IMG/VR virus record: IMGVR_UViG_3300034107_000364 | Strand: one strand, 5' to 3' | Length of the DNA: 64,000 nucleotides | From: a virus | Taxonomy: Duplodnaviria; Heunggongvirae; Uroviricota; Caudoviricetes | In this document: positions 1 to 64,000 of the stretch, one piece after another | Numbering within the stretch: the stretch's first letter is position 1 | How the letters are laid out: every line of letters begins with the position of its first letter | Notes under the pieces: model-generated | The model's input: only the letters and a program-made list of their open reading frames with translations | What the model was told of the DNA's origin: nothing | The model's database searches: none | Translations under genes and position numbers: made by a program

Positions 1-33
1 AGTAGCACCCGGAGACTTTTAAAATTATAAATT

Positions 34-399
34 ATGATACGCGACGAACAACCAAAAATTCTTGTGGACATGGACGAAAACGGAAATCTAGTCTTAAATG
101 ATGATTTCGTAGAAATGTTCTATAAAGAACAGGAACAAAACTGGAAATTAGTTAGAGAACATGACAACTTAACTAAAAAATCACGAGCTGTAATTTGGAT
201 CGAATGGAATGAAGACGGTTCTTTTAAAGAACAGTTTGAACAGGTTGCACTTAATAGAAGTTTAATCATGTCACCATTTAATCAATCATTTACTTGGCAA
301 ACAACCAGTGTTACTGAGATTGTAGAACAACGTGATGACTACATTAAGTTCAAAACAAAGAATTCCAATTACGAATTATTTAAAATAACCAATGAGTAG
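34..399 (+). CDS. hypothetical phage protein
   Basis: 121 aa ORF, AT-rich leader ending aattATG, overlaps the next ORF as in an operon; no recognisable catalytic motif. Confidence 0.7.
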   Translation: MIRDEQPKILVDMDENGNLVLNDDFVEMFYKEQEQNWKLVREHDNLTKKSRAVIWIEWNEDGSFKEQFEQVALNRSLIMSPFNQSFTWQTTSVTEIVEQRDDYIKFKTKNSNYELFKITNE

Positions 400-976
400 G
401 CAATTCACATGGTGGAGAAGATTTCATGGCGTTGTAAAAATTCCTAAGCAATACTTGTATAAAGGTGCTAGCGAACTTTTACAACGCATTGAATTCGGTG
501 AATATGAATTCGATCATTTAGGTAGAGAAGTCTATTTAGAAGATGTTATTTACCAGCACAAAGAGGACTTGATTAAAAAAGAAAGTCCATGGCTAAATTC
601 TGAAACATTAGTAGATGCTACGGATTATGAACGCAAACAGCGTAATAAGCGAAAAGCTGTTATGATGAAAAAACATCTCGAGTATGAATCGGTTTTACTT
701 AGAAAACTTAGAGATGATTTGGCACATGAATTTGGATTAGAACCAGAATTAGTTGGTGATTTAATGGAAACATTCGATGGTACAACTAGAGAAATTTATT
801 TTAAATGCATGAGCATTTCTATTAATAAAGAAGTAGATCCAGAAAAGATGCAACGATTTTTTAAAGAACAACCTAGACATATATTGAAACCTAAAGAAAG
901 GAAATATGCAAACCTATGGATTGATCTTATTAAAGAACGAAAATGGGCCAAGTTTTTAAATTGGGAAAACATTTAA
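392..976 (+). CDS. hypothetical phage protein
   Basis: 194 aa ORF, 8-nt overlap with upstream ORF, typical codon usage. Confidence 0.75.
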   Translation: MSRQFTWWRRFHGVVKIPKQYLYKGASELLQRIEFGEYEFDHLGREVYLEDVIYQHKEDLIKKESPWLNSETLVDATDYERKQRNKRKAVMMKKHLEYESVLLRKLRDDLAHEFGLEPELVGDLMETFDGTTREIYFKCMSISINKEVDPEKMQRFFKEQPRHILKPKERKYANLWIDLIKERKWAKFLNWENI

Positions 977-993
977 TAATATAACAGTATAAT
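967..993 (+). promoter_or_regulatory. putative early/middle promoter AAAC-N17-TATAAT
   Basis: AAAC 967-970, 17-nt spacer, TATAAT 988-993; same geometry at 12414, 56505 and 56756. Confidence 0.5.
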
Positions 994-1207
994 GGACATG
1001 TGGATCATATACACGCTAAGATATTTCTTGATAGGTTTTATATTTAATTTAATATATGACATTATAATTTATTATATGAATCGTGAAGATTTACGTTTCA
1101 ATATAATAGAAAGATTTGTATTTGCTTGTATGTGGCCAATTTATGCAATCATGCTAATTCACACTTTTATCAAAACAATTATATATGGTCCAGACAATGA
1201 CGAGTAA
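992..1207 (+). CDS. small membrane protein (two hydrophobic segments)
   Basis: YFLIGFIFNLIYDIIIYY and FVFACMWPIYAIMLIHTFI; start may be the second Met at 998. Confidence 0.6.
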   Translation: MDMWIIYTLRYFLIGFIFNLIYDIIIYYMNREDLRFNIIERFVFACMWPIYAIMLIHTFIKTIIYGPDNDE

Positions 1208-2123
1208 TTATGGATATTGTTGTATAAACACAACGCTACAGAAATCTGAGAAGATTACAACAAATCGTACGATGATTAAGAAAACGTTTACTGAACGTGG
1301 TATTCAATACGCTTCTGAATTAGCATTGCAAAACGCTAGAGACCTTTCACGCATTATTAAATGGAATCATGAAAATGGTATTAAGTTATTTCGTATTAGT
1401 TCTGATATGTTTCCTTGGATGAGCGAATATGAATTGTCTGATTTACTAGATTACGAACGCATCAAGAATATATTATCAGGCACTGGTAAATTAGCTAAGT
1501 CATATGGACAAAGATTGACATTTCATCCAGGTCCATTCGATGTTTTAGCTTCTACCACACCCTCGGTTGTAACTAAATGTATCAAAGATCTTAATAAGCA
1601 TGGCGAAATTATGGATCTTTTGGGTTTACCTCGTACACCATATGCTCCTATAAATATACACGTTAATACTACTCAAGGTGGGAAAGAAGATGCCATGAAA
1701 CGTTTCTGTGCTAACTATGAGTTGCTTGATGATTCAGTTAAGTCTCGTTTAGTTGTTGAGAATGACGACAAGGAATCTCAGTTTACTACAGAAGATCTTT
1801 ACGAAGGTGTTTATAAAGTTATTGGTATTCCAATTACATTTGACTATCACCATCATTGGTGTCATCCTGGAATTTTAAGTCAAGAAGATGCTCTTAAACT
1901 TGCAGCCAAATCATGGCCTAAAGATGTTAAACAACTTGTACATTATTCATCTTGTCAAATGATTCATGAGAATTCAGAACAAACTAATAAGCGAGCGCAT
2001 GCAGATTACATATATGAATTTATAGATACTTATGGGTTAGCACTCGATATAGAGTTAGAAACTAAAGCCAAAGAATTAGCTCTTATAAAATATATGAAAC
2101 AATATCAATGCGAATTAGTATAA
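1197..2123 (+). CDS. uvsE: UV damage endonuclease (UVDE/UvsE family)
   Basis: GYCCIN, FRISSDMFPW, RLTFHPGPF, INIHV, RLVVENDD, FDYHHH, HYS, HADYI, ELETKAKE motifs; start set at MTSNYG (1197) rather than 1185. Confidence 0.93.
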   Translation: MTSNYGYCCINTTLQKSEKITTNRTMIKKTFTERGIQYASELALQNARDLSRIIKWNHENGIKLFRISSDMFPWMSEYELSDLLDYERIKNILSGTGKLAKSYGQRLTFHPGPFDVLASTTPSVVTKCIKDLNKHGEIMDLLGLPRTPYAPINIHVNTTQGGKEDAMKRFCANYELLDDSVKSRLVVENDDKESQFTTEDLYEGVYKVIGIPITFDYHHHWCHPGILSQEDALKLAAKSWPKDVKQLVHYSSCQMIHENSEQTNKRAHADYIYEFIDTYGLALDIELETKAKELALIKYMKQYQCELV

Positions 2124-2140
2124 TCATTAAAATATAAAAT

Positions 2141-2386
2141 ATGAGTTTAAAGGTAGATGCTCTTAGAGCAAAATATATCGCAATGCGATTGGAAGCTGTT
2201 GCAACATTAGAGATTTATACTAAAAATGCAGTGGGTATTGGTGAACACCCTCAAGTAATTGAGGAAATGGACAAACTAATTAGAACGGTGTCAGATGCTA
2301 ATGGTTATTTAGAGACATTGGACAAAATCTTTGTTCAGACTGATGAAGGATCTACATTAGGTGAAAACGGGCCAGTTAATGGCTAA
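2141..2386 (+). CDS. conserved small T4-like phage protein
   Basis: 81 aa with VGIGEHPQVIEEMDK motif recalled from T4-like aquatic phages. Confidence 0.7.
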   Translation: MSLKVDALRAKYIAMRLEAVATLEIYTKNAVGIGEHPQVIEEMDKLIRTVSDANGYLETLDKIFVQTDEGSTLGENGPVNG

Positions 2387-2408
2387 ATCAAGAGGACTAA
2401 AGTTTATT

Positions 2409-2440
2409 AAAGCGGTATAAGAAATTATACCGCTTTTTTT
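2409..2440 (+). terminator. rho-independent terminator
   Basis: AAAGCGGTATAA-GAAA-TTATACCGCTTT followed by T-run. Confidence 0.9.
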
Positions 2441-2471
2441 ATGAATATATAATTATAAAAATAACAAGCTG

Positions 2472-5400
2472 ATGTCAAATTCAAAAAAATTAACAGATTA
2501 TAATTTTGCGCACGGTCTTCATCGTGGTCAAAACGGTTTTTATAGACCAATTTTGCCCGAAGATGTAAATCGACCTTTAACGCATGATGAAATGGATTAT
2601 AATATTCAGCTTATTGGAGGTATTATTGGTGGATATAGAGTAATAGGAACAGGTACAGATAGCGTATTAGATGTAACTAATGATGCAAATAAAAGCTTAA
2701 AGCTGTATAAAGTAACATCAAATGATACTGAAATTATTGCTAGTGGATCTGAAATCAACGATCTAGTTTGGATTGTAGATACTGAGGTTCTTTCCTTTGG
2801 AGAAGTAACTGACGATTTGATACCAAACCAGAATGAGGTGTATGATTTAGGTTCTCCTACTAAAAAATTTAGAGATCTTTATTTAAGTAACAACACATTA
2901 TATTTAGGTACAAATACACTAAGTATGGTTGGAGGTAGCTTACAAGTTAATGGAAGTCCAATTGGTGCCGGTAGTGAATTATTAGATAATATTAATGACG
3001 TAGCTAATCTTTTAGGAATTGAAACATCGATCAGAGTTGAGGCAATAACAGACATAAATAGTCAAATAAATTTAATAGCTGATGAAAATTCTGCAATGGC
3101 ACAATCAGTGCTCGATCTTGATACTCAATTTACAGCAGATTTAACAAATGCTATAACTGGTGAAACATTAGCTAGAACAACAGCCATATCTGGTATAAAT
3201 CAAACTTTAACTTCATTATCTAATGCTAACGCAGCAACAGCACAATCAGTGCTCGATCTTGATACAGCTTTTACAACTGAGATAACTGCGGCAGTTGGTG
3301 CTGAAACAGCATCTAGAACAACAGCAATATCTGGTATAAATCAAACTTTAACCTCATTATCTAATGCTAATCAAGCAACAGCACAATCAGTGCTCGATCT
3401 TGATACTCAATTTACCGCAGATTTAACAAATGCTATTACTGGTGAAACATTAGCAAGAACAACAGCCATATCTGGTATAAATCAAACTTTAACCGCACTA
3501 TCTAATGCTGATGAAGCAACTGCACAGTCGGTTACCGATTTAGGTACAGCTTTTACTGCTGACATAACCGCTGCAGTTGGTGCTGAAACATCAGCAAGAA
3601 CAACAGCAATATCTGGTATAAATCAAACTTTAACTTCAATATCTAATGCTAATCAAGCAATTGCACAATCAGTTACTGATTTAGGTTCTTCTTTTACTAG
3701 TGATATAGAAGATGCAGTTGGTGCTGAAACATTAGCAAGAACCGCAGCAATATCAGATATAAATCAAACTTTAACTTCAATAACTAATGCTAATGAAGCA
3801 ACAGCGCAGTCAGTTACTGATTTAAGTACATCTTTTACCAGTGAAATCACTGGAGCAATTTCAACTGAAGCGCTAGCAAGACAAAATGCTCTTGCAGCTG
3901 AAGTATTAGCAAGAGCCGCAGCAATACAAAGCGCTGTAGATTTAATTCCTGATCCTACAGGATTTGCAACAACTGAAGATTTAGAAGCAGAAACAACTAG
4001 TAGAGTTAGTGCTATAGCAGCAGAAGCTGCTGAAAGAGCACGTCTTCTAGGAATAGAAACAACAGCTAGAACAACAGCAATATCTGGTATAAATCAAACG
4101 CTAACAACATTAAATGATGCTAATTCAGCAACAGCACAGTCTGTAACAAATTTAAGTGCATCTTTTGCAAGTGATTTAACAGACTTAGAAACTGATCAAA
4201 ATCTTTTAAGAACAAATGCAATTGCTGAGGTAGAAAGTTCAATATCAGCATTAACAACTGCAAACGAAGCTGTTGCCCTTTCTGTTACTAATTTAGGTAC
4301 ACAATTCGAAACTGATATCGATGCAGCAATTACAGGAGAAGCTGCTATAAGAGCATTAGCAATAACAAATATAGGTGAACAAATATCTTCTTTAAGTAAT
4401 GGTGATGGAGCAAACGCGACCAGATTAAATACTTTGGAAGCACAATATACAATAACAGACGGATCGATACTTGGTTTTAGCCAAACTTCTGCTCTTAAAA
4501 CTGTAATTGATTCTGCAATCGCAACTGCTAATCAAGCAACTGTAAGTTCAACAACTGATTTAATAGCAGAATTAGGAGAGCAAACTGCCGGTGTAACACA
4601 ATCAATGAGTGCAGATATTAATGCACTTACTAATAAAGTAAACGCGCAATACACACTAGAAGTAAATGCTGATGGTAATGTTGCTGGTATGAGATTAGGC
4701 GCAGATGAAACTGGTAGTTCAATTGCATTTACAGCAGATTCCTTTAAAGTATCTTCTGGAGGTCCAAATGGAGAATTATTAACTCCATTCTCTATAGTAA
4801 ACGGACAAGTTGCATTTAATGGAGCTGTTAGTTTTTCTTCAGGCACTACTGGTCCTGCTGGTCCTGCCGGTACTAATGGTATTAATGGTACTAATGGTAG
4901 AGATGGTGCTGATGGTACAAATGGTTTAAATGGATCAAATGGTCTCCCTGGAGCACCTGGTGCCGATGGAGTTTCTACATATTTCCATGTTGCATATGCT
5001 GATACTGCTTCAGGCGGAGGATTCAGTCAATTACCAGCCGGCAAACTCTATATTGGTACTTATGTTGATACAACTGCAGATGACGCATCATCTGCTAGTA
5101 ATCTATGGAAATGGCAACTAGTTAAAGGAGAAGATGGTCTTAATGGAGAAAACGGTATCGCCGGTGTTAATGGTGCTGATGGATTAACTTCATATTTACA
5201 TATTGCCTATGCTACAAACGCAACAGGTACAACTGGTTTTCACTTAAGTCAATCACTAGATAAAACTTACTTAGGAACATACACTGATTTTACTGAAGCT
5301 GACTCAACAAATCCAGCTCTTTATACATGGACTTTAATTAAAGGTGCTGATGGTGCTGATGGTTTAAATGGATCGGATGGTCTTCCTGGAGCACCTGGTG

Positions 5401-7706
5401 CTGATGGAGTTTCTACATATTTCCACGTTGCCTATGCTGATAATGCTTCAGGTGGAGGATTTAGTCAATCTGCTGCTGGTAAACTTTATATCGGTACTTA
5501 TGTTGATACAACTGCCGCAGATGCAGCATCTGGTAGTAATCTATGGAAATGGCAATTAGTTAAAGGTGCTGATGGTGAGAATGGAGAAAATGGTATAGCG
5601 GGTCAAAATGGTACTGATGGATTAACTTCATATTTACATATTGCCTACGCTAACAATTCAACGGGTACAGTTGCTTTTCACTTAAGCGATCCAATAGGCC
5701 GAGAATATTTAGGAACATATACTGATTTTAATCAAGCTGACTCAACAAATCCAGCTCTTTATACATGGACTTTGGTTAAAGGTGCTGATGGTGCGGACGG
5801 AGTAAACGGAGCAGACGGTGCAGATGGTTCTGCTGGAGCAAACGCAAGAGCAGTAAACCTAACTTGCACAAGTCAAATATTTACATATAATACTTCTGGA
5901 ACAACTCCATCTCCTTCCAATACCGTAATCACAGCAACTGCTTTGAATACAAGTGGAACTGTATATTATCAATTCTTTAAGAATGACGTATCAGTACAGA
6001 ATACAATATCAAATGCATATACCTACACTCCACAGTCTAGTTTTACCAACATGCCTGATAAAATAGAAGTACAAATTAGAGAAGGAGCTGCAACCGGAAC
6101 TGTTAAAGCACGTGACCAAATAACAATGGCTGGAATTAAACCAGGCGCAAATGGTTCAAATGGTTCTAATGGAGCAAATGGTAGAGATGGTTCCGATGGT
6201 GCTGATGGTTATAATGGAGTTGATGGTGTAAATGGTGAACCAGGTGCTGATGGTACCGATGGTATGACCATAATTCTTAGTAATGAAGCACATACTTTAC
6301 CAACAACAAATACAGGAACTGTAACATACACTGGTTCAGGAACTACTATAAAAGTATTTGAAGGAGCTACAGAATTAAATTATACTATATCGGGAGATAG
6401 TGAAGGTACTTATGCAGTATCAGGAGCAGGTAGTTCAATTACAGTAGGAAGTATTACAGATAGCGGTACATTTGCAACTGTTAACAATCATAGCAATATG
6501 ACTGCTAATACCGCTTCAATTACATATACTATTGCTGGATATAGAGCAAATGGAGCATACTTCACCTTTACTAAAACTCAAAGTTTTGCTAAATCTGTAC
6601 AAGGTGCAGTTGGTCCACAGGGTCCAGCACCAGATACCTCACAATATTTAACTACTACAACAACTATTGATGGTGGTAAAATAACTACAGGTATAATTAA
6701 GAATGGTAACTTCCCAGCAAATCATACAACAGCATGGAATACTTATTCTACCGCCGGTATGGGTATAAACTTAGATCAAGGCGCAATAAACGCTAAGAAT
6801 TTCTATATTGCACCAGATGGTACTGCAGCATTTAAAGGAGACATCGATGTTACTTCAGGAGCAACAGTTGGTGGAAGTCCAATGAATGACTTCTTTGAGG
6901 TTGACGATGTTATAGAAGAAGGTACACCACGTCGAGTTCTTAAAATGAGAAATGATGCATACATTGGAACTGTAAAATTTAGTGGTTTTAGAAGTGATTT
7001 TGAATTAACAAAAAGTGATCTTAATAATTATAAAACTGATTTTAACTTAATTGCAGATGATTATGCAACTCGATTTAACTCAGACCCACGTGGAGATGGT
7101 AGTGGTGAAATTTCACCAGATCCTGGTTTTGGCGCAACATTATCTCACATGTACGTTAAAAGAAATGATGCTGTATTAGAAATTGGAGACCTTGTTAAGT
7201 TAGATGAAAATAATGAATTAGTTAAAGCATCTTCTGCAAAAGACAAAACAATCGTTGGTATTTTATGGCAAGAGGTTGATTTTTCTATAAAAGAAAGTCC
7301 ATTAGATAAATTCATAATAAGTGGTAAAGATACTTCAGAAAAAGATTATCAATACCGAGATTCATTTGGAAATAAAATACCTTCGGAAGACAGAGATCAA
7401 AAAAGTATCTGGAAAGTTGCTTCATTAGGAGATTCATTCGATGCAGGTGCCGGATTACAAGGTATGAAAGTATGTAACCAAAACGGACCTGTTGTTAAAG
7501 GAGATCTATTATGTTCATCAGACGTACCAGGTTATGCTATGAAACAACCGGTTGAATATGTTATAATCGGATTTGATAATGATGTACCTCAATACGAAGA
7601 ACGTCAAACAATAAATTCATTCACTTTAGGTAAATGTATGGAAACCTGTACATTTGATGGTGAAGGTAAAGCAACCGGAATCTACGGTTATCTTTATTGT
7701 GGATAG
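2472..7706 (+). CDS. long tail fibre / receptor-binding protein with coiled-coil repeats, collagen-like segments and C-terminal autocleaving chaperone (peptidase G2/IMC-like)
   Basis: N-terminal RPLTHDEMDYN and YDLGSPTKKFRDLYLS fibre motifs; 47-aa helical repeats; lambda-J DUF1983-like AQYTLEVNADGNVAGMRLG..F..DSF; GxxGxxG tracts; C-terminal IGDLVKL..IVGI..KVCNQNGPVVKGDLLCSSDVPGYAMKQ. Confidence 0.85.
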   Translation: MSNSKKLTDYNFAHGLHRGQNGFYRPILPEDVNRPLTHDEMDYNIQLIGGIIGGYRVIGTGTDSVLDVTNDANKSLKLYKVTSNDTEIIASGSEINDLVWIVDTEVLSFGEVTDDLIPNQNEVYDLGSPTKKFRDLYLSNNTLYLGTNTLSMVGGSLQVNGSPIGAGSELLDNINDVANLLGIETSIRVEAITDINSQINLIADENSAMAQSVLDLDTQFTADLTNAITGETLARTTAISGINQTLTSLSNANAATAQSVLDLDTAFTTEITAAVGAETASRTTAISGINQTLTSLSNANQATAQSVLDLDTQFTADLTNAITGETLARTTAISGINQTLTALSNADEATAQSVTDLGTAFTADITAAVGAETSARTTAISGINQTLTSISNANQAIAQSVTDLGSSFTSDIEDAVGAETLARTAAISDINQTLTSITNANEATAQSVTDLSTSFTSEITGAISTEALARQNALAAEVLARAAAIQSAVDLIPDPTGFATTEDLEAETTSRVSAIAAEAAERARLLGIETTARTTAISGINQTLTTLNDANSATAQSVTNLSASFASDLTDLETDQNLLRTNAIAEVESSISALTTANEAVALSVTNLGTQFETDIDAAITGEAAIRALAITNIGEQISSLSNGDGANATRLNTLEAQYTITDGSILGFSQTSALKTVIDSAIATANQATVSSTTDLIAELGEQTAGVTQSMSADINALTNKVNAQYTLEVNADGNVAGMRLGADETGSSIAFTADSFKVSSGGPNGELLTPFSIVNGQVAFNGAVSFSSGTTGPAGPAGTNGINGTNGRDGADGTNGLNGSNGLPGAPGADGVSTYFHVAYADTASGGGFSQLPAGKLYIGTYVDTTADDASSASNLWKWQLVKGEDGLNGENGIAGVNGADGLTSYLHIAYATNATGTTGFHLSQSLDKTYLGTYTDFTEADSTNPALYTWTLIKGADGADGLNGSDGLPGAPGADGVSTYFHVAYADNASGGGFSQSAAGKLYIGTYVDTTAADAASGSNLWKWQLVKGADGENGENGIAGQNGTDGLTSYLHIAYANNSTGTVAFHLSDPIGREYLGTYTDFNQADSTNPALYTWTLVKGADGADGVNGADGADGSAGANARAVNLTCTSQIFTYNTSGTTPSPSNTVITATALNTSGTVYYQFFKNDVSVQNTISNAYTYTPQSSFTNMPDKIEVQIREGAATGTVKARDQITMAGIKPGANGSNGSNGANGRDGSDGADGYNGVDGVNGEPGADGTDGMTIILSNEAHTLPTTNTGTVTYTGSGTTIKVFEGATELNYTISGDSEGTYAVSGAGSSITVGSITDSGTFATVNNHSNMTANTASITYTIAGYRANGAYFTFTKTQSFAKSVQGAVGPQGPAPDTSQYLTTTTTIDGGKITTGIIKNGNFPANHTTAWNTYSTAGMGINLDQGAINAKNFYIAPDGTAAFKGDIDVTSGATVGGSPMNDFFEVDDVIEEGTPRRVLKMRNDAYIGTVKFSGFRSDFELTKSDLNNYKTDFNLIADDYATRFNSDPRGDGSGEISPDPGFGATLSHMYVKRNDAVLEIGDLVKLDENNELVKASSAKDKTIVGILWQEVDFSIKESPLDKFIISGKDTSEKDYQYRDSFGNKIPSEDRDQKSIWKVASLGDSFDAGAGLQGMKVCNQNGPVVKGDLLCSSDVPGYAMKQPVEYVIIGFDNDVPQYEERQTINSFTLGKCMETCTFDGEGKATGIYGYLYCG
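3022..3875 (+). repeat. about six tandem 141-bp (47-aa) intragenic repeats
   Basis: [A/S]RTTAISGINQTLT recurs near 3171, 3312, 3453, 3594, 3735 (period 141); a further degenerate copy near 4060. Confidence 0.9.
4923..5798 (+). repeat. 438-bp (146-aa) tandem duplication
   Basis: GGTTTAAATGGATC..GTTTCTACATATTTCCA starts at 4923 and 5361; STYFHVAYAD..WKWQLVKG..SYLHIAYA..YTWTL module occurs twice. Confidence 0.9.
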
Positions 7707-7765
7707 ATAATTTAGAATTTATATAATATAAAATAAACGCCACACCATTTAATCGAAAACCTACC

Positions 7766-7795
7766 AAAGGGATGAAGAAATTCATCCCTTTTTTT
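7766..7795 (+). terminator. rho-independent terminator
   Basis: AAAGGGATGAA-GAAA-TTCATCCCTTT plus T-run. Confidence 0.9.
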
Positions 7796-7799
7796 ATGT

Positions 7800-7807
7800 G
7801 ATATATA
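7800..7807 (+). promoter_or_regulatory. putative late promoter GATATATA
   Basis: directly after the terminator, 4 nt before the ATG of the CTS cluster; recurs before many late genes. Confidence 0.55.
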
Positions 7808-7811
7808 CAAT

Positions 7812-8507
7812 ATGAGAACAATTTATAAATTTGAAGATTTCATGGGCGAGAGTAGAAGTAAGTGGGACGGTTTAGCATCTAGTTTAACTAGTCTTGTATT
7901 CAAGGCATGGATTAAAGGATACCAGAACGGTATGTCTGAGATAAATTACATGGATCAAATAGAAGATAAATTAGAATTTGATCTTGACGCTACAATTTAC
8001 ATTGATAAAAGATTCAAGGGATTTGAAGTCTTAGAAGGTACTGGTGCCGATGCTAGAGACATTGATGACGACGACGATGATCAAACTCCTTTTATTAATA
8101 TATACTTTGGTATAAATCCTGAATGGTTACCCGGAGAATGGTCTATGGTTTATTTTCATTTAGCAGATGTAATGCGACATGAAATGGAACATATTACACA
8201 AGATGGTGCAGGTGTTGGTAATTATAAAGCTGGAAAACCAAATGAAGATGATTCTGAACTTAGACATCTTATTAATCTGGGAATATTACCTAAAGCACAT
8301 TATATGATGTTACCGAAAGAAGTTGATGCTAATTTACATGGACTTAGATTCGAAGCTAAGAAAAGAAGAGAACCAATTATAGATGCAATCAATAGATACT
8401 TAGATACACAAGAACAAGGTGGTATTATTGATGGTGTCGAACGAGAAGAGATATTAGATCTTTGGAGACGAAGAGCACAACAAATCGGTGGAATACCTAA
8501 ATTTTAA
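7812..8507 (+). CDS. zincin-like metalloprotein with capsid-targeting-like N-terminus
   Basis: MRTIYKFEDFMGE leader; HEMEH motif, downstream PKEVDA third-ligand-like segment. Confidence 0.65.
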   Translation: MRTIYKFEDFMGESRSKWDGLASSLTSLVFKAWIKGYQNGMSEINYMDQIEDKLEFDLDATIYIDKRFKGFEVLEGTGADARDIDDDDDDQTPFINIYFGINPEWLPGEWSMVYFHLADVMRHEMEHITQDGAGVGNYKAGKPNEDDSELRHLINLGILPKAHYMMLPKEVDANLHGLRFEAKKRREPIIDAINRYLDTQEQGGIIDGVEREEILDLWRRRAQQIGGIPKF

Positions 8508-8510
8508 ACT

Positions 8511-9059
8511 ATGAAACACGTAAAATTATTCGAAGAATTTATGAATGAAAAATCAGGAGACTCTTATTCTTCAGGTTGTGTAATGCTATACTTTAACTTT
8601 CCAACAATGAACAAGATTCATGAAGCGATAGATGAAGCTGACTTATACGAAGAAGAGGGTGATAGAACATTTGGCCTTGAAGATGAGCCACATTGCACTT
8701 TATTATATGGACTTGAAGGTTCTGTAACAGTGTCGCAAGTAACTGAGATCTTAAATACCCAAATATTTGGAACTTGCAAAGTACATAATGCTTCTTTATT
8801 TGAGAATCAATATGACGTACTTAAATTTGATGTCAATGGCGATTCTTTAAATGCATGCAACAAAGCGTTGTGTGAACTTCCATATAACAGTGATTTTCCA
8901 GACTATCATGCACATATGACTGTTGCTTATTTAAAGAAAGGTACCGGTAAAAAGTATTGTGAATCTATGAGTGGACAAGAATATGAATTAGTACCGACAT
9001 ATGCTGTTTTTAGTCAACCTGATGGAACTAAAACAGAAATAAAAATTAAAGTAAATTAG
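8511..9059 (+). CDS. 2H phosphoesterase (T4 gp57B/Acb1-like or 2'-5' RNA ligase family) with capsid-targeting-like N-terminus
   Basis: two HxT motifs: EPHCTLLYG and AHMTVAY; leader MKHVKLFEEFMNE. Confidence 0.8.
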   Translation: MKHVKLFEEFMNEKSGDSYSSGCVMLYFNFPTMNKIHEAIDEADLYEEEGDRTFGLEDEPHCTLLYGLEGSVTVSQVTEILNTQIFGTCKVHNASLFENQYDVLKFDVNGDSLNACNKALCELPYNSDFPDYHAHMTVAYLKKGTGKKYCESMSGQEYELVPTYAVFSQPDGTKTEIKIKVN

Positions 9060-9063
9060 TCTA

Positions 9064-9246
9064 ATGGGCAAATACTGTATTATCAAACACATTAATTCAA
9101 TAAATGGGACAAAAGTTCCAGTAATTATTCTAGATAGCTTAGGAGAAGTTTTAGAATTTGAAGAATTACATGAAGCTGAAGATTTAAAGGAGCTCTTTCA
9201 AAAGAATTCGGATTCTGGTTATACGTATACTGTAAAAAAGATATAA
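9064..9246 (+). CDS. hypothetical protein
   Basis: 60 aa ORF tightly packed between neighbours. Confidence 0.6.
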   Translation: MGKYCIIKHINSINGTKVPVIILDSLGEVLEFEELHEAEDLKELFQKNSDSGYTYTVKKI

Positions 9247-9248
9247 TC

Positions 9249-9704
9249 ATGAAACATATAAAACTTTTTGAGAAATTTATAGAAGACAGAATTAAATGTG
9301 ATAACTGTGGGTGGACATGGGATCTTAAAAAGGGTGGTAAGGATTTATATATATGTCATGAATGTTTTCATGATAATACTGAGATTGCGAATGAATCATT
9401 TGTGTTACGAGATTTAGAAGATAAATATGGTATAGATTTGGATTTATATGACAATGGTAAATTCTTAGAATTATCAAGGATCGTTATTCCAAAAGATAAA
9501 AGAGGCGAAGGTATTGGATCTGAAATCATGCAACAAATTAATGATTATGCCGATTCTAAAGGTTTAAAAATATACTTAACGCCATCTAAAGATTTTGGAG
9601 CTACTTCAACTTCTAGGTTAGAAAAGTTTTATAAAGATCATGGATTTGTAAAGAATACTGATAAGAGTGAAACCAGAAATACAATGGTAAGATTACCACA
9701 ATAA
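9249..9704 (+). CDS. Zn-ribbon + GNAT acetyltransferase with capsid-targeting-like N-terminus
   Basis: MKHIKLFEKFIE; CDNC..CHEC; acetyl-CoA motif A IVIPKDKRGEGIGS and motif B FYKDHGF. Confidence 0.8.
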   Translation: MKHIKLFEKFIEDRIKCDNCGWTWDLKKGGKDLYICHECFHDNTEIANESFVLRDLEDKYGIDLDLYDNGKFLELSRIVIPKDKRGEGIGSEIMQQINDYADSKGLKIYLTPSKDFGATSTSRLEKFYKDHGFVKNTDKSETRNTMVRLPQ

Positions 9705-9707
9705 ATT

Positions 9708-10583
9708 ATGAAGAAAGTATTATTATTTGAAGAGTTTCTAGATGAAGCTAAAAAGAAAATGGACAATCCATGTTGGAAAGGTTATACTATGTATGGTACT
9801 AAAACTGATGAGGATGGAAATGAAGTACCTAATTGTATTCCTGTCGAAGAATCAAATAATATAGAAGACTCTTATAATGATTATCCTGAAGATGCTAAAA
9901 AGAATGCTCAGTTGGCAATTGACTGGAAAGAGAAATATGGTAGAGATAAAGTTGAAGCTGGAACTGCAGTTGGTTGGGCAAGAGCTAATCAATTAGCTAA
10001 AGGTGAAAATATATCAGGTGATACTGTAAAAAGAATGGCATCATTCAATAGACATCGTAAAAATTCAACTATTGCTCCTGAATTTAAAGAGACTCCATGG
10101 TTAGACAAAGGATATGTTTCTTGGTTGATTTGGGGTGGAGATGAAGGTGTTGATTGGGCTTTAGAAAAATCTAAAACAATTACAGAAAGCAAATCTCTTT
10201 TCGAAGAATTCTTATTAGAAAAGGGTAAGAAAAGCAAACCAAAAACCGATAAAGAAAAAATTAAGGACCTGTCTAAAAAACAAAAAGGTCTTGCTAAAAA
10301 AGTAAGAGATATTAAAGGTGATATGCTTGATATTTCAAAAGATAAAGAAAAGGAGCCTACTGATAAACTACAAGGTTTATTACTAAAAACTCAAATGCAG
10401 CAATCTGCTGTAGATGCTAAAAAGGCAGAAGTTCAAATTCAGCAAATTGGTTTAAAAGCTAAATTAAAAACTGCAAAGAAAAAAGAAAAGGCGCTTAAGG
10501 ATGCAGAGAAAGATAATCCTAAACCTGAAGTCGAAGTTAAACCAAAAGAAAAGTCTAATAAAGATAACCCTAAAAAAGCTTAA
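9708..10583 (+). CDS. modular head-associated protein with two capsid-targeting-like motifs
   Basis: MKKVLLFEEFLDE; CWKGY..VPNCIP minidomain; SYNDYP..GTAVGWARANQLA..WGGDEG domain; second SLFEEFLLE then Lys-rich tail. Confidence 0.65.
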   Translation: MKKVLLFEEFLDEAKKKMDNPCWKGYTMYGTKTDEDGNEVPNCIPVEESNNIEDSYNDYPEDAKKNAQLAIDWKEKYGRDKVEAGTAVGWARANQLAKGENISGDTVKRMASFNRHRKNSTIAPEFKETPWLDKGYVSWLIWGGDEGVDWALEKSKTITESKSLFEEFLLEKGKKSKPKTDKEKIKDLSKKQKGLAKKVRDIKGDMLDISKDKEKEPTDKLQGLLLKTQMQQSAVDAKKAEVQIQQIGLKAKLKTAKKKEKALKDAEKDNPKPEVEVKPKEKSNKDNPKKA

Positions 10584-11459
10584 ATGCATTTATACGATAC
10601 TGATTTTTTTAAGCGAAGCCGTGTGTGGAGAGCTGATTTTTTAGAAAAACTCAAGACAAAACCTGCACAATATTGGTATGATTATCAATATGATCTAGAA
10701 CAACACATAGATAAAATATATGTGTTATATCTTCCACATCGAGAAGATAAGAAAAATATATTAACAGAAAGATTAAAACAAACCAAAACTAAAGAATCAA
10801 ATCTATTGGATTCAGTTACTTGGTGGGAAGGTCATTTTAATAAAACTGAATGGGATCCTAAAATACACGATGCCAATTATTCATTAAAATATGCATGGGA
10901 TATTGAACCTACTCCCGAAGTAATATATAATATTGGTCTAGGCGGAAATGTTATCATAGATGATCTAAATAAAATTAGCGTTACTGCATCTCTACCGGAA
11001 AGTAATATAGCATTAGGACATGCATCTATTTTACAAGATATAGTCGATAATGATATTCAACATGCACTTATATTGGAAGACGATGCATTATTTAGTCCTG
11101 GTTTTTCTTGGTTAATGGAAAGAATGTTTAAGCAATTACCAGATGATTGGGATATATTTTATGTTTCATATCAACCGTCTATATATGGATTTAAAAGTGA
11201 ACCATATACCGAAGACATAGTTAAGATTACATCCGGTGTATGGTGGCTTTCAGGCGTTTTTATTAATCAAAGAGCTGCTAAGAAATTAATAGATAATTTT
11301 CCTATTATTGGTCCAATAGATGTTTGGATCAACTATCATTTTGATGATTTGAACGTATATGGTACAATGTATAATTGTATTAATCAGGATTATAAATCTA
11401 CTTCTGATAATAAAAACTCTTTTAGAGGAGCCATAGACAATTTGAAAAATAATTTGTAA
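10584..11459 (+). CDS. glycosyltransferase family 25
   Basis: IYVLYLPHREDK, NIALGHASI, ALILEDDALF, DWDIFY, AAKKLI, PIDVW motifs. Confidence 0.85.
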   Translation: MHLYDTDFFKRSRVWRADFLEKLKTKPAQYWYDYQYDLEQHIDKIYVLYLPHREDKKNILTERLKQTKTKESNLLDSVTWWEGHFNKTEWDPKIHDANYSLKYAWDIEPTPEVIYNIGLGGNVIIDDLNKISVTASLPESNIALGHASILQDIVDNDIQHALILEDDALFSPGFSWLMERMFKQLPDDWDIFYVSYQPSIYGFKSEPYTEDIVKITSGVWWLSGVFINQRAAKKLIDNFPIIGPIDVWINYHFDDLNVYGTMYNCINQDYKSTSDNKNSFRGAIDNLKNNL

Positions 11460-11470
11460 TTAATTACATG

Positions 11471-11482
11471 GATATATAAATA
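11471..11482 (+). promoter_or_regulatory. putative late promoter GATATATAAATA
   Basis: contains both GATATATA and the T4 late consensus TATAAATA, intergenic, 17 nt before ATG. Confidence 0.6.
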
Positions 11483-11499
11483 AAAAATAATACCTTATT

Positions 11500-12093
11500 A
11501 TGACTAAAAAAATACTATCATTCGAAGAGTATGCTGCTAGTAAAAACTTTACTAGTAACGATGATATTGCCGAAGAAAACGAAGAACTTTGTGAAACTTG
11601 TGAAAAGGATCCATGTATATGTGAATCTTCCGAAGAAGATGAAGACGACGAGGAAGAAGAATCTGAAGAATCTGAAGAATCTGAAGATGAAGACGAGGAT
11701 GAAGATGAGGAAGAATCTGATGAGCATGAAAAATTAGAAAGTCCAGACGAAGAAGCTAAAGAAGATGAAGAAGAAGCTGAAGGCGGTGAAAAAGCTGAAG
11801 ACGATCAAAAAGTAAAAACAGTAGCAGAAATGTTAGAATCATGTTTTAGCGATGCTGTTAAAGAAGCATGTGATTATGACAAAGATGAGTATCCTGACCA
11901 TACTTTAGAATCATATCTTAAAGAAAATGCTTCATTAATTGCAGCAATGAGTGCTAAGACTTTAGAGCAAGCACACGCTGAACTTAATGATGAAGCTCTT
12001 GAAAAAGAAATGTATGAAGCATGTCTTAATGATATGAAGGAATCTTATTGTAAAAAAATAGAAGAGCTTAAAGAAGCTTGGTCAGCACAGTAA
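11500..12093 (+). CDS. highly acidic protein with capsid-targeting-like N-terminus (possible prohead core protein)
   Basis: MTKKILSFEEY; long E/D tract with GAAGAATCT microrepeats; CETC..CIC. Confidence 0.6.
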   Translation: MTKKILSFEEYAASKNFTSNDDIAEENEELCETCEKDPCICESSEEDEDDEEEESEESEESEDEDEDEDEEESDEHEKLESPDEEAKEDEEEAEGGEKAEDDQKVKTVAEMLESCFSDAVKEACDYDKDEYPDHTLESYLKENASLIAAMSAKTLEQAHAELNDEALEKEMYEACLNDMKESYCKKIEELKEAWSAQ

Positions 12094-12095
12094 TT

Positions 12096-12395
12096 ATGAA
12101 ACACTTAAAAACATTTGAAGCATATTCTTTCGATCACGAAGGAACCGATATTAGAAACCCATTCACAGATGAGACATCAATGAATGATGTTGATCCTAAT
12201 AGTTATTACGGTAAAGACTATGCAAAATCAGACATTAAAAAAATTGTTGATGCATCTGAAAATTTTATAGCTAAGTATAACGAGTGGAAAGAATTAAATC
12301 CTTTAGATAAAAGCGAAGATTTAAATGCTAACTACGAAGAATATGTTAAACCTGCTTTAGATATATTAACAAATATAGTAAAGAAACACGGGTAA
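12096..12395 (+). CDS. small protein with capsid-targeting-like N-terminus
   Basis: start at taattATG 12096 gives MKHLKTFEAY; the ORF-track start at 12078 overlaps the upstream gene. Confidence 0.7.
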   Translation: MKHLKTFEAYSFDHEGTDIRNPFTDETSMNDVDPNSYYGKDYAKSDIKKIVDASENFIAKYNEWKELNPLDKSEDLNANYEEYVKPALDILTNIVKKHG

Positions 12396-12413
12396 TTCAA
12401 ATCCAATCGAATT

Positions 12414-12440
12414 AAACTTTTTAAAGGGTCTATGTATAAT
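12414..12440 (+). promoter_or_regulatory. putative early/middle promoter AAAC-N17-TATAAT
   Basis: AAAC 12414-12417, TATAAT 12435-12440, upstream of dCMP deaminase/helicase operon. Confidence 0.6.
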
Positions 12441-12455
12441 GCATGGACCTTTTTT
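12423..12455 (+). terminator. rho-independent terminator overlapping the promoter
   Basis: AAAGGGTCTATGTA-TAA-TGCATGGACCTTTT stem with G-U pairs, followed by T-run. Confidence 0.7.
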
Positions 12456-12473
12456 ATTTAAAAGACATTTATT

Positions 12474-12986
12474 ATGCCAAGAATACCAGTAGAAATCATT
12501 TATATGCAAATGGCATATCAAACTGCCAAATTAAGTTATGCACAACGACGAAGAGTTGGGTGCATCATTGTTAAAGACGAACAAATAGTATCATATGGTT
12601 ATAACGGAACCCCACATGGATTTGATAATCTATGTGAAGAGGACGATGTTAAGTTTTATGAAAATCCAGATATGGCAGTGGTGTTAGAAGAATATGGATA
12701 TACATGTGAAAATGGATGCTGTACTAAAAAAGATGCTATCACAAAAAGAGAAGTCTTGCATGCAGAATCAAATGCTATTACCAAGTTAGCAAAATCCACA
12801 ATGACATCTAATGGTGCAGATCTATACACTACAACTGCACCTTGTTTTGATTGTGCAAAACTAATTATCCAAGCAGGAATTAAACGAGTATACTACTCAG
12901 AAGACTATCGCGATATGAGCGGTGTCGAATTATTAAATAAAGCTAATATTGAAGTAAAAGAAGTTATATGTTGGAACGCAGAATAG
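12474..12986 (+). CDS. dCMP deaminase
   Basis: VGCIIVKD..GYNGTP, HAESNAI, PCFDCAKLIIQAGIKRV. Confidence 0.95.
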   Translation: MPRIPVEIIYMQMAYQTAKLSYAQRRRVGCIIVKDEQIVSYGYNGTPHGFDNLCEEDDVKFYENPDMAVVLEEYGYTCENGCCTKKDAITKREVLHAESNAITKLAKSTMTSNGADLYTTTAPCFDCAKLIIQAGIKRVYYSEDYRDMSGVELLNKANIEVKEVICWNAE

Positions 12987-14698
12987 ATCAAATTATTGAC
13001 AAAGCGTTAGAGCTTAATACTTTTGGAAAAGACTTTGAATTCAGAAAAGGACAAAGAGAAATTATCACTAAGATTTGTGAAACTTATTTAGAGGATCCAG
13101 AATCCACGTTAGTAATAGATGCACCAACTGGTGCTGGTAAGTCACTAATAGCTATGTGGTCAGCTCATATCCTAAAAGAACTAGGTAATAGAGGTTACAT
13201 GGTGACTAGTGACCTGAGTCTTCAGGATCAGTATGAATCTGATTTCTATAATTATGGTTTGAGATGGCCTTCTATTAAAGGTGTAGACAATTACGAATGT
13301 TCTGTTAATGGTTTGCCATTTTCATTAGGTGATTGTAAACTCAAAGGAATGGGTTATGAACAAGCTGAAAAACTACCATGTTATAATTCATGTGAATACC
13401 TACAAAATAGACGCAGAGCTATCGATCAACCTATTGCGCTTCTTAATTATTCATTTTGGTTAATTCAAAGAAATTATGTTGAGGCTAAAATGTTGCAAGA
13501 CGATAGACCAGTTCCATTTGAGCAAAGAGATTTTGTCTTCTTTGATGAAGCACACCGAATTGATGACATAGTTCAAAGTCACTTTAGTCCACGTATTGAA
13601 CCTGGATTAGTTGAGAGAATGATGACTTTAAATCGTTTTGCTAGCAAGCAAGGATTTCAAGAAGCTTCTTATACTAAGAACAAAATACAATCATTAGTCA
13701 ATCACATGATGGTTGGTGGCAAGAACGATGTGTTTACTGCGATGAGTGAATTCGAAAGAATTCTACATGGTTTTGGTAAAGTTAGACAAGTTGCCAATAA
13801 AATGGCTAAGAAAAGATATGGAACTGCAGGTGTACCTAAAGATTGGCAAACTGCATTTGGACATTTCGATAGACTTAAAGATGTACATTGTAAAGTAGAA
13901 GATTATTTAAGCCTAATCAAAGAAGTTGGTATAGATAAAATGGTTCTCGATCAAAACGAACATGAAGCAAAATTCATGTGTGTTGAAGAGAGCTTAATGA
14001 TTAATAAGTATCTTCACGAAAAGGCAAACTTCAAAGTATTTATGAGTGCCACTATTGGTGATCCTAGAGCTTTTGTAAAAATCATGGGAATTAAGAATGC
14101 CAAGTTTATTAGAATGGACAATGCATTTAACTATGACAAATCTCCAGTAGTTTTTGTTAATCGTCACAAGCTTTCATTTAGAGAGCGTGAAGAAAGTTTA
14201 CCTAAAGTTGTAGAGATAATGGATCAAATCATAAGCAAGCATAAAGGACAGCGTGGTATTATTCACTGTGGATCTTATGAGTTTATGAACTATATTCAGT
14301 CTAAAAGTAAACACACTTTTAGATTAATGAACTATGAAAATTCTAAACAAAAAGCAGAAGTGCTTGAACTGTTTAAGAAAAAAGAAGATGCAGTATTAAT
14401 GGGTCCTTCATTATTAGAGGGACTAGATTTAAAAGATGATACTAGTAGATTTCAAATATTTTTTAAAGTACCATATCCGTCATTAGGCGATCCTTTGATT
14501 AAAGCTAAAATGCAAACATCAAATGAGTGGTATGATTGGAAAACTGGAATTAGTATAATGCAAGGTGTCGGAAGATCAGTTAGAAGTAAAGACGATTGGG
14601 CAGTAACTTATGTTCTGGATGCTTGCTTTAGAAGCTTGATAAATAAGCCAGGGTTCTTCCCTCCAAGTTTTATGGAACGAATAAAAACGATTAAATAA
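12968..14698 (+). CDS. DinG/YoaA (XPD-like) SF2 helicase
   Basis: Q motif FRKGQ, Walker A DAPTGAGKS, Cys cluster (C..C..C..C), DEAH, MSAT, EGLDLKDD, KVPYP, QGVGRSVRS..D..LD. Confidence 0.92.
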   Translation: MLERRIDQIIDKALELNTFGKDFEFRKGQREIITKICETYLEDPESTLVIDAPTGAGKSLIAMWSAHILKELGNRGYMVTSDLSLQDQYESDFYNYGLRWPSIKGVDNYECSVNGLPFSLGDCKLKGMGYEQAEKLPCYNSCEYLQNRRRAIDQPIALLNYSFWLIQRNYVEAKMLQDDRPVPFEQRDFVFFDEAHRIDDIVQSHFSPRIEPGLVERMMTLNRFASKQGFQEASYTKNKIQSLVNHMMVGGKNDVFTAMSEFERILHGFGKVRQVANKMAKKRYGTAGVPKDWQTAFGHFDRLKDVHCKVEDYLSLIKEVGIDKMVLDQNEHEAKFMCVEESLMINKYLHEKANFKVFMSATIGDPRAFVKIMGIKNAKFIRMDNAFNYDKSPVVFVNRHKLSFREREESLPKVVEIMDQIISKHKGQRGIIHCGSYEFMNYIQSKSKHTFRLMNYENSKQKAEVLELFKKKEDAVLMGPSLLEGLDLKDDTSRFQIFFKVPYPSLGDPLIKAKMQTSNEWYDWKTGISIMQGVGRSVRSKDDWAVTYVLDACFRSLINKPGFFPPSFMERIKTIK

Positions 14699-14705
14699 TA
14701 AACAT

Positions 14706-14936
14706 ATGGGATTTAACAAATTAATTTTACCGGATATCGAAAGACTTAAAAGTCATTTAGCAGATTTAGGTGAAGAAGAGTTCGGCAAACATTGGTTAAG
14801 ACGACTACAAAAAGCTGATGCAATTATGGGATCTGTCGAATCTGACAAGTTTCTTAAACCTTTTACAGATAAAGCGTATAATGAAAGTAAATTAATATTT
14901 GCGCAAAATGAAAATTTTACAGAGATTAAAAAATAA
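14706..14936 (+). CDS. hypothetical protein
   Basis: 76 aa ORF in operon. Confidence 0.65.
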   Translation: MGFNKLILPDIERLKSHLADLGEEEFGKHWLRRLQKADAIMGSVESDKFLKPFTDKAYNESKLIFAQNENFTEIKK

Positions 14937-14940
14937 ATTT

Positions 14941-15570
14941 ATGTCTAAAGAACAAAAAACTGGAAATCGCCAATTTTATGTTTGGATTAAATCCGAGCGA
15001 ATTGGTCAAATTGTAGAAGTTGCTGAAGTACAAGATGATGCAGCTTGGTTAAAATTTACTGATGGAACTCAATGTAATAGCGAAATCACTAACGAGTACT
15101 TATTGCCTGCATCTTCAGAAGATCAAGCTAATATGATTGCTAAGGATTTTGGTGGAATTACAACATTCACAAATCAATCAATAGAAGATGCAACACCAAC
15201 TAGACCTCGTAGAGATCTTGAACCGGTTGATGCAACACCTGTTAGACCACGGAGAGATCCTGAAAGTGAAGAAGTTAACGTGATGCGTGAGATGCTTAGA
15301 AAAATGAGTACTAAGAATAAGGCTGATATGCCTATTAAGATTAATATTCCTTCTAAAGAAATCTATGCTTTGCTTAAGGATCAAATGGACATTACTAAAA
15401 AGGACTTAAATAGTCAAATTATTGCTCTTGTAGAGGATCAGATAGATAATCAGAGAGACAGCTTAAAAGAACAAGTAGAATCATTTATTAACAATTATTA
15501 TAATGGAAAACCAAACACAACAAGTAGAGGAAACTCAAGTACAGGAGAATCAACAGATTCCGAATCGTAG
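14941..15570 (+). CDS. hypothetical protein
   Basis: likely start MSKEQK at 14941 (alternative 14908); duplicated DATPxRPRRD motif. Confidence 0.7.
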   Translation: MSKEQKTGNRQFYVWIKSERIGQIVEVAEVQDDAAWLKFTDGTQCNSEITNEYLLPASSEDQANMIAKDFGGITTFTNQSIEDATPTRPRRDLEPVDATPVRPRRDPESEEVNVMREMLRKMSTKNKADMPIKINIPSKEIYALLKDQMDITKKDLNSQIIALVEDQIDNQRDSLKEQVESFINNYYNGKPNTTSRGNSSTGESTDSES

Positions 15571-15922
15571 AGAACGTCGTTACAGACTGAAACAACAAGG
15601 TGTATTGAAATACCTTAGTAAACTTTCTTTTTTAAACCCAGTTGCGGTAAATTATCGTGCAGAAAATCTTAAAGTGGGTCAAAGAATTCAGGACATTCTT
15701 CGTGAAAGAAATGAAAAACAATGGGAAGAGACTTTCATGGATAAATTAGAAAAAATGAAAGAAACATGGTATGAGATTGGTTATAATGCCGAAGAGATTA
15801 CAATGTTAGAAGAGGCTTCAGCTATTCACTTCGCTAAGAATAAGGCAACTTATCGCGAAGATAAAAAAGAAGCTAGAGAATTAATGAATAAAGCTAAAGC
15901 TAGTTTAGCTTCTAGAAAATAA
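15503..15922 (+). CDS. hypothetical protein
   Basis: 139 aa, PNRRERR motif, 68-nt overlap with upstream ORF. Confidence 0.7.
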   Translation: MENQTQQVEETQVQENQQIPNRRERRYRLKQQGVLKYLSKLSFLNPVAVNYRAENLKVGQRIQDILRERNEKQWEETFMDKLEKMKETWYEIGYNAEEITMLEEASAIHFAKNKATYREDKKEARELMNKAKASLASRK

Positions 15923-15930
15923 GATAATCT

Positions 15931-16251
15931 ATGTTAAGTATCGGTATTGAGCCAGCAGATAATGGCGTTATAAAAACATTAGTTGATGACAATGTAAATG
16001 GTGGTGGTGAAGAATTCGAATCTAGACAAGTCTACGAATTCGAAGGACCGATGAAACGTTCTAATCAAATAAAATTCTTTAGGGATTTGATATTTGATTT
16101 AGGAATTGATGTTGGAACAGAACTTGATCCAGATCACGTTCAGGTTACAATAGGTTGGGGTACTCAATATCGAGGCTCAGAGACCGAAATAAAAAATAAG
16201 ATCCAATCTTTACAAAAAGAAATTAAAAGGTTGGAATCTATGCTATCATAA
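15931..16251 (+). CDS. hypothetical protein
   Basis: 106 aa, C-terminal coiled coil, TAATG coupling to next gene. Confidence 0.7.
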   Translation: MLSIGIEPADNGVIKTLVDDNVNGGGEEFESRQVYEFEGPMKRSNQIKFFRDLIFDLGIDVGTELDPDHVQVTIGWGTQYRGSETEIKNKIQSLQKEIKRLESMLS

Positions 16252-16652
16252 TGAATTTAAAAATAGAAGGTGTTTGGTGTAAAACTAGGACAGAATTTGA
16301 TAAACTATCTAAAGGTGGTAATTATGATCTGACCGTGTCTTACTATGACATTTTTAATCGCTTGGTTAAAAGTGATCCTGATAATGCCGAACCTTCTAAT
16401 ATAATTATTTCTATTTACATTAGAAAAGCAATTGAAAAAGCATTAATGGATCTTGATGGACAACCGGAAGTCAAGATCCTTTATATGTTTAAAACCTTAA
16501 GTGCAGAAACAGTATCTAATTTTAGATTGTTTGTAAACGAAATGGTAGAAAATGAATGTGAACTAGATTTACTAGTTGTCAATAGATGTGACTTTCCTAA
16601 AACTGGCGTATTAAGTAAATTTGATAATGTTAGATTTTTAGATAATGATTAA
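16251..16652 (+). CDS. hypothetical protein
   Basis: 133 aa, coupled on both sides. Confidence 0.7.
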   Translation: MNLKIEGVWCKTRTEFDKLSKGGNYDLTVSYYDIFNRLVKSDPDNAEPSNIIISIYIRKAIEKALMDLDGQPEVKILYMFKTLSAETVSNFRLFVNEMVENECELDLLVVNRCDFPKTGVLSKFDNVRFLDND

Positions 16653-17244
16653 GCATCAACTCTTTTCAAAGGGTGATCAAATCCATGCCCTTATTTCAAC
16701 TACTCAGCAACCTAATCTTTTAATTCCGGTTAGAGCAACTATTTATGACGTTAAATTCGATGACGTTAATCCACAATATCAAGTCAGAGTTAAAAAATTC
16801 TACGATCAAGTTTACTTCTTAAAGAAGAATCTTTTTGGTGGTAGATTTATAAAAGACTTCGAAGGTAGAGATACCAAAATAAATTTAAAAAGAGCACTAT
16901 ATCCAACTGTAGATGATATTGAAACCAATATCTTTAATGGTGATAAATGGAAACAATACTTAATTATAGTTGACTCTGTATTTTGTACGAGAACTCGGGC
17001 TGAACAAGAAACCCTGTTTAATAATATCCAAACCTTTCATATAGAAATGAAACTCAAAGAACTATATGAGCTTGTCAATCGTACTGTCTATAAAGATGGT
17101 GAATTTTATTGGCATACCAAAGGTGAATATGTAAAATCTTTACAGAAATTTTTAGGAGATAAATACCCTAAAGATCCTAAATGGTCTGACGCTTTACTTT
17201 ATAGACCAGAAACCGACGAAATGGACAACGTGGAGTGGGTTTAA
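16645..17244 (+). CDS. hypothetical protein
   Basis: 199 aa ORF closing the operon. Confidence 0.7.
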   Translation: MIKHQLFSKGDQIHALISTTQQPNLLIPVRATIYDVKFDDVNPQYQVRVKKFYDQVYFLKKNLFGGRFIKDFEGRDTKINLKRALYPTVDDIETNIFNGDKWKQYLIIVDSVFCTRTRAEQETLFNNIQTFHIEMKLKELYELVNRTVYKDGEFYWHTKGEYVKSLQKFLGDKYPKDPKWSDALLYRPETDEMDNVEWV

Positions 17245-17268
17245 TATATTATCCTACCATATAAGGTA

Positions 17269-17276
17269 GATATATA
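17269..17276 (+). promoter_or_regulatory. putative late promoter GATATATA
   Basis: intergenic, at the start of the structural module, abutting a small CTACC-ATATAA-GGTAG hairpin. Confidence 0.6.
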
Positions 17277-17296
17277 TAAAAAAAACATTCATTCAT

Positions 17297-19150
17297 ATGC
17301 CGTTAGGAATTGTAGATGACGCAAACTTTATTTTTAAGAAAGCACTTAATGTTGTAGACAAAACAACAGGTTTACCTGTGACTCAGTTTGTTTATGAAGA
17401 TACTAAGTCTGGTAAAAAAGTAAAAACTAAAAAAGAGAAAAAGGGTGCGGTAAATCAATCTCAAGCTAAACCAGTTGATACAGCTGGTACAGCGCAAACT
17501 ACATTAAGTGAAGATAATACTACTGCTAAACGAGAACGTCCCGGTCAATCATTATATCCTGTGGATGGTGTTGATTCAAAATCATATAAGGTAGATACTG
17601 TTGTATCTGGTTCTGATCCTAAAAAAGTTACATACGAAGATACGGGTGATACAGTTACTTTAGGAAAAGCACCTCGAAGTTTATTTAATAATTGGACTTT
17701 GCATAGATACGCTAATAGATCTGGTGTTGTAAATTACAGTTTGAATCCAACTAACGGTGCTGATTATAATAAACCTGTTTTTAGGGGATTTGGCGATACT
17801 AATTCAATGAATCCTACTGCTAAAAATATAGTAGAATACTCTAAACTTACTGGTGGTGAAGGATTCGCTTATAACTTTAGTGACTTTATTCAGATGGAAC
17901 ACTACGGCCAAATATCTAATGATTATTTAATTACTCTTAGAAGATTTGCGCATCCAGTGCCCGATGATATATTATCGCCTCAAAGACAAGGTGCAGATGG
18001 AAAACCGCCAGTAGATAATAGTGAACCTGATTTGGCTAGAGCAGTAACTTGGTTATCGCCAGCTTTAGGAAATGATTTAAAAGAAATACTTAAATTCCAA
18101 ATGGGATTTAATTGGGAAGAAGCAAAATCTAAACTTCAAGAAGCTGAATCTAAAGAAGCTGATAGAGGTGAATTAGGTGCAAAAATCGATGCAAGTCCTA
18201 CAGCTTCTGCAATAGAATCTGGTTTAAATGGATTTACAGCAACTCAAGCTAGACAAATTAAAAATACTGGAGGTAACCACGATTACGCTAAAGAAACATA
18301 TCCTAACAAAGTTTTTGGACCACTTAATATTATTGATAATGTTTTAGCAAGACAAGCTGGTTTAAAATTTGAACAGGAATTTAAATTAAATTTCATATAT
18401 GAACTTAAAGCATTTCCTGGTACTAGTCCTAAAGTTGCATTTATGGATACTCTTGCAAACGTTTTAGCACTTACATATAATAATGCACCATTCTGGGGTG
18501 GAGCTGTAAGATTCAGTGGTACTGGTAAAACTGGTAAACCATTTGGAGATATGAGTAAATTAGCATCTGGAGATTATGCTGGTTATATTGGATCTATTGC
18601 TGATAAATTAGCAGGTATGGGTGGAAACTTTTTGGATCAATTAAAGAAAACTGCTTCTAATATTGGAAGTGGCGCAGGAATTAATAAAATATTAGGAGAT
18701 TCTAGTATTCTTGAAAATATTGTTGGTGGTGGACTTATGAAATTATTAGGTGGACCAAGTGGAGGTACAATTATTAATGCGTTCTTAACTGGTGATCCAA
18801 CTGGACAATGGCATGTAACAATAGGAAATCCAATGAATCCTATTATGGTTTGTGGAAACTTATGTTTACAAAACAGTCAAGTTAGTTTCGAAGGACCTTT
18901 AGGTTTTGAAGGTTTTCCAACAAAAATGAAAGTTGAAATCACATTAAAACCCGGAAGACCAAGAGATAAAACTGAAATCGAATCTATGTTTAATGCAGGT
19001 CGAGGTAGAATGTATTTACAACCATCATGGGGTAAAGGTTCAGAAATGGATATTAACGCTATGGTTAACATTGATGCATATGGCGGAAAATCTGGTCAAA
19101 GTAAAAATGCACCGTACTTAAGTAGACTATCTGATATGTCTGCAGGATAA
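17297..19150 (+). CDS. putative tail/baseplate structural protein (tube-initiator-like)
   Basis: first gene of the baseplate module; C-terminal WHVTIGNP..LCLQ..FEGPLG..PTKMKVEITLKP is tube-fold-like; Gly-rich middle. Confidence 0.5.
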   Translation: MPLGIVDDANFIFKKALNVVDKTTGLPVTQFVYEDTKSGKKVKTKKEKKGAVNQSQAKPVDTAGTAQTTLSEDNTTAKRERPGQSLYPVDGVDSKSYKVDTVVSGSDPKKVTYEDTGDTVTLGKAPRSLFNNWTLHRYANRSGVVNYSLNPTNGADYNKPVFRGFGDTNSMNPTAKNIVEYSKLTGGEGFAYNFSDFIQMEHYGQISNDYLITLRRFAHPVPDDILSPQRQGADGKPPVDNSEPDLARAVTWLSPALGNDLKEILKFQMGFNWEEAKSKLQEAESKEADRGELGAKIDASPTASAIESGLNGFTATQARQIKNTGGNHDYAKETYPNKVFGPLNIIDNVLARQAGLKFEQEFKLNFIYELKAFPGTSPKVAFMDTLANVLALTYNNAPFWGGAVRFSGTGKTGKPFGDMSKLASGDYAGYIGSIADKLAGMGGNFLDQLKKTASNIGSGAGINKILGDSSILENIVGGGLMKLLGGPSGGTIINAFLTGDPTGQWHVTIGNPMNPIMVCGNLCLQNSQVSFEGPLGFEGFPTKMKVEITLKPGRPRDKTEIESMFNAGRGRMYLQPSWGKGSEMDINAMVNIDAYGGKSGQSKNAPYLSRLSDMSAG

Positions 19151-19164
19151 AATAATATATTAAT

Positions 19165-20001
19165 ATGAATTTTAAAATATTTAAAAATAAAAAGACTAGT
19201 ACTAATGAAGATAAACTTTTATTGGCTCAACCAACTATGCTTTTTGGTAGTTTAGATCCTGAAGAGTATACTTTAGTCGCTACACATATAGTTAAAGATG
19301 ATGAGATAGTAAGACCTGATTTATTAGCTGTACAATATTATGGATCAGATGCTGGTCTAGATATTATTTTAAAATTTAATGGTATCTCAGATCCGTTTTC
19401 TATTATGCCAGGTGAGACTATATATGTGCCTTTAGATACTATTCCATATTATAAGTTAGATTCTCCTGGTATGTACGAAGAGAACCCAATTAAGCAACAA
19501 TTTATAGATACAAAAAGATTAAGTAAAACTGATCAACGAAGAATAGAAGCACTTAAGAAAAAATATAACAAAGAAACTTTATTGCCGCCTAATGTTATAC
19601 CTGTCGGTAAAAAGAATTACGAATTTGATGGAACCATGGTTAGATTAGGTATGCATGCGCAAACAGATCCTGTAGTTAATGCTATTTTATCTGATATAAA
19701 TGGTAATGATAGTGTTATTAAAACTAAAAATATAACACCAGAACTTATTATTGATACCGCTGATAATTCACAAGTAACTAATACGCCTATTAATGATGCA
19801 GTTTCATTTGAAGATGCATTGATTAAAAACTCAGGTGTTAAAGGCGCAGGAACTGGTAGTGGAGCCGGAGCTGGAGCTGGTAGTGGAACTGAAAAAACTG
19901 ACAAAGCAGATAATCTTGGAGGTGGTAAACCAGATGGAAGTGCACCTGCTAACAAAGACAATAATCCTACCAATAACCCAGATTCACCTTGCTCTAAATA
20001 A
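19165..20001 (+). CDS. baseplate wedge protein, gp53/LysM-like
   Basis: RPDLLAVQYYG..ILKFNGISDPFSIMPGETIYVP LysM-like signature; disordered C-tail. Confidence 0.7.
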   Translation: MNFKIFKNKKTSTNEDKLLLAQPTMLFGSLDPEEYTLVATHIVKDDEIVRPDLLAVQYYGSDAGLDIILKFNGISDPFSIMPGETIYVPLDTIPYYKLDSPGMYEENPIKQQFIDTKRLSKTDQRRIEALKKKYNKETLLPPNVIPVGKKNYEFDGTMVRLGMHAQTDPVVNAILSDINGNDSVIKTKNITPELIIDTADNSQVTNTPINDAVSFEDALIKNSGVKGAGTGSGAGAGAGSGTEKTDKADNLGGGKPDGSAPANKDNNPTNNPDSPCSK

Positions 20002-20006
20002 TAAAT

Positions 20007-22226
20007 ATGGAATTAGCAAATAATATATTAGCAGTAATTGAGCCTAAAATTAGGCCAACTGAAATAAAGATTGACGCTTTAGCTGAAGAAAAACCAGATG
20101 AAGCAAAGGCTAATCAGACTAGCGTGATTGCTACGCTGAAACCCATGGTGCTTATAAATGGATACCAGTTTTCTCCAAAAGATATTACTTTTTTTGAATT
20201 AGATTTATCTCAAATATTACCAACATGTAAATTAAGTCTTACTGACAGTGCTGGTAAATTTGCAGTTGGAAGTTATCCAAGAGATGGTGATTTCTTTACT
20301 ATATTAATTAACTCTAAAAATCAGGAAACGTTTAAGTCTATTCACATGGACTTTGATATAGCTAGTTGTGATGCACCAAAGGCAGGTAACACAGGATCTG
20401 CAACATTTAATATAGAAGGTTTTTGTAAAATTCCTAAAATTTATGGAGAAGACTGTAAGCACTTTGAAAATGGAACTTCGTTGGACCATATGAAATTAGT
20501 ATCTGCTGACCTAGAACTTGGATTAGCAACTAATATAGATGCAGCGGATGATTCTCAAGTTAGAATTATGGCATATGAACCTTATATGGATTTTATTAAA
20601 ACTATTGTAAAAGAAAGTTACGTAGGTGAGGAATCATTTCAAAAATTTTGGGTTGATCCTTATTATTATTTAAATTATGTCGATGTTAATGCATTATTTA
20701 ATTCTCCAAACCCTCCTATTTTGGAATTTGCAGAATCTTTAGCTTCAGCTGCGGAGTCTATGACACCTAGCGAAGAAGATAAAAAAAATGCTGACTTTGG
20801 TAATGATATTGAGGTACCTTTGTTATTAACTAATCATATTAAATTCATGGGAAATAATGCTTTTATTGAAGCACATGAACTAATTAATAATTCTGCTGAA
20901 ATTAGTGCTAAAGCTGGTTATGCAAGAGAAGTTACTATCTATGATAATAATGGCGATAAAAAGAAACAGGAATTTAGAATTGAACCATTAGGTGGTAAAG
21001 ATCTAAAAGAATTAGAAGAGCCATTAAGAGGTAATAGAAACGATAAAAGACACTTAGATCAAATTAAGTATAAGTATATTGGAAGACAAGAAGCTGGTGA
21101 CGATGGATTAGGAAACGTTCATCCTAATGCAGCATTTGCACAATTACACAATACTCAAAATGCAATGGAAGTTCAAAAGATGAAACTTAAAGTTACTTTA
21201 AATTCATTTAATCCTTCATTGTATAAGTATCAAAAGATTCCTGTATTAATGTACATTGTTAATAAAAAGGCTATTGAACAAAACGAAAGAATTAAAGGTG
21301 ATAAGAAAGAATTAGGTATGGATAAAGATGAACCTTTCAATTTAGGTGAAGATACCGAAAGCATTACACCAGGAAGAAGTCCTAGTAATGCATTAGATAC
21401 ATTTTTATCAGGATATTATATCATTGAAGATATTGTATATCGAACAAGTGATGGTGAAACTAAACAACATGTTACACTTCTTAGAAGAGAATGGCCTACT
21501 AGAACTGAGAATTTACTTAATCCTCCAGGTTTAGCTGAAGATGCTACTCCTGAAAAGAAAGCTGAGAATATTAAAGAGAATAGTCCACCACCAGCACCAC
21601 CAGAACCTACTCCTGCACCAACGCCTGAACCTACTCCGCCAGTTGAAGAGCCAGTATTTACGATAGATCCTGAACTAATTAAGAGAAGAAATGGTATTGG
21701 ATCATGGTTTGATTATACCGGCAAATTAAAATGGAATGCTGATGATATATCTCTGGTGACAGAAACTCCTAAAATTAAATTAACATTTAAGGGTGCATCT
21801 GGTCATGAAGTTCAAGCTACGGTAACTATGGAAGATAAATTTACGCCAGGTCCTGGTGGATATGGACAAATACCATATAATACAGAATTTACAGTAGCTA
21901 AAAATACATTTAAAGATAAAGAAGGAAAGTATACTATTGATATAGTATTGACATATAAAGATCAAACTGTAACTGAAACAGTTAATTGGGAATTTTATAA
22001 ATGGACTCCTGATAAAATCTATGACCAAGGTGCTATAAGAAGCGGTAAATTATTATATACATGGCAGACTATTTCTGCTAAAGAAGCTGGTAATTTCATA
22101 GGTCAGTATACGCTGAAAGGTGAAGCTACCAAAGATGGTAATGGACCTAGAAATGGTAAAATAGAAGGTACAGATATAAATGATGTTATAAAACGTACAG
22201 AAAATGCTGGACAATCAGAAGCTTAA
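20007..22226 (+). CDS. putative baseplate hub protein (gp27-like) with C-terminal extension
   Basis: position between gp53-like and gp5-like genes; LSGYYIIEDIVY..HVTLLRREW terminal motif, Pro-rich linker, ~190 aa extra domain. Confidence 0.55.
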   Translation: MELANNILAVIEPKIRPTEIKIDALAEEKPDEAKANQTSVIATLKPMVLINGYQFSPKDITFFELDLSQILPTCKLSLTDSAGKFAVGSYPRDGDFFTILINSKNQETFKSIHMDFDIASCDAPKAGNTGSATFNIEGFCKIPKIYGEDCKHFENGTSLDHMKLVSADLELGLATNIDAADDSQVRIMAYEPYMDFIKTIVKESYVGEESFQKFWVDPYYYLNYVDVNALFNSPNPPILEFAESLASAAESMTPSEEDKKNADFGNDIEVPLLLTNHIKFMGNNAFIEAHELINNSAEISAKAGYAREVTIYDNNGDKKKQEFRIEPLGGKDLKELEEPLRGNRNDKRHLDQIKYKYIGRQEAGDDGLGNVHPNAAFAQLHNTQNAMEVQKMKLKVTLNSFNPSLYKYQKIPVLMYIVNKKAIEQNERIKGDKKELGMDKDEPFNLGEDTESITPGRSPSNALDTFLSGYYIIEDIVYRTSDGETKQHVTLLRREWPTRTENLLNPPGLAEDATPEKKAENIKENSPPPAPPEPTPAPTPEPTPPVEEPVFTIDPELIKRRNGIGSWFDYTGKLKWNADDISLVTETPKIKLTFKGASGHEVQATVTMEDKFTPGPGGYGQIPYNTEFTVAKNTFKDKEGKYTIDIVLTYKDQTVTETVNWEFYKWTPDKIYDQGAIRSGKLLYTWQTISAKEAGNFIGQYTLKGEATKDGNGPRNGKIEGTDINDVIKRTENAGQSEA

Positions 22227-22237
22227 ATTAAAATAAA

Positions 22238-22245
22238 GATAAATA
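22238..22245 (+). promoter_or_regulatory. putative late promoter variant GATAAATA
   Basis: intergenic, 4 nt before ATG. Confidence 0.45.
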
Positions 22246-22249
22246 ATAT

Positions 22250-23680
22250 ATGTCAGACTTTAGCCACATTAATGAATTTAGAAAAGGTTCTATTTTAAGA
22301 AAGATCAGTGAAGATCCAACCTATCTTAGCTTCTTTTTTATGTTTGATACTGTCGATAGAGAACATTCGCCTCTATTTGCTGGACCAGCAGAAGAATATT
22401 TAGCTGATTTTGTCGATCATGATCACGGTACTAATTATGCGGCTAATTTAACAGCATTTAAAACAGTTTTACTTAAAATTAATAAAGATATGCCATGGTT
22501 TTGGCAAAAGGTAAGTGGACTAGAATTGACACAAACGTTTGCTAAGATGGAAGAACCTTGGAGAGGTGCTGAAGCTCCAAAAATAGACATCGAGTGTTTA
22601 GAAGAAAATATTGAGTTAACTGCAATTGGTTTGATGAGTTTATATAAACAAGCGGTTTATGATTATGAAAGATATGTTGAAATACTTCCTAAAAATATAA
22701 GACATTTTAGAGTATGGATTTTACTTTCAGAAGTTAGAACATTTCAACAAGATATAGGCGCAAGAGATCTAGATCTTTATGGAACGCCAATGCCAAAAGA
22801 TAATGCTAGTAAATCTATTAACATTATTCCTAGAGCAAAAGGAAGTGAGACTGCAGTTGGTAAAAACTCAGGTAAATTCGAGGCAGATGTAGTTAAACAT
22901 TATGCAGCTGATGCAAAACCCCATATAATGTTTGAATTAGGTTTTTGTGAATGGCAACAAGATTCGATCGCGGACATGTTCGCTGATGCTTCTAAAACAC
23001 CTGAATTGAAAAAACCTAAAATAAGTTTTTCATGGGCAACTTGTAGAATAAATGCTCAAAAATTTGGACCGAATATAACAAAACCTACTGATGAGAGTGC
23101 AATGAAAGATACTAAGCCGAAAGATGGTTTATATCCTAATACACCCTTTAATCCTTTAGCAATTGCACAAAACGCTATTAGTGATAAAGTAAATGGTATT
23201 GCTGGAGCTCTTGTAAATAGATTTAATAATTTAAAGAATGGTTTACCAGGTTTTGGTAAAAACCCAATGGGAGCTGTTTACCCAGAAAGATTAACAGGAG
23301 CTGCTGCTAGTTTAGCAAATGCTGGAATGGATAAATTAAAATCATTATTATTAGATAATGTACATGGTTTAGGAGGAGGTTTGGGTACTTTAGGTGATAT
23401 TGACTCTGCACTTTCTGCAGGTAGTATTAATGGTATAACAAACTTAATTGGTGGAATGATTAAAAAATCAGATAAAAAATCAACACCGGGTAGTATTTCA
23501 CCTAAACAAGTTTATGACGAAATAACAACAGACACTAGTCCTGATGGAAAACTAAACGAAAAGGTATATGATCCGATTGCTAAACCAAGCAAATCTATTA
23601 GGATCACACCTGGAAGAATACATCCTAAAGGTGTAGATAGTAGTCCAGATAATTCACTTAACGATAACATATATAAATAA
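22250..23680 (+). CDS. putative tail/baseplate structural protein
   Basis: 476 aa in baseplate module; tube-like N-terminal half, Gly-rich C-terminal half. Confidence 0.5.
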   Translation: MSDFSHINEFRKGSILRKISEDPTYLSFFFMFDTVDREHSPLFAGPAEEYLADFVDHDHGTNYAANLTAFKTVLLKINKDMPWFWQKVSGLELTQTFAKMEEPWRGAEAPKIDIECLEENIELTAIGLMSLYKQAVYDYERYVEILPKNIRHFRVWILLSEVRTFQQDIGARDLDLYGTPMPKDNASKSINIIPRAKGSETAVGKNSGKFEADVVKHYAADAKPHIMFELGFCEWQQDSIADMFADASKTPELKKPKISFSWATCRINAQKFGPNITKPTDESAMKDTKPKDGLYPNTPFNPLAIAQNAISDKVNGIAGALVNRFNNLKNGLPGFGKNPMGAVYPERLTGAAASLANAGMDKLKSLLLDNVHGLGGGLGTLGDIDSALSAGSINGITNLIGGMIKKSDKKSTPGSISPKQVYDEITTDTSPDGKLNEKVYDPIAKPSKSIRITPGRIHPKGVDSSPDNSLNDNIYK

Positions 23681-24393
23681 TGGCAGACGAACTTGTTCAA
23701 GATAATTTAAGAGACCAACATTGGTTAGGAGAAGTTGTTGTAAATGAAGATCCTTTACTTAATGGAAGATGTCGCGTTAAGGTATACGGGAAATTTGATA
23801 AACTTACAGATGATGCAATTCCATGGGCAACGCCTATGAATAGAGATGCAGTAGGTTCTCATAATGTACCAAGAGTTGGCGATATAGTTGCAGTTAGATT
23901 TGATAATGGTAACTTATATCATCCTGAATATTGGTTTCAAATAGATCAAAATAAAGATTTAAAATCGGATATATTAGAAGCTTCTGATGCACCTCACGAT
24001 GTTGTCAGTTTAGTATATGACTCAGTTCGTAATATTAGAATTTATCATTCACCCGAAGATGGTTTAGTTATCACTCGTGGAACTGGTGCAAAAGAAAGAC
24101 CTATGATTCAAATAGATGAAGAGGGATTTATTAAGATAAGCACAGACGCTAAGATATTCTTAGACTGTGGTGATATATTTGTCTCAAACACCGGTGAACC
24201 TGGTGCAGATGAGACAGAACCGGCAGTTAGAGGTCAATCTTTACAAGATTGGTTGCAAATGTTTTTAGATGATTATAACGCACATATTCATCCAACGGGA
24301 GTTGGTCCATCTGGACCTCCAATGCCACCTACACCAACTACTGTAGGTAAATTATCGAGTACTCACATTAAGTATCAACAAAAAGGTAAATAA
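23680..24393 (+). CDS. baseplate central spike, gp5/gpV-like (OB-fold, no lysozyme)
   Basis: WLGEVVVNEDPLLNGRCRVKVYG..IPWATP..VPRVGDIVAVRF; C-terminal HIH apex motif. Confidence 0.88.
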   Translation: MADELVQDNLRDQHWLGEVVVNEDPLLNGRCRVKVYGKFDKLTDDAIPWATPMNRDAVGSHNVPRVGDIVAVRFDNGNLYHPEYWFQIDQNKDLKSDILEASDAPHDVVSLVYDSVRNIRIYHSPEDGLVITRGTGAKERPMIQIDEEGFIKISTDAKIFLDCGDIFVSNTGEPGADETEPAVRGQSLQDWLQMFLDDYNAHIHPTGVGPSGPPMPPTPTTVGKLSSTHIKYQQKGK

Positions 24394-24395
24394 TT

Positions 24396-26228
24396 ATGCC
24401 AGCACTATGGCCATCTTTCATACCAGCACTAGCTGGTGATATAGCAGGACAATCGTTTACAAAAGCGGGCGGTGCTTTAGTGTCTTATGCTTTACCTAAA
24501 GTTGGTAAAGATCAAGTACCTATTTTTCCTCCGTCACCTGAGTTAATTGAATCTCTTAAACCGGGAAATCCACTAAATGCTGACTTAAGTATTAATCCAT
24601 TAGATTTAATTAATGCAATAAATTTAAATCCATTAAGTGGTAGATATGATTTTGGTGTAAGAGTAGCTGAACGATATATTGCAGCTGTTAAAGGTTTGGC
24701 TATGACACCATTTGGTGCAACGCATACTAATAATGGAGCTGCAGAATTTTTATTAAAACAGGGTTATGGTTTGGTATTCGAAAGAATATTAAAAGAGGGT
24801 GATATTCCATTACAAGATCAAAAAGATAAAGATGGGAAAATAATTAAGATGGGAAAGGAATCACATCCAGCATATGCTGATTTTTGTCCAGGACCTATCG
24901 CTATGCCAGATCCTGTCGAAGAAGAGAAAAAACAAAATAAGAAATTTAATAAATTTATTGAGAAGTTTAAAACAGATCCAGCAATGGACCTTAAACAATT
25001 TAAATTCTTTCAGTTTCATTGCTTAGATGGTAAAGAAACTCAAAGTGATTTTATACAACTTATAGTAAATAGATTACTACAGCAATTTGAAACCTATACA
25101 AAGACAGATGACATGTGGGATTATTTTTCATGGGTTGACAGTTTAGGTAAAGAGAGATATAAAAATATTACTGGTATTAATCTTGGTGGAAGCGATTTTA
25201 ATAGTTTAAAACCATATCCAAATATTCCAACCGGTGTTAGATCTTCTATAAATAAAGCTGGTTATAAATGGGAAGAAGTAGCCGATGGTGTTAGAAGTCT
25301 TTTTTTAAAAACATTAGAACCAGTATTTCCTGTATATGAAAAGATAGTTAGTAATACAAATACTAAAATTACTGATTGGGAAAAAAGAATTAAGAATGGT
25401 GCAAAAGCTCCTATTGTTAAACCTTGGCCATTTGATCCTGCTGAAAATGCAGAGTGTCCTTTAAATAGATATAAGATTCAAGTTTCTTTTAATAGAGAAC
25501 ATAATCCACCAGACAATCCTAGTAAAAGACCAGAAATTTTAACTGATCAATTCATTACTACGTTTTCATATGACAAATCAACTAAAAAATCATTTATAGA
25601 TTCTTTAAAAACTATTGAATGGTATGATAAAGATACTAATTATACAAACACACATTATAAGTTAGTTGAATATGATACATGGTGGATGAAAGTACCTGAT
25701 GCTATTAATACTGTTAGGCAACCTGAGGATATGGTTAAAATTGATCCAAAATTAGGTGGTACAAATTTTAAGTTTCAAAGACAAGAAGTAATAGATGCTA
25801 TTGCAGCAGCAAAAGAATGTGATGACGTTGAAGCAGATAGTGGTATAGATTATACTTGGCCAGGTGGAGATCCATACGAAGAAATGGCAGAGATAACTAT
25901 TGCATATTGGTATGCATGTATTGTAAAACCATTTGCACCAACACCAGCTGCTTTACCAGCTTTAATACCTGCACCATTAGGTGGAATTTACATACCAATT
26001 TATTATGGAGGTAAAAAGAGATTAGCTAATAATTTAAGAAAGGCTTGGAATAGTGGTAAAGCATTTGCAACTTTGCCAGTGCCTGCACCGCCAGCATTAG
26101 TAGTTGCTACAGCAGTAGCAGCAGCATATGCTTTGCATTTATTAGAATTTAAATTATTATACTTAGGTGGTATACCAACACCGGCAGGCCCAGTGCCAAT
26201 GGTGGGTATAGTTCCTGTAGTATTCTAA
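24396..26228 (+). CDS. hypothetical baseplate-associated protein
   Basis: 610 aa directly after the spike; Pro/hydrophobic termini, charged middle. Confidence 0.6.
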   Translation: MPALWPSFIPALAGDIAGQSFTKAGGALVSYALPKVGKDQVPIFPPSPELIESLKPGNPLNADLSINPLDLINAINLNPLSGRYDFGVRVAERYIAAVKGLAMTPFGATHTNNGAAEFLLKQGYGLVFERILKEGDIPLQDQKDKDGKIIKMGKESHPAYADFCPGPIAMPDPVEEEKKQNKKFNKFIEKFKTDPAMDLKQFKFFQFHCLDGKETQSDFIQLIVNRLLQQFETYTKTDDMWDYFSWVDSLGKERYKNITGINLGGSDFNSLKPYPNIPTGVRSSINKAGYKWEEVADGVRSLFLKTLEPVFPVYEKIVSNTNTKITDWEKRIKNGAKAPIVKPWPFDPAENAECPLNRYKIQVSFNREHNPPDNPSKRPEILTDQFITTFSYDKSTKKSFIDSLKTIEWYDKDTNYTNTHYKLVEYDTWWMKVPDAINTVRQPEDMVKIDPKLGGTNFKFQRQEVIDAIAAAKECDDVEADSGIDYTWPGGDPYEEMAEITIAYWYACIVKPFAPTPAALPALIPAPLGGIYIPIYYGGKKRLANNLRKAWNSGKAFATLPVPAPPALVVATAVAAAYALHLLEFKLLYLGGIPTPAGPVPMVGIVPVVF

Positions 26229-26238
26229 AAAATGATAG

Positions 26239-26246
26239 GATATATA
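26239..26246 (+). promoter_or_regulatory. putative late promoter GATATATA
   Basis: intergenic, upstream of the S1-like gene. Confidence 0.6.
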
Positions 26247-26274
26247 ATATGTTACACTTTTAATATAAAAATAA

Positions 26275-27582
26275 ATGAACACAGAAAAAAACAAAAGAGT
26301 TAGACTTGGTGAATCTAAAGCCAAAGAAAACACAAAAGAAGAGTCTGATTTGTCGCTAGACTTTCTTAAAAAAATGGCAGGAATTCCAACATCTAAAGAG
26401 GATTCTCTTGCTACATTTTACGACAAAGACGGAAATTTTATGTGGGATGCTTATGAAGCAGATTGCCCATCTAAACTTAGAAAACCAAATCCTCACATTA
26501 AAACTCAAAACGGAGACAAAGTTTATTCAAGAGAGTCATACGCACAAGAGATGTATGATAAACTTATATCATTCGATAGTTCTCAAGGTGTAATGGTATC
26601 TGACTTAACTGTTGGAGAAATTCTTAATGGTAAAATCTATGCAGTAAGTCATGATTTTATTAGTGTTGATGTTGGTTACAGAGAATTAGTATATGTCAAG
26701 TATGACAAGGAACCTTCTGAAATTCAATCATTAAAACCAGGTGATGAAACTGCTGTATTGATTACACAATTTGGAAATAATTCACATGTGTTAGGATCAA
26801 TTAATGGCGGTGTTAAACACAAAGTATTCATGGATCTTAGAGAAGCTGTTGAAACCGGTGGAACTGCATGGGTAGGTAAAGTTACAAATATGATTGAGAA
26901 TGGTGGTTACATGGTGACAGTTCAAGGAATTGAATGTTTTATGCCAGGATCACTCGCAGGTATTAATAAATTACACGATTTTAGTTCTATTATTGGAACA
27001 GAAATGTATGTTGTCCCTGTAAGTTTCTCACCAGAAAGAGGTACGCTAGTAGTTTCTCATAGAAAATATTTACAAGCTTTAATACCTCAAGAAATTGAAG
27101 ATTTAAGAGCAAATCAAGGTGCAACAATTACAGGTAATGTAACAGGTTCTGCTAAATATGGTGTGTTTGTTGAATTTAATGGATGTTTAACGGGTATGAT
27201 TCATAGTAATGACTTAGACGAAGAAACTACAGTTAAGTTTAAAGCTAGACAAATTTTACCAGGTGATGAAATTGAATTCATCGTTAAAGATATTATTAGT
27301 GATACTAAAATTACACTTACTCAAAAAGCAAATTCTGTATCCAATCCTTGGCATGATATTGCTTCAAGATACCAGATTCCTTCTGTGATTCAAGCAACTG
27401 TAAAAACTAAAAAAGATTACGGTTTGTTTATTACAATTGAAGAAGGTGTAACTGGACTGTTGCATGTTAGTGAAGTTGGAGAAGATATTATGGAGGTATT
27501 TAAAAACGGAGATCCAATCACCGTACAAATTACACGAATTGATGTTGATTCAATGAAAGTATTTTTGAAAATGCCTCAATAA
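26275..27582 (+). CDS. rpsA: ribosomal protein S1-like protein (four S1 domains)
   Basis: VGEILNGKI..ISVDVGY, GGYMVTVQGIECFMPGS..LVVSHRK, GNVTGSAKYGVFVEF..GMIHSND, YGLFITIEEGVTGLLHVSE..KVFL. Confidence 0.85.
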   Translation: MNTEKNKRVRLGESKAKENTKEESDLSLDFLKKMAGIPTSKEDSLATFYDKDGNFMWDAYEADCPSKLRKPNPHIKTQNGDKVYSRESYAQEMYDKLISFDSSQGVMVSDLTVGEILNGKIYAVSHDFISVDVGYRELVYVKYDKEPSEIQSLKPGDETAVLITQFGNNSHVLGSINGGVKHKVFMDLREAVETGGTAWVGKVTNMIENGGYMVTVQGIECFMPGSLAGINKLHDFSSIIGTEMYVVPVSFSPERGTLVVSHRKYLQALIPQEIEDLRANQGATITGNVTGSAKYGVFVEFNGCLTGMIHSNDLDEETTVKFKARQILPGDEIEFIVKDIISDTKITLTQKANSVSNPWHDIASRYQIPSVIQATVKTKKDYGLFITIEEGVTGLLHVSEVGEDIMEVFKNGDPITVQITRIDVDSMKVFLKMPQ

Positions 27583-27600
27583 CTATTGCACCGAGAGTGT

Positions 27601-27608
27601 GATATATA
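27601..27608 (+). promoter_or_regulatory. putative late promoter GATATATA
   Basis: intergenic, upstream of the amidoligase gene. Confidence 0.6.
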
Positions 27609-27636
27609 TTGAAACGATAAATATCATAATCTTAAT

Positions 27637-28944
27637 ATGCAAAAGCTAACTTACGATTCTCCTAGAGAATCAATATTGAACGCAGCACTTATGGGTGTTG
27701 AGTTTGAATTCTATTCTAATCTCGATCTAGAAGAAACCAGAAAATCTTTGGTTAAACTTCTAGATCGAAAAATTAGGTTAGAAGATAAGGCCCACTCTGA
27801 ATTTCAGCCTTCCGCTGAAGAATTCAAAATGGAACCTGATATGTCTGGTGGTAAAGGTTTAATTGAATTGGTTACTGGACCAATACCTTACAGAAATGCT
27901 AGAATTATGGTTATTAAGATGCTTAAATGGATATCGGAAAATGGATATACTACTGATAGAGCATCTATTCACATCAATTTATCGTTCGATAAACAATTTC
28001 TACAAGATAAAGATCTTCTTTCTAAGATGAATGTTCTTAAATTCATTTTAGAGTTTGATGAAAAACAGGTTTATAAGTTTTTCCCAAACAGAGAAAAATC
28101 TGCTTATGCTAAAAGTATTAAGTGGGTAATGCCAAAATGGGAAGCATTCCATTTTGATGCTAATCAAATTGCTTCAAATAATTTTAAATTTGCTGACACT
28201 AAATATTATGGAATTAACTTCTCTAAAAAAGAGAAAAACTATCTTGAATTTAGATATTTAGGTGGAGCAGATTATGAAAAGAAAGTAGATGATATTTTAT
28301 ATCTAACTGAAAGATTTTTAGCTCAAATGTGGAAGTCATGTAATGATGCTAGATTTACTCCTGAAAATAAAATAGAATTACAAAAAATCTTAAATAAGAA
28401 TAAGCCGGTTTCTGATATGCTTAAAGATTATACAAAAGTCGCAGAACATTGGCCTAAAATTAAGATCTTAGCAGATTTACAAGATACTCCTATTATTATA
28501 AAGGTGCATTGGGACAGATTTAAAATGAGAGTAATGGATTTGTTAGTAAATGGATCTATGACTGAGGGTACTATTAACTATGATTCAGATTACGGTGCAG
28601 TTCAAGTAAAGGATGGTAAATTCCCAACTGTTTATATGTTAGAGAATTTTGAATTTATTGATTGTGAACTTGCTGGTAATTTAACTAATTGTAGTTTTTA
28701 CAATTGTGAAGTTTCAGGTTCTGCTGTTATGTGGGGAAGTTTATATCAAGGTACTAAAATAAAAGACTCTAAGGTTGAGTCTAGTTATACACACGGAAGT
28801 TGTGAATTAACCAACTGTTATGTTGCTGGTAGAGATACTATGTTTAAAGGCAAAATGATAGGTGGAATATTTAGAGAAGGTTTCATAAGTGATTCGGCTA
28901 GATTCGAAGAAACGGAAGTAGTAGTAAGTAAAAAAATAAAATAA
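27637..28944 (+). CDS. putative amidoligase (COOH-NH2 ligase type 2) with C-terminal beta-helix
   Basis: GVEFEF, EPDMS..IELVT, SIHINLS, KYYGINF, YLEFRYLG; short repeated beta units at C-terminus. Confidence 0.75.
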   Translation: MQKLTYDSPRESILNAALMGVEFEFYSNLDLEETRKSLVKLLDRKIRLEDKAHSEFQPSAEEFKMEPDMSGGKGLIELVTGPIPYRNARIMVIKMLKWISENGYTTDRASIHINLSFDKQFLQDKDLLSKMNVLKFILEFDEKQVYKFFPNREKSAYAKSIKWVMPKWEAFHFDANQIASNNFKFADTKYYGINFSKKEKNYLEFRYLGGADYEKKVDDILYLTERFLAQMWKSCNDARFTPENKIELQKILNKNKPVSDMLKDYTKVAEHWPKIKILADLQDTPIIIKVHWDRFKMRVMDLLVNGSMTEGTINYDSDYGAVQVKDGKFPTVYMLENFEFIDCELAGNLTNCSFYNCEVSGSAVMWGSLYQGTKIKDSKVESSYTHGSCELTNCYVAGRDTMFKGKMIGGIFREGFISDSARFEETEVVVSKKIK

Positions 28945-28948
28945 TAAA

Positions 28949-29791
28949 ATGGGTCAAATTATAAGCGGTTCAAATAATGATTTAACTACTGGAAGAAGTT
29001 TCAGTGCGAATTGTTTAAATGCATTTCTTGATGAAATAGCAGACGAAATTACAGGAGCTTGTATGGTTCCAGTTAACTTACCACAAAAAGAGATTATTAA
29101 TATAATTAAGAGATCTAAAAAATGGTTCTATAAAAAATATGAGTATGCTGTAAAAGAAAATCTTTATCATATTCCAAATGACGTATTTTCTTCTGAATAT
29201 TTTAAAAACACTAGAACTCTTAATTTACCAGGCCCAGGCATTGATGGTGGAGGTGGAGTTTATTCTGTATATGGATTATATGACTTAGCTTCTGGATTTG
29301 GTGGTCAAGGTGGTGGATTGGATCTTAGATTTCAATCAGGCGGTGATTTCTCTATGGAAAGAATGTTATTTAGAGGTATGTATGAAGGTTCTGGTATGGC
29401 TGAGGCTGCAGAAGAATTACAATACTATGTATTGAATGCATCTATGGCAGATCTTTCTAGACAGATCTTAGAAAATCCCATTTCTTATGCATATTCACAA
29501 TTAACTGGAGAACTTAAGTTTTTAGGTGATACACCTAAAGGTGATGTGATCTTAGAAATTTATGAAACAATTCCAGATTGTGCTTTATATGACGATGAAA
29601 TTTTCTTTAGATATGTTAGTGCTAAAATCAAACAATCATTAGGTACTAAGTTAGGTATTTTTAAATTTGCTTTACCGGGTAACGTTGATTTTGATTATGA
29701 TGCTATCAAATCCATGGGAGATGATGAACTTACAGCTATTGAAGAGGAAATCAAAGGAGATGAAGGTGTGGATTGGATGATGCATACATAA
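28949..29791 (+). CDS. neck/head-tail connector protein (gp13-like)
   Basis: FFRYVSAKIKQSLGTKLGIFKFALPGNVDFD..G..E..IEEE C-terminus resembling T4 gp13. Confidence 0.7.
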   Translation: MGQIISGSNNDLTTGRSFSANCLNAFLDEIADEITGACMVPVNLPQKEIINIIKRSKKWFYKKYEYAVKENLYHIPNDVFSSEYFKNTRTLNLPGPGIDGGGGVYSVYGLYDLASGFGGQGGGLDLRFQSGGDFSMERMLFRGMYEGSGMAEAAEELQYYVLNASMADLSRQILENPISYAYSQLTGELKFLGDTPKGDVILEIYETIPDCALYDDEIFFRYVSAKIKQSLGTKLGIFKFALPGNVDFDYDAIKSMGDDELTAIEEEIKGDEGVDWMMHT

Positions 29792-29799
29792 ATAAAGAA

Positions 29800-29807
29800 G
29801 ATACATA
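29800..29807 (+). promoter_or_regulatory. putative late promoter variant GATACATA
   Basis: intergenic, 5 nt before gp25-like ATG. Confidence 0.45.
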
Positions 29808-29812
29808 CATAG

Positions 29813-30169
29813 ATGGAATTATATATAAAATACCCAACTGATCCTAATTACGACGAAAACCAGGTTCAAACTAATAGTGAAATAGAAATGTTAATCACAC
29901 AGATTCAAACTGCTCTATTTACTAATACGAGAGAAGTTATGGGTTCTGAGAATTTTGGATGTAATTTGGAAACACTTATATATGATTTAAATGTTAATGA
30001 ATATAATATAGTTTCTACAATAACTGATCAGATAAATCGATATTGCCCCTTAGCTAATAAGTATAACTTTAATGTAGATGTTACATTTATGAAGGGTGAA
30101 GTTAGAGATATTGCATTTATAGATATTTCAATAGATGGCAGATATTCTATAAAAATAAGTATGTTATAA
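29813..30169 (+). CDS. baseplate wedge / sheath initiator gp25-like
   Basis: QIQTALFTNTREVMGSENFGCNLETLIYD..I..QINRY. Confidence 0.85.
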   Translation: MELYIKYPTDPNYDENQVQTNSEIEMLITQIQTALFTNTREVMGSENFGCNLETLIYDLNVNEYNIVSTITDQINRYCPLANKYNFNVDVTFMKGEVRDIAFIDISIDGRYSIKISML

Positions 30170-30185
30170 AAAAGTAAATACAATA

Positions 30186-32015
30186 ATGGCTGAATTAAAA
30201 TTTTTAAGTAGAATTAGAACAGGTGCAGCTGACATCAGACAAGATGCTCAGACGTATATTTCTAGGGTCTACAGTAGAGCTAATACTCTATTTACGGTGG
30301 CTTCACCGTTTGCCCAAATAATTTCAGTATTATCTGAAATATCTGATTTAATTATGTTCTACATTGAAGATTCAGTAGTAGAACAAAACATATATACTGC
30401 TCAACAAGCAGAATCTATATATGGTATGGCTAGATTAACTGGTCATGATGCTACTAGAGGATTTGCTGCAACGGGTGAGATTGAATTTAGATGGAAACCC
30501 GGAGCAGATATGTCAAAGATTGCTGGAAATACATTAAATATACAATCTAGAGCTCAACTAAAATTTGATGCAAATGGATTAATGTATACTCTTTTAAATT
30601 CTAACGATAGTTTTAAATTAGAAAAAACAAATTATACATCTATTAAGACTGCTATTATTCAAGGTAAGTTTGAATCACAGACATTAACTTCTAGTGGTGA
30701 AAAATTACAATCATTTAGTATTAATACCGGTGGTATAACAGATCATACTAAAGTAAGTGTTAGTGTTAATGGAGAACTTTGGACAAAACATCAATCTTTA
30801 TATGATTTAGGTTCTGAAGAAAAAGCATATTTAGTTAAGACTGGAATTAGTGGAGGTTTAGACCTTTATTTTGGTAACGGAAGTTTTGGAATGGTACCAC
30901 CCAATGGTGCTACAATCGAAATAGAATATGTAAAGCATAGTGGAATGACAGGTAATTTAGATGATTCACCTGATTTAACTATTAAATGGGACGCAGTTGG
31001 TACTGATTCAAATGGTAATGAGCATGATCTAAATCAATTTTTAGACGTAACTATTACTTCATCGCCTAAAATGGGTGGTGATAGAGAAGATACCAGATTT
31101 ACAAAGATTATGACACCAATGGCAAGTAAGTCTTTTGTATTAGCAACTCCTGATAATTATGAATACTTCTTATCAAGATATAATATGTTCTCTTATATAG
31201 ATGCATATAATACAACTGACGACCAATATTTGGACGATGATAATGTTATTTATATTTTCGCAGTTCCTGATATTAAAAAGAAACTTGCAAAAAACCAAGA
31301 TTATTTTAATATTCCACAATCTGAAATGTTTTTAGATCAAGGTGAATATGATGCAATGCATAAGGTATTAGAAGATAGCGGACAACAAATGGTAACTACC
31401 GAAGTTGTTTTTGTTAAACCTCAAGTAAGATATTACAGTATGGATATTAACATTAGATATTTTGAAGGTTACACTAGAGATGAAATATACAATGCGGTTA
31501 GAGCTAAAGTTTCTGAATATTTATTGAGTATCACACGAAGAGATAAATTACCTAAATCTGATATAGTTTATATTTTGGAAGAAGTTGCAGGAATTGATGC
31601 AGTGAATGTTAGATTTATTTCTGAAACTGAAGAAACTGCATTAAGAAATGGTTACTTTGAATCTGTTAATGTAAGCGTTGTACCACAAGAACCCGTAACA
31701 CTTGAAACTGTTGGAAATGGTAAACAAAAATACGTTTTCTTTAAAAGAATCGAAGATGTAAAAGTAGTACCCGTTAAATATTCAATGGATATACCTGATA
31801 CTGTAAAAGGATTGGATCAATGGGGTGATATTATAATGGAGAAAGAAGAAGTTGCTGTATTTAGAGGTGGATGGTTAGATAGAGATGGTGATGTTATCGA
31901 AGATGATGTATTAATGAATGCTGAAGCTGCAGTTAGTATTAACTTTGAAGCAGATCCTGTACCTAGAACAATTTACACTAGAATACAAGCTGGAAATAGA
32001 AAAGCACTTAAGTAA
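30186..32015 (+). CDS. baseplate wedge subunit gp6-like
   Basis: NIYTAQQAESIYGMARLTG, YFGNGSFGMVPPNGATIEIEY, GGDRED, VLATPDNYE. Confidence 0.88.
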   Translation: MAELKFLSRIRTGAADIRQDAQTYISRVYSRANTLFTVASPFAQIISVLSEISDLIMFYIEDSVVEQNIYTAQQAESIYGMARLTGHDATRGFAATGEIEFRWKPGADMSKIAGNTLNIQSRAQLKFDANGLMYTLLNSNDSFKLEKTNYTSIKTAIIQGKFESQTLTSSGEKLQSFSINTGGITDHTKVSVSVNGELWTKHQSLYDLGSEEKAYLVKTGISGGLDLYFGNGSFGMVPPNGATIEIEYVKHSGMTGNLDDSPDLTIKWDAVGTDSNGNEHDLNQFLDVTITSSPKMGGDREDTRFTKIMTPMASKSFVLATPDNYEYFLSRYNMFSYIDAYNTTDDQYLDDDNVIYIFAVPDIKKKLAKNQDYFNIPQSEMFLDQGEYDAMHKVLEDSGQQMVTTEVVFVKPQVRYYSMDINIRYFEGYTRDEIYNAVRAKVSEYLLSITRRDKLPKSDIVYILEEVAGIDAVNVRFISETEETALRNGYFESVNVSVVPQEPVTLETVGNGKQKYVFFKRIEDVKVVPVKYSMDIPDTVKGLDQWGDIIMEKEEVAVFRGGWLDRDGDVIEDDVLMNAEAAVSINFEADPVPRTIYTRIQAGNRKALK

Positions 32016-32296
32016 TGGCATTATTTGATAATTTATTTGGATACAGAAGAGTTAGAAGATATGACAGTGTAAAAATTAGAAAAGATTCTAGATTGCACAC
32101 TGGATATGACTATGAAAATTTACCACCAAGTGAATTCATAGGTAGAGCTTTGTCTGGTCACATTCAAAGAAATGAAACCATTAGATATTTCTTAATGTTT
32201 TTAGATGACAATTTAAAGACGTTATTAAGAGGCGTTAGATACCTTAAGAACTATAAAAATTATACCGTCAAAGAAGACGATAACCAAACTAGATAA
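32015..32296 (+). CDS. small baseplate-associated protein
   Basis: 93 aa, TAATG-coupled on both sides. Confidence 0.65.
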   Translation: MALFDNLFGYRRVRRYDSVKIRKDSRLHTGYDYENLPPSEFIGRALSGHIQRNETIRYFLMFLDDNLKTLLRGVRYLKNYKNYTVKEDDNQTR

Positions 32297-35121
32297 TGTA
32301 CGATAATTTAAGATTTTTTAGGGGATTAGAATATGACTTGAATTTCGAGAAAGACGAATTCGATGTATATGAAGGTACTGTTCATTTGTCCCAAGTTTCT
32401 GCAGGTTTGTATGAAACTGTTAACTTATTCATCGTAGAAGAATGTATCTTTAATGGTGATCCTAATATTAATTTTCCTACGGCAGAAACTTCTAGCCCTA
32501 CTAAATTTATATTTGAATGGGAACAAACCAATAAATTTGATAGCACATCAATCATTTTATATGATATTGATAATACTGGAAATATTCCTACTATCAAAGA
32601 ATTAAAGTCGCAAACAATTGATTTATTAAATAATTCAAATACGAATTCTATTGTAGATGGTGTTAAATATTTAAACGCTAGTTCTAATGTGGCTATTCAA
32701 CTTAATATTGCATTAAGTTCAACAACTCCAGGCCCACATGTTAGAAACTTAAACGTATACGAATATAAATTAGGAGTTAAAACTCTAATAGCTACTATTG
32801 AATTTTACGGAGAAGTTGTAGCTGAAGACGAAAGACTTTCAGTTCTTTTGTCTAATTTTGGTGCATCTTTATCAGAATCAGATTTCTTATTATTCAAAGA
32901 TCATGACATTAGTGAAATGTCTCCTGATTATATTTTATTAAATCAAAAAAGAAAGGAACTTCTTTTAGAACTTCATAACATTAAACCATTTGTTGGTACA
33001 TATAAAGCAATTTTAAATGCAATTGACTTCTTTGGTTACGATAAATTAACTCTTAAAGAATATTGGTTAAACATCGATAGTTCTGTTAAGAATTTTGGTA
33101 AATTATTTGCTGTTCCAGTTGCTCATTCATCAGTAAGAGGCGAATCAATTAGAAAGAAATTAGCTTTTAAATTGCCATCTAATACGATGAAAAAAACCAG
33201 TAAGTTTAGTTTAGTTTATAGATTAAATGAACCTAATGGTACATATGACGAATGGGATATTCCTAATGTAACTGAAACATTTGATTATACACCTGAAGAG
33301 GTTTTAATTAAATTATATGGTTTAAAAGCCAAGTTACAACAAGAGTACTTACCGCTTCAAGCTAAGATTATTGACATAACTGCTGAAGGTGATTATTTTG
33401 ATCAAAGAAATTTAAATGTTTGGAATAATCAAAATGCTATTGATTTCTTTAGTGAAGGTCATAGAATTAAATTTAAAGTTGTTCCAGGTGATAGAGATCT
33501 TTTTATCGAAGATATGTCAATGGTTCTTAAACCATCGTTAGATCAAAACAATGATGCTGGTAATTATAACTTGTTTTTAAATTTAGGAATAGGTAAAGAA
33601 GATAATTTAACACCTGCAAATAGAATAGAATTAAAGAATGCAATTTATAAGTTTTACGAAACTTATCACGATAGAGAATTATATTCTTACAATCCAAATA
33701 TTCCAATAGGTTGTCCAATTATATTAGATGGAACTGATTCATTTGATGATGTATGGGACGAGGCTAAGTTTACATGGGAAGATGCTCACGATCCAAATTC
33801 AACTTTGTTAATAACATGGAATGATTGGTGGAAAGCATGGGTTTATGAAATCGAATGGGTAGTTACAAGTAAAGAAAGAGGTTTTAACCAGACATATAGA
33901 GGTGCGATCGATGATTACTTGGTACTTCCACTGATATTACCATATGCCGATTCTTACAGTGTGGAAATGAGAACGTATGATCTATTTGGGCACAGATCAC
34001 ATTATAGAATGAATGATGTTATAGATGTTAAATTAAAAAATCTAGAACTTTATGGAATTTATAAGTGGTTAGAATTTGATAACTGGGATAGTAAGAAGTT
34101 ACCTTGGAATAAAGCTGGAGGTTATTGGAATTCACCTCAAGACAATAAGACATTAGTTGAAGATAATTTAGCTACACTTTATTTGACTTTAGACAGAGCT
34201 AATTATATTCACTTAGAAGAAGATCAAGGAATTAGATTTTCTACAGTTAGAAGATATATGGACATATATTCTGAAACTGGTTTTAGTGAGACTACTGGAC
34301 CATACACATGGGACGAATCTACATTTAGATTTGAAGATAGCAAACACATTGCATGGAATTTCATGAGAGTTGGACCTGATTTAACTTCAAGTTTTAAAAT
34401 CAATGACATACAACAAGGTGATAAATTAGTTATCAAATACAAACATCCTATAAATGGCACAGTTAGCTTCGGTGAACATACTATTATAAATGCAACTCCT
34501 ACTACTTTCAATGATGTAAATGGATGGAAACAAATAATGGATGAATTAAATGCTAGCACCGATCCTGTTATTAGTAAATTTAATTATAATGCAATATTCG
34601 AAGATCTAGATGATAATGATACAAATGATGTATTTAGATTTATTTTAGCAGTAGGTTGGGAATATTCAAGTATATATGATTTTGATACTGTTTCTATTGT
34701 GAAAGTAAATCCGGCGGCTCAAAGTTATATCCAACAACAGAGTAATTATGTGAATCCCGGTAATTATGTTGGTGTAGATTTTAATTTAAATTCTGTTTCT
34801 AATTCAAATGTAACTGGTGAAACACATGTTGAACATTTTAATCCAACATGGGACGATACTAGAGTATTTACAAATTATGCAGAAGTTGAAAGATCAACAC
34901 ATGTTACAATATCTACTGATATTTCTAAGTTTCCTGGTAGAAAAAATGCTAAGTGGACAATCACAAATATAAGTAACCCAAAAATCACTGATATATACTA
35001 TAATAATATGTGGCTGACGTACATCTTTAAAGAACCTGGATACTATTCAATTCAATTAGAGGCTGAAGACACACATGGTAATAAAAACCTTGTAAAAAGA
35101 AACATGTTAAAAGTAAAATAA
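32296..35121 (+). CDS. baseplate wedge protein (gp7-like) with C-terminal PKD/Ig-like domain
   Basis: VGTYKAILNAIDFFGY..LKEYW motif following gp6; YIFKEPGYYSIQLEAEDTHGN PKD-like end. Confidence 0.65.
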   Translation: MYDNLRFFRGLEYDLNFEKDEFDVYEGTVHLSQVSAGLYETVNLFIVEECIFNGDPNINFPTAETSSPTKFIFEWEQTNKFDSTSIILYDIDNTGNIPTIKELKSQTIDLLNNSNTNSIVDGVKYLNASSNVAIQLNIALSSTTPGPHVRNLNVYEYKLGVKTLIATIEFYGEVVAEDERLSVLLSNFGASLSESDFLLFKDHDISEMSPDYILLNQKRKELLLELHNIKPFVGTYKAILNAIDFFGYDKLTLKEYWLNIDSSVKNFGKLFAVPVAHSSVRGESIRKKLAFKLPSNTMKKTSKFSLVYRLNEPNGTYDEWDIPNVTETFDYTPEEVLIKLYGLKAKLQQEYLPLQAKIIDITAEGDYFDQRNLNVWNNQNAIDFFSEGHRIKFKVVPGDRDLFIEDMSMVLKPSLDQNNDAGNYNLFLNLGIGKEDNLTPANRIELKNAIYKFYETYHDRELYSYNPNIPIGCPIILDGTDSFDDVWDEAKFTWEDAHDPNSTLLITWNDWWKAWVYEIEWVVTSKERGFNQTYRGAIDDYLVLPLILPYADSYSVEMRTYDLFGHRSHYRMNDVIDVKLKNLELYGIYKWLEFDNWDSKKLPWNKAGGYWNSPQDNKTLVEDNLATLYLTLDRANYIHLEEDQGIRFSTVRRYMDIYSETGFSETTGPYTWDESTFRFEDSKHIAWNFMRVGPDLTSSFKINDIQQGDKLVIKYKHPINGTVSFGEHTIINATPTTFNDVNGWKQIMDELNASTDPVISKFNYNAIFEDLDDNDTNDVFRFILAVGWEYSSIYDFDTVSIVKVNPAAQSYIQQQSNYVNPGNYVGVDFNLNSVSNSNVTGETHVEHFNPTWDDTRVFTNYAEVERSTHVTISTDISKFPGRKNAKWTITNISNPKITDIYYNNMWLTYIFKEPGYYSIQLEAEDTHGNKNLVKRNMLKVK

Positions 35122-35134
35122 TAAAAACAATAAA

Positions 35135-35701
35135 ATGGCAAACATTACTGAAATCTTAGGAACTGACTCAGTTTCTTCATCAAGACCGATTATCAATAGT
35201 AACTTTGAGTTATTAAACGACGAGTTAGCATCTGTTACGGCACTACTAAACCCTACAACATTAACCTTAAGTGGACTCGCAAGTGTTTCTACTTCATCGT
35301 TGACTGTTGCACAAGGAGGTATAAATTTACTACTTATTAATAATTTAGGCGCTGTATTTAATGTTGCGGCTACGTTTGCATCAAGTGCTAAATTTGGAGG
35401 TACTTTAATTAAAAGCGGAGTATTGGGTACTGCTGCAGTTCCAACTACACAAGTTACACCAACTGTTATCACAGCAATTACATATTTTGTTGACACTAAC
35501 TTTACTTTACCTGAAGCAACAGATGGTCAAGAGGTAACTGTAATTAATGTTTCTTCGGCTTCACAATCTGTATTAGCAGGTGTAGGCGCTTCTTTAGCAG
35601 CAAGTACAATTGCATTAACAGGATTAAATTCTACAGTAACATTAAGATGTTTCGCTAATAAATGGTATGTTATTGCATCTCACAAAACAACAATTGTATA
35701 A
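35135..35701 (+). CDS. small structural/fibre-type protein
   Basis: N-terminal EILGTDS..IINSNF motif; TLPEATDGQEVTVIN..VTLR..KWYVI beta domain. Confidence 0.65.
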   Translation: MANITEILGTDSVSSSRPIINSNFELLNDELASVTALLNPTTLTLSGLASVSTSSLTVAQGGINLLLINNLGAVFNVAATFASSAKFGGTLIKSGVLGTAAVPTTQVTPTVITAITYFVDTNFTLPEATDGQEVTVINVSSASQSVLAGVGASLAASTIALTGLNSTVTLRCFANKWYVIASHKTTIV

Positions 35702-35720
35702 AACAAAATTTAATTAATAA

Positions 35721-37658
35721 ATGGCAACTCCTCTAGTTAGAATACCGCAGCCCATGGGAGGCACAATGTATGCTTTTGCTTCTTCAGCAAGAGATATGAC
35801 TAGAGCTTTTAACAGTTCGGACTTAAATTTTGAATTTAGCAAATATGCTTTGTTAGATCTTCCAGATTTTACTGATTCAGTTAATGGTTCTAACACTATA
35901 GATTTTGAATTAAAACTTAAACAACCTTCGGGCCAAGCGTATATTGCTGGAATGCCTAATGTTGATTTTGCACAAACATTTCAGAATTACGCATTAAACA
36001 TGGAAGAGTTATTATTACAAGATGATGACTACGATCCAATTATTTTACAATCAGATGCTGAAAAAATATTCTTTAAATGGTTATCTTCTTTAGGTGCCAT
36101 TGATTTTATTACAGCAGATTCTAACCAAACTCTTTTAGGTAATTATACAGAGAAAGTTAATGGAAATTTAGCGAGTGCTAATTATGACAGAGTGGTTAAA
36201 TATTTAGGAACTATTGATGTTGAGAATGATGTTGCTTATCAAGGTAACACATATCATGAAGTTTATATTAATGTTCCTACTTCAGTTGGTTATACACCGA
36301 CAGTTTTGTTTAAGCCATCAAATTACAATACATCTGCAACCAAATTATATGCTAGTGATTATATAGAAGGTAGAGCAGGACAAACACATCCTGATCCTAA
36401 TATTAATATCAATACAGTTGTTGATGCTTACGCTTTAAGTAGTGGACCATATTACAATATTCAAACGAATGCAACTAATAGTGTTGGTATTCAATTTGAT
36501 CCAAGTGCATATGAAGAAATTAACAATGATGTTGATGTAAAGTCATTATTAGATTTTGCTAAAAAAGGACAGAAATTTAATTTCAATGCAATATTAGTTT
36601 ACTATGATATTTATAGTCAATCAGTACCTGCTAATAGAGCAACAAACTTATATGGTATTTTAATACTTGATGATATTCAAGATTCTTATGGACCTGGTTC
36701 TAAGATTAACGAACAAATTAAGTATAAGCCAAATGAAATTACAGGTTTAAATGGTAATGCATTCTCTTTAAAATTAAATTTAAAATTTAATTCATCATTA
36801 GATAATGTTGGTGTTGAAACTAGTATAAATGACTTTACTACGTTTTCTATGGATTTATTCATGGATACAACTACTGCTTTAGAAAATGCTACTGAACTTT
36901 TAATTCAAGCAAATAATAGATATGGCGCGGTTGTTAATAGATTAGATGCTATTGAAAATATAGTTGCTGCTAAAGAAAATGCTACGGCACTTTTAAGTAG
37001 AATTGTTTCTTTAGAAGATTCATTTCAAAATGCCTCTATTCAATTAGCAGACTCTAACTCTCTTTTGGAATTAATTACAAAGGCACACAATAAAATCAAT
37101 TCATTAATTGACGGAACAATACCTGTAGAATTGCAATATAATACTGATGTTTTATTTGCTGGTAAAGGTACAGAGGTTGATAAATCTATTCCTAATAAAA
37201 TTAAAATTAACAGTACAGTTGATGGTTATACTTTGAATAGTGTATACCTTTGGAATATGGTTGCTAATGCAATTGCAACACAATTATCTTCGACTGTACA
37301 ATTTGATGCAGGAAATGTTGGTAATGGTTCTGGTAAATTTGCAATCTGGTCTAGATTAGAATCTTTTACAAATAGATTAAGTCTTAGGGGTTTAATCTCA
37401 ACTGATCCTGAAAGTAATCTTAATATATACATTGATGATAGTCTTACTGCTTGGAAAAGCGGTCAAACTTTTAAAATCACATTTGACACAATCAATATGT
37501 CTGGTAATAATATTAAAATTTGGACTAGTAAAACAACTGGATTTGATAAATTAGTAGCAGACATAGACGCAACTCAATTAATAACAAACAAACCGTATAT
37601 TGAATTAGTATGTATAAATCCTGCTAATTATCAATTCGAAGCTGATATTTTAAGATAA
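35721..37658 (+). CDS. virion structural protein (baseplate)
   Basis: 645 aa; FSKYALLDLP, FNFNAILVYYD..NLYGIL motifs; within structural module. Confidence 0.6.
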   Translation: MATPLVRIPQPMGGTMYAFASSARDMTRAFNSSDLNFEFSKYALLDLPDFTDSVNGSNTIDFELKLKQPSGQAYIAGMPNVDFAQTFQNYALNMEELLLQDDDYDPIILQSDAEKIFFKWLSSLGAIDFITADSNQTLLGNYTEKVNGNLASANYDRVVKYLGTIDVENDVAYQGNTYHEVYINVPTSVGYTPTVLFKPSNYNTSATKLYASDYIEGRAGQTHPDPNININTVVDAYALSSGPYYNIQTNATNSVGIQFDPSAYEEINNDVDVKSLLDFAKKGQKFNFNAILVYYDIYSQSVPANRATNLYGILILDDIQDSYGPGSKINEQIKYKPNEITGLNGNAFSLKLNLKFNSSLDNVGVETSINDFTTFSMDLFMDTTTALENATELLIQANNRYGAVVNRLDAIENIVAAKENATALLSRIVSLEDSFQNASIQLADSNSLLELITKAHNKINSLIDGTIPVELQYNTDVLFAGKGTEVDKSIPNKIKINSTVDGYTLNSVYLWNMVANAIATQLSSTVQFDAGNVGNGSGKFAIWSRLESFTNRLSLRGLISTDPESNLNIYIDDSLTAWKSGQTFKITFDTINMSGNNIKIWTSKTTGFDKLVADIDATQLITNKPYIELVCINPANYQFEADILR

Positions 37659-37659
37659 T

Positions 37660-40600
37660 ATGAATACTAACAACTCTATTTCTAATTCACTCAAGAAACT
37701 ACTTGAGATCAACGCTAATTCCTTAAAGACTTTTGAGAGAATTAATGAAGCAATCACGACTGATCAACAAGATGTACCTCTTGAGATAATAACTACTGAT
37801 GGAACTAAAACAGTTTATGTACCGTCATTTGGTTATATGAAAAGAGAGTTAGAAAGATTAGACACTAATCTAAAATCTTTAGCGGGTTTAGGTAAGGGTA
37901 ATACTAGAATTAAGTTACCAGATGGTACTTATCAAAATATTATTACATCTACTTTAAAATCTCCAGCTAATGATATTACTGTGTTTAATAGACCTGTTAA
38001 TTTTTCAACTAAGCCTAATTATTTCTTTGAAGATTTCTTAAATCCTTTATTGACTACTACTATTAATGTTGGTGGACAAATACCTACCAATACTGAAAAG
38101 ATATTAGTTAAAAGAATTTTATTTGATTCTTCGAATGCAGTTACTGTTGATTATTTTAACACTAACTTTAAGAATAAAGAAAATATAGATTATGCTACTG
38201 CAATTAGAGATATTGCAATCAATAGTTTAACATATACTTTAGATGAAGACACTAGAGATTTACCTTATAGAAATGCACAATACACTGGTAAATTTGATGT
38301 ATTAAAAATTAACAATTCTAAGAGAGAAGAAACTGTCGAGGGTGTTACAACTAAAAGAGGTATAAAATTATATGCTTTAGATAAATTAACATATAGTGAT
38401 TCTACAAAGGCTTTTGCTGAAACAGAAACATTAAAAGTTGGTGATGAACTTATGATTCAAGGTGGTCTTAGAAACACCAGATATAAAATTACTAGAATTG
38501 ATGGATCTACAAATCAAGTAGAACTATTATTAGTTGAAGGTTATGAATCTATTAAGATTGGTGCTGATCAATTAGGAATCTATAAAAATGATGATAATAA
38601 TCTAAACATACAAGTTAATGTTGGTTTTAATGAAAGACTTTTAGTATTTATTAAAGCAATAGATCCTGATTCTAAAATATTGGCAGAAAATTGGTCACCT
38701 GGTATTGGTTTTTATTCTAACGAATTAACATTAGTACAAACCGATGGTTCATCAATAAGATTAGACGATTATTACAAGGCTGAAGTCGCTGACTTTGGTA
38801 GATATATTAATGCACTTAAAGAAGATGCTATTCCACCAGCAACACAGGGTATTACTCCTGATGCTCCGACACTGGATCTTAATAACTTTAAGGTAGTACA
38901 AATTAATACTCACCTTACAGCTAATGACAGCGCTGACAAGATTAAAAAGTTAGCAGCTGACAAAGTTTCTGTTGAAGAGAAGATTAAAAAATTAGATGAA
39001 ATTATAGTTAAGAAAAGAGCTGAGATTTCTACTAAGAAATATGAATCTAATATTCAAAAAGATAAAGATAAAAACGAATTAAATTCACTTATCACTGAAA
39101 GAACTAGTGAAACAAGTTTATATAATAGTATTGTAAACCAAATCCAATCATTGGCTTCGGGTTCTAATACAACTAAGGTTACTCCAAAATATAGAGTTAG
39201 AGGTTTTTGGGCTATTCCAGAACCTAAAAAAGTTGCTGATACTGTTGATCAAAGTGTTGTACAATTTATTATACAATACAGATACTTATCTACTAGTGGA
39301 AAAGCAAGTGAAGTTTCACAACTTCCATTCACCGAAGGTACAAGACAAAAAACTGCAGTTTTCTCAAATTGGAACGAAATGACGACTAAGGCTAGAGACA
39401 GATATAGAGATACTGTTTCTGGTAAATTTGCATGGCAAGCTAGTTTAGTTGAAGATGCTCAAGAAGTAAACTTTAATCAATTAGATATTTCAATTAATGA
39501 AGGTGAATTAGTAGAGATCAGAGTTAAATCTGTTTCTGAAGCTGGTTATCCTGCAAATCCAATATATTCTGATTGGTCGGAAGCAATTACTATTGATTTC
39601 CCAATTGCTGAAATTGATACTACAAACGTAGAGGCATTATTAATGTCTAATGCTGCTGAAACAGCTGCTGTTAAAATTTCAGAGGAATTAACATCTAAAG
39701 GTGTATTTACACATATAGATGATAGCTTTAGTGCTAATGAAAAATATTATGCACACAGTGCAACAAGTATTGCTTCAGGATTCTTATCTGCTGAACAGAA
39801 ACCAATTTCGGTTTATGATAAAATTGCAGAATTAGAAGCTCAAATAGCATCGCTTAAAGTTACTGTTGAAGTGGAAATCGGTGAACTTCTTGTTAAGATC
39901 ATGGACGAAGATGGTACAGTTACTGTTATTAACAATGATACTAAAAATCAAATCTTTGCAGGTTATTATACTGACGAAGTTGCGAGTTTAACTATTAAGA
40001 AAGGTCACATTGTTACTAAAACATTTAAACTTTTATTAGAAAATACAAAGGCTACTAAATTAGAATTAGTTTCAAGATTAGTTGGTGATAGAAATTTGCC
40101 AGCATATAGATCTACTTCAGCAGGATCTGCAATTGCAGATAGTGGTTTTGGTGTAAGATTAAATGATAGCGGAATTGCAGATACTGATAATAAAATTAGT
40201 TCAGATAATTATTATACATCTGAGGGTAAATATGATTTAGTACCAATTCAATATCAAAACATCGATGCAACATCAATAACATCATATGCATTATTAGCTG
40301 AAGCACCATATCAATCTGCACAAAGACGTGGACAATTTGTTTACTCTAGATTTATGGATATTGCTAATCAAAATCCATTATACGTGACGGAATCTTTATT
40401 GTCTGGTGCACTTCCAAATTTAACAAATTATGAGTATCCTCTTAGTTATGCAACATTTCAAGGAACTGCTGCTGGAATTCAATTAATTGATCCAAATGGA
40501 AGTGGTAATTCTGTTGATTTTATATGGACTGGAACATTCGGTAAAGGTGATACGGGTGTCACTGGAAATATATCTGGAGATTTTACTAAAGATAAAATAG

Positions 40601-41376
40601 ATGTATGTAGTGTATCTACTATAGGTGCTGCAAATTATAATAATGGTTTATACATCCATAAGGATCATCCAGATTTACAAAACTTATATACAGATTTACA
40701 AAGTATTGCAACAAACGATGCTGCAGTTACTGATACTGAACAACGAAGTAACGTTCAGGCTATAGTAAATAATGCTATTTATACAATGCCTATTACTGCA
40801 ACCTATGCAACTGGAACTTCATTTATATATAGCGGTATAAATAATTTAATCGGAAACTCATTTGCAGTTTCAGCGATTGATTCAATTCAGTCTACTAAAC
40901 AATTAGCATTCCAAAAAACATCTGGTTTAATTGCAGCTGGTGATAGAACATTTAAAATGTCTTTCGATGCAAATGATCAATATCTTTTAGGTGGTCGTTC
41001 TTGTGGAGCTTTCTTATTTTTATCGCCAATTAATTTAAACACATTAAGAGTAGAAGGTGATGCTAAACAAAGTAGAAAAGAAATTAAATCTGCAGTTGGT
41101 ACACTAGACACTTCTAAATCGCTTTCGGTTGACATCATGTTCCAATATAGAATGACTGATTATTTTGGTAATGATTCATCTAGTGATATTGGTAGAGTTG
41201 GAGGTCAAGCTAAATTAACATTCCCTAATTTAACATATACTAAGAAAATTGGATTAGACATATTTGATAAATACGATCAACAATTTTCGTTTGATATTGA
41301 AGTATTTGCTAAGTACAGTCCAGCTGGTAAAAATCTAAATTCAATTAGAGCCGCTAAGTTGACTAGATTTGCCTAA
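37660..41376 (+). CDS. large virion structural protein
   Basis: 1238 aa with central coiled coil and FN3-like EIRVKSVSEAGYP..SDWSE segment. Confidence 0.6.
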   Translation: MNTNNSISNSLKKLLEINANSLKTFERINEAITTDQQDVPLEIITTDGTKTVYVPSFGYMKRELERLDTNLKSLAGLGKGNTRIKLPDGTYQNIITSTLKSPANDITVFNRPVNFSTKPNYFFEDFLNPLLTTTINVGGQIPTNTEKILVKRILFDSSNAVTVDYFNTNFKNKENIDYATAIRDIAINSLTYTLDEDTRDLPYRNAQYTGKFDVLKINNSKREETVEGVTTKRGIKLYALDKLTYSDSTKAFAETETLKVGDELMIQGGLRNTRYKITRIDGSTNQVELLLVEGYESIKIGADQLGIYKNDDNNLNIQVNVGFNERLLVFIKAIDPDSKILAENWSPGIGFYSNELTLVQTDGSSIRLDDYYKAEVADFGRYINALKEDAIPPATQGITPDAPTLDLNNFKVVQINTHLTANDSADKIKKLAADKVSVEEKIKKLDEIIVKKRAEISTKKYESNIQKDKDKNELNSLITERTSETSLYNSIVNQIQSLASGSNTTKVTPKYRVRGFWAIPEPKKVADTVDQSVVQFIIQYRYLSTSGKASEVSQLPFTEGTRQKTAVFSNWNEMTTKARDRYRDTVSGKFAWQASLVEDAQEVNFNQLDISINEGELVEIRVKSVSEAGYPANPIYSDWSEAITIDFPIAEIDTTNVEALLMSNAAETAAVKISEELTSKGVFTHIDDSFSANEKYYAHSATSIASGFLSAEQKPISVYDKIAELEAQIASLKVTVEVEIGELLVKIMDEDGTVTVINNDTKNQIFAGYYTDEVASLTIKKGHIVTKTFKLLLENTKATKLELVSRLVGDRNLPAYRSTSAGSAIADSGFGVRLNDSGIADTDNKISSDNYYTSEGKYDLVPIQYQNIDATSITSYALLAEAPYQSAQRRGQFVYSRFMDIANQNPLYVTESLLSGALPNLTNYEYPLSYATFQGTAAGIQLIDPNGSGNSVDFIWTGTFGKGDTGVTGNISGDFTKDKIDVCSVSTIGAANYNNGLYIHKDHPDLQNLYTDLQSIATNDAAVTDTEQRSNVQAIVNNAIYTMPITATYATGTSFIYSGINNLIGNSFAVSAIDSIQSTKQLAFQKTSGLIAAGDRTFKMSFDANDQYLLGGRSCGAFLFLSPINLNTLRVEGDAKQSRKEIKSAVGTLDTSKSLSVDIMFQYRMTDYFGNDSSSDIGRVGGQAKLTFPNLTYTKKIGLDIFDKYDQQFSFDIEVFAKYSPAGKNLNSIRAAKLTRFA

Positions 41377-41395
41377 TGCTAACTAATAAATCTTA

Positions 41396-41423
41396 GATAT
41401 ATAACAGAGACAGGAACTCTGTT
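41396..41423 (+). promoter_or_regulatory. putative late promoter GATATATA followed by a hairpin
   Basis: GATATATA 41396-41403 then AACAGAG-ACAGGAA-CTCTGTT. Confidence 0.55.
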
Positions 41424-41442
41424 TAATAAAAGATTTATATAA

Positions 41443-44400
41443 ATGGCATCAATTTCAATTAAGACAATTCCATACGCAACTAGTGTTTTAGCATGTACTA
41501 ATGGACCTGCTGCGAGTGGCACCCTAACATTATATTATAATGACACTACATTTCCAACATTTGGAATAAATGTTATTTTATATACAGATATTGCCATGTT
41601 ATTGGTATTTAATGGTGGTGATACTTGGTATTATAAAGCGATTGGTACAGAGACTATTCAAGTTGATAGCAATGGTAAAATAACTGATATGGCTGTATGT
41701 GCAGCGCCAACTCCAGTAGTTACTGCAACACCAATAGTTACTGCAACACCAATAGTTACTGCAACACCACTTCCACCAACAGCTACTGAAATTCCACCAA
41801 CGGCTACACCAGTTCCTACTGTTGTACCGACGGCTACACCAATTCCACCAACGCCAAGTCCTACACCTGATAGTGTACCGATTGCGATAAGTGCTGCATA
41901 TGGTGTTTCTTGGAATGGAACATTGACTATTACATTGACAGGTCTAGATGATCAGACTACTAATTTATTTTATACTATTGTTGACCAACCTACTAAAGGT
42001 ACATTGACTAGAGTCGGTGTTGCTGGTTCGGCAGTATATTCATATGTGCATACAGCATCTACAATTGGATCTGATTCATTCACATTTACAGTAAAAGATG
42101 GAAATAATCAAACTTCTCCATCTGCTACTATAACAATTAATCCTGCAAATGCAGTTCCTGTGATCGTAAATCCGGGTACAATATATGTAACGCAAAATAG
42201 TTTTTCTAATTTTAATATATCTGTTACCGATTCAGACGGAGACACTGTAACTTTATCTACTATAACTAGTCCTATAAAAGGTGCTATAACAATAAATGGT
42301 CAAACTGGAAATACCATAAGTGTAAAATATACACCTAATTTGGGTATATTTGGTAATGATAGTTGGACTATAAGAGCTACTGATTCAAAGGGTGGACAAT
42401 CTGTACCATTTACGGTTGCGTTTAGTATTATGTCAACGCCTAGGTTTCAGATGAATATTGGATCGTTTGGAAATGATCCAGATTCAATATGTTTTGCTGC
42501 TAAAAATAATTTAGCGTATGGTTCTACTTCTCAGGCAAATAACGTATCACAATTAGTAGCTCGTATTAATGAGGTACCTGCTACACCGGGTACACCTGCA
42601 ATACCTGCAATTCCAGGTGATTCTATTTATTACGATGAAAGTCTAGTTAACAAAGTGGTTCCAGCCAGTTCTATTATAAATTTAGTACCGGTGTCTGATA
42701 GCTCTGCATCTGTAATTTTAGGAATAGATCTTTCTGGTGAAATTATCAGCATTACTCCATGTGGTATTACGTCTACATCGTCTTCTGTAAATGTTAAGTA
42801 TGCTACAAATTCCAGAGATTATTGTTCGGGTGATTATCAATACGTAACGCTATGGTATGAAGGTAGTGTGTCTAAAACTTTAAGTGACTTAGTTAATTAC
42901 GACATACCTCTTTTTAGTAGCGAATATTATTCTAATTTATATACAAGTACAGGCAGTCAACTTGGTCAAATAGATAGCGGAATTTACAGTGCTTTAAATT
43001 CGACCAGTGTTTACTATAAACGATCTACTACAAATACATGGGGTAAATCAAGACCCTCTTCAGATGATTTTGAATGGCTATGTGGTATATTACTTCCTAA
43101 CGAGACTTTTGAATTAACTTCTATTTATAAAACTAATTTATCAGATCCTACTATAAATCAGTTTTGTGCTGGAACTGCAAGTTCAACCTCTTTATTTTAT
43201 GTTAGACAAGAAGGTATGCGACCGTTTAGTGGTTTATTGGAGCTAGCCAAATCAAATACACCTATTTATAAATCTAGTATTGGCGCTACGGTAGAAGATC
43301 CTGATGATTTATTTGAATCTAATATATTTGAAGATAACACCGGATATTTAATTTGGGAAAATCTAGGTGATGGAGTTAATTTTAAATGGTACGGTTATAA
43401 TAATAATAAATTATTGGTATCAGGTGGTGCTATATCTACATATGGTGAGTGTGAAGATTACATCAAACCTGAAATAGTTACAAATGAGTTCATCACTAAT
43501 GGAAATATAGAAAATGTATTTTACGGATTTTATTCATGTACTCCTGAAATTGAAGGACCTCAAGCTGGTAATAATGTTGAGACTTTATTTTGGCCTATAT
43601 ACATCATAGATGGATTGCATACTAATTATCCTGGAGATTCAGGTAGTTATATAAAAGATTTTGTAGATACTTTATCGTTTGGAAACGTCATATCTTCCAG
43701 CAGCTTCGATAGCTGTTTAGAATACAGCTTTAAAATTATTGCTGAAGACATTGATGAAGCTAAATCTTTATTGTTGGCTGCAATTGCAGAAGAAACACAA
43801 GCGCTGTATGTCGCAAATTTAATACCTTCACCAGTTCCACAAAAGCGCCCAGTTGTTTCAAGTGGAACGCAAATTGGTTTAGGAAGTGAAGCTATTATAC
43901 AAGTATACGGAGATACAAAACCATGTATTTCTAATGTTACTGGTTTAGTATTAGAAACTTATACGTTTCCATTAATAGCTGATTATGAAACTATTAAAGC
44001 GGGTCCTAATTTTAGGACTCAAACTAATTATCAATTAGATAATGTTACAAAACCATTATTGAGAACTAATCCAAAATTATCGGGTAATATTAAAATTGTT
44101 ACAAGTTCAAATGGTTCTGTTTATTTAGAAAGTATTAATGCTTCTAAAGAATTGGCCGCTATAAAATATAAAAAGAATGTAGTTAATCCTAATGGTAACT
44201 ATGCAAATGATGTTGCGAATTTCTTTAAAAATACTGGAACACCTTCTGATTTGATTTATTTAACAAAAAGATCTGAATCTGATTTAACAGTATTAGGTTC
44301 TTATGATAAACAAATAGAAGAGGAATACCAATATGGTACAACATATAATTATTCTAAAAACTATGATGAAAATTATAGAATTTTTGCACCTATATGGGCT

Positions 44401-47400
44401 GACAATAATATGCCAGATAATTTTGTAATTTTTAAAGTTAAAAATCCAACAGGTATCGATGCTGCGACAGTTAGTACTGATAACGTTTCAAGAATTCAAG
44501 AGATATTAAAAAATGCTGAAATAGTTAAAACATTTGATCTATCTAAAAAATCAGATTTAGGTAAGTACATTAGAAATCATGTACAACAAGAAACTTTTCC
44601 AAAGGCACCAATTACTGTTTCGTTTGGTAAAAATGACATGACTAGTTTTAATGGTATTGATATTAAGTCTGGTGAATTAACTAGTAAAGGTGAATACATT
44701 TACAAAGATTATGTTGAAGCTGACAAACCTCTTATTGAAGCCAATGATTTTATCACAGATGGTTTTAGAAGAAATGGTATGTTATGTGCTAACTTGTTAA
44801 ACTTAGAGTTTTTGTTTGACGATGAAAGTTCAAGTGACTATAGCGTTAACAGATACTTTGGATTATATGTTGATGCAATTGATTCTGGAATAGGTGAAAT
44901 AAATTCTATAGATAATAATATTATTAAGTTTAGTAATGTTACTTCTTATGTTGATGCTAATAATCCTATTACTGCAATTCCATCACATAAACAAATGTCT
45001 ACTTCGCCTACATTAGGTTACGTGTCAATAAACGATATTTACTATAAGATTTCTAATTCAGGACTTTATGATCCTAAACAATTAGAAGTTAAAATAGATG
45101 ATACTACTGGAAATATACCGAGCACGATTGGAATATCTAACACTGGAAGATCGGTTGATTTAATCAAGACCGATGAAAGAGGTTATGACTTTGTTAAAAT
45201 GTCAATCATAGATGTCCCAGATAGTAGCGATGCAATTGCTGTTGTAAGTTCAAGAGAAGAATCTTACAAGTTTACATTTGTAAAACATACACCAGGTGAA
45301 AATATTAGCATTAATATTGAAGATTCTACTGGACCATATCAATTTACGTTTACTACTGGTTCTACTTTCAATTTAACAATACTTAATATGTTAAACGCTT
45401 GGAACAATTTTACTTTTTTAAATAATCCAACTAATCCGATATTAGAATTAAATATTGATGCAGTTAAAAAATCATTTGTTATTACTGAGATAAAAACAAA
45501 TTTAGGTGATCTTAACATGTATGTTTCTGGAGCAATTAGTTCTATCATAAGAGTTGATCAAATTCAAACAAACATAAATATTCAAAACAGAACATATTCT
45601 GCTAATTATACTTTACCGAAAGGAACATATAGTGGAAAATTCTTTTCTAGTCAAGGTAAATTAGGTGATATTGCTTCTGCTTTAGCAAGTGCTATACATG
45701 CTGATGATAGTGCATTAGATGCATTTAATATTGGATCTGATATTTGGATTAAGTCTAGAATTCCAGGTTATAAATTATTGCAATATACAGTTTTGGTTAA
45801 TAAATCAAATGTTATTGATTTTGTAAAAGTTAACAATAGAGATACTGATAATATTCTAAAATTAAGAGATGGAGCTAATACAGTATTGTTTAAGTGGGAT
45901 GCATATTATTTAACTGGTGGTAATTCTACTGGCAAATCCATCTTTATTAACAATACGACTATTAGCGAAATTTCTATAGGAGATTATCTAGAAACTAGAC
46001 ATGCCAATGAATTTAATAGAGTGTTGGATATTGTTGAAGATATAACTGTTCCTAATTCTACTAGATCTAAATTAATAATGCAATTAAAGTCAGATACACC
46101 TGACGGTGAAGCTAGAGTATTTAATGAAAACATAGTTAAAATTGGACTATTCTCAGCGTATGACATATATGACATGAATTTTGATTTTTACGATACTTCT
46201 AATTCTGATCTAAAAGAACTAGATTATGAAACTAGAACTAACTTAAATTACGAACCATATGAAAATGCTATAGCAAAAATTGATCCTATTACTGGTGAAT
46301 TTAATACTAAGTTAGATGCTAATGATATATTTGATGATAGTTTTGCATTAGATCCTATAAACTATTTCTCAAATCTTTCTGAAATATTATCGGAAGAAAC
46401 TGTAGTAGAAATAGCTGGTCAGAATATTACAAGTGAGTTTGATAGATTAAAAGAAAACGAACTTAAAGAATTTGCTATAAACTCAAGAGTGGTTCCTAAT
46501 ATTAATAAGTGGGTTTTAAAAGATTCATTGACGGTAAGAGATCAACCTTATTATTTAAATACTAATGAGGCTTTTGGTAGAACTAATTTCTCACCAGATT
46601 TAGGTGCTACTAAACGTAATAGAAATGATATGACTCATGAATGGTTTTATATGGATAAAAAACCAAAGTATTTAAGATATGACGAATTAAATGATACGTT
46701 TTCATATGTTAATTTTATTGAAGACTTTGAATTAACTGCTGATTTATTTAAGAGCACTAAGAACAATTATTTTGATAAGTTCATGATAACCGAAGGTTTT
46801 GAAAAGAACCTGGATGCAAATGATATAACGAGTATTTATAATAAGTTTGGTGAATTCACTAGAAGCTATTTAAATCCAGATGATGTAAACAATACTTTCT
46901 TTAAAACAAATCTAAAGAAAAAATATACATTAATCGACGGCGGTGATACTAGTGCTTTTGCTAGTACTATATTTAAGGGATTAAAAGTTGTTCTTAAAAA
47001 TAGAAAAGAATTTACAGAAAAAGTTGCATTAGACTTTGTACCTACAAGTGAATTTAATGGATACAAATTTAGTATTTTATTGAAGACTAATACTGATGTG
47101 AAAACTAATAGTGTTGATTTTGAAGTAATTCAAAATAAGAAATTTAAATTTGTAATATTCTTTATTAACTTAAACATAAGTGATTATTGGATTAAGGGAA
47201 ATATGAATAGAAAACTACTTTATGAATTAAACCATAAAATAGTATACGATCATACAATAGAAGACTATAATTATGCTAACACTTCTTTTAGTGGTGCATT
47301 AAGTTGGAATACTGCGGATTTTACTGGAAGTACACCATTTGTTGTTGAAGGTATTAATCATTTTGATGGATCTGTTCCTAATTTTGAGAATGATATTTTA

Positions 47401-48945
47401 ATAGGTGAAAATGGATTATTTGGAGAAGTATTAATGGACATTTATCCGGAAACTCCTGGTAATACAATGTATAAATTTTCAATTTATTCAATTCAAGATA
47501 CTAACACTATGTTTGTTGTTTCAAAGCCAGTTAATGTTAATGATCCAAATGATATATTAGATGTTACATATTTGCCTAATTATACTCAAAGAAAAATTAA
47601 GTATTATTACACAAATGGAGGTGGTCATATTCACAAGACTCTTTTAGAGAAAATATCTATAAACAAGGTTGCTGATATGATTAATTTAAATGATGATAGT
47701 GTTACATATACTACAGTTGAAGAAGATGGAACTGTAAATAATAATAGATTTACTGTCAACTTCGATGATGGTAATGAAATAATTAAATACGCAACTATTT
47801 CTATTGAGGAAGATAACGATAAACCTAAAAGTTATAAATTATTTAAAGGTATTATTGGTTATAATCTTGTTAGATCTGATGAGGCGTCATACTATCCATT
47901 CTTAGTTAGACATAATGGTGCATACACTGTTGATTTTACACCAGTGATAACATTTACCGATATGTACACTCATTTTAAATCTAATAGAATTCAGGCGAGT
48001 GCAGATCAAAGAGAAACTGGATTAGAGCCTATATTATATAGGCATTCGTTAACTGATGGATATGAATTAACTACGGCTAAATCATATTATGAAAGATATA
48101 ATAGATGCGGTACTGCATTTAATGTAGGATTTATACAAGATGATGGTACGCATGATAAATATTTCGGTGTTATTAAAAACCATTTTTATCACAAGGTTAA
48201 TGAAATAAATCCAACTGGTATTACAAAGCTTTCGGAGTCATCTGATAAACTTCCGTTGTACCCATTAATTGATGAAGTTGCTATTTCTAAAAAAGATGTA
48301 AACGTATTTAGATCTTCATGGGATGCTGGTTATTATACAAGAGCTTTTTCTGGTGGAAAATCAGAAGACATTCCTGGAACATTAGATAACACTGAAGAAA
48401 GATCTTATCTTGCATCTACAGTAATGAAGGTTAAAGATAATTACGATCTTATTTCGTTTAAATATCAGTCTATAAATAGCAAAGAAAAGTTAGATGAAAT
48501 ATTAAGTAACTCTATAAATGAGGCAGAAGTGTTAATGTTCGAAGATGAGAATGAAATTGTTGCTGATTTTTATATTACTGATATTACTACTAGATTATTA
48601 AAAGAAGACGGAGTATTAACTGGAATTCAAAACTATGTAAGTGTTCAAAATTCAGCAGGTGATAAAACAACATTGTCTGATGATGCTGATTTTTATATAA
48701 GTAAAAATATCATCGAACAGTTTGTTGTTGATTCTGTAAAACTGTACACTAAAAGATTCAAAGGGGCTGCATCAAGTATAGTTAGTTCTAATGATATTAA
48801 TTTAATTGGTGATGGAGGATTTTCCCCTGATAATAATTTCACTTATAAACCTCATAAGCAAACGCCTATGAATTTTAGGTTGATATATAATAAAAGATTA
48901 GGATATTCTTACGACATTAAACCTATGATAAAAATAAAGTCATAA
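41443..48945 (+). CDS. giant virion protein with N-terminal adhesion modules (Cys-bounded repeats, PT linker, two cadherin/Big_9-like domains)
   Basis: 2500 aa; VTATP repeats; PTKGTL..GSDSFTFTVKDG and PIKGAI..YTPN..GNDSWTIRATDSKG; presumed core from PLLRTNPKLSGN. Confidence 0.7.
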   Translation: MASISIKTIPYATSVLACTNGPAASGTLTLYYNDTTFPTFGINVILYTDIAMLLVFNGGDTWYYKAIGTETIQVDSNGKITDMAVCAAPTPVVTATPIVTATPIVTATPLPPTATEIPPTATPVPTVVPTATPIPPTPSPTPDSVPIAISAAYGVSWNGTLTITLTGLDDQTTNLFYTIVDQPTKGTLTRVGVAGSAVYSYVHTASTIGSDSFTFTVKDGNNQTSPSATITINPANAVPVIVNPGTIYVTQNSFSNFNISVTDSDGDTVTLSTITSPIKGAITINGQTGNTISVKYTPNLGIFGNDSWTIRATDSKGGQSVPFTVAFSIMSTPRFQMNIGSFGNDPDSICFAAKNNLAYGSTSQANNVSQLVARINEVPATPGTPAIPAIPGDSIYYDESLVNKVVPASSIINLVPVSDSSASVILGIDLSGEIISITPCGITSTSSSVNVKYATNSRDYCSGDYQYVTLWYEGSVSKTLSDLVNYDIPLFSSEYYSNLYTSTGSQLGQIDSGIYSALNSTSVYYKRSTTNTWGKSRPSSDDFEWLCGILLPNETFELTSIYKTNLSDPTINQFCAGTASSTSLFYVRQEGMRPFSGLLELAKSNTPIYKSSIGATVEDPDDLFESNIFEDNTGYLIWENLGDGVNFKWYGYNNNKLLVSGGAISTYGECEDYIKPEIVTNEFITNGNIENVFYGFYSCTPEIEGPQAGNNVETLFWPIYIIDGLHTNYPGDSGSYIKDFVDTLSFGNVISSSSFDSCLEYSFKIIAEDIDEAKSLLLAAIAEETQALYVANLIPSPVPQKRPVVSSGTQIGLGSEAIIQVYGDTKPCISNVTGLVLETYTFPLIADYETIKAGPNFRTQTNYQLDNVTKPLLRTNPKLSGNIKIVTSSNGSVYLESINASKELAAIKYKKNVVNPNGNYANDVANFFKNTGTPSDLIYLTKRSESDLTVLGSYDKQIEEEYQYGTTYNYSKNYDENYRIFAPIWADNNMPDNFVIFKVKNPTGIDAATVSTDNVSRIQEILKNAEIVKTFDLSKKSDLGKYIRNHVQQETFPKAPITVSFGKNDMTSFNGIDIKSGELTSKGEYIYKDYVEADKPLIEANDFITDGFRRNGMLCANLLNLEFLFDDESSSDYSVNRYFGLYVDAIDSGIGEINSIDNNIIKFSNVTSYVDANNPITAIPSHKQMSTSPTLGYVSINDIYYKISNSGLYDPKQLEVKIDDTTGNIPSTIGISNTGRSVDLIKTDERGYDFVKMSIIDVPDSSDAIAVVSSREESYKFTFVKHTPGENISINIEDSTGPYQFTFTTGSTFNLTILNMLNAWNNFTFLNNPTNPILELNIDAVKKSFVITEIKTNLGDLNMYVSGAISSIIRVDQIQTNINIQNRTYSANYTLPKGTYSGKFFSSQGKLGDIASALASAIHADDSALDAFNIGSDIWIKSRIPGYKLLQYTVLVNKSNVIDFVKVNNRDTDNILKLRDGANTVLFKWDAYYLTGGNSTGKSIFINNTTISEISIGDYLETRHANEFNRVLDIVEDITVPNSTRSKLIMQLKSDTPDGEARVFNENIVKIGLFSAYDIYDMNFDFYDTSNSDLKELDYETRTNLNYEPYENAIAKIDPITGEFNTKLDANDIFDDSFALDPINYFSNLSEILSEETVVEIAGQNITSEFDRLKENELKEFAINSRVVPNINKWVLKDSLTVRDQPYYLNTNEAFGRTNFSPDLGATKRNRNDMTHEWFYMDKKPKYLRYDELNDTFSYVNFIEDFELTADLFKSTKNNYFDKFMITEGFEKNLDANDITSIYNKFGEFTRSYLNPDDVNNTFFKTNLKKKYTLIDGGDTSAFASTIFKGLKVVLKNRKEFTEKVALDFVPTSEFNGYKFSILLKTNTDVKTNSVDFEVIQNKKFKFVIFFINLNISDYWIKGNMNRKLLYELNHKIVYDHTIEDYNYANTSFSGALSWNTADFTGSTPFVVEGINHFDGSVPNFENDILIGENGLFGEVLMDIYPETPGNTMYKFSIYSIQDTNTMFVVSKPVNVNDPNDILDVTYLPNYTQRKIKYYYTNGGGHIHKTLLEKISINKVADMINLNDDSVTYTTVEEDGTVNNNRFTVNFDDGNEIIKYATISIEEDNDKPKSYKLFKGIIGYNLVRSDEASYYPFLVRHNGAYTVDFTPVITFTDMYTHFKSNRIQASADQRETGLEPILYRHSLTDGYELTTAKSYYERYNRCGTAFNVGFIQDDGTHDKYFGVIKNHFYHKVNEINPTGITKLSESSDKLPLYPLIDEVAISKKDVNVFRSSWDAGYYTRAFSGGKSEDIPGTLDNTEERSYLASTVMKVKDNYDLISFKYQSINSKEKLDEILSNSINEAEVLMFEDENEIVADFYITDITTRLLKEDGVLTGIQNYVSVQNSAGDKTTLSDDADFYISKNIIEQFVVDSVKLYTKRFKGAASSIVSSNDINLIGDGGFSPDNNFTYKPHKQTPMNFRLIYNKRLGYSYDIKPMIKIKS
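41713..41766 (+). repeat. 18-bp tandem repeat (P[V/I]VTAT) x3 in Pro/Thr linker
   Basis: CCA(G/A)TAGTTACTGCAACA three times. Confidence 0.85.
48882..48889 (+). promoter_or_regulatory. putative internal late promoter GATATATA
   Basis: inside the 3' end of the 2500-aa gene, ~60 nt before the next ATG. Confidence 0.45.
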
Positions 48946-48946
48946 A

Positions 48947-50590
48947 ATGGCAATTAACATTCAAGAGATATTACACCCAAGCGATTCGGACTCTATAAAG
49001 TTTGAGAAAATCAATTATAACTTTGATCAAATTTTAGCGAATGGTGGTGGGCCAATTGGACCAAAAGGTCAAAAAGGTGATCAAGGTCTACAAGGAACTA
49101 CTGGTCAAAAAGGTCAAAAAGGTGAAACAGGACCTATTGGTTTAAAAGGTGTTTCCGGAGCTACTGATAGTCCATGGTACAAAGTTAATGTCGATACAAA
49201 TAATGATGGTCAAAATGAAGTTAGTATTTTAAAACCTAAAATTGGATCAGATTCAAATATGCCTATTATTTGGTTAGGTGATGATGATTTTGTTGAAGAT
49301 GTAACTGATGGTGATATTTCTACTAATGCTAGATTATCAATTGCCAAAGATACTACCTTTGAAAATTATATTAAATTATATCATGCTATCGATAAAGCGC
49401 TTGTAATGACAAGTAATGCTGATGGTATATTTTCTAAATTTAATTGGCAAAATGCATTTGGTAGTTCAAATATAGAGTTTGGAGCTACTACAGATAAAAT
49501 TACATTCCTAGCAAATAATTATGCATTTTCAGCCAGTGGTGTTGGAATGAATTTAAAGTCAATTGGTAATACAAATATCAAACTCAGTAGCACTGGTTTT
49601 GGAATTTTAGATGTAGACATGAATGCTGAATTTAAGGGTTATTTAAGATTGCCTGCTGGTACTACAGGTCAAAGACCTTCTGTACCTCAATTAGGCATGA
49701 TTAGATTTAATACCGATTTAGATATTGTTGAAGCTTATTATAATAATGGTGGAACTCCTGAATGGAGAGAATTATGTACTGATTGTGGAACACCTGTTGG
49801 TGACAGCATCGGTATTTCGGGTGGAGATATAAATGCTAATGCTGATGGATCTCCAGCAACTGATACAATTGAAATTACAGGTGGAGATATAAATGCTAAT
49901 GCTGATGGATCACCATATTCTGCAGTAAGCGCAACATTAAGTGCAGTTGGATCTACTTCACTTACAGCAACTTATAATATTCCAACAACGCTGTATTTAA
50001 ATTATACAATTGCACCTACATCATCTGATCCAGGATCTTCTAACGTATTTGTTAATACTCCTGGATTAACTATCACTCCTGAACCTTCTAGTAATAGAAT
50101 AAAAGTTGTGACAAGCGTTGATGTTGTTGGTAAAACTTGGAACGTAACAGTTAAACATCCGTTAGATTCGAATGTTATGGTAGTTTGGAATATATCATTA
50201 GTAAGTGCTGCAACGCCAACTGCAACACCAGTTGTGCCAACTGCTACACCAGTTCCAGCTCCGACTGCAACCCCTATCCCAGCTGCAACTGCAACAATAA
50301 CTAATGTGGTACATGTTGTTGATGATACTGCTAGCGTTGTTTTCAACTTAAGTGATACTGTTAATTGCTCGGCAGTTACAGTTCAATATGGTTCTAATCC
50401 AACTGGACCGTGGACAGGTGCTACATCGGGATGTTCATCACCTCGTTCAGTAAATATTTTTGGTGCATGTGGTAATACATATTACTTTAGAGTTGTTGAA
50501 ACTAGAAGTGGTTTAACTGATGTTATATCTAATGTATATCAATTCACATATCCAGATTGCGGTGGAGGTGGAGGTGGATCACCTTCATAA
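48947..50590 (+). CDS. collagen-containing short fibre protein
   Basis: EILHPSDS..KINYNF N-terminus, GPKGQKGDQG collagen, LRLPAGTTGQRP..GMIRFNTD fibre motif, PTATP linker, FN3-like end, CGGGGGGSPS tail. Confidence 0.78.
   Translation: MAINIQEILHPSDSDSIKFEKINYNFDQILANGGGPIGPKGQKGDQGLQGTTGQKGQKGETGPIGLKGVSGATDSPWYKVNVDTNNDGQNEVSILKPKIGSDSNMPIIWLGDDDFVEDVTDGDISTNARLSIAKDTTFENYIKLYHAIDKALVMTSNADGIFSKFNWQNAFGSSNIEFGATTDKITFLANNYAFSASGVGMNLKSIGNTNIKLSSTGFGILDVDMNAEFKGYLRLPAGTTGQRPSVPQLGMIRFNTDLDIVEAYYNNGGTPEWRELCTDCGTPVGDSIGISGGDINANADGSPATDTIEITGGDINANADGSPYSAVSATLSAVGSTSLTATYNIPTTLYLNYTIAPTSSDPGSSNVFVNTPGLTITPEPSSNRIKVVTSVDVVGKTWNVTVKHPLDSNVMVVWNISLVSAATPTATPVVPTATPVPAPTATPIPAATATITNVVHVVDDTASVVFNLSDTVNCSAVTVQYGSNPTGPWTGATSGCSSPRSVNIFGACGNTYYFRVVETRSGLTDVISNVYQFTYPDCGGGGGGSPS
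49820..49911 (+). repeat. 32-bp exact direct repeat, 60-bp period
   Basis: GGTGGAGATATAAATGCTAATGCTGATGGATC at 49820 and 49880 (GGDINANADGSP x2). Confidence 0.9.
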
Positions 50591-50634
50591 TATTAAACTA
50601 AAATAAAATTAAAATAAATATAAAAACATAAATA

Positions 50635-51918
50635 ATGGCAGCTAACGATTACATAAGAACGGTAAATATAACACCATTGAGTACTAGTTACTCTTGGGAT
50701 ACCCCACCGAGTTGGATCACTATTACTAGAATAGGTACATCTAATGATTGGACTATAACACTTGCAGCTAATAGCGGCGTAGCTAGAAATGCTACACTGA
50801 CAGTTAGACATGCTAATACAACTACGGTTGACACAATTGCAGTTTCTCAAAACGGTGCGAGTGCAACACCAACACCAACACCAACTTCGGGTTCAGGTGC
50901 TGGACCAACTGCAACACCAATTGTGCCAACTGCAACACCAATTCCACCAACGCCAACGGCAACTTCACCAGCGGGTGCAGGTTACGCTCTATCTTTTGTT
51001 GACTCCAGTTATACAATTGATGATTTTAATAATGGAGCAGGTTCTTATGTTGATTTAGTTTATAATATTACAGGTGCTACAACTCCGCCTACATTGGTAG
51101 AAAAAGATAGTAGAATAAGTTGGACTAATAGATCAGGACCTACTGGTGGTGTTGGTACAATTAGATTGTATAGTTTAATGTCAGCTGGTGATCCACCTTC
51201 TAGTTTTTCAATGTCACCAGACTTTAAAATTGCACATCCATTAAGTAGTAGTGTAACAGCTTCTATTCCTGGCTATATAATTCAGGCAGATGGTGGAATT
51301 AGATTTGTATCGCCAACAGCAACAGCAATGCCTAGTCCAACAACACCACCATATACTGGCGGTGGAGGCGGTGGAGGCGGTGGATGTCACATTGCTGGAG
51401 AAATGATTACGATGGCAACTGGTGAAACTAAGGCTGTTGAAAACATTCAAGTAGGCGATCAATTATTATCATTTAATGTAGATGGATATAATTATGATGA
51501 AGAAGCATATAAAAATTGGTCTTCTCATATAGATAACTTTATAGGTGAATTTACATCGGTTCAAGTAATCAAAGTGATGGCTGATACATATACATCTTAC
51601 TATGACTTTAATAATGGAGCTCTTAAGATAACGTACGAACATCCTATATTGATCAAAGATATAAACAATGTAGTTTCTTGGAAAATAGCTAGAGATGCTT
51701 CTATAGGTGAATCTATGTTAAACGAAAATAATCAATGGATTTTAATTAGTGCTAAGTCATTTATAGAAACAGAAGTTCCATTCTCAACTTGGAGTTTTAA
51801 TGTAGAAACTGAAGATGTTTACTTTGCAAATGGTATATTAGTACATAACTTAGTAAACGAACTGGAAAAGGGTTTTGATGACGGTTCCGGTGGTGGTACT
51901 GGCGAAACAATAAGATAA
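50635..51918 (+). CDS. BACON-like + PT linker + C-terminal Hint (BIL-type) domain protein
   Basis: PPSWITI..ITLAANSGVARNATLTV..IAVSQ (BACON-like); poly-Gly then CHIAGEMI..VENIQVGD..TYEHP..FNVE..YFANGILVHN. Confidence 0.82.
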   Translation: MAANDYIRTVNITPLSTSYSWDTPPSWITITRIGTSNDWTITLAANSGVARNATLTVRHANTTTVDTIAVSQNGASATPTPTPTSGSGAGPTATPIVPTATPIPPTPTATSPAGAGYALSFVDSSYTIDDFNNGAGSYVDLVYNITGATTPPTLVEKDSRISWTNRSGPTGGVGTIRLYSLMSAGDPPSSFSMSPDFKIAHPLSSSVTASIPGYIIQADGGIRFVSPTATAMPSPTTPPYTGGGGGGGGGCHIAGEMITMATGETKAVENIQVGDQLLSFNVDGYNYDEEAYKNWSSHIDNFIGEFTSVQVIKVMADTYTSYYDFNNGALKITYEHPILIKDINNVVSWKIARDASIGESMLNENNQWILISAKSFIETEVPFSTWSFNVETEDVYFANGILVHNLVNELEKGFDDGSGGGTGETIR

Positions 51919-51932
51919 TAAATTTTAAACAA

Positions 51933-52745
51933 ATGGAAATTAAAGAAAACATAAAACAATTTTTTTCAAATAAGAGCCTGGTTATTTTTGTAGCCGGTGC
52001 TCTTTTTGTTTTATTGTTTTTAAAACAGTGCAATCAAATAGACAATTTAAAAGCTAAAGTTGAGATGACTGAAAAAGATTCTCAAAGAAACTTTAATAAT
52101 TATTTGGCTTCTAAAGATTCAGTAAGAATTGTAGTTGCTAAGAATGGTAATTTGATTGCTGAAAAAAGAAGTTATGAATTTGATCTTAATGATTTAAAGG
52201 GAGATCAAAAAGAACTAATTGAAAAATATAAAGATGCTTTAAATTTAAATAGAAATTTAAATAAGGTGAATACTTTATTGACTGCTGATTTAAAAATAAA
52301 AGACACGTTTGTAGCTGGTACTAGTACTACTAAAATAGACTCGATAAATACTAAGATTAAGTTTAGTAAATTTGATGATTTTGGAAAAGGTAATTCTAGA
52401 GATCTTTCAGGAGAAATGCTAATCACAAAAAATGGTACAGATTTTAAATACAGTGATGCTACATTCTCTATAAACCATAAGATTAATTTAATGGCTGCTA
52501 TAGAAAATGTTGATGGAGCTGATCAATTAAAAATTTCAACTTCTTACCCTGGTTTAACGTTTGACAATATAGAAAATATAAACCTAATTAATACTAAATT
52601 AAATCAAAAGCCTGTTAAAAAAGGTGGTTTTGCAATCGGTATTGGTTTAGGATATGGAATAAATTTAAATAATAATCAAATAATAAGTACTGGTCCATCA
52701 ATAGGCCTTGGACTCTACTACTCACCAAAGTGGTTAAGATTTTAA
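51933..52745 (+). CDS. membrane-anchored coiled-coil protein, spanin candidate
   Basis: N-terminal TM LVIFVAGALFVLLFLKQC, coiled coil, C-terminal GFAIGIGLGYG..GPSIGLGLYYSPKWLRF. Confidence 0.55.
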   Translation: MEIKENIKQFFSNKSLVIFVAGALFVLLFLKQCNQIDNLKAKVEMTEKDSQRNFNNYLASKDSVRIVVAKNGNLIAEKRSYEFDLNDLKGDQKELIEKYKDALNLNRNLNKVNTLLTADLKIKDTFVAGTSTTKIDSINTKIKFSKFDDFGKGNSRDLSGEMLITKNGTDFKYSDATFSINHKINLMAAIENVDGADQLKISTSYPGLTFDNIENINLINTKLNQKPVKKGGFAIGIGLGYGINLNNNQIISTGPSIGLGLYYSPKWLRF

Positions 52746-52758
52746 AATAATATAAATA

Positions 52759-54822
52759 ATGGCACAATCATCAAGATATTTTTACTTAGACTCAGACATT
52801 TTATTAGAGTTTATTTACCACGATCAAAGTAATCCTTCTAAATACCAAATAGAGGTTGATGAAAATGGTAGCGAGGTAAAATTCTTAGATACAATTAAGG
52901 GTGATCCTTTCAGTCAAAGACATTTGATTAGTGAGTTAGGTAGTGCTGTTGTAAACTTTGATGTTACAGAAACCAATGGTTATTTGTCAGTTGAAAATTT
53001 TGCAGCTAGAACTCTTTTACTACAAAACGGTAAAACCTACAAATTTAATTTAAGTCAATTAGTAAATCCTAGTTTATTTGCCATAAGTGGTACACTTGGA
53101 ATTTATTCATATTCTAGTGCAACTGAAATTGGTCAATTTACTCCTACACAAAACGGTACAGTTGATTATTCATATGAAGGTTTAAAGGGTGGAAAGATAA
53201 TCGTTGACGCAAGAGCTAATCCTTTATTTGCAAATCCTGATGAAAATACAGGAAATGATATTAATCAAACTATCGGTAGATACCACGCTGTACAGACCGA
53301 TGCTACTGCAACTAAATATGCTTTATTAGGATATGATTCTACTGGAGATTATGAGATGCATAATTATATTAATAATAATGTAGATTGGGCTGGAGGAAAT
53401 GAGACAGATCTTTTAAATTACCAAACTGATGCTACTGCTAATATTAATTTTATAAAATACGATAGTATTAGACTACACTTAAGAAGTGGTTATAGTTTTT
53501 CTGCAAGAGGTTATGAAGGATTCTTATTTCAAGTAGCTGCAAAAAGAGAAACAGGTATAAGAAATTACTTAACGCAATTAGTTTATTTAAATACTAGTAA
53601 TTATGAATATGCAAACCCTAAGCCATTCATTTTAGGAGAGACTTTATATAGTAAATTTATTGATATAAAAATACCTACATTAATAAATCAGAATAGTGAG
53701 TTTAACGATTTATTTTATGGAGATGGTACATTAGATTCTAGTGATTTACATCCTAGTGCAAACTATGAACTTACATTTAAGTTAATAAATAATCTAGAAA
53801 CTTTTAATGGTTTTGATTATTTTACAACCGCAGAAGAAAATAAGTTTACTATTTCGAGAGAAGACGAGTTTCAAGATTTTACAGTAGTGGTTGAAGATGC
53901 AACTGATGGAGATTATTTTAGAATATATGGTGAAAAGGACAATTCAATTGGAGCATTCGAAGCTTATATTCTAAATCAAATCACTAAAACATCTGATGAT
54001 ATTATTGTAATGTTTGACGTTGATGTTTTTGAAAGTATAGGAACTTCAGAAGTTAAAACATTCCAAACAACTTATACACAGTACGAAGATTTTAATACAC
54101 CGATTGTTTTTAGACCTGTTATTATTAATAGTAATATAGCTTCTAGTTTCTCAATTGATGTAACTATGAGAATATGGAATCAAACTGATAATACACAGAT
54201 TGTAAAACGTGCAAGTTTGTCAATTGATCAAGCTGCAAAATATGGTAAAAGATTACAAAAACTTAAAATTGATTCACCAAATCAATTAACTGAAGTTTAT
54301 AATGTGTTGCCTCAATTAGCATCTAATAAAATTATTGCTGGTATATTTACTGATAATTTACCAAGAAGTGTTAAATATGTACCTGCATTTGTAGAGAGAC
54401 ATAATGTAATTGCTACTAGTGCCACTGTTAGATTCGATACTAGTAATGAAAACATAATGACACAAAATATTAATGAAGTTGATACTTCTAGTTTTAAAAC
54501 TGAAGGCGAATTACTTATTAAAGTTCCACCTTTTACATCTTATTACAAATTCGTTGTTGCCAAAAGAAAAGAAGACGATATAGAATTTATATCTTTTGCT
54601 AATACTGAAAATGTTGTAATGACATTCAGTGATGGAAATCAAAAACTAAAATTCAATCATGTTTCTAATAAAGACATTAATATGGGTGAAGGTGAATTAC
54701 TATTTAAAATTAGTGAAGCTAATGCAAATACTATAAGAGGTATGAAAAACAATACATTTTATATTAGTGTTAATAACGGAATAGACGAAAATATGATTTT
54801 GTCTGGTAAATTTATGATTTAA
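52759..54822 (+). CDS. virion structural protein
   Basis: 687 aa, TATAAATA immediately before ATG, structural context. Confidence 0.6.
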   Translation: MAQSSRYFYLDSDILLEFIYHDQSNPSKYQIEVDENGSEVKFLDTIKGDPFSQRHLISELGSAVVNFDVTETNGYLSVENFAARTLLLQNGKTYKFNLSQLVNPSLFAISGTLGIYSYSSATEIGQFTPTQNGTVDYSYEGLKGGKIIVDARANPLFANPDENTGNDINQTIGRYHAVQTDATATKYALLGYDSTGDYEMHNYINNNVDWAGGNETDLLNYQTDATANINFIKYDSIRLHLRSGYSFSARGYEGFLFQVAAKRETGIRNYLTQLVYLNTSNYEYANPKPFILGETLYSKFIDIKIPTLINQNSEFNDLFYGDGTLDSSDLHPSANYELTFKLINNLETFNGFDYFTTAEENKFTISREDEFQDFTVVVEDATDGDYFRIYGEKDNSIGAFEAYILNQITKTSDDIIVMFDVDVFESIGTSEVKTFQTTYTQYEDFNTPIVFRPVIINSNIASSFSIDVTMRIWNQTDNTQIVKRASLSIDQAAKYGKRLQKLKIDSPNQLTEVYNVLPQLASNKIIAGIFTDNLPRSVKYVPAFVERHNVIATSATVRFDTSNENIMTQNINEVDTSSFKTEGELLIKVPPFTSYYKFVVAKRKEDDIEFISFANTENVVMTFSDGNQKLKFNHVSNKDINMGEGELLFKISEANANTIRGMKNNTFYISVNNGIDENMILSGKFMI

Positions 54823-54824
54823 TT

Positions 54825-55376
54825 ATGGTTCTTAATAGTAGAAATAATGGTTTTGATTTTAGATTTCCCAGAGGATTTATACCTGCTGAAGTATCAGATA
54901 AGTATAAAAAATATCTTAACAAGGTTCCTGGTGGTTTATTATCAGAACCTGTTGATTTTGTAAATTATAGTATTCAAGGTATTAATATTCCTGGAATTTC
55001 ATTTGATCCAGTTACACAAGAAGATAATGATGGAACTAAGAGATACCATAGAGGTGCAATGCCAATTCAAAATACAATTAATAGAGAATTTACAGTGACT
55101 ATGCAGTTGCTAGACGGTTTTATTAATTACTGGATTATGATGGATACTCTATTGTATTATTATGCACGATCAACTAAACAAGCTTATATTGATCCATTAA
55201 ATTTGAGAATACTTGATGCCGAAGGTGCATCTGTTGCATATATGGAATTCACTGATTGTATTATGAATTCTATTAATGAATTAAGTTTGAATTTTGCAGA
55301 GAACACTGCATCTTTTAGCACATTTGAAGTTACGTTCTTCTATAATAAACTAAACCTCAGATTAGAGGTCGAATAA
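54825..55376 (+). CDS. tail tube-fold protein (gp3/gp19-like)
   Basis: NYSIQGINIPGISF, FTVTMQL..NYWIM, LRILD..F.DC...I.ELSLNF..FEVTFFY. Confidence 0.65.
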   Translation: MVLNSRNNGFDFRFPRGFIPAEVSDKYKKYLNKVPGGLLSEPVDFVNYSIQGINIPGISFDPVTQEDNDGTKRYHRGAMPIQNTINREFTVTMQLLDGFINYWIMMDTLLYYYARSTKQAYIDPLNLRILDAEGASVAYMEFTDCIMNSINELSLNFAENTASFSTFEVTFFYNKLNLRLEVE

Positions 55377-55382
55377 ATATCA

Positions 55383-55390
55383 GATATATA
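55383..55390 (+). promoter_or_regulatory. putative late promoter GATATATA
   Basis: intergenic, 4 nt before ATG. Confidence 0.6.
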
Positions 55391-55394
55391 ACAT

Positions 55395-55763
55395 ATGAAA
55401 ACATTTAATACTTACTTGCTTGAAAACTCAGCTACTGAAAAAGAGATGAAACTTATTAATGAAGGTTTACAAGAAGAGTGGACCCCAGAATTAGAAGCTA
55501 AAATCAACGCGGCTTTGGAATCATTTGCTTTAGAATATCAAAGACCCGATGGTACATATGATATTGAAAAACTTAATGAAGAAATTACAAATGAAGGTTT
55601 CTTTGGTTCTATTATTGGTGGAATTACTGGATTTGCTTTAGGTAAATCAGTAGGTATGATGATAGCTAAAGTACTTGGTATCGAAAAGGGTATTTTCTAT
55701 GATTTATTAACCTCAAGACTAGTTGGTGCCGCTTTAGGTGCAAGTCTTGGTAATAGAATATAA
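55395..55763 (+). CDS. capsid-targeting-like protein with C-terminal glycine-zipper segment
   Basis: MKTFNTYLLE (close to T4 CTS MKTYQEFIAE); NE-GFFGSIIGGITGFALG..LVGAALGASLG. Confidence 0.65.
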   Translation: MKTFNTYLLENSATEKEMKLINEGLQEEWTPELEAKINAALESFALEYQRPDGTYDIEKLNEEITNEGFFGSIIGGITGFALGKSVGMMIAKVLGIEKGIFYDLLTSRLVGAALGASLGNRI

Positions 55764-56414
55764 ATGAATTTTTTAGCAGTAGACTTTTCTTTGAATTCCC
55801 CAGGAATTTGCATATACAATGATAAGAGTAAGAAATATCATTTTATTAGTTACATGAAGCCTGGTACAGGCACTAAAGCAGAACAAAAACTTCAAGAAGA
55901 GTTATCTCTTTTAAGTGATGTTACTCTTATTAATCAACCTGACTTTACAAACACCGAATCATTTTCAAGTGCAGAACTTCTCAAAGTTAAGCGTTATGAT
56001 AAAATGGCAGATGACATAATAAACCTTGTCTTACAAAATAGTTTTGATGGTGATGGGTTTATAATTGCCTTTGAAGGAACTTCTTATGGTTCTAACGGTG
56101 GAACTAACAACATGATTGACATGGCTGCAGGTGCTGCAATCCTAAAACTAAAACTTTTAAAGACTCTTAATCCCGATGACATTAAAACTGTGGCTCCAAC
56201 CACTATTAAGAAGTTTGCTGGTAAGGGTAATATGAATAAGCTTCAATTGTTTGATTGCTTTCAACGAAACGTGAACGAAGACCCAATCTTGGCTAAAAGC
56301 CCTTTGTGGAAAATCGTTAAAGACCTTGAAGTTGGAAAGAAGATCCCGAAGCCTTTAGACGACCTAGTCGATGCTTATTTTCTCGTTGCGTTCGTTGCAA
56401 CCCCAAACACCTAA
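55764..56414 (+). CDS. ruvC: RuvC-like Holliday junction resolvase
   Basis: FLAVDFSLNSPG, IAFEGTSYGS, VAPTTIKKFAGKGN..K, DDLVDAY. Confidence 0.85.
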   Translation: MNFLAVDFSLNSPGICIYNDKSKKYHFISYMKPGTGTKAEQKLQEELSLLSDVTLINQPDFTNTESFSSAELLKVKRYDKMADDIINLVLQNSFDGDGFIIAFEGTSYGSNGGTNNMIDMAAGAAILKLKLLKTLNPDDIKTVAPTTIKKFAGKGNMNKLQLFDCFQRNVNEDPILAKSPLWKIVKDLEVGKKIPKPLDDLVDAYFLVAFVATPNT

Positions 56415-56440
56415 TCTTTCCTCTGGCGTAAAGACATATT

Positions 56441-56468
56441 TTATATGCTAGTTGCGTAAAACTGTTTC
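56441..56468 (-). promoter_or_regulatory. putative minus-strand promoter GAAAC-N18-TATAA
   Basis: reverse complement GAAAC-AGTTTTACGCAACTAGCA-TATAAA, pointing into the ruvC 3' end. Confidence 0.4.
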
Positions 56469-56504
56469 ATTTTATTTAAAAAAAAATAAAAATAGTTCTC
56501 CATG

Positions 56505-56531
56505 AAACAAAACTAAACTTAGATATATAAT
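56505..56531 (+). promoter_or_regulatory. composite promoter AAAC-N17-TATAAT containing GATATATA
   Basis: AAAC 56505-56508, TATAAT 56526-56531, GATATATA 56522-56529. Confidence 0.6.
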
Positions 56532-56568
56532 AAGTATACTATTAAAGTAGTAACATAAGGCAAAAGAA

Positions 56569-56766
56569 ATGGCACAGTTAGTTACAATCGATTTCATCCG
56601 ACTAAACACAATCCTACACAAAATGGTTGTAAATGGTCAGCTCTCAAATGAAGAGCGTGAAGCATTATTACACAAGTCAGGGCTACTTAAGCTTACGGAT
56701 ACTTGTTGGAGTGAAGACGAAAATTCTATATTAACATTTCCTTTTCCTGAAGTTGAAACTTTTTAG
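56569..56766 (+). CDS. hypothetical protein
   Basis: 65 aa downstream of the promoter. Confidence 0.55.
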   Translation: MAQLVTIDFIRLNTILHKMVVNGQLSNEEREALLHKSGLLKLTDTCWSEDENSILTFPFPEVETF

Positions 56767-56781
56767 AGTATACGATTATAA
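56756..56781 (+). promoter_or_regulatory. putative early/middle promoter AAAC-N17-TATAA
   Basis: AAAC 56756-56759, TATAA 56777-56781, upstream of SSB with A-rich leader. Confidence 0.6.
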
Positions 56782-56844
56782 GTATTGAAAGCAATTTCAA
56801 GATAAACAATTTAATAATTTAAACAAACTAAACAATTTAAAGGT

Positions 56845-57759
56845 ATGAGTGATTCATTTGACATTTTTAACTTAGGTGTAGAAGACGTAGAAACGCACCA
56901 AGTAACAACAAGTACTTCTTCAAACGAAGTGTACAAACCAACCGCAGACGATGGTAAAGACGGAACTTACAAAGCATTAGTGCGATTTGTTCCAAACCCT
57001 GAAAACCCTCGTAATTCCCTAATTCAAAAATATGTGCACTGGATGACAAATTCAAGTGGTGATGGTAAACTAGTTGATAGTCCATCTACTATTGGTGAAA
57101 AGTGTCCTATTGCAGATGTATTTTGGAAACTACGTAAATCAGATTCAGCTGTTGACCGTAAGGCATCAGAGAAATTGAAAAGACGTCAACAGTATTATGC
57201 TTTGATCAAGATCATTAAAGATCCACAAAACCCAGAATTAGAAGGACAATACAAAGTCTTCAAATTTGGTTACAAAATCAAAGAGAAAATCGACGCAGAA
57301 TTGAAACCAGACTTTGGTGAACCAACACAAGTATTCGACCTTTTCGAAGGTAAGAACTTTGAATTGATTATCACACGTCAAGGTGACTTCAATAACTACG
57401 ACAAATCTAAATTCTCAGCTAGTAAATCAGCTATCATTATGGGCGATGCACCAGCAGAGCGTAATAAAGAGACGATGACTACTATCAAAGCAGAATTAGA
57501 CACAGCTCCTTCATTAAAAAGTTACGATTATCAAGCATGGGACGAAGAAACTCGATCATTTGTAAATGATGTATTGAGAATGTATTTAAACCCAGGTGAT
57601 TCAATCGGTGAGATGACTTCAAGTGCTCCTAAGAAAGCTACTAAAAGTACAAGCTCTGTAGCTGAAATGGAAGCTCCAGCGAAAGCAAAAACAGAATCAA
57701 CATCAAATGTATCAAATGACGATGACTTAGATTCTTTTTTGAATGACCTCGACATCTAA
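56845..57759 (+). CDS. single-stranded DNA-binding protein (T4 gp32-like)
   Basis: ALVRFVP, SPSTIGEKCPI, IIKDPQNPELEG..VFKFG.KI, FDLFEGKNF, NYDKSKF, acidic tail DDDLDSFLNDL. Confidence 0.92.
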   Translation: MSDSFDIFNLGVEDVETHQVTTSTSSNEVYKPTADDGKDGTYKALVRFVPNPENPRNSLIQKYVHWMTNSSGDGKLVDSPSTIGEKCPIADVFWKLRKSDSAVDRKASEKLKRRQQYYALIKIIKDPQNPELEGQYKVFKFGYKIKEKIDAELKPDFGEPTQVFDLFEGKNFELIITRQGDFNNYDKSKFSASKSAIIMGDAPAERNKETMTTIKAELDTAPSLKSYDYQAWDEETRSFVNDVLRMYLNPGDSIGEMTSSAPKKATKSTSSVAEMEAPAKAKTESTSNVSNDDDLDSFLNDLDI

Positions 57760-58819
57760 CATAAACCTATCTGAAGAGTTAAAGGATAAAATAAGATATT
57801 CACTTAAACAAGTAGTATCTCAAAAACATCCTGAACCTAATAAGAAACTACTTAAAGACATGCATGGGCGAATAACCCTTGCATGTCCTTATTGTGGTGA
57901 TTCTCATACTGATGATACCAAAAAAAGAGGTAACATTTTCTGGGATACACTACAATATCACTGTTATAATTGTAGCCATCATACTAATGTTTATACTTTT
58001 CTAAAAGATCACGAAGTAAAGATGGATAATTCAGATGACTCGTTCGCAGTTATCGATTATATTCAACAAAACAAAATACAAGTTAATCCTGAATCGGTTC
58101 TAAAACACCAAGCTTTAGAAACTGTTCATAATCTTGCGATTGAGGTTGATGAATTTAAAAAACATTTTAGGGCAAAACCAATAGTTCCAGGTGACTGGAT
58201 TTGGTTTCAATTAAAAGCAAGACTTCTACATAATAGAGTAGATGATTTTTTATATTCAGAGAAAGAACATCGTTTGTGGATTCTAAACTTTAGTACAGAT
58301 GGTAAAATTATAGGAGCTCAGACTCGTAGAATGAAAGGATATGGTCAAAGATACTTAACGTATGATCTACCTAAACTATATGAGGAAATGGGTAAACCGT
58401 TAGAAATGACCAATGAAGAGTTAAATGCACTTACAAAAATATCAACTTTGTTTGGTATTATGCAATTAAATTTTCAAAGAACAATCACATTATTTGAAGG
58501 ACCATTAGATGCAAAGTTTATGAATAATTCATTAGCTCTTGCAACTGCAGGTAGATCAACAGAAGATTTCGATGAGATACCAACTGTTAGATATATGTTC
58601 GATAATGATGCAACAGGTAAAAAGAAAATGGCTGAAAAACTTAAAAGAGGCAGATCCGTATTTATGTGGTCTAAATTTCTTAAGGAAAATAAGCTGGATA
58701 CATATAATATTAAAGATCTAAATGACTTAATATTGAAATGTTTTGAGCTTAAAATCGATGCTCATAAAAAGATCGATCAATATTTTACATCAAGTCAATT
58801 AGATTTATGGTACGTATAG
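57743..58819 (+). CDS. DNA primase (T4 gp61-like)
   Basis: CPYCGDS..KRG..YHCYNC zinc finger; TOPRIM FEGPLDA and FDND; KDLND. Confidence 0.9.
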   Translation: MTSTSNINLSEELKDKIRYSLKQVVSQKHPEPNKKLLKDMHGRITLACPYCGDSHTDDTKKRGNIFWDTLQYHCYNCSHHTNVYTFLKDHEVKMDNSDDSFAVIDYIQQNKIQVNPESVLKHQALETVHNLAIEVDEFKKHFRAKPIVPGDWIWFQLKARLLHNRVDDFLYSEKEHRLWILNFSTDGKIIGAQTRRMKGYGQRYLTYDLPKLYEEMGKPLEMTNEELNALTKISTLFGIMQLNFQRTITLFEGPLDAKFMNNSLALATAGRSTEDFDEIPTVRYMFDNDATGKKKMAEKLKRGRSVFMWSKFLKENKLDTYNIKDLNDLILKCFELKIDAHKKIDQYFTSSQLDLWYV

Positions 58820-59028
58820 CAGATATTAGTAGTATGGTTGAAGATAATTTGGATGACTTTCAAAAAGACAGTGATAGATTTAAAGGTATGAAACTCTTAA
58901 TAGATTTCTCACCATTAGATCTTAGTGTCAATTCTCCAGATATTAAAATGCCAGAACCTAAATTTAAAAAGAAACAAGTTATTACAAAATTTATTAAGCC
59001 TAATCCTAACAAAAAATCATTATTTTAA
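58807..59028 (+). CDS. hypothetical protein
   Basis: 73 aa between primase and uvsY. Confidence 0.55.
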   Translation: MVRIADISSMVEDNLDDFQKDSDRFKGMKLLIDFSPLDLSVNSPDIKMPEPKFKKKQVITKFIKPNPNKKSLF

Positions 59029-59030
59029 AT

Positions 59031-59453
59031 ATGAGCAAAGAAGTAATATTAGCGCTTGATAAAAAATTAAGTAGCCAACGAATAGAATGGACTAACAACA
59101 TCAAAGAACTTGCACAAAGTCTTAGACGTTTAAATGAATTAGAAGGAACTATCGCAGAGGTACTTTCTTCAAGACAATCTTTGGTCGAACAAATATCATA
59201 TTTAAATATGAAGATTAAAGAACAAAGAAATAAAGTTAATGTCAGATATAGAGAAGCCTATATTAGATATTATGAATATGATTACAAGCTCGGTGAAAAG
59301 CAAAAAGAGAAGTTTATCGAAACTGATCTAGCCGATGAAAATATGATATTGTCTCACTTAGAAAATCAAGTTGAATTTTTTAGAGACTCGGTAAAAACTC
59401 TAGATAACATGGGATTTGCCATCCGTAATAGACTTGCATTAAAAGATCTATAA
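59031..59453 (+). CDS. uvsY: recombination mediator UvsY-like
   Basis: 140 aa helical; VEFFRDSVKTLDNMGFAIRN C-terminus; adjacent to uvsW. Confidence 0.7.
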   Translation: MSKEVILALDKKLSSQRIEWTNNIKELAQSLRRLNELEGTIAEVLSSRQSLVEQISYLNMKIKEQRNKVNVRYREAYIRYYEYDYKLGEKQKEKFIETDLADENMILSHLENQVEFFRDSVKTLDNMGFAIRNRLALKDL

Positions 59454-59478
59454 CGGTAAACAAAAATGCTCTAACAAT

Positions 59479-60987
59479 GTGGAGCTTAGTTTAACTGAAA
59501 ACAAACAGTTGCTTCGTATTGACGTAGCATCTGAATTAGAATTAGAACAACTCAACATATCTCTTAATAAGAGAATTGAGTCTTGGCGTTTCAATCCCTT
59601 GGTTAAAAAGGGACTATGGGATGGCTACGTTTCATATATAAAAGATGATAAGTGGATTCCTTCTGGACTGTGGAGGGAAGTCATGGGTATTTGTAAGGAC
59701 TACGGGTTTGAATTCAAACTCAATGGTATTACAGATATTTTCGATACGAATATTAACCAAGAAAAATTTAATGAATGGGCTTTAGCATTCTTTGATAAAT
59801 CTGAGATCACTCCCAGAGATTATCAAATAGAAGCTGCATTCAACATTTTAAAATTTAAAAGATGTTTAAGTGAATTAGCAACTTCGGCTGGTAAAACACT
59901 TATATCATTCTTAACCGTAGCATACCTATTAGAAAAACAAAAGGCACAAAAGATTCTCTTTATAGTACCCAATGTTTCTTTAGTGGTACAAGCAAGTGAG
60001 GATTTCCTAGATTATAATTATAGAAATGCTGTAGATATAAAAGTACAGCAAATTTATGCAGGTCAAAAAGTAAGACCAGGTAGAAATGTTATTATAGGAA
60101 CATATCAATCACTTGTTAAAAAAGACAAAGCATATTTTGAAGAGTTCGATGCAGTTATTGTAGATGAAACACATAAAGCAAAATCTGCATCTATTAAAAC
60201 CATATTACAAAAGTGTGCAAATGCTGATTACAAATATGGTTTATCGGGTACTATACCAAAGGAAGGCACTCTAGACAGATTAACTCTAATGGCATATACT
60301 GGTCCTCTAATAACTGAGATCAGTGCAAATTACTTGCAAAATGAAGGTCATATTGCAGGTTGTAAAGTAAAAATTATAAAAATGGACTACGCTCCGCAAT
60401 CTACCAAAGATGCGTTTAGAGAGATGTCACAAAACAGGTATGAAAGCAAAGATGTTTTTAAATTTGAACAGAATTATGTCATTAATTCGCCAGGTCGCCT
60501 TAACTTCATTACTAGCATTATTTCCAGAGTTCGCGGTAATAGTCTGGTCTTATTCCATCGTATCGAGCACGGCAAAAAGATATATGATAAATTACGCAGA
60601 GAAAGCGATAAAACCGTTTACTATGTTGATGGAGGAATTGACCAAGATATTCGAGAGGAACATAAAAAGAAAATGGAAGCCGGAGAAGAAGTCGTTATTG
60701 TTGCATCGTACGGTACATTTTCAACCGGTATCTCGATTAAGAAAATTCACAACATCTTCTTTACAGAATCTTTTAAATCGGAAGTCATAATTAGACAATC
60801 TATTGGTCGTGGTTTAAGGCAACACAGCTCAAAGGAATTCGTTAATATTATTGATTTTGTAGATGATCTTTCATCACCAGACTGGGATAATTATTTAATG
60901 CGACATGCCAAAGAGAGACAACGTATCTACAAAGAACAGAAGTTTAAATACGATATAAAAAATGTAGATTTTGAAGGAGATATATAA
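59479..60987 (+). CDS. uvsW: UvsW-like SF2 DNA helicase
   Basis: GTG start; WDG, PRDYQ, ATSAGKT, IVPNVSLV, DETH, GLSGT, SYGTFSTGISI, QSIGRGLR, DFVDD. Confidence 0.93.
   Translation: MELSLTENKQLLRIDVASELELEQLNISLNKRIESWRFNPLVKKGLWDGYVSYIKDDKWIPSGLWREVMGICKDYGFEFKLNGITDIFDTNINQEKFNEWALAFFDKSEITPRDYQIEAAFNILKFKRCLSELATSAGKTLISFLTVAYLLEKQKAQKILFIVPNVSLVVQASEDFLDYNYRNAVDIKVQQIYAGQKVRPGRNVIIGTYQSLVKKDKAYFEEFDAVIVDETHKAKSASIKTILQKCANADYKYGLSGTIPKEGTLDRLTLMAYTGPLITEISANYLQNEGHIAGCKVKIIKMDYAPQSTKDAFREMSQNRYESKDVFKFEQNYVINSPGRLNFITSIISRVRGNSLVLFHRIEHGKKIYDKLRRESDKTVYYVDGGIDQDIREEHKKKMEAGEEVVIVASYGTFSTGISIKKIHNIFFTESFKSEVIIRQSIGRGLRQHSSKEFVNIIDFVDDLSSPDWDNYLMRHAKERQRIYKEQKFKYDIKNVDFEGDI
60476..60790 (+). 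CDS. putative overprinted small membrane protein in the +1 frame of uvsW
   Basis: aattATG start, 104 codons, hydrophobic VALTSLLALFPEFAVIVWSYSIV; uvsW codon usage shifts over the same span. Confidence 0.45.
   Translation: MSLIRQVALTSLLALFPEFAVIVWSYSIVSSTAKRYMINYAEKAIKPFTMLMEELTKIFERNIKRKWKPEKKSLLLHRTVHFQPVSRLRKFTTSSLQNLLNRKS
60979..60986 (+). promoter_or_regulatory. putative late promoter GATATATA
   Basis: overlaps the uvsW stop, upstream of the CTS polyprotein. Confidence 0.6.
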
Positions 60988-61023
60988 TAAAATAATAACA
61001 CACTAAATATAAAAAAAGATATT

Positions 61024-62991
61024 ATGCAAAAATTAAAATCATTTGATCAGTTTTCGACTGAGACAAAAATTTCTCAGACTAGACAAGTAGAAGAAGACAA
61101 GACTATCAAAAGACAAAATGAAGCCGAAACATTCAAAACATTATTAGCTGAATTTAATGTTACTTCTATTAAAGAGTTAACACAAGAGCAGAGAGTAACA
61201 TTTTTTACCAAACTAAGAGGTGCCGAAGTTAATGAATCAGTTTCATTAATCGAAGAAGGTACAAGAGGTCAAATTGGTAAAATTGATAAAAAAGGTAATA
61301 TCACTTCAGTGTATATGCAATATGATTCATATCCTGAAAACATTTTACCACATCTTAATAAAGGATTTAAAAACGGTAAAAACGTTGATGAGTTAATTAA
61401 AAAAGGTAGTTTTTCAGGTTTAGAAGCTTCTATTGATAAAATTAATTTTTACGGAAAACCAGGTCATATGACTGGATCAGCTGCTACAGAAGCAGATATT
61501 AAGAAATATCTTACAAAAACATCAAACGAAGAATCAGCAGAATATGTTTATCTATGGGATGAAAATGCTAAACAATGGATGATGGCTGATACTTACGCAA
61601 ATACTGGTTTAGTTCCAGCTTTTGAATCACTTTCAGTTTCAGTAAATGAAGCAATTCAAGTACAGTATAAAAGAGATGCTAAAAAAGTACTTACAGTTTA
61701 CAATAACTTATTTGGTAAAAAATTAACTGATTTTGGTGCAATGAACATTGACAGCAAATTAGGTTGTATTAAATACCTATTAGAAAATGCAATGACAGAT
61801 GCTAACTTTCATAAAGAAGGACCAGTTGCATCAGCCGCTATTAAAGGTAACATTGGAACTTTCCAAGTTAAAATGGCAGGATTAGGAAACTATTTTATTA
61901 AAATCGGAGCAACGACAGTTAAAAGAATTTTAGATCAATATGTAACTGATATTTCAGGAGCAGCTGGATGGTCTGGAGTTGGAATCGCTGAAGGTACTGC
62001 ACTATACTTAGAACAAATCGGACAAGAGGCTGCAGGTCAGTCTATGTTAAATGCATTCAATGGAATGTTTACCGAATCTTTCATTAATGAAGCTGAAAAG
62101 TTTAAATCAACGAAAGACTTTGAAGAATTCTGTGAAGAAATCGATGGTATGCCAGAGTCAAGAATTAAGAAAATAATGGGTAAAGATTATATCGATACAC
62201 CAGGTGGTTATAGAGATGAAGCTGAAGATTATGACAATGACATAACTGAATATATGATTTCTAATATGGGTCGTAAAGAATTTGAAAAGCTTCAAGATTG
62301 GTGGGAAAATAATGTAGCTGAGTCTGTAATGAATGAGGCTGAAATTAAATCAGATGAAGAATTTAGTGAATACGCAATGACTGTTTTGAAAAAAGCATTC
62401 GGTGCTGAGTTCGACGAGGCTAAAGCTAAAAAAGTTGCAGACGGTATTCTAGCAAAATCAAAAGGTGATTACGGTACAGCGGTTGGAATGTTAACAAGTT
62501 CTCTTGGAGAATCAGTTACTAACGAAGCTGCGTCATTCTTATTTTCTTTTGATTACAATACAGATGAAGACGATGTTGACTACATTCAGCGTATATTAAA
62601 AGAGGCTGGAGTTGATGCAGTTGCGCAACCAGGACTAGACTCTGAAGAAATGATAGTTAAAGCAAAGAATGCAATTGAATTACGTAAAGCTAAAAAAGCA
62701 ATCAAAGAAAATGGATTTGAAATCTATGAAGCGATCGATACTAAATATTGGGCAGATTATAACACTGACACTTCAGGACAAGGAAATAAAGAATTTGCAG
62801 AAAAATCTAAAGATTTCGAAGATACATTTTCATTAGCAGTTGCTGAGTGGAACGATGAAGCTGACGGTGCTGAAAATAGAATTATAGGTTCACAAGTTGA
62901 CAAAGTTAAAAAAATAGCTCAACAATTCTTCAAAAAAGAAGGTTACATTTCAGTTAACATTGCACAAGCAATGATAGCACAAGAAGCATAA
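61024..62991 (+). CDS. modular capsid-targeted protein / putative polyprotein
   Basis: MQKLKSFDQFSTE leader; modules separated by VNES, AFES..VNEA, FTES..INEA, VAES..MNEA, LGES..TNEA, IYEA. Confidence 0.7.
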   Translation: MQKLKSFDQFSTETKISQTRQVEEDKTIKRQNEAETFKTLLAEFNVTSIKELTQEQRVTFFTKLRGAEVNESVSLIEEGTRGQIGKIDKKGNITSVYMQYDSYPENILPHLNKGFKNGKNVDELIKKGSFSGLEASIDKINFYGKPGHMTGSAATEADIKKYLTKTSNEESAEYVYLWDENAKQWMMADTYANTGLVPAFESLSVSVNEAIQVQYKRDAKKVLTVYNNLFGKKLTDFGAMNIDSKLGCIKYLLENAMTDANFHKEGPVASAAIKGNIGTFQVKMAGLGNYFIKIGATTVKRILDQYVTDISGAAGWSGVGIAEGTALYLEQIGQEAAGQSMLNAFNGMFTESFINEAEKFKSTKDFEEFCEEIDGMPESRIKKIMGKDYIDTPGGYRDEAEDYDNDITEYMISNMGRKEFEKLQDWWENNVAESVMNEAEIKSDEEFSEYAMTVLKKAFGAEFDEAKAKKVADGILAKSKGDYGTAVGMLTSSLGESVTNEAASFLFSFDYNTDEDDVDYIQRILKEAGVDAVAQPGLDSEEMIVKAKNAIELRKAKKAIKENGFEIYEAIDTKYWADYNTDTSGQGNKEFAEKSKDFEDTFSLAVAEWNDEADGAENRIIGSQVDKVKKIAQQFFKKEGYISVNIAQAMIAQEA

Positions 62992-63003
62992 CAATTTAAA
63001 CAA

Positions 63004-63011
63004 GATACATA
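63004..63011 (+). promoter_or_regulatory. putative late promoter variant GATACATA
   Basis: intergenic, 4 nt before ATG. Confidence 0.5.
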
Positions 63012-63015
63012 TCTT

Positions 63016-64000
63016 ATGAAGATTTATAATACATTTGAACAGTTTTTAACAGAGAAATTGCACGTCAACGATGACTATGCACCGATCTTAGAAGGTGGTG
63101 CAGCAGGTCATATGTCACATCCATTTGATAATAATGAATTGACATTCGGTGATTTCAAAGAAATGATTAATGCTGGTCTTAGTGGATCTCTTAATTTCGA
63201 AGAAGAGCCTACTGAAAAAACAGACGGTCAAAATGTATTTGCAACCATTCAAAATGGTGAAGTTAAATTCGCAAGAAATAAAGGTGATATGAAAACTCCT
63301 ATGTCTTTGTCTGATTTTAAGACAAAGTTTGAAGGACATCCTAGTAAATTAGTACAAGATACTTTTCAATTTGCAGCAGATGATTTAGCAGCATCTTTAA
63401 TTAAGTTACCTACAAAAGTACAAGACGAAGTATTCGCAAATGGATTAAACTTCATGAATATGGAATTAATTTATTCTCTTAATCCTAACGTTATTCATTA
63501 TGATGTTGATGTTATTCAATTTCATGGTGTAAAAATAACAGACGGTGAAGGTAATATTACAGGAGAAGATAATTCAGCTGCAAAGAAAATTGCAGGTTTA
63601 TTAAAAGATGTTGATGCTCATATTCAAAAGACATTCTCTATAATTCCTCCACAAGTTATTAAGATAGCCAAAGATATTAACTTTGATGAAAACAAATCAA
63701 AGTTCATAGCTAAAGTCGATGCTCTTAGAGACACATATGGTTTAACAGATGCTGATGCGGTTTCTAGATACCATGAAATGTGGTGGAGAGATCAAATCGA
63801 TTCAATTTTCCCAGATGCAACTCAAGATATTAAAGAAGGTTTACTATTAAGATGGGCATATGATGATAAGAAAACTCTTAACATTAGAGATCTTGAAAAA
63901 ATGGGCTTATCAAAAGAACAAGCAGATGCTGTTAAGAAATTTGATAAGGATGACGTTAAAAAGAAATACAAAGAAAACATTAGACCATTCGAAGATCTTT
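63016..64000 (+). CDS. capsid-targeting-like protein with RNA-ligase-like nucleotidyltransferase motif (3' truncated by window; absent from ORF track)
   Basis: hand translation MKIYNTFEQFLTE..ILEGGAAGHMSHPFD..TEKTDGQNVF..FARNKG..MNMELIY..IQFHG; no stop seen to the window end. Confidence 0.7.
   Translation, partial: MKIYNTFEQFLTEKLHVNDDYAPILEGGAAGHMSHPFDNNELTFGDFKEMINAGLSGSLNFEEEPTEKTDGQNVFATIQNGEVKFARNKGDMKTPMSLSDFKTKFEGHPSKLVQDTFQFAADDLAASLIKLPTKVQDEVFANGLNFMNMELIYSLNPNVIHYDVDVIQFHGVKITDGEGNITGEDNSAAKKIAGLLKDVDAHIQKTFSIIPPQVIKIAKDINFDENKSKFIAKVDALRDTYGLTDADAVSRYHEMWWRDQIDSIFPDATQDIKEGLLLRWAYDDKKTLNIRDLEKMGLSKEQADAVKKFDKDDVKKKYKENIRPFEDL

Follow-up and report, generated by a model that had tools for sequence, protein, structure and literature searches.

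A probable de novo overprinted gene in the +1 frame of the helicase gene uvsW of large T4-like phages

Sequence comparison indicates that, in a large group of uncultured aquatic T4-like phages, a hidden frame inside the helicase gene uvsW is kept open beyond chance across diverged relatives, and a protein is very probably made from this +1 frame. The best explanation overall is a membrane-associated accessory protein, to which we give somewhat more than an even chance. An overprinted gene at this place had been proposed in an earlier sequence-only reading of the DNA, and the proposal is strongly supported: +1 stops combined with normal dS, which would argue against a gene, were not what we found in 51 of the 94 clusters of relatives.

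Results

Open +1 frame inside uvsW

The window, a stretch of 64,000 nucleotides (IMG/VR record IMGVR_UViG_3300034107_000364), is part of a T4-like phage; it is AT-rich (32% GC) and all 47 called genes are on the + strand. The features discussed below are collected in Table 1. The uvsW product matched PHROG 16 (E 4e-82) and the Pfam families ResIII, DEAD, and Helicase_C, with a weak match to UvsW_N. Annotated cyanophage uvsW showed about 34% identity to the UvsW of the window (tblastn), and the closest entry in the annotated phage collection, an uncultured 462-kb phage, showed 55% identity. The genomes of these phages are about 270-350 kb, as scaled by CheckV from contigs.

Table 1 Features of the uvsW region (positions in the window).
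Feature	Position	Strand	Remark
GATATATA promoter-like motif	56522..56529	+	nearest exact copy upstream of uvsW
Upstream neighbours of uvsW	56845..59453	+	gene order same in open and closed relatives
gp32-like ssb	56845-57759	+	
Primase	57743-58819	+	
73-aa ORF	between primase and 140-aa ORF	+	
140-aa ORF	59031-59453	+	
uvsW, superfamily 2 helicase	59479..60987	+	502 aa, GTG start; host gene, frame 0
+1 frame, stop to stop	60380..60790	+	136 codons, inside uvsW
Candidate initiation region	60430..60465	+	predicted; G-poor at uvsW wobble positions, without Shine-Dalgarno
Hidden ORF from likeliest start	60440..60790	+	116 aa here, net charge +16
Conserved core	60440..60625	+	62 codons, stop-free in all open lineages
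Alternative in-frame starts of hidden ORF	ATG 60452, TTG 60464, ATG 60476	+	
Two short hydrophobic stretches flanking the Pro-Glu-Tyr break	60494..60565	+	residues 19-28 and 33-42 from 60440; predicted helix-break-helix
Pro-Glu-Tyr motif (Pro-Glu-Phe in this genome)	60524..60532	+	uvsW rare codon TCC, then AGA, then GTA/ATA
Basic, variable tail	60626..60790	+	length lineage-dependent

The sequence-only reading had described an open +1 ORF of 126 aa at 60410-60790, which is present as claimed. Read from stop to stop, it is the longest same-strand alternative-frame run across the 47 genes, the next +1 run being 85 codons. With 1537 +1 stops in the 20,157 codons of the window, about 0.03 runs of that length are expected by our own arithmetic. 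For 60478-60690, the UvsW protein and codon usage of the window predicted 5.6 stops (P(0) = 0.0004). The avoidance of NTA codons before purines was confirmed, with no such pair in 60379-60787 vs 27 in the 295 codons upstream, and GC3 was raised in the region (36/102, 35%) relative to the rest of uvsW (83/383, 22%; Fisher p = 0.006). The accompanying list of codons to which uvsW was said to switch in the region held in part: CGC was found 3 times vs 0 in the other 393 codons, GTC 4 times vs 1, and TCG 4 times vs 2, but the absolute counts of ATC, ACC, AGC, CTG, and GGC were not higher in the region.

Conservation of the frame in relatives

Relatives were collected in six scans, five against viral contigs and one against metagenome contigs, each yielding the best 80 of 256-551 relatives. 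Together with one annotated record, the scans gave 421 loci, nine of which were dropped (three with N and six truncated or frame-broken). The set consists of 413 full uvsW genes including the window, 181 of them distinct, and forms 94 clusters at 93% nucleotide identity. All divergence tests were pairwise or on labels.

The number of +1 stops in the core (60440-60625) was bimodal over the 94 clusters: 0 in 51, 1-2 in 5, and 3-7 in 38. Conservation of the +1 frame was therefore seen in the 51 open clusters, and its closure in the other 43 was not foreseen by the sequence-only reading. For a non-circular sorting, we used the +1 Pro-Glu at 60524-60529, two columns that are unable to become stops. 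In a set of 76 clusters, the 39 with Pro-Glu had 0 stops vs 144 expected at 60427-60624, and the 37 motif-less clusters had 146 vs 163 expected. Upstream, stops were near expectation in both groups (903 vs 956 with Pro-Glu and 863 vs 908 without). Two out-of-sample batches gave the same pattern. All 7 new Pro-Glu clusters of the first batch were open, with 0 stops vs 27.7 expected; in the second, 10/10 new Pro-Glu clusters were open and 7/7 new motif-less clusters were closed. Counted by distinct sequence, the frame was open in 108 of 110 with the motif and closed in 68 of 71 without it. The exceptions were a core stop in 2 of the 110 distinct Pro-Glu sequences and two open clusters lacking the motif. 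On independent pairs across well-supported branches, the motif predicted the open frame 7.4:0 upstream of itself (median p 0.016) and 8.2:0 downstream (median p 0.008).

In 32 Pro-Glu clusters, NTA stood before a purine at 7 of 280 sites in the region vs 780 of 1872 outside, and before a pyrimidine at 87 of 242 vs 342 of 832; the motif-less lineages showed no drop in NTA. Because NTA was lost only before purines, the open +1 stretch is due to the frame and not to base composition. Stop reassignment in the closed lineages was rejected, as the stops there mix TAA, TAG, and TGA. The +1 frames of the primase (55 clusters) and of the 140-aa gene (76 clusters) never reached 100 codons, vs 42 of 93 for uvsW.

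Selection on the product

Reduced synonymous variation in the uvsW overlap had been suggested as a check, and a dip was found in open lineages only. At 60484-60558, 28 open clusters had 0.60-0.73 of the expected synonymous variation, compared with 0.97-1.04 for 20 closed clusters; in open lineages the dip was gone beyond 60560. When close pairs were compared between the wider core and outside, the values were 0.171 vs 0.190 for open and 0.251 vs 0.235 for closed lineages. This effect is small, and the constraint is therefore local.

The conserved residues of the product, numbered from 60440, are K4, F/L24, L27, F/Y28, P29, E30, Y31, F38, and S39. The codon TCC, which gives rise to the Pro of the motif, accounts for 6% of Ser codons in the rest of uvsW. 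Over 41 open clusters, P was found in 39, E in 41 vs 28 expected, and Y in 36 vs 8.6 expected, and the Pro lay outside the five likeliest residues predicted by codon usage. Acidic residues were avoided in these 41 clusters at positions 19, 20, 33, 41, and 45, where Ala, Val, or Gly was found instead. Asp at 60497 occurred once vs 28 expected, Glu at 60536 in none vs 15 expected, and Glu at 60560 in 6 vs 28 expected. Positions 1-29 were free of Asp and Glu in 46/51 open clusters vs 9/42 closed ones. The acidic positions used in the independent-pair test were picked post hoc, when the data had already been seen. Furthermore, residue differences in 60508-60559 were more conservative than in codon shuffles (BLOSUM -0.48 vs -1.03), and Glu30 was retained by a change from GAG to GAA where UvsW changes Val to Ile.

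A reading without any protein was weighed against these data. The codons would then be held in place by a recombined patch or by a DNA or RNA element, such as the sequence TTTCCA with its two copies (60521 and 60552) in most open lineages, and the frame would be open merely as a side effect. In favour of this reading are the narrowness of the strongest synonymous constraint (60484-60558) and the first base of AGA, which is invariant even though CGA would be synonymous in either frame. Against it, stop avoidance is seen both 45 nt upstream and 100 nt downstream of the motif, is achieved with several different codons, and is confined to sites at which the following base would complete a stop; neither the +2 frame nor any of the three antisense frames is consistently open in uvsW relatives. 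An RNA structure was not supported, because the consensus fold of 22 open sequences reached -1.1 kcal/mol and 0 of 8 pairs had a compensatory change. A recent recombinant patch does not fit either, since the open lineages arrive at the open frame through differing codons and retain UvsW residues specific to each lineage. Across the overlap, variation of UvsW residues and wobble bases among open lineages is like that elsewhere, and UvsW carries no insertion there. We regard this as the least probable of the readings.

Start, initiation, and end of the hidden ORF

An ATG was found at 60440 in 44 of the 51 open clusters, at 60452 in 29, and at 60476 in 27, and at least one of these was present in 51/51. 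ATG 60476, which the sequence-only reading had taken as the start, is accordingly not supported as a general one. Its 104-aa product and hydrophobic segment are as claimed in the window, and the ATG is preceded by AATT as described, but its context score (-4.8; matrix from 42 gene starts of the window) lies below that of the lowest real start (-2.0). ATG 60440 was nearly as frequent in closed clusters (35/43). As none of the ATGs between 60440 and 60476 is invariant or enriched in open over closed clusters, their presence cannot be counted as evidence. General starts at 60389 and 60410 were rejected because three motif lineages (L211, L232, and L240) have +1 stops at 60425; the start therefore lies after 60425. 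Stops are avoided at 60479, which places it before that position. Taken together, the alignments suggest a start between 60440 and 60476, with 60440 the likeliest. ATG 60440 has no A at -3 in most lineages, so that the choice of this start is tentative.

Around these starts, the observed-to-expected ratio of wobble G at 60430-60465 was 0.37 in open clusters, the lowest window of the gene, vs 0.91 in closed ones. Compared with codon shuffles, no other window was less folded than this stretch (+0.9 kcal/mol). Codon 60448 was AAA in 51/51 open vs 30/43 closed clusters, a signal that was not significant on independent pairs. A Shine-Dalgarno-like word was found at 0 of 42 gene starts of the window. 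In a pattern-limited search, one gene of a relative (G017) was closest to Bacteroidota genes (42-46%) at every one of the best 80 of 89 loci. From the missing Shine-Dalgarno words and these matches, a Bacteroidota host is likely. Initiation in Flavobacterium depends on upstream adenines, according to a published study (PMC6847099), and the G-poor, unfolded stretch would fit such adenine-reliant, low-structure initiation.

Upstream of the gene block, the motif GATATATA has 11 copies on the + strand and 0 on the - strand of the window, 10 of the 11 lying at most 65 nt ahead of a gene start. The block of ssb, primase, and uvsW may be transcribed from the copy before ssb. We found no conserved GATATATA-like site that could serve as an internal promoter within the part of uvsW that precedes the hidden ORF. 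RNA contigs from 4/4 metatranscriptomes cover parts of the region, one of them 60284-60872, although strand, start, and frame are not shown by such contigs. In T4, the homing endonuclease gene segE adjoins uvsW; no homing endonuclease was found in the 2.5-kb flanks of 54 cluster representatives.

Alternatively, ribosomes translating uvsW could enter the +1 frame by a programmed frameshift, so that the helicase would end after its first RecA-like domain and continue into a new hydrophobic tail. That the start codon is not invariant would suit this mechanism, as would the AAA at 60448 followed by a G in 51/51 open clusters, where a lysine tRNA might slip from AAA onto AAG, and the folding at 60508-60585, which is 1-2 kcal/mol stronger than in shuffles in Pro-Glu lineages. 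A search for a slippery site found none. In open lineages the T/A-rich run at 60454-60465 is free to vary, only the AAA-G is fixed while its flanks vary, and neither conserved structure nor covariation was seen. In addition, AAA is followed by a common Asp codon, an in-frame ATG is available in every open cluster, and the G-poor window fits initiation. A frameshift is thus very unlikely in our judgement.

The ORF ends in the 51 open clusters at stops ending at 60628 (5), 60652 (1), 60682 (1), 60694-60703 (18), and 60787-60790 (26). With the earliest stop at 60628, the working core comprises about 62 residues.

Predicted product and searches

The column profile of the product showed hydrophobic positions 19-28 and 33-42 around Pro-Glu-Tyr-x, with Lys or Arg on both flanks. 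The best 19-residue hydropathy was 1.84 for the window product; the median was 1.47, and 12 of 41 products reached at least 1.6. A membrane protein, as in the sequence-only reading, is plausible, although the lineages do not seem to share a clean transmembrane span. Within the hydrophobic region, a Pro is present at position 35 in 11 of 41 products, and charged residues occur at position 32. Mean core hydropathy was similar to that of codon shuffles (1.13 vs 1.02) and the helicase sequence largely dictates the basic charge; the membrane reading therefore rests on the avoided acidic residues and the column pattern. By the positive-inside rule, basic flanks stay on the cytoplasmic side. Because the hydrophobic stretch is broken by Pro-Glu-Tyr and has basic flanks, a membrane hairpin with both ends inside appears to fit better than a single span or a holin span.

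A soluble +1 protein was considered as well, in which Leu-Phe-Pro-Glu-Tyr would be a binding motif on a helical peptide docking on UvsW, the clamp, or a host enzyme. Such a role would explain why conservation is focused on few residues (P29, E30, Y31, F38, and S39) and why the gene sits in a replication block, and the small number of products with a hydropathy of 1.6 agrees with it. The amphipathicity of helix 11-27 was also higher in open (0.92) than in closed lineages (0.67). The avoidance of acidic residues on both sides of the motif, at five positions over 26 residues, fits a lipid-buried stretch, as does the single charge in residues 19-45 of 29/51 products. Furthermore, the frame has been lost in sister lineages despite a nearly identical UvsW. 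Complex prediction with UvsW and the 62-residue core gave a score of 0.00, which counts neither way. We consider the soluble protein unlikely and prefer the membrane hairpin.

AlphaFold2 predicted helices at 2-27 and 29-79, broken at the proline and without tertiary fold (pLDDT 82, pTM 0.36). Both models consisted of two or three long helices (pTM 0.28 and 0.36), and fold searches with such models are therefore uninformative; the 0 matches of the product model to BFVD in Foldseek are to be read accordingly. ESM Atlas gave no usable match, and the best match among PDB sequences had an E of 0.56. No named family was found in PHROGs (33 members searched) or Pfam (41 members), where weak matches were scattered and none was common to more than 3 members. 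Protein searches gave 1 match and then 2 among 1.84 billion representatives, both of which are this overlap. One of these sequences (P0002) runs from the +1 product into UvsW and is therefore the same overlap on a frameshifted assembly. A stand-alone copy of the hidden gene was found in none of 25 partial genomes, with one match per record in 25/25. Among 22 partial genomes (11 open including the window and 11 closed) with 116 variable families, the best co-occurring gene had p = 0.007, which was not significant after correction.

The sequence-only reading had also suggested a holin or antiholin. As such a lysis regulator, the product would be expressed late with uvsW, and its in-frame starts four codons apart would form a dual-start motif. 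The product is small and basic with one hydrophobic region, the sequence Met-Lys-x-Lys-Met at 60440-60452 resembles that of dual-start holins, and the GATATATA motif lies upstream of the gene block. T4 uvsW is transcribed from a late promoter (PMC3016281), and the timing would therefore be compatible with a lysis regulator. However, ATG 60440 and ATG 60452 occur together about as often in open (23/51) as in closed clusters (19/43), no lysis gene adjoins, the holin families of PHROGs and Pfam were unmatched, and no separate copy was found in the 25 partial genomes. An essential holin is unlikely because of at least 10 changes between the open and closed states and the place among replication genes. 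Overall, a lysis regulator seems improbable, and the product may have an exclusion-type or other accessory role.

History of the frame

On a tree built without the overlap, the +1 state changed 15 times, at least 10 of them on well-supported branches. The open state reaches lineages down to 70% UvsW identity. The closed state was found in a 7-cluster group near the root and in 6/6 distant uvsW genes (at most 56% identity). One pair with 96% nucleotide identity differs in state, and in sister lineages the frame is closed while UvsW is nearly identical. The many state changes and the closed frame in distant uvsW genes indicate that the hidden gene is a de novo overprint, younger than uvsW. One origin by overprinting followed by repeated loss appears to be the simplest reading of its distribution; spread of open and closed alleles by recombination would be the alternative.

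Discussion

In about half of the lineages, the +1 frame avoids both stops and acidic residues, and we therefore consider it likely to encode a genuine de novo protein. In the explanation that we propose, purifying selection on the frame and its residues, shown by comparison, would maintain a product of 62-116 residues. If this protein is made, it probably arises by internal initiation on the uvsW mRNA of a Bacteroidota-type host, without a Shine-Dalgarno sequence, at ATG 60440, with 60452, 60464, and 60476 as substitutes. On balance, we favour a product whose two 10-residue hydrophobic stretches, each too short to span, would dip into the host inner membrane, leaving the basic ends in the cytoplasm. 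The repeated loss suggests that the gene is dispensable and its benefit conditional, as would be typical of exclusion and counter-defence genes. We tentatively propose, from the patchy retention, a host-dependent role in phage-phage or phage-host conflict at the envelope (superinfection exclusion or counter-defence), which is possible though doubtful. A wider and more speculative version, which we think rather unlikely, is that these phages turn a membrane counter-defence or exclusion factor on and off by mutations silent in the helicase, the two states persisting as a long-lived polymorphism under changing hosts, and that unrelated de novo genes arise again and again in uvsW of aquatic T4-like phages.

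Overprinting has mostly been described from small genomes; here it is found in phages of about 300 kb, across the helicase motifs of a core gene. The product would form a new protein family without a detected relative, and it escapes gene callers, which made only 2 fragment calls of it in 1.84 billion representatives. This implies that gene inventories of large phages overlook conserved accessory genes. The context-specific loss of NTA codons before purines offers a simple screen for such hidden genes. Since 51 clusters are open and 43 closed, in close sister pairs, they can serve as matched controls in measuring what dual coding costs and how quickly de novo genes decay. If the two-state polymorphism were true, dozens of natural gain-or-loss replicates would be at hand for the birth and death of proteins inside essential genes. 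A literature search, with subscription journals mostly outside its reach, found no published gene overprinted in uvsW.

Two-component spanins are a known case of embedding. In a survey, the o-spanin was not identified in 196 systems, and annotation usually misses the embedded gene (PMC6139136). The hidden gene resembles lambda Rz1 in Rz, as described there, in its full embedding, +1 frame, small envelope-type product, and absence from annotation (PMC6139136). It differs from Rz1 in lacking a lipobox, in its host gene, which is a helicase and not an i-spanin, and in having no lysis cassette nearby. An o-spanin of the Rz1 type was rejected: a lipobox cysteine was found in 0/51 open-cluster products, and the helicase gene has ssb and primase as neighbours.

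The superinfection exclusion proteins of the T4 Imm type and the antiholins RI and RIII are small, non-essential, and membrane-associated, and their genes stand alone; Imm has two full membrane spans. Like them, the hidden gene would specify a small, non-essential, predicted membrane-associated protein of a T4-like phage. In contrast to them, it is embedded, has no named PHROG or Pfam match, and shows two 10-residue halves instead of the two full spans of Imm. No sequence match to the Imm families was obtained with 33 members in PHROGs and 41 in Pfam.

Among viruses, E inside D of phiX174 and L of MS2 are de novo overprinted genes. The hidden gene differs from this class in the large genome, the helicase as host gene, the presence or absence among close relatives, and the repeated state changes. 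It shares with the class the position in an alternative frame of an older core gene, the restriction to a sub-clade, the shifted codon usage, and the lack of a homolog, as listed in a review (PMC8227390). In the same text, nearly all studied de novo frames are stated to encode accessory proteins (PMC8227390). Judged on the features tested, a fixed start excepted, our comparison suggests that the hidden gene in uvsW is one of the de novo overprinted accessory genes.

The ATG at 60476 and the tail of the hidden +1 frame

Around the +1-frame ATG at 60476 within the helicase gene uvsW, the rare codon GTG at 60478 was found in 8 of the 37 clusters lacking the +1 Pro-Glu motif, compared with 1.6 expected (window 60476-60481). 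In most of these 8 clusters, this codon places a TGA directly behind the +1 ATG, reflecting either a single shared loss allele or selection for closing the +1 frame. In the tail (60691-60787), +1 stops occurred at half the expectation in the motif-bearing lineages (36 vs 77 expected); the corresponding numbers in the non-motif lineages were 55 and 73. The frame extends to 60787-60790 in 26 of the 51 open clusters, those without +1 stops in the core. Because the tail stops are halved in the motif lineages and about half of the open clusters reach this end, the long form of the +1 product may be favoured in some lineages.

The upstream primase gene (57743-58819) also contains an antisense frame, which was open for at least 100 codons in 22 of 55 clusters. 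Since the same frame is generally poor in stops (0.042 per codon in the genes of the window), the open frame in primase is probably ordinary.

The surroundings of uvsW in relatives

Flank comparison of the uvsW cluster representatives showed an additional 197-aa ORF between the 70-aa and 140-aa genes, approximately 1030-440 nt upstream of uvsW, limited to the lineage of locus L147. Apparent uvsW frame breaks, either assembly errors or real, were observed after approximately 120 codons in L097 and L168 (a single contig) and after approximately 74 codons in L420. Downstream of uvsW, the 655-aa gene (61024-62991) differs widely in length across relatives.

Among the partial genomes of relatives, the 102-aa family was present in 4 open and no closed genomes and absent from 1 open and 8 closed ones; this link with the open state, the best of 116 tests, was non-significant after correction. 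One gene of the G014 tRNA set has the anticodon TAT and was called tRNA-Ile. As a host hint, we used the membrane-protein gene, whose product is presumably MarC-like; in a pattern-limited search, its nearest relatives were Chitinophagales genes (among the best 80 of 89 matches).

Features located in the window and in partial genomes of relatives
Feature	Location	Strand	Source
102-aa family	L526:8584-8913 (G019), ~10 kb downstream of uvsW		gene-content comparison
Twelve tRNA genes	L436:2941-5344 and L437:1272-1859 (G014)		tRNA gene calls
Membrane-protein gene	L472:3205-3810 (G017); also in G014, G015		gene-content comparison
GATATATA copies	7800, 11471, 17269, 26239, 27601, 34990, 41396, 48882, 55383, 56522, 60979	+	motif count in window

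A promoter-like motif

At the 3' end of uvsW (60934-60978), synonymous variation was lowered in the open and closed groups alike (0.83 and 0.86), and this dip lies directly ahead of the following gene's GATATATA motif. Exact counting in the window gave 11 copies of the motif on the plus strand and none on the minus strand, and 10 of the 11 lie at most 65 nt ahead of a gene start. The T4 late promoter carries TATAAATA; GATATATA is likely the late promoter of this phage group, replacing the T4 element.
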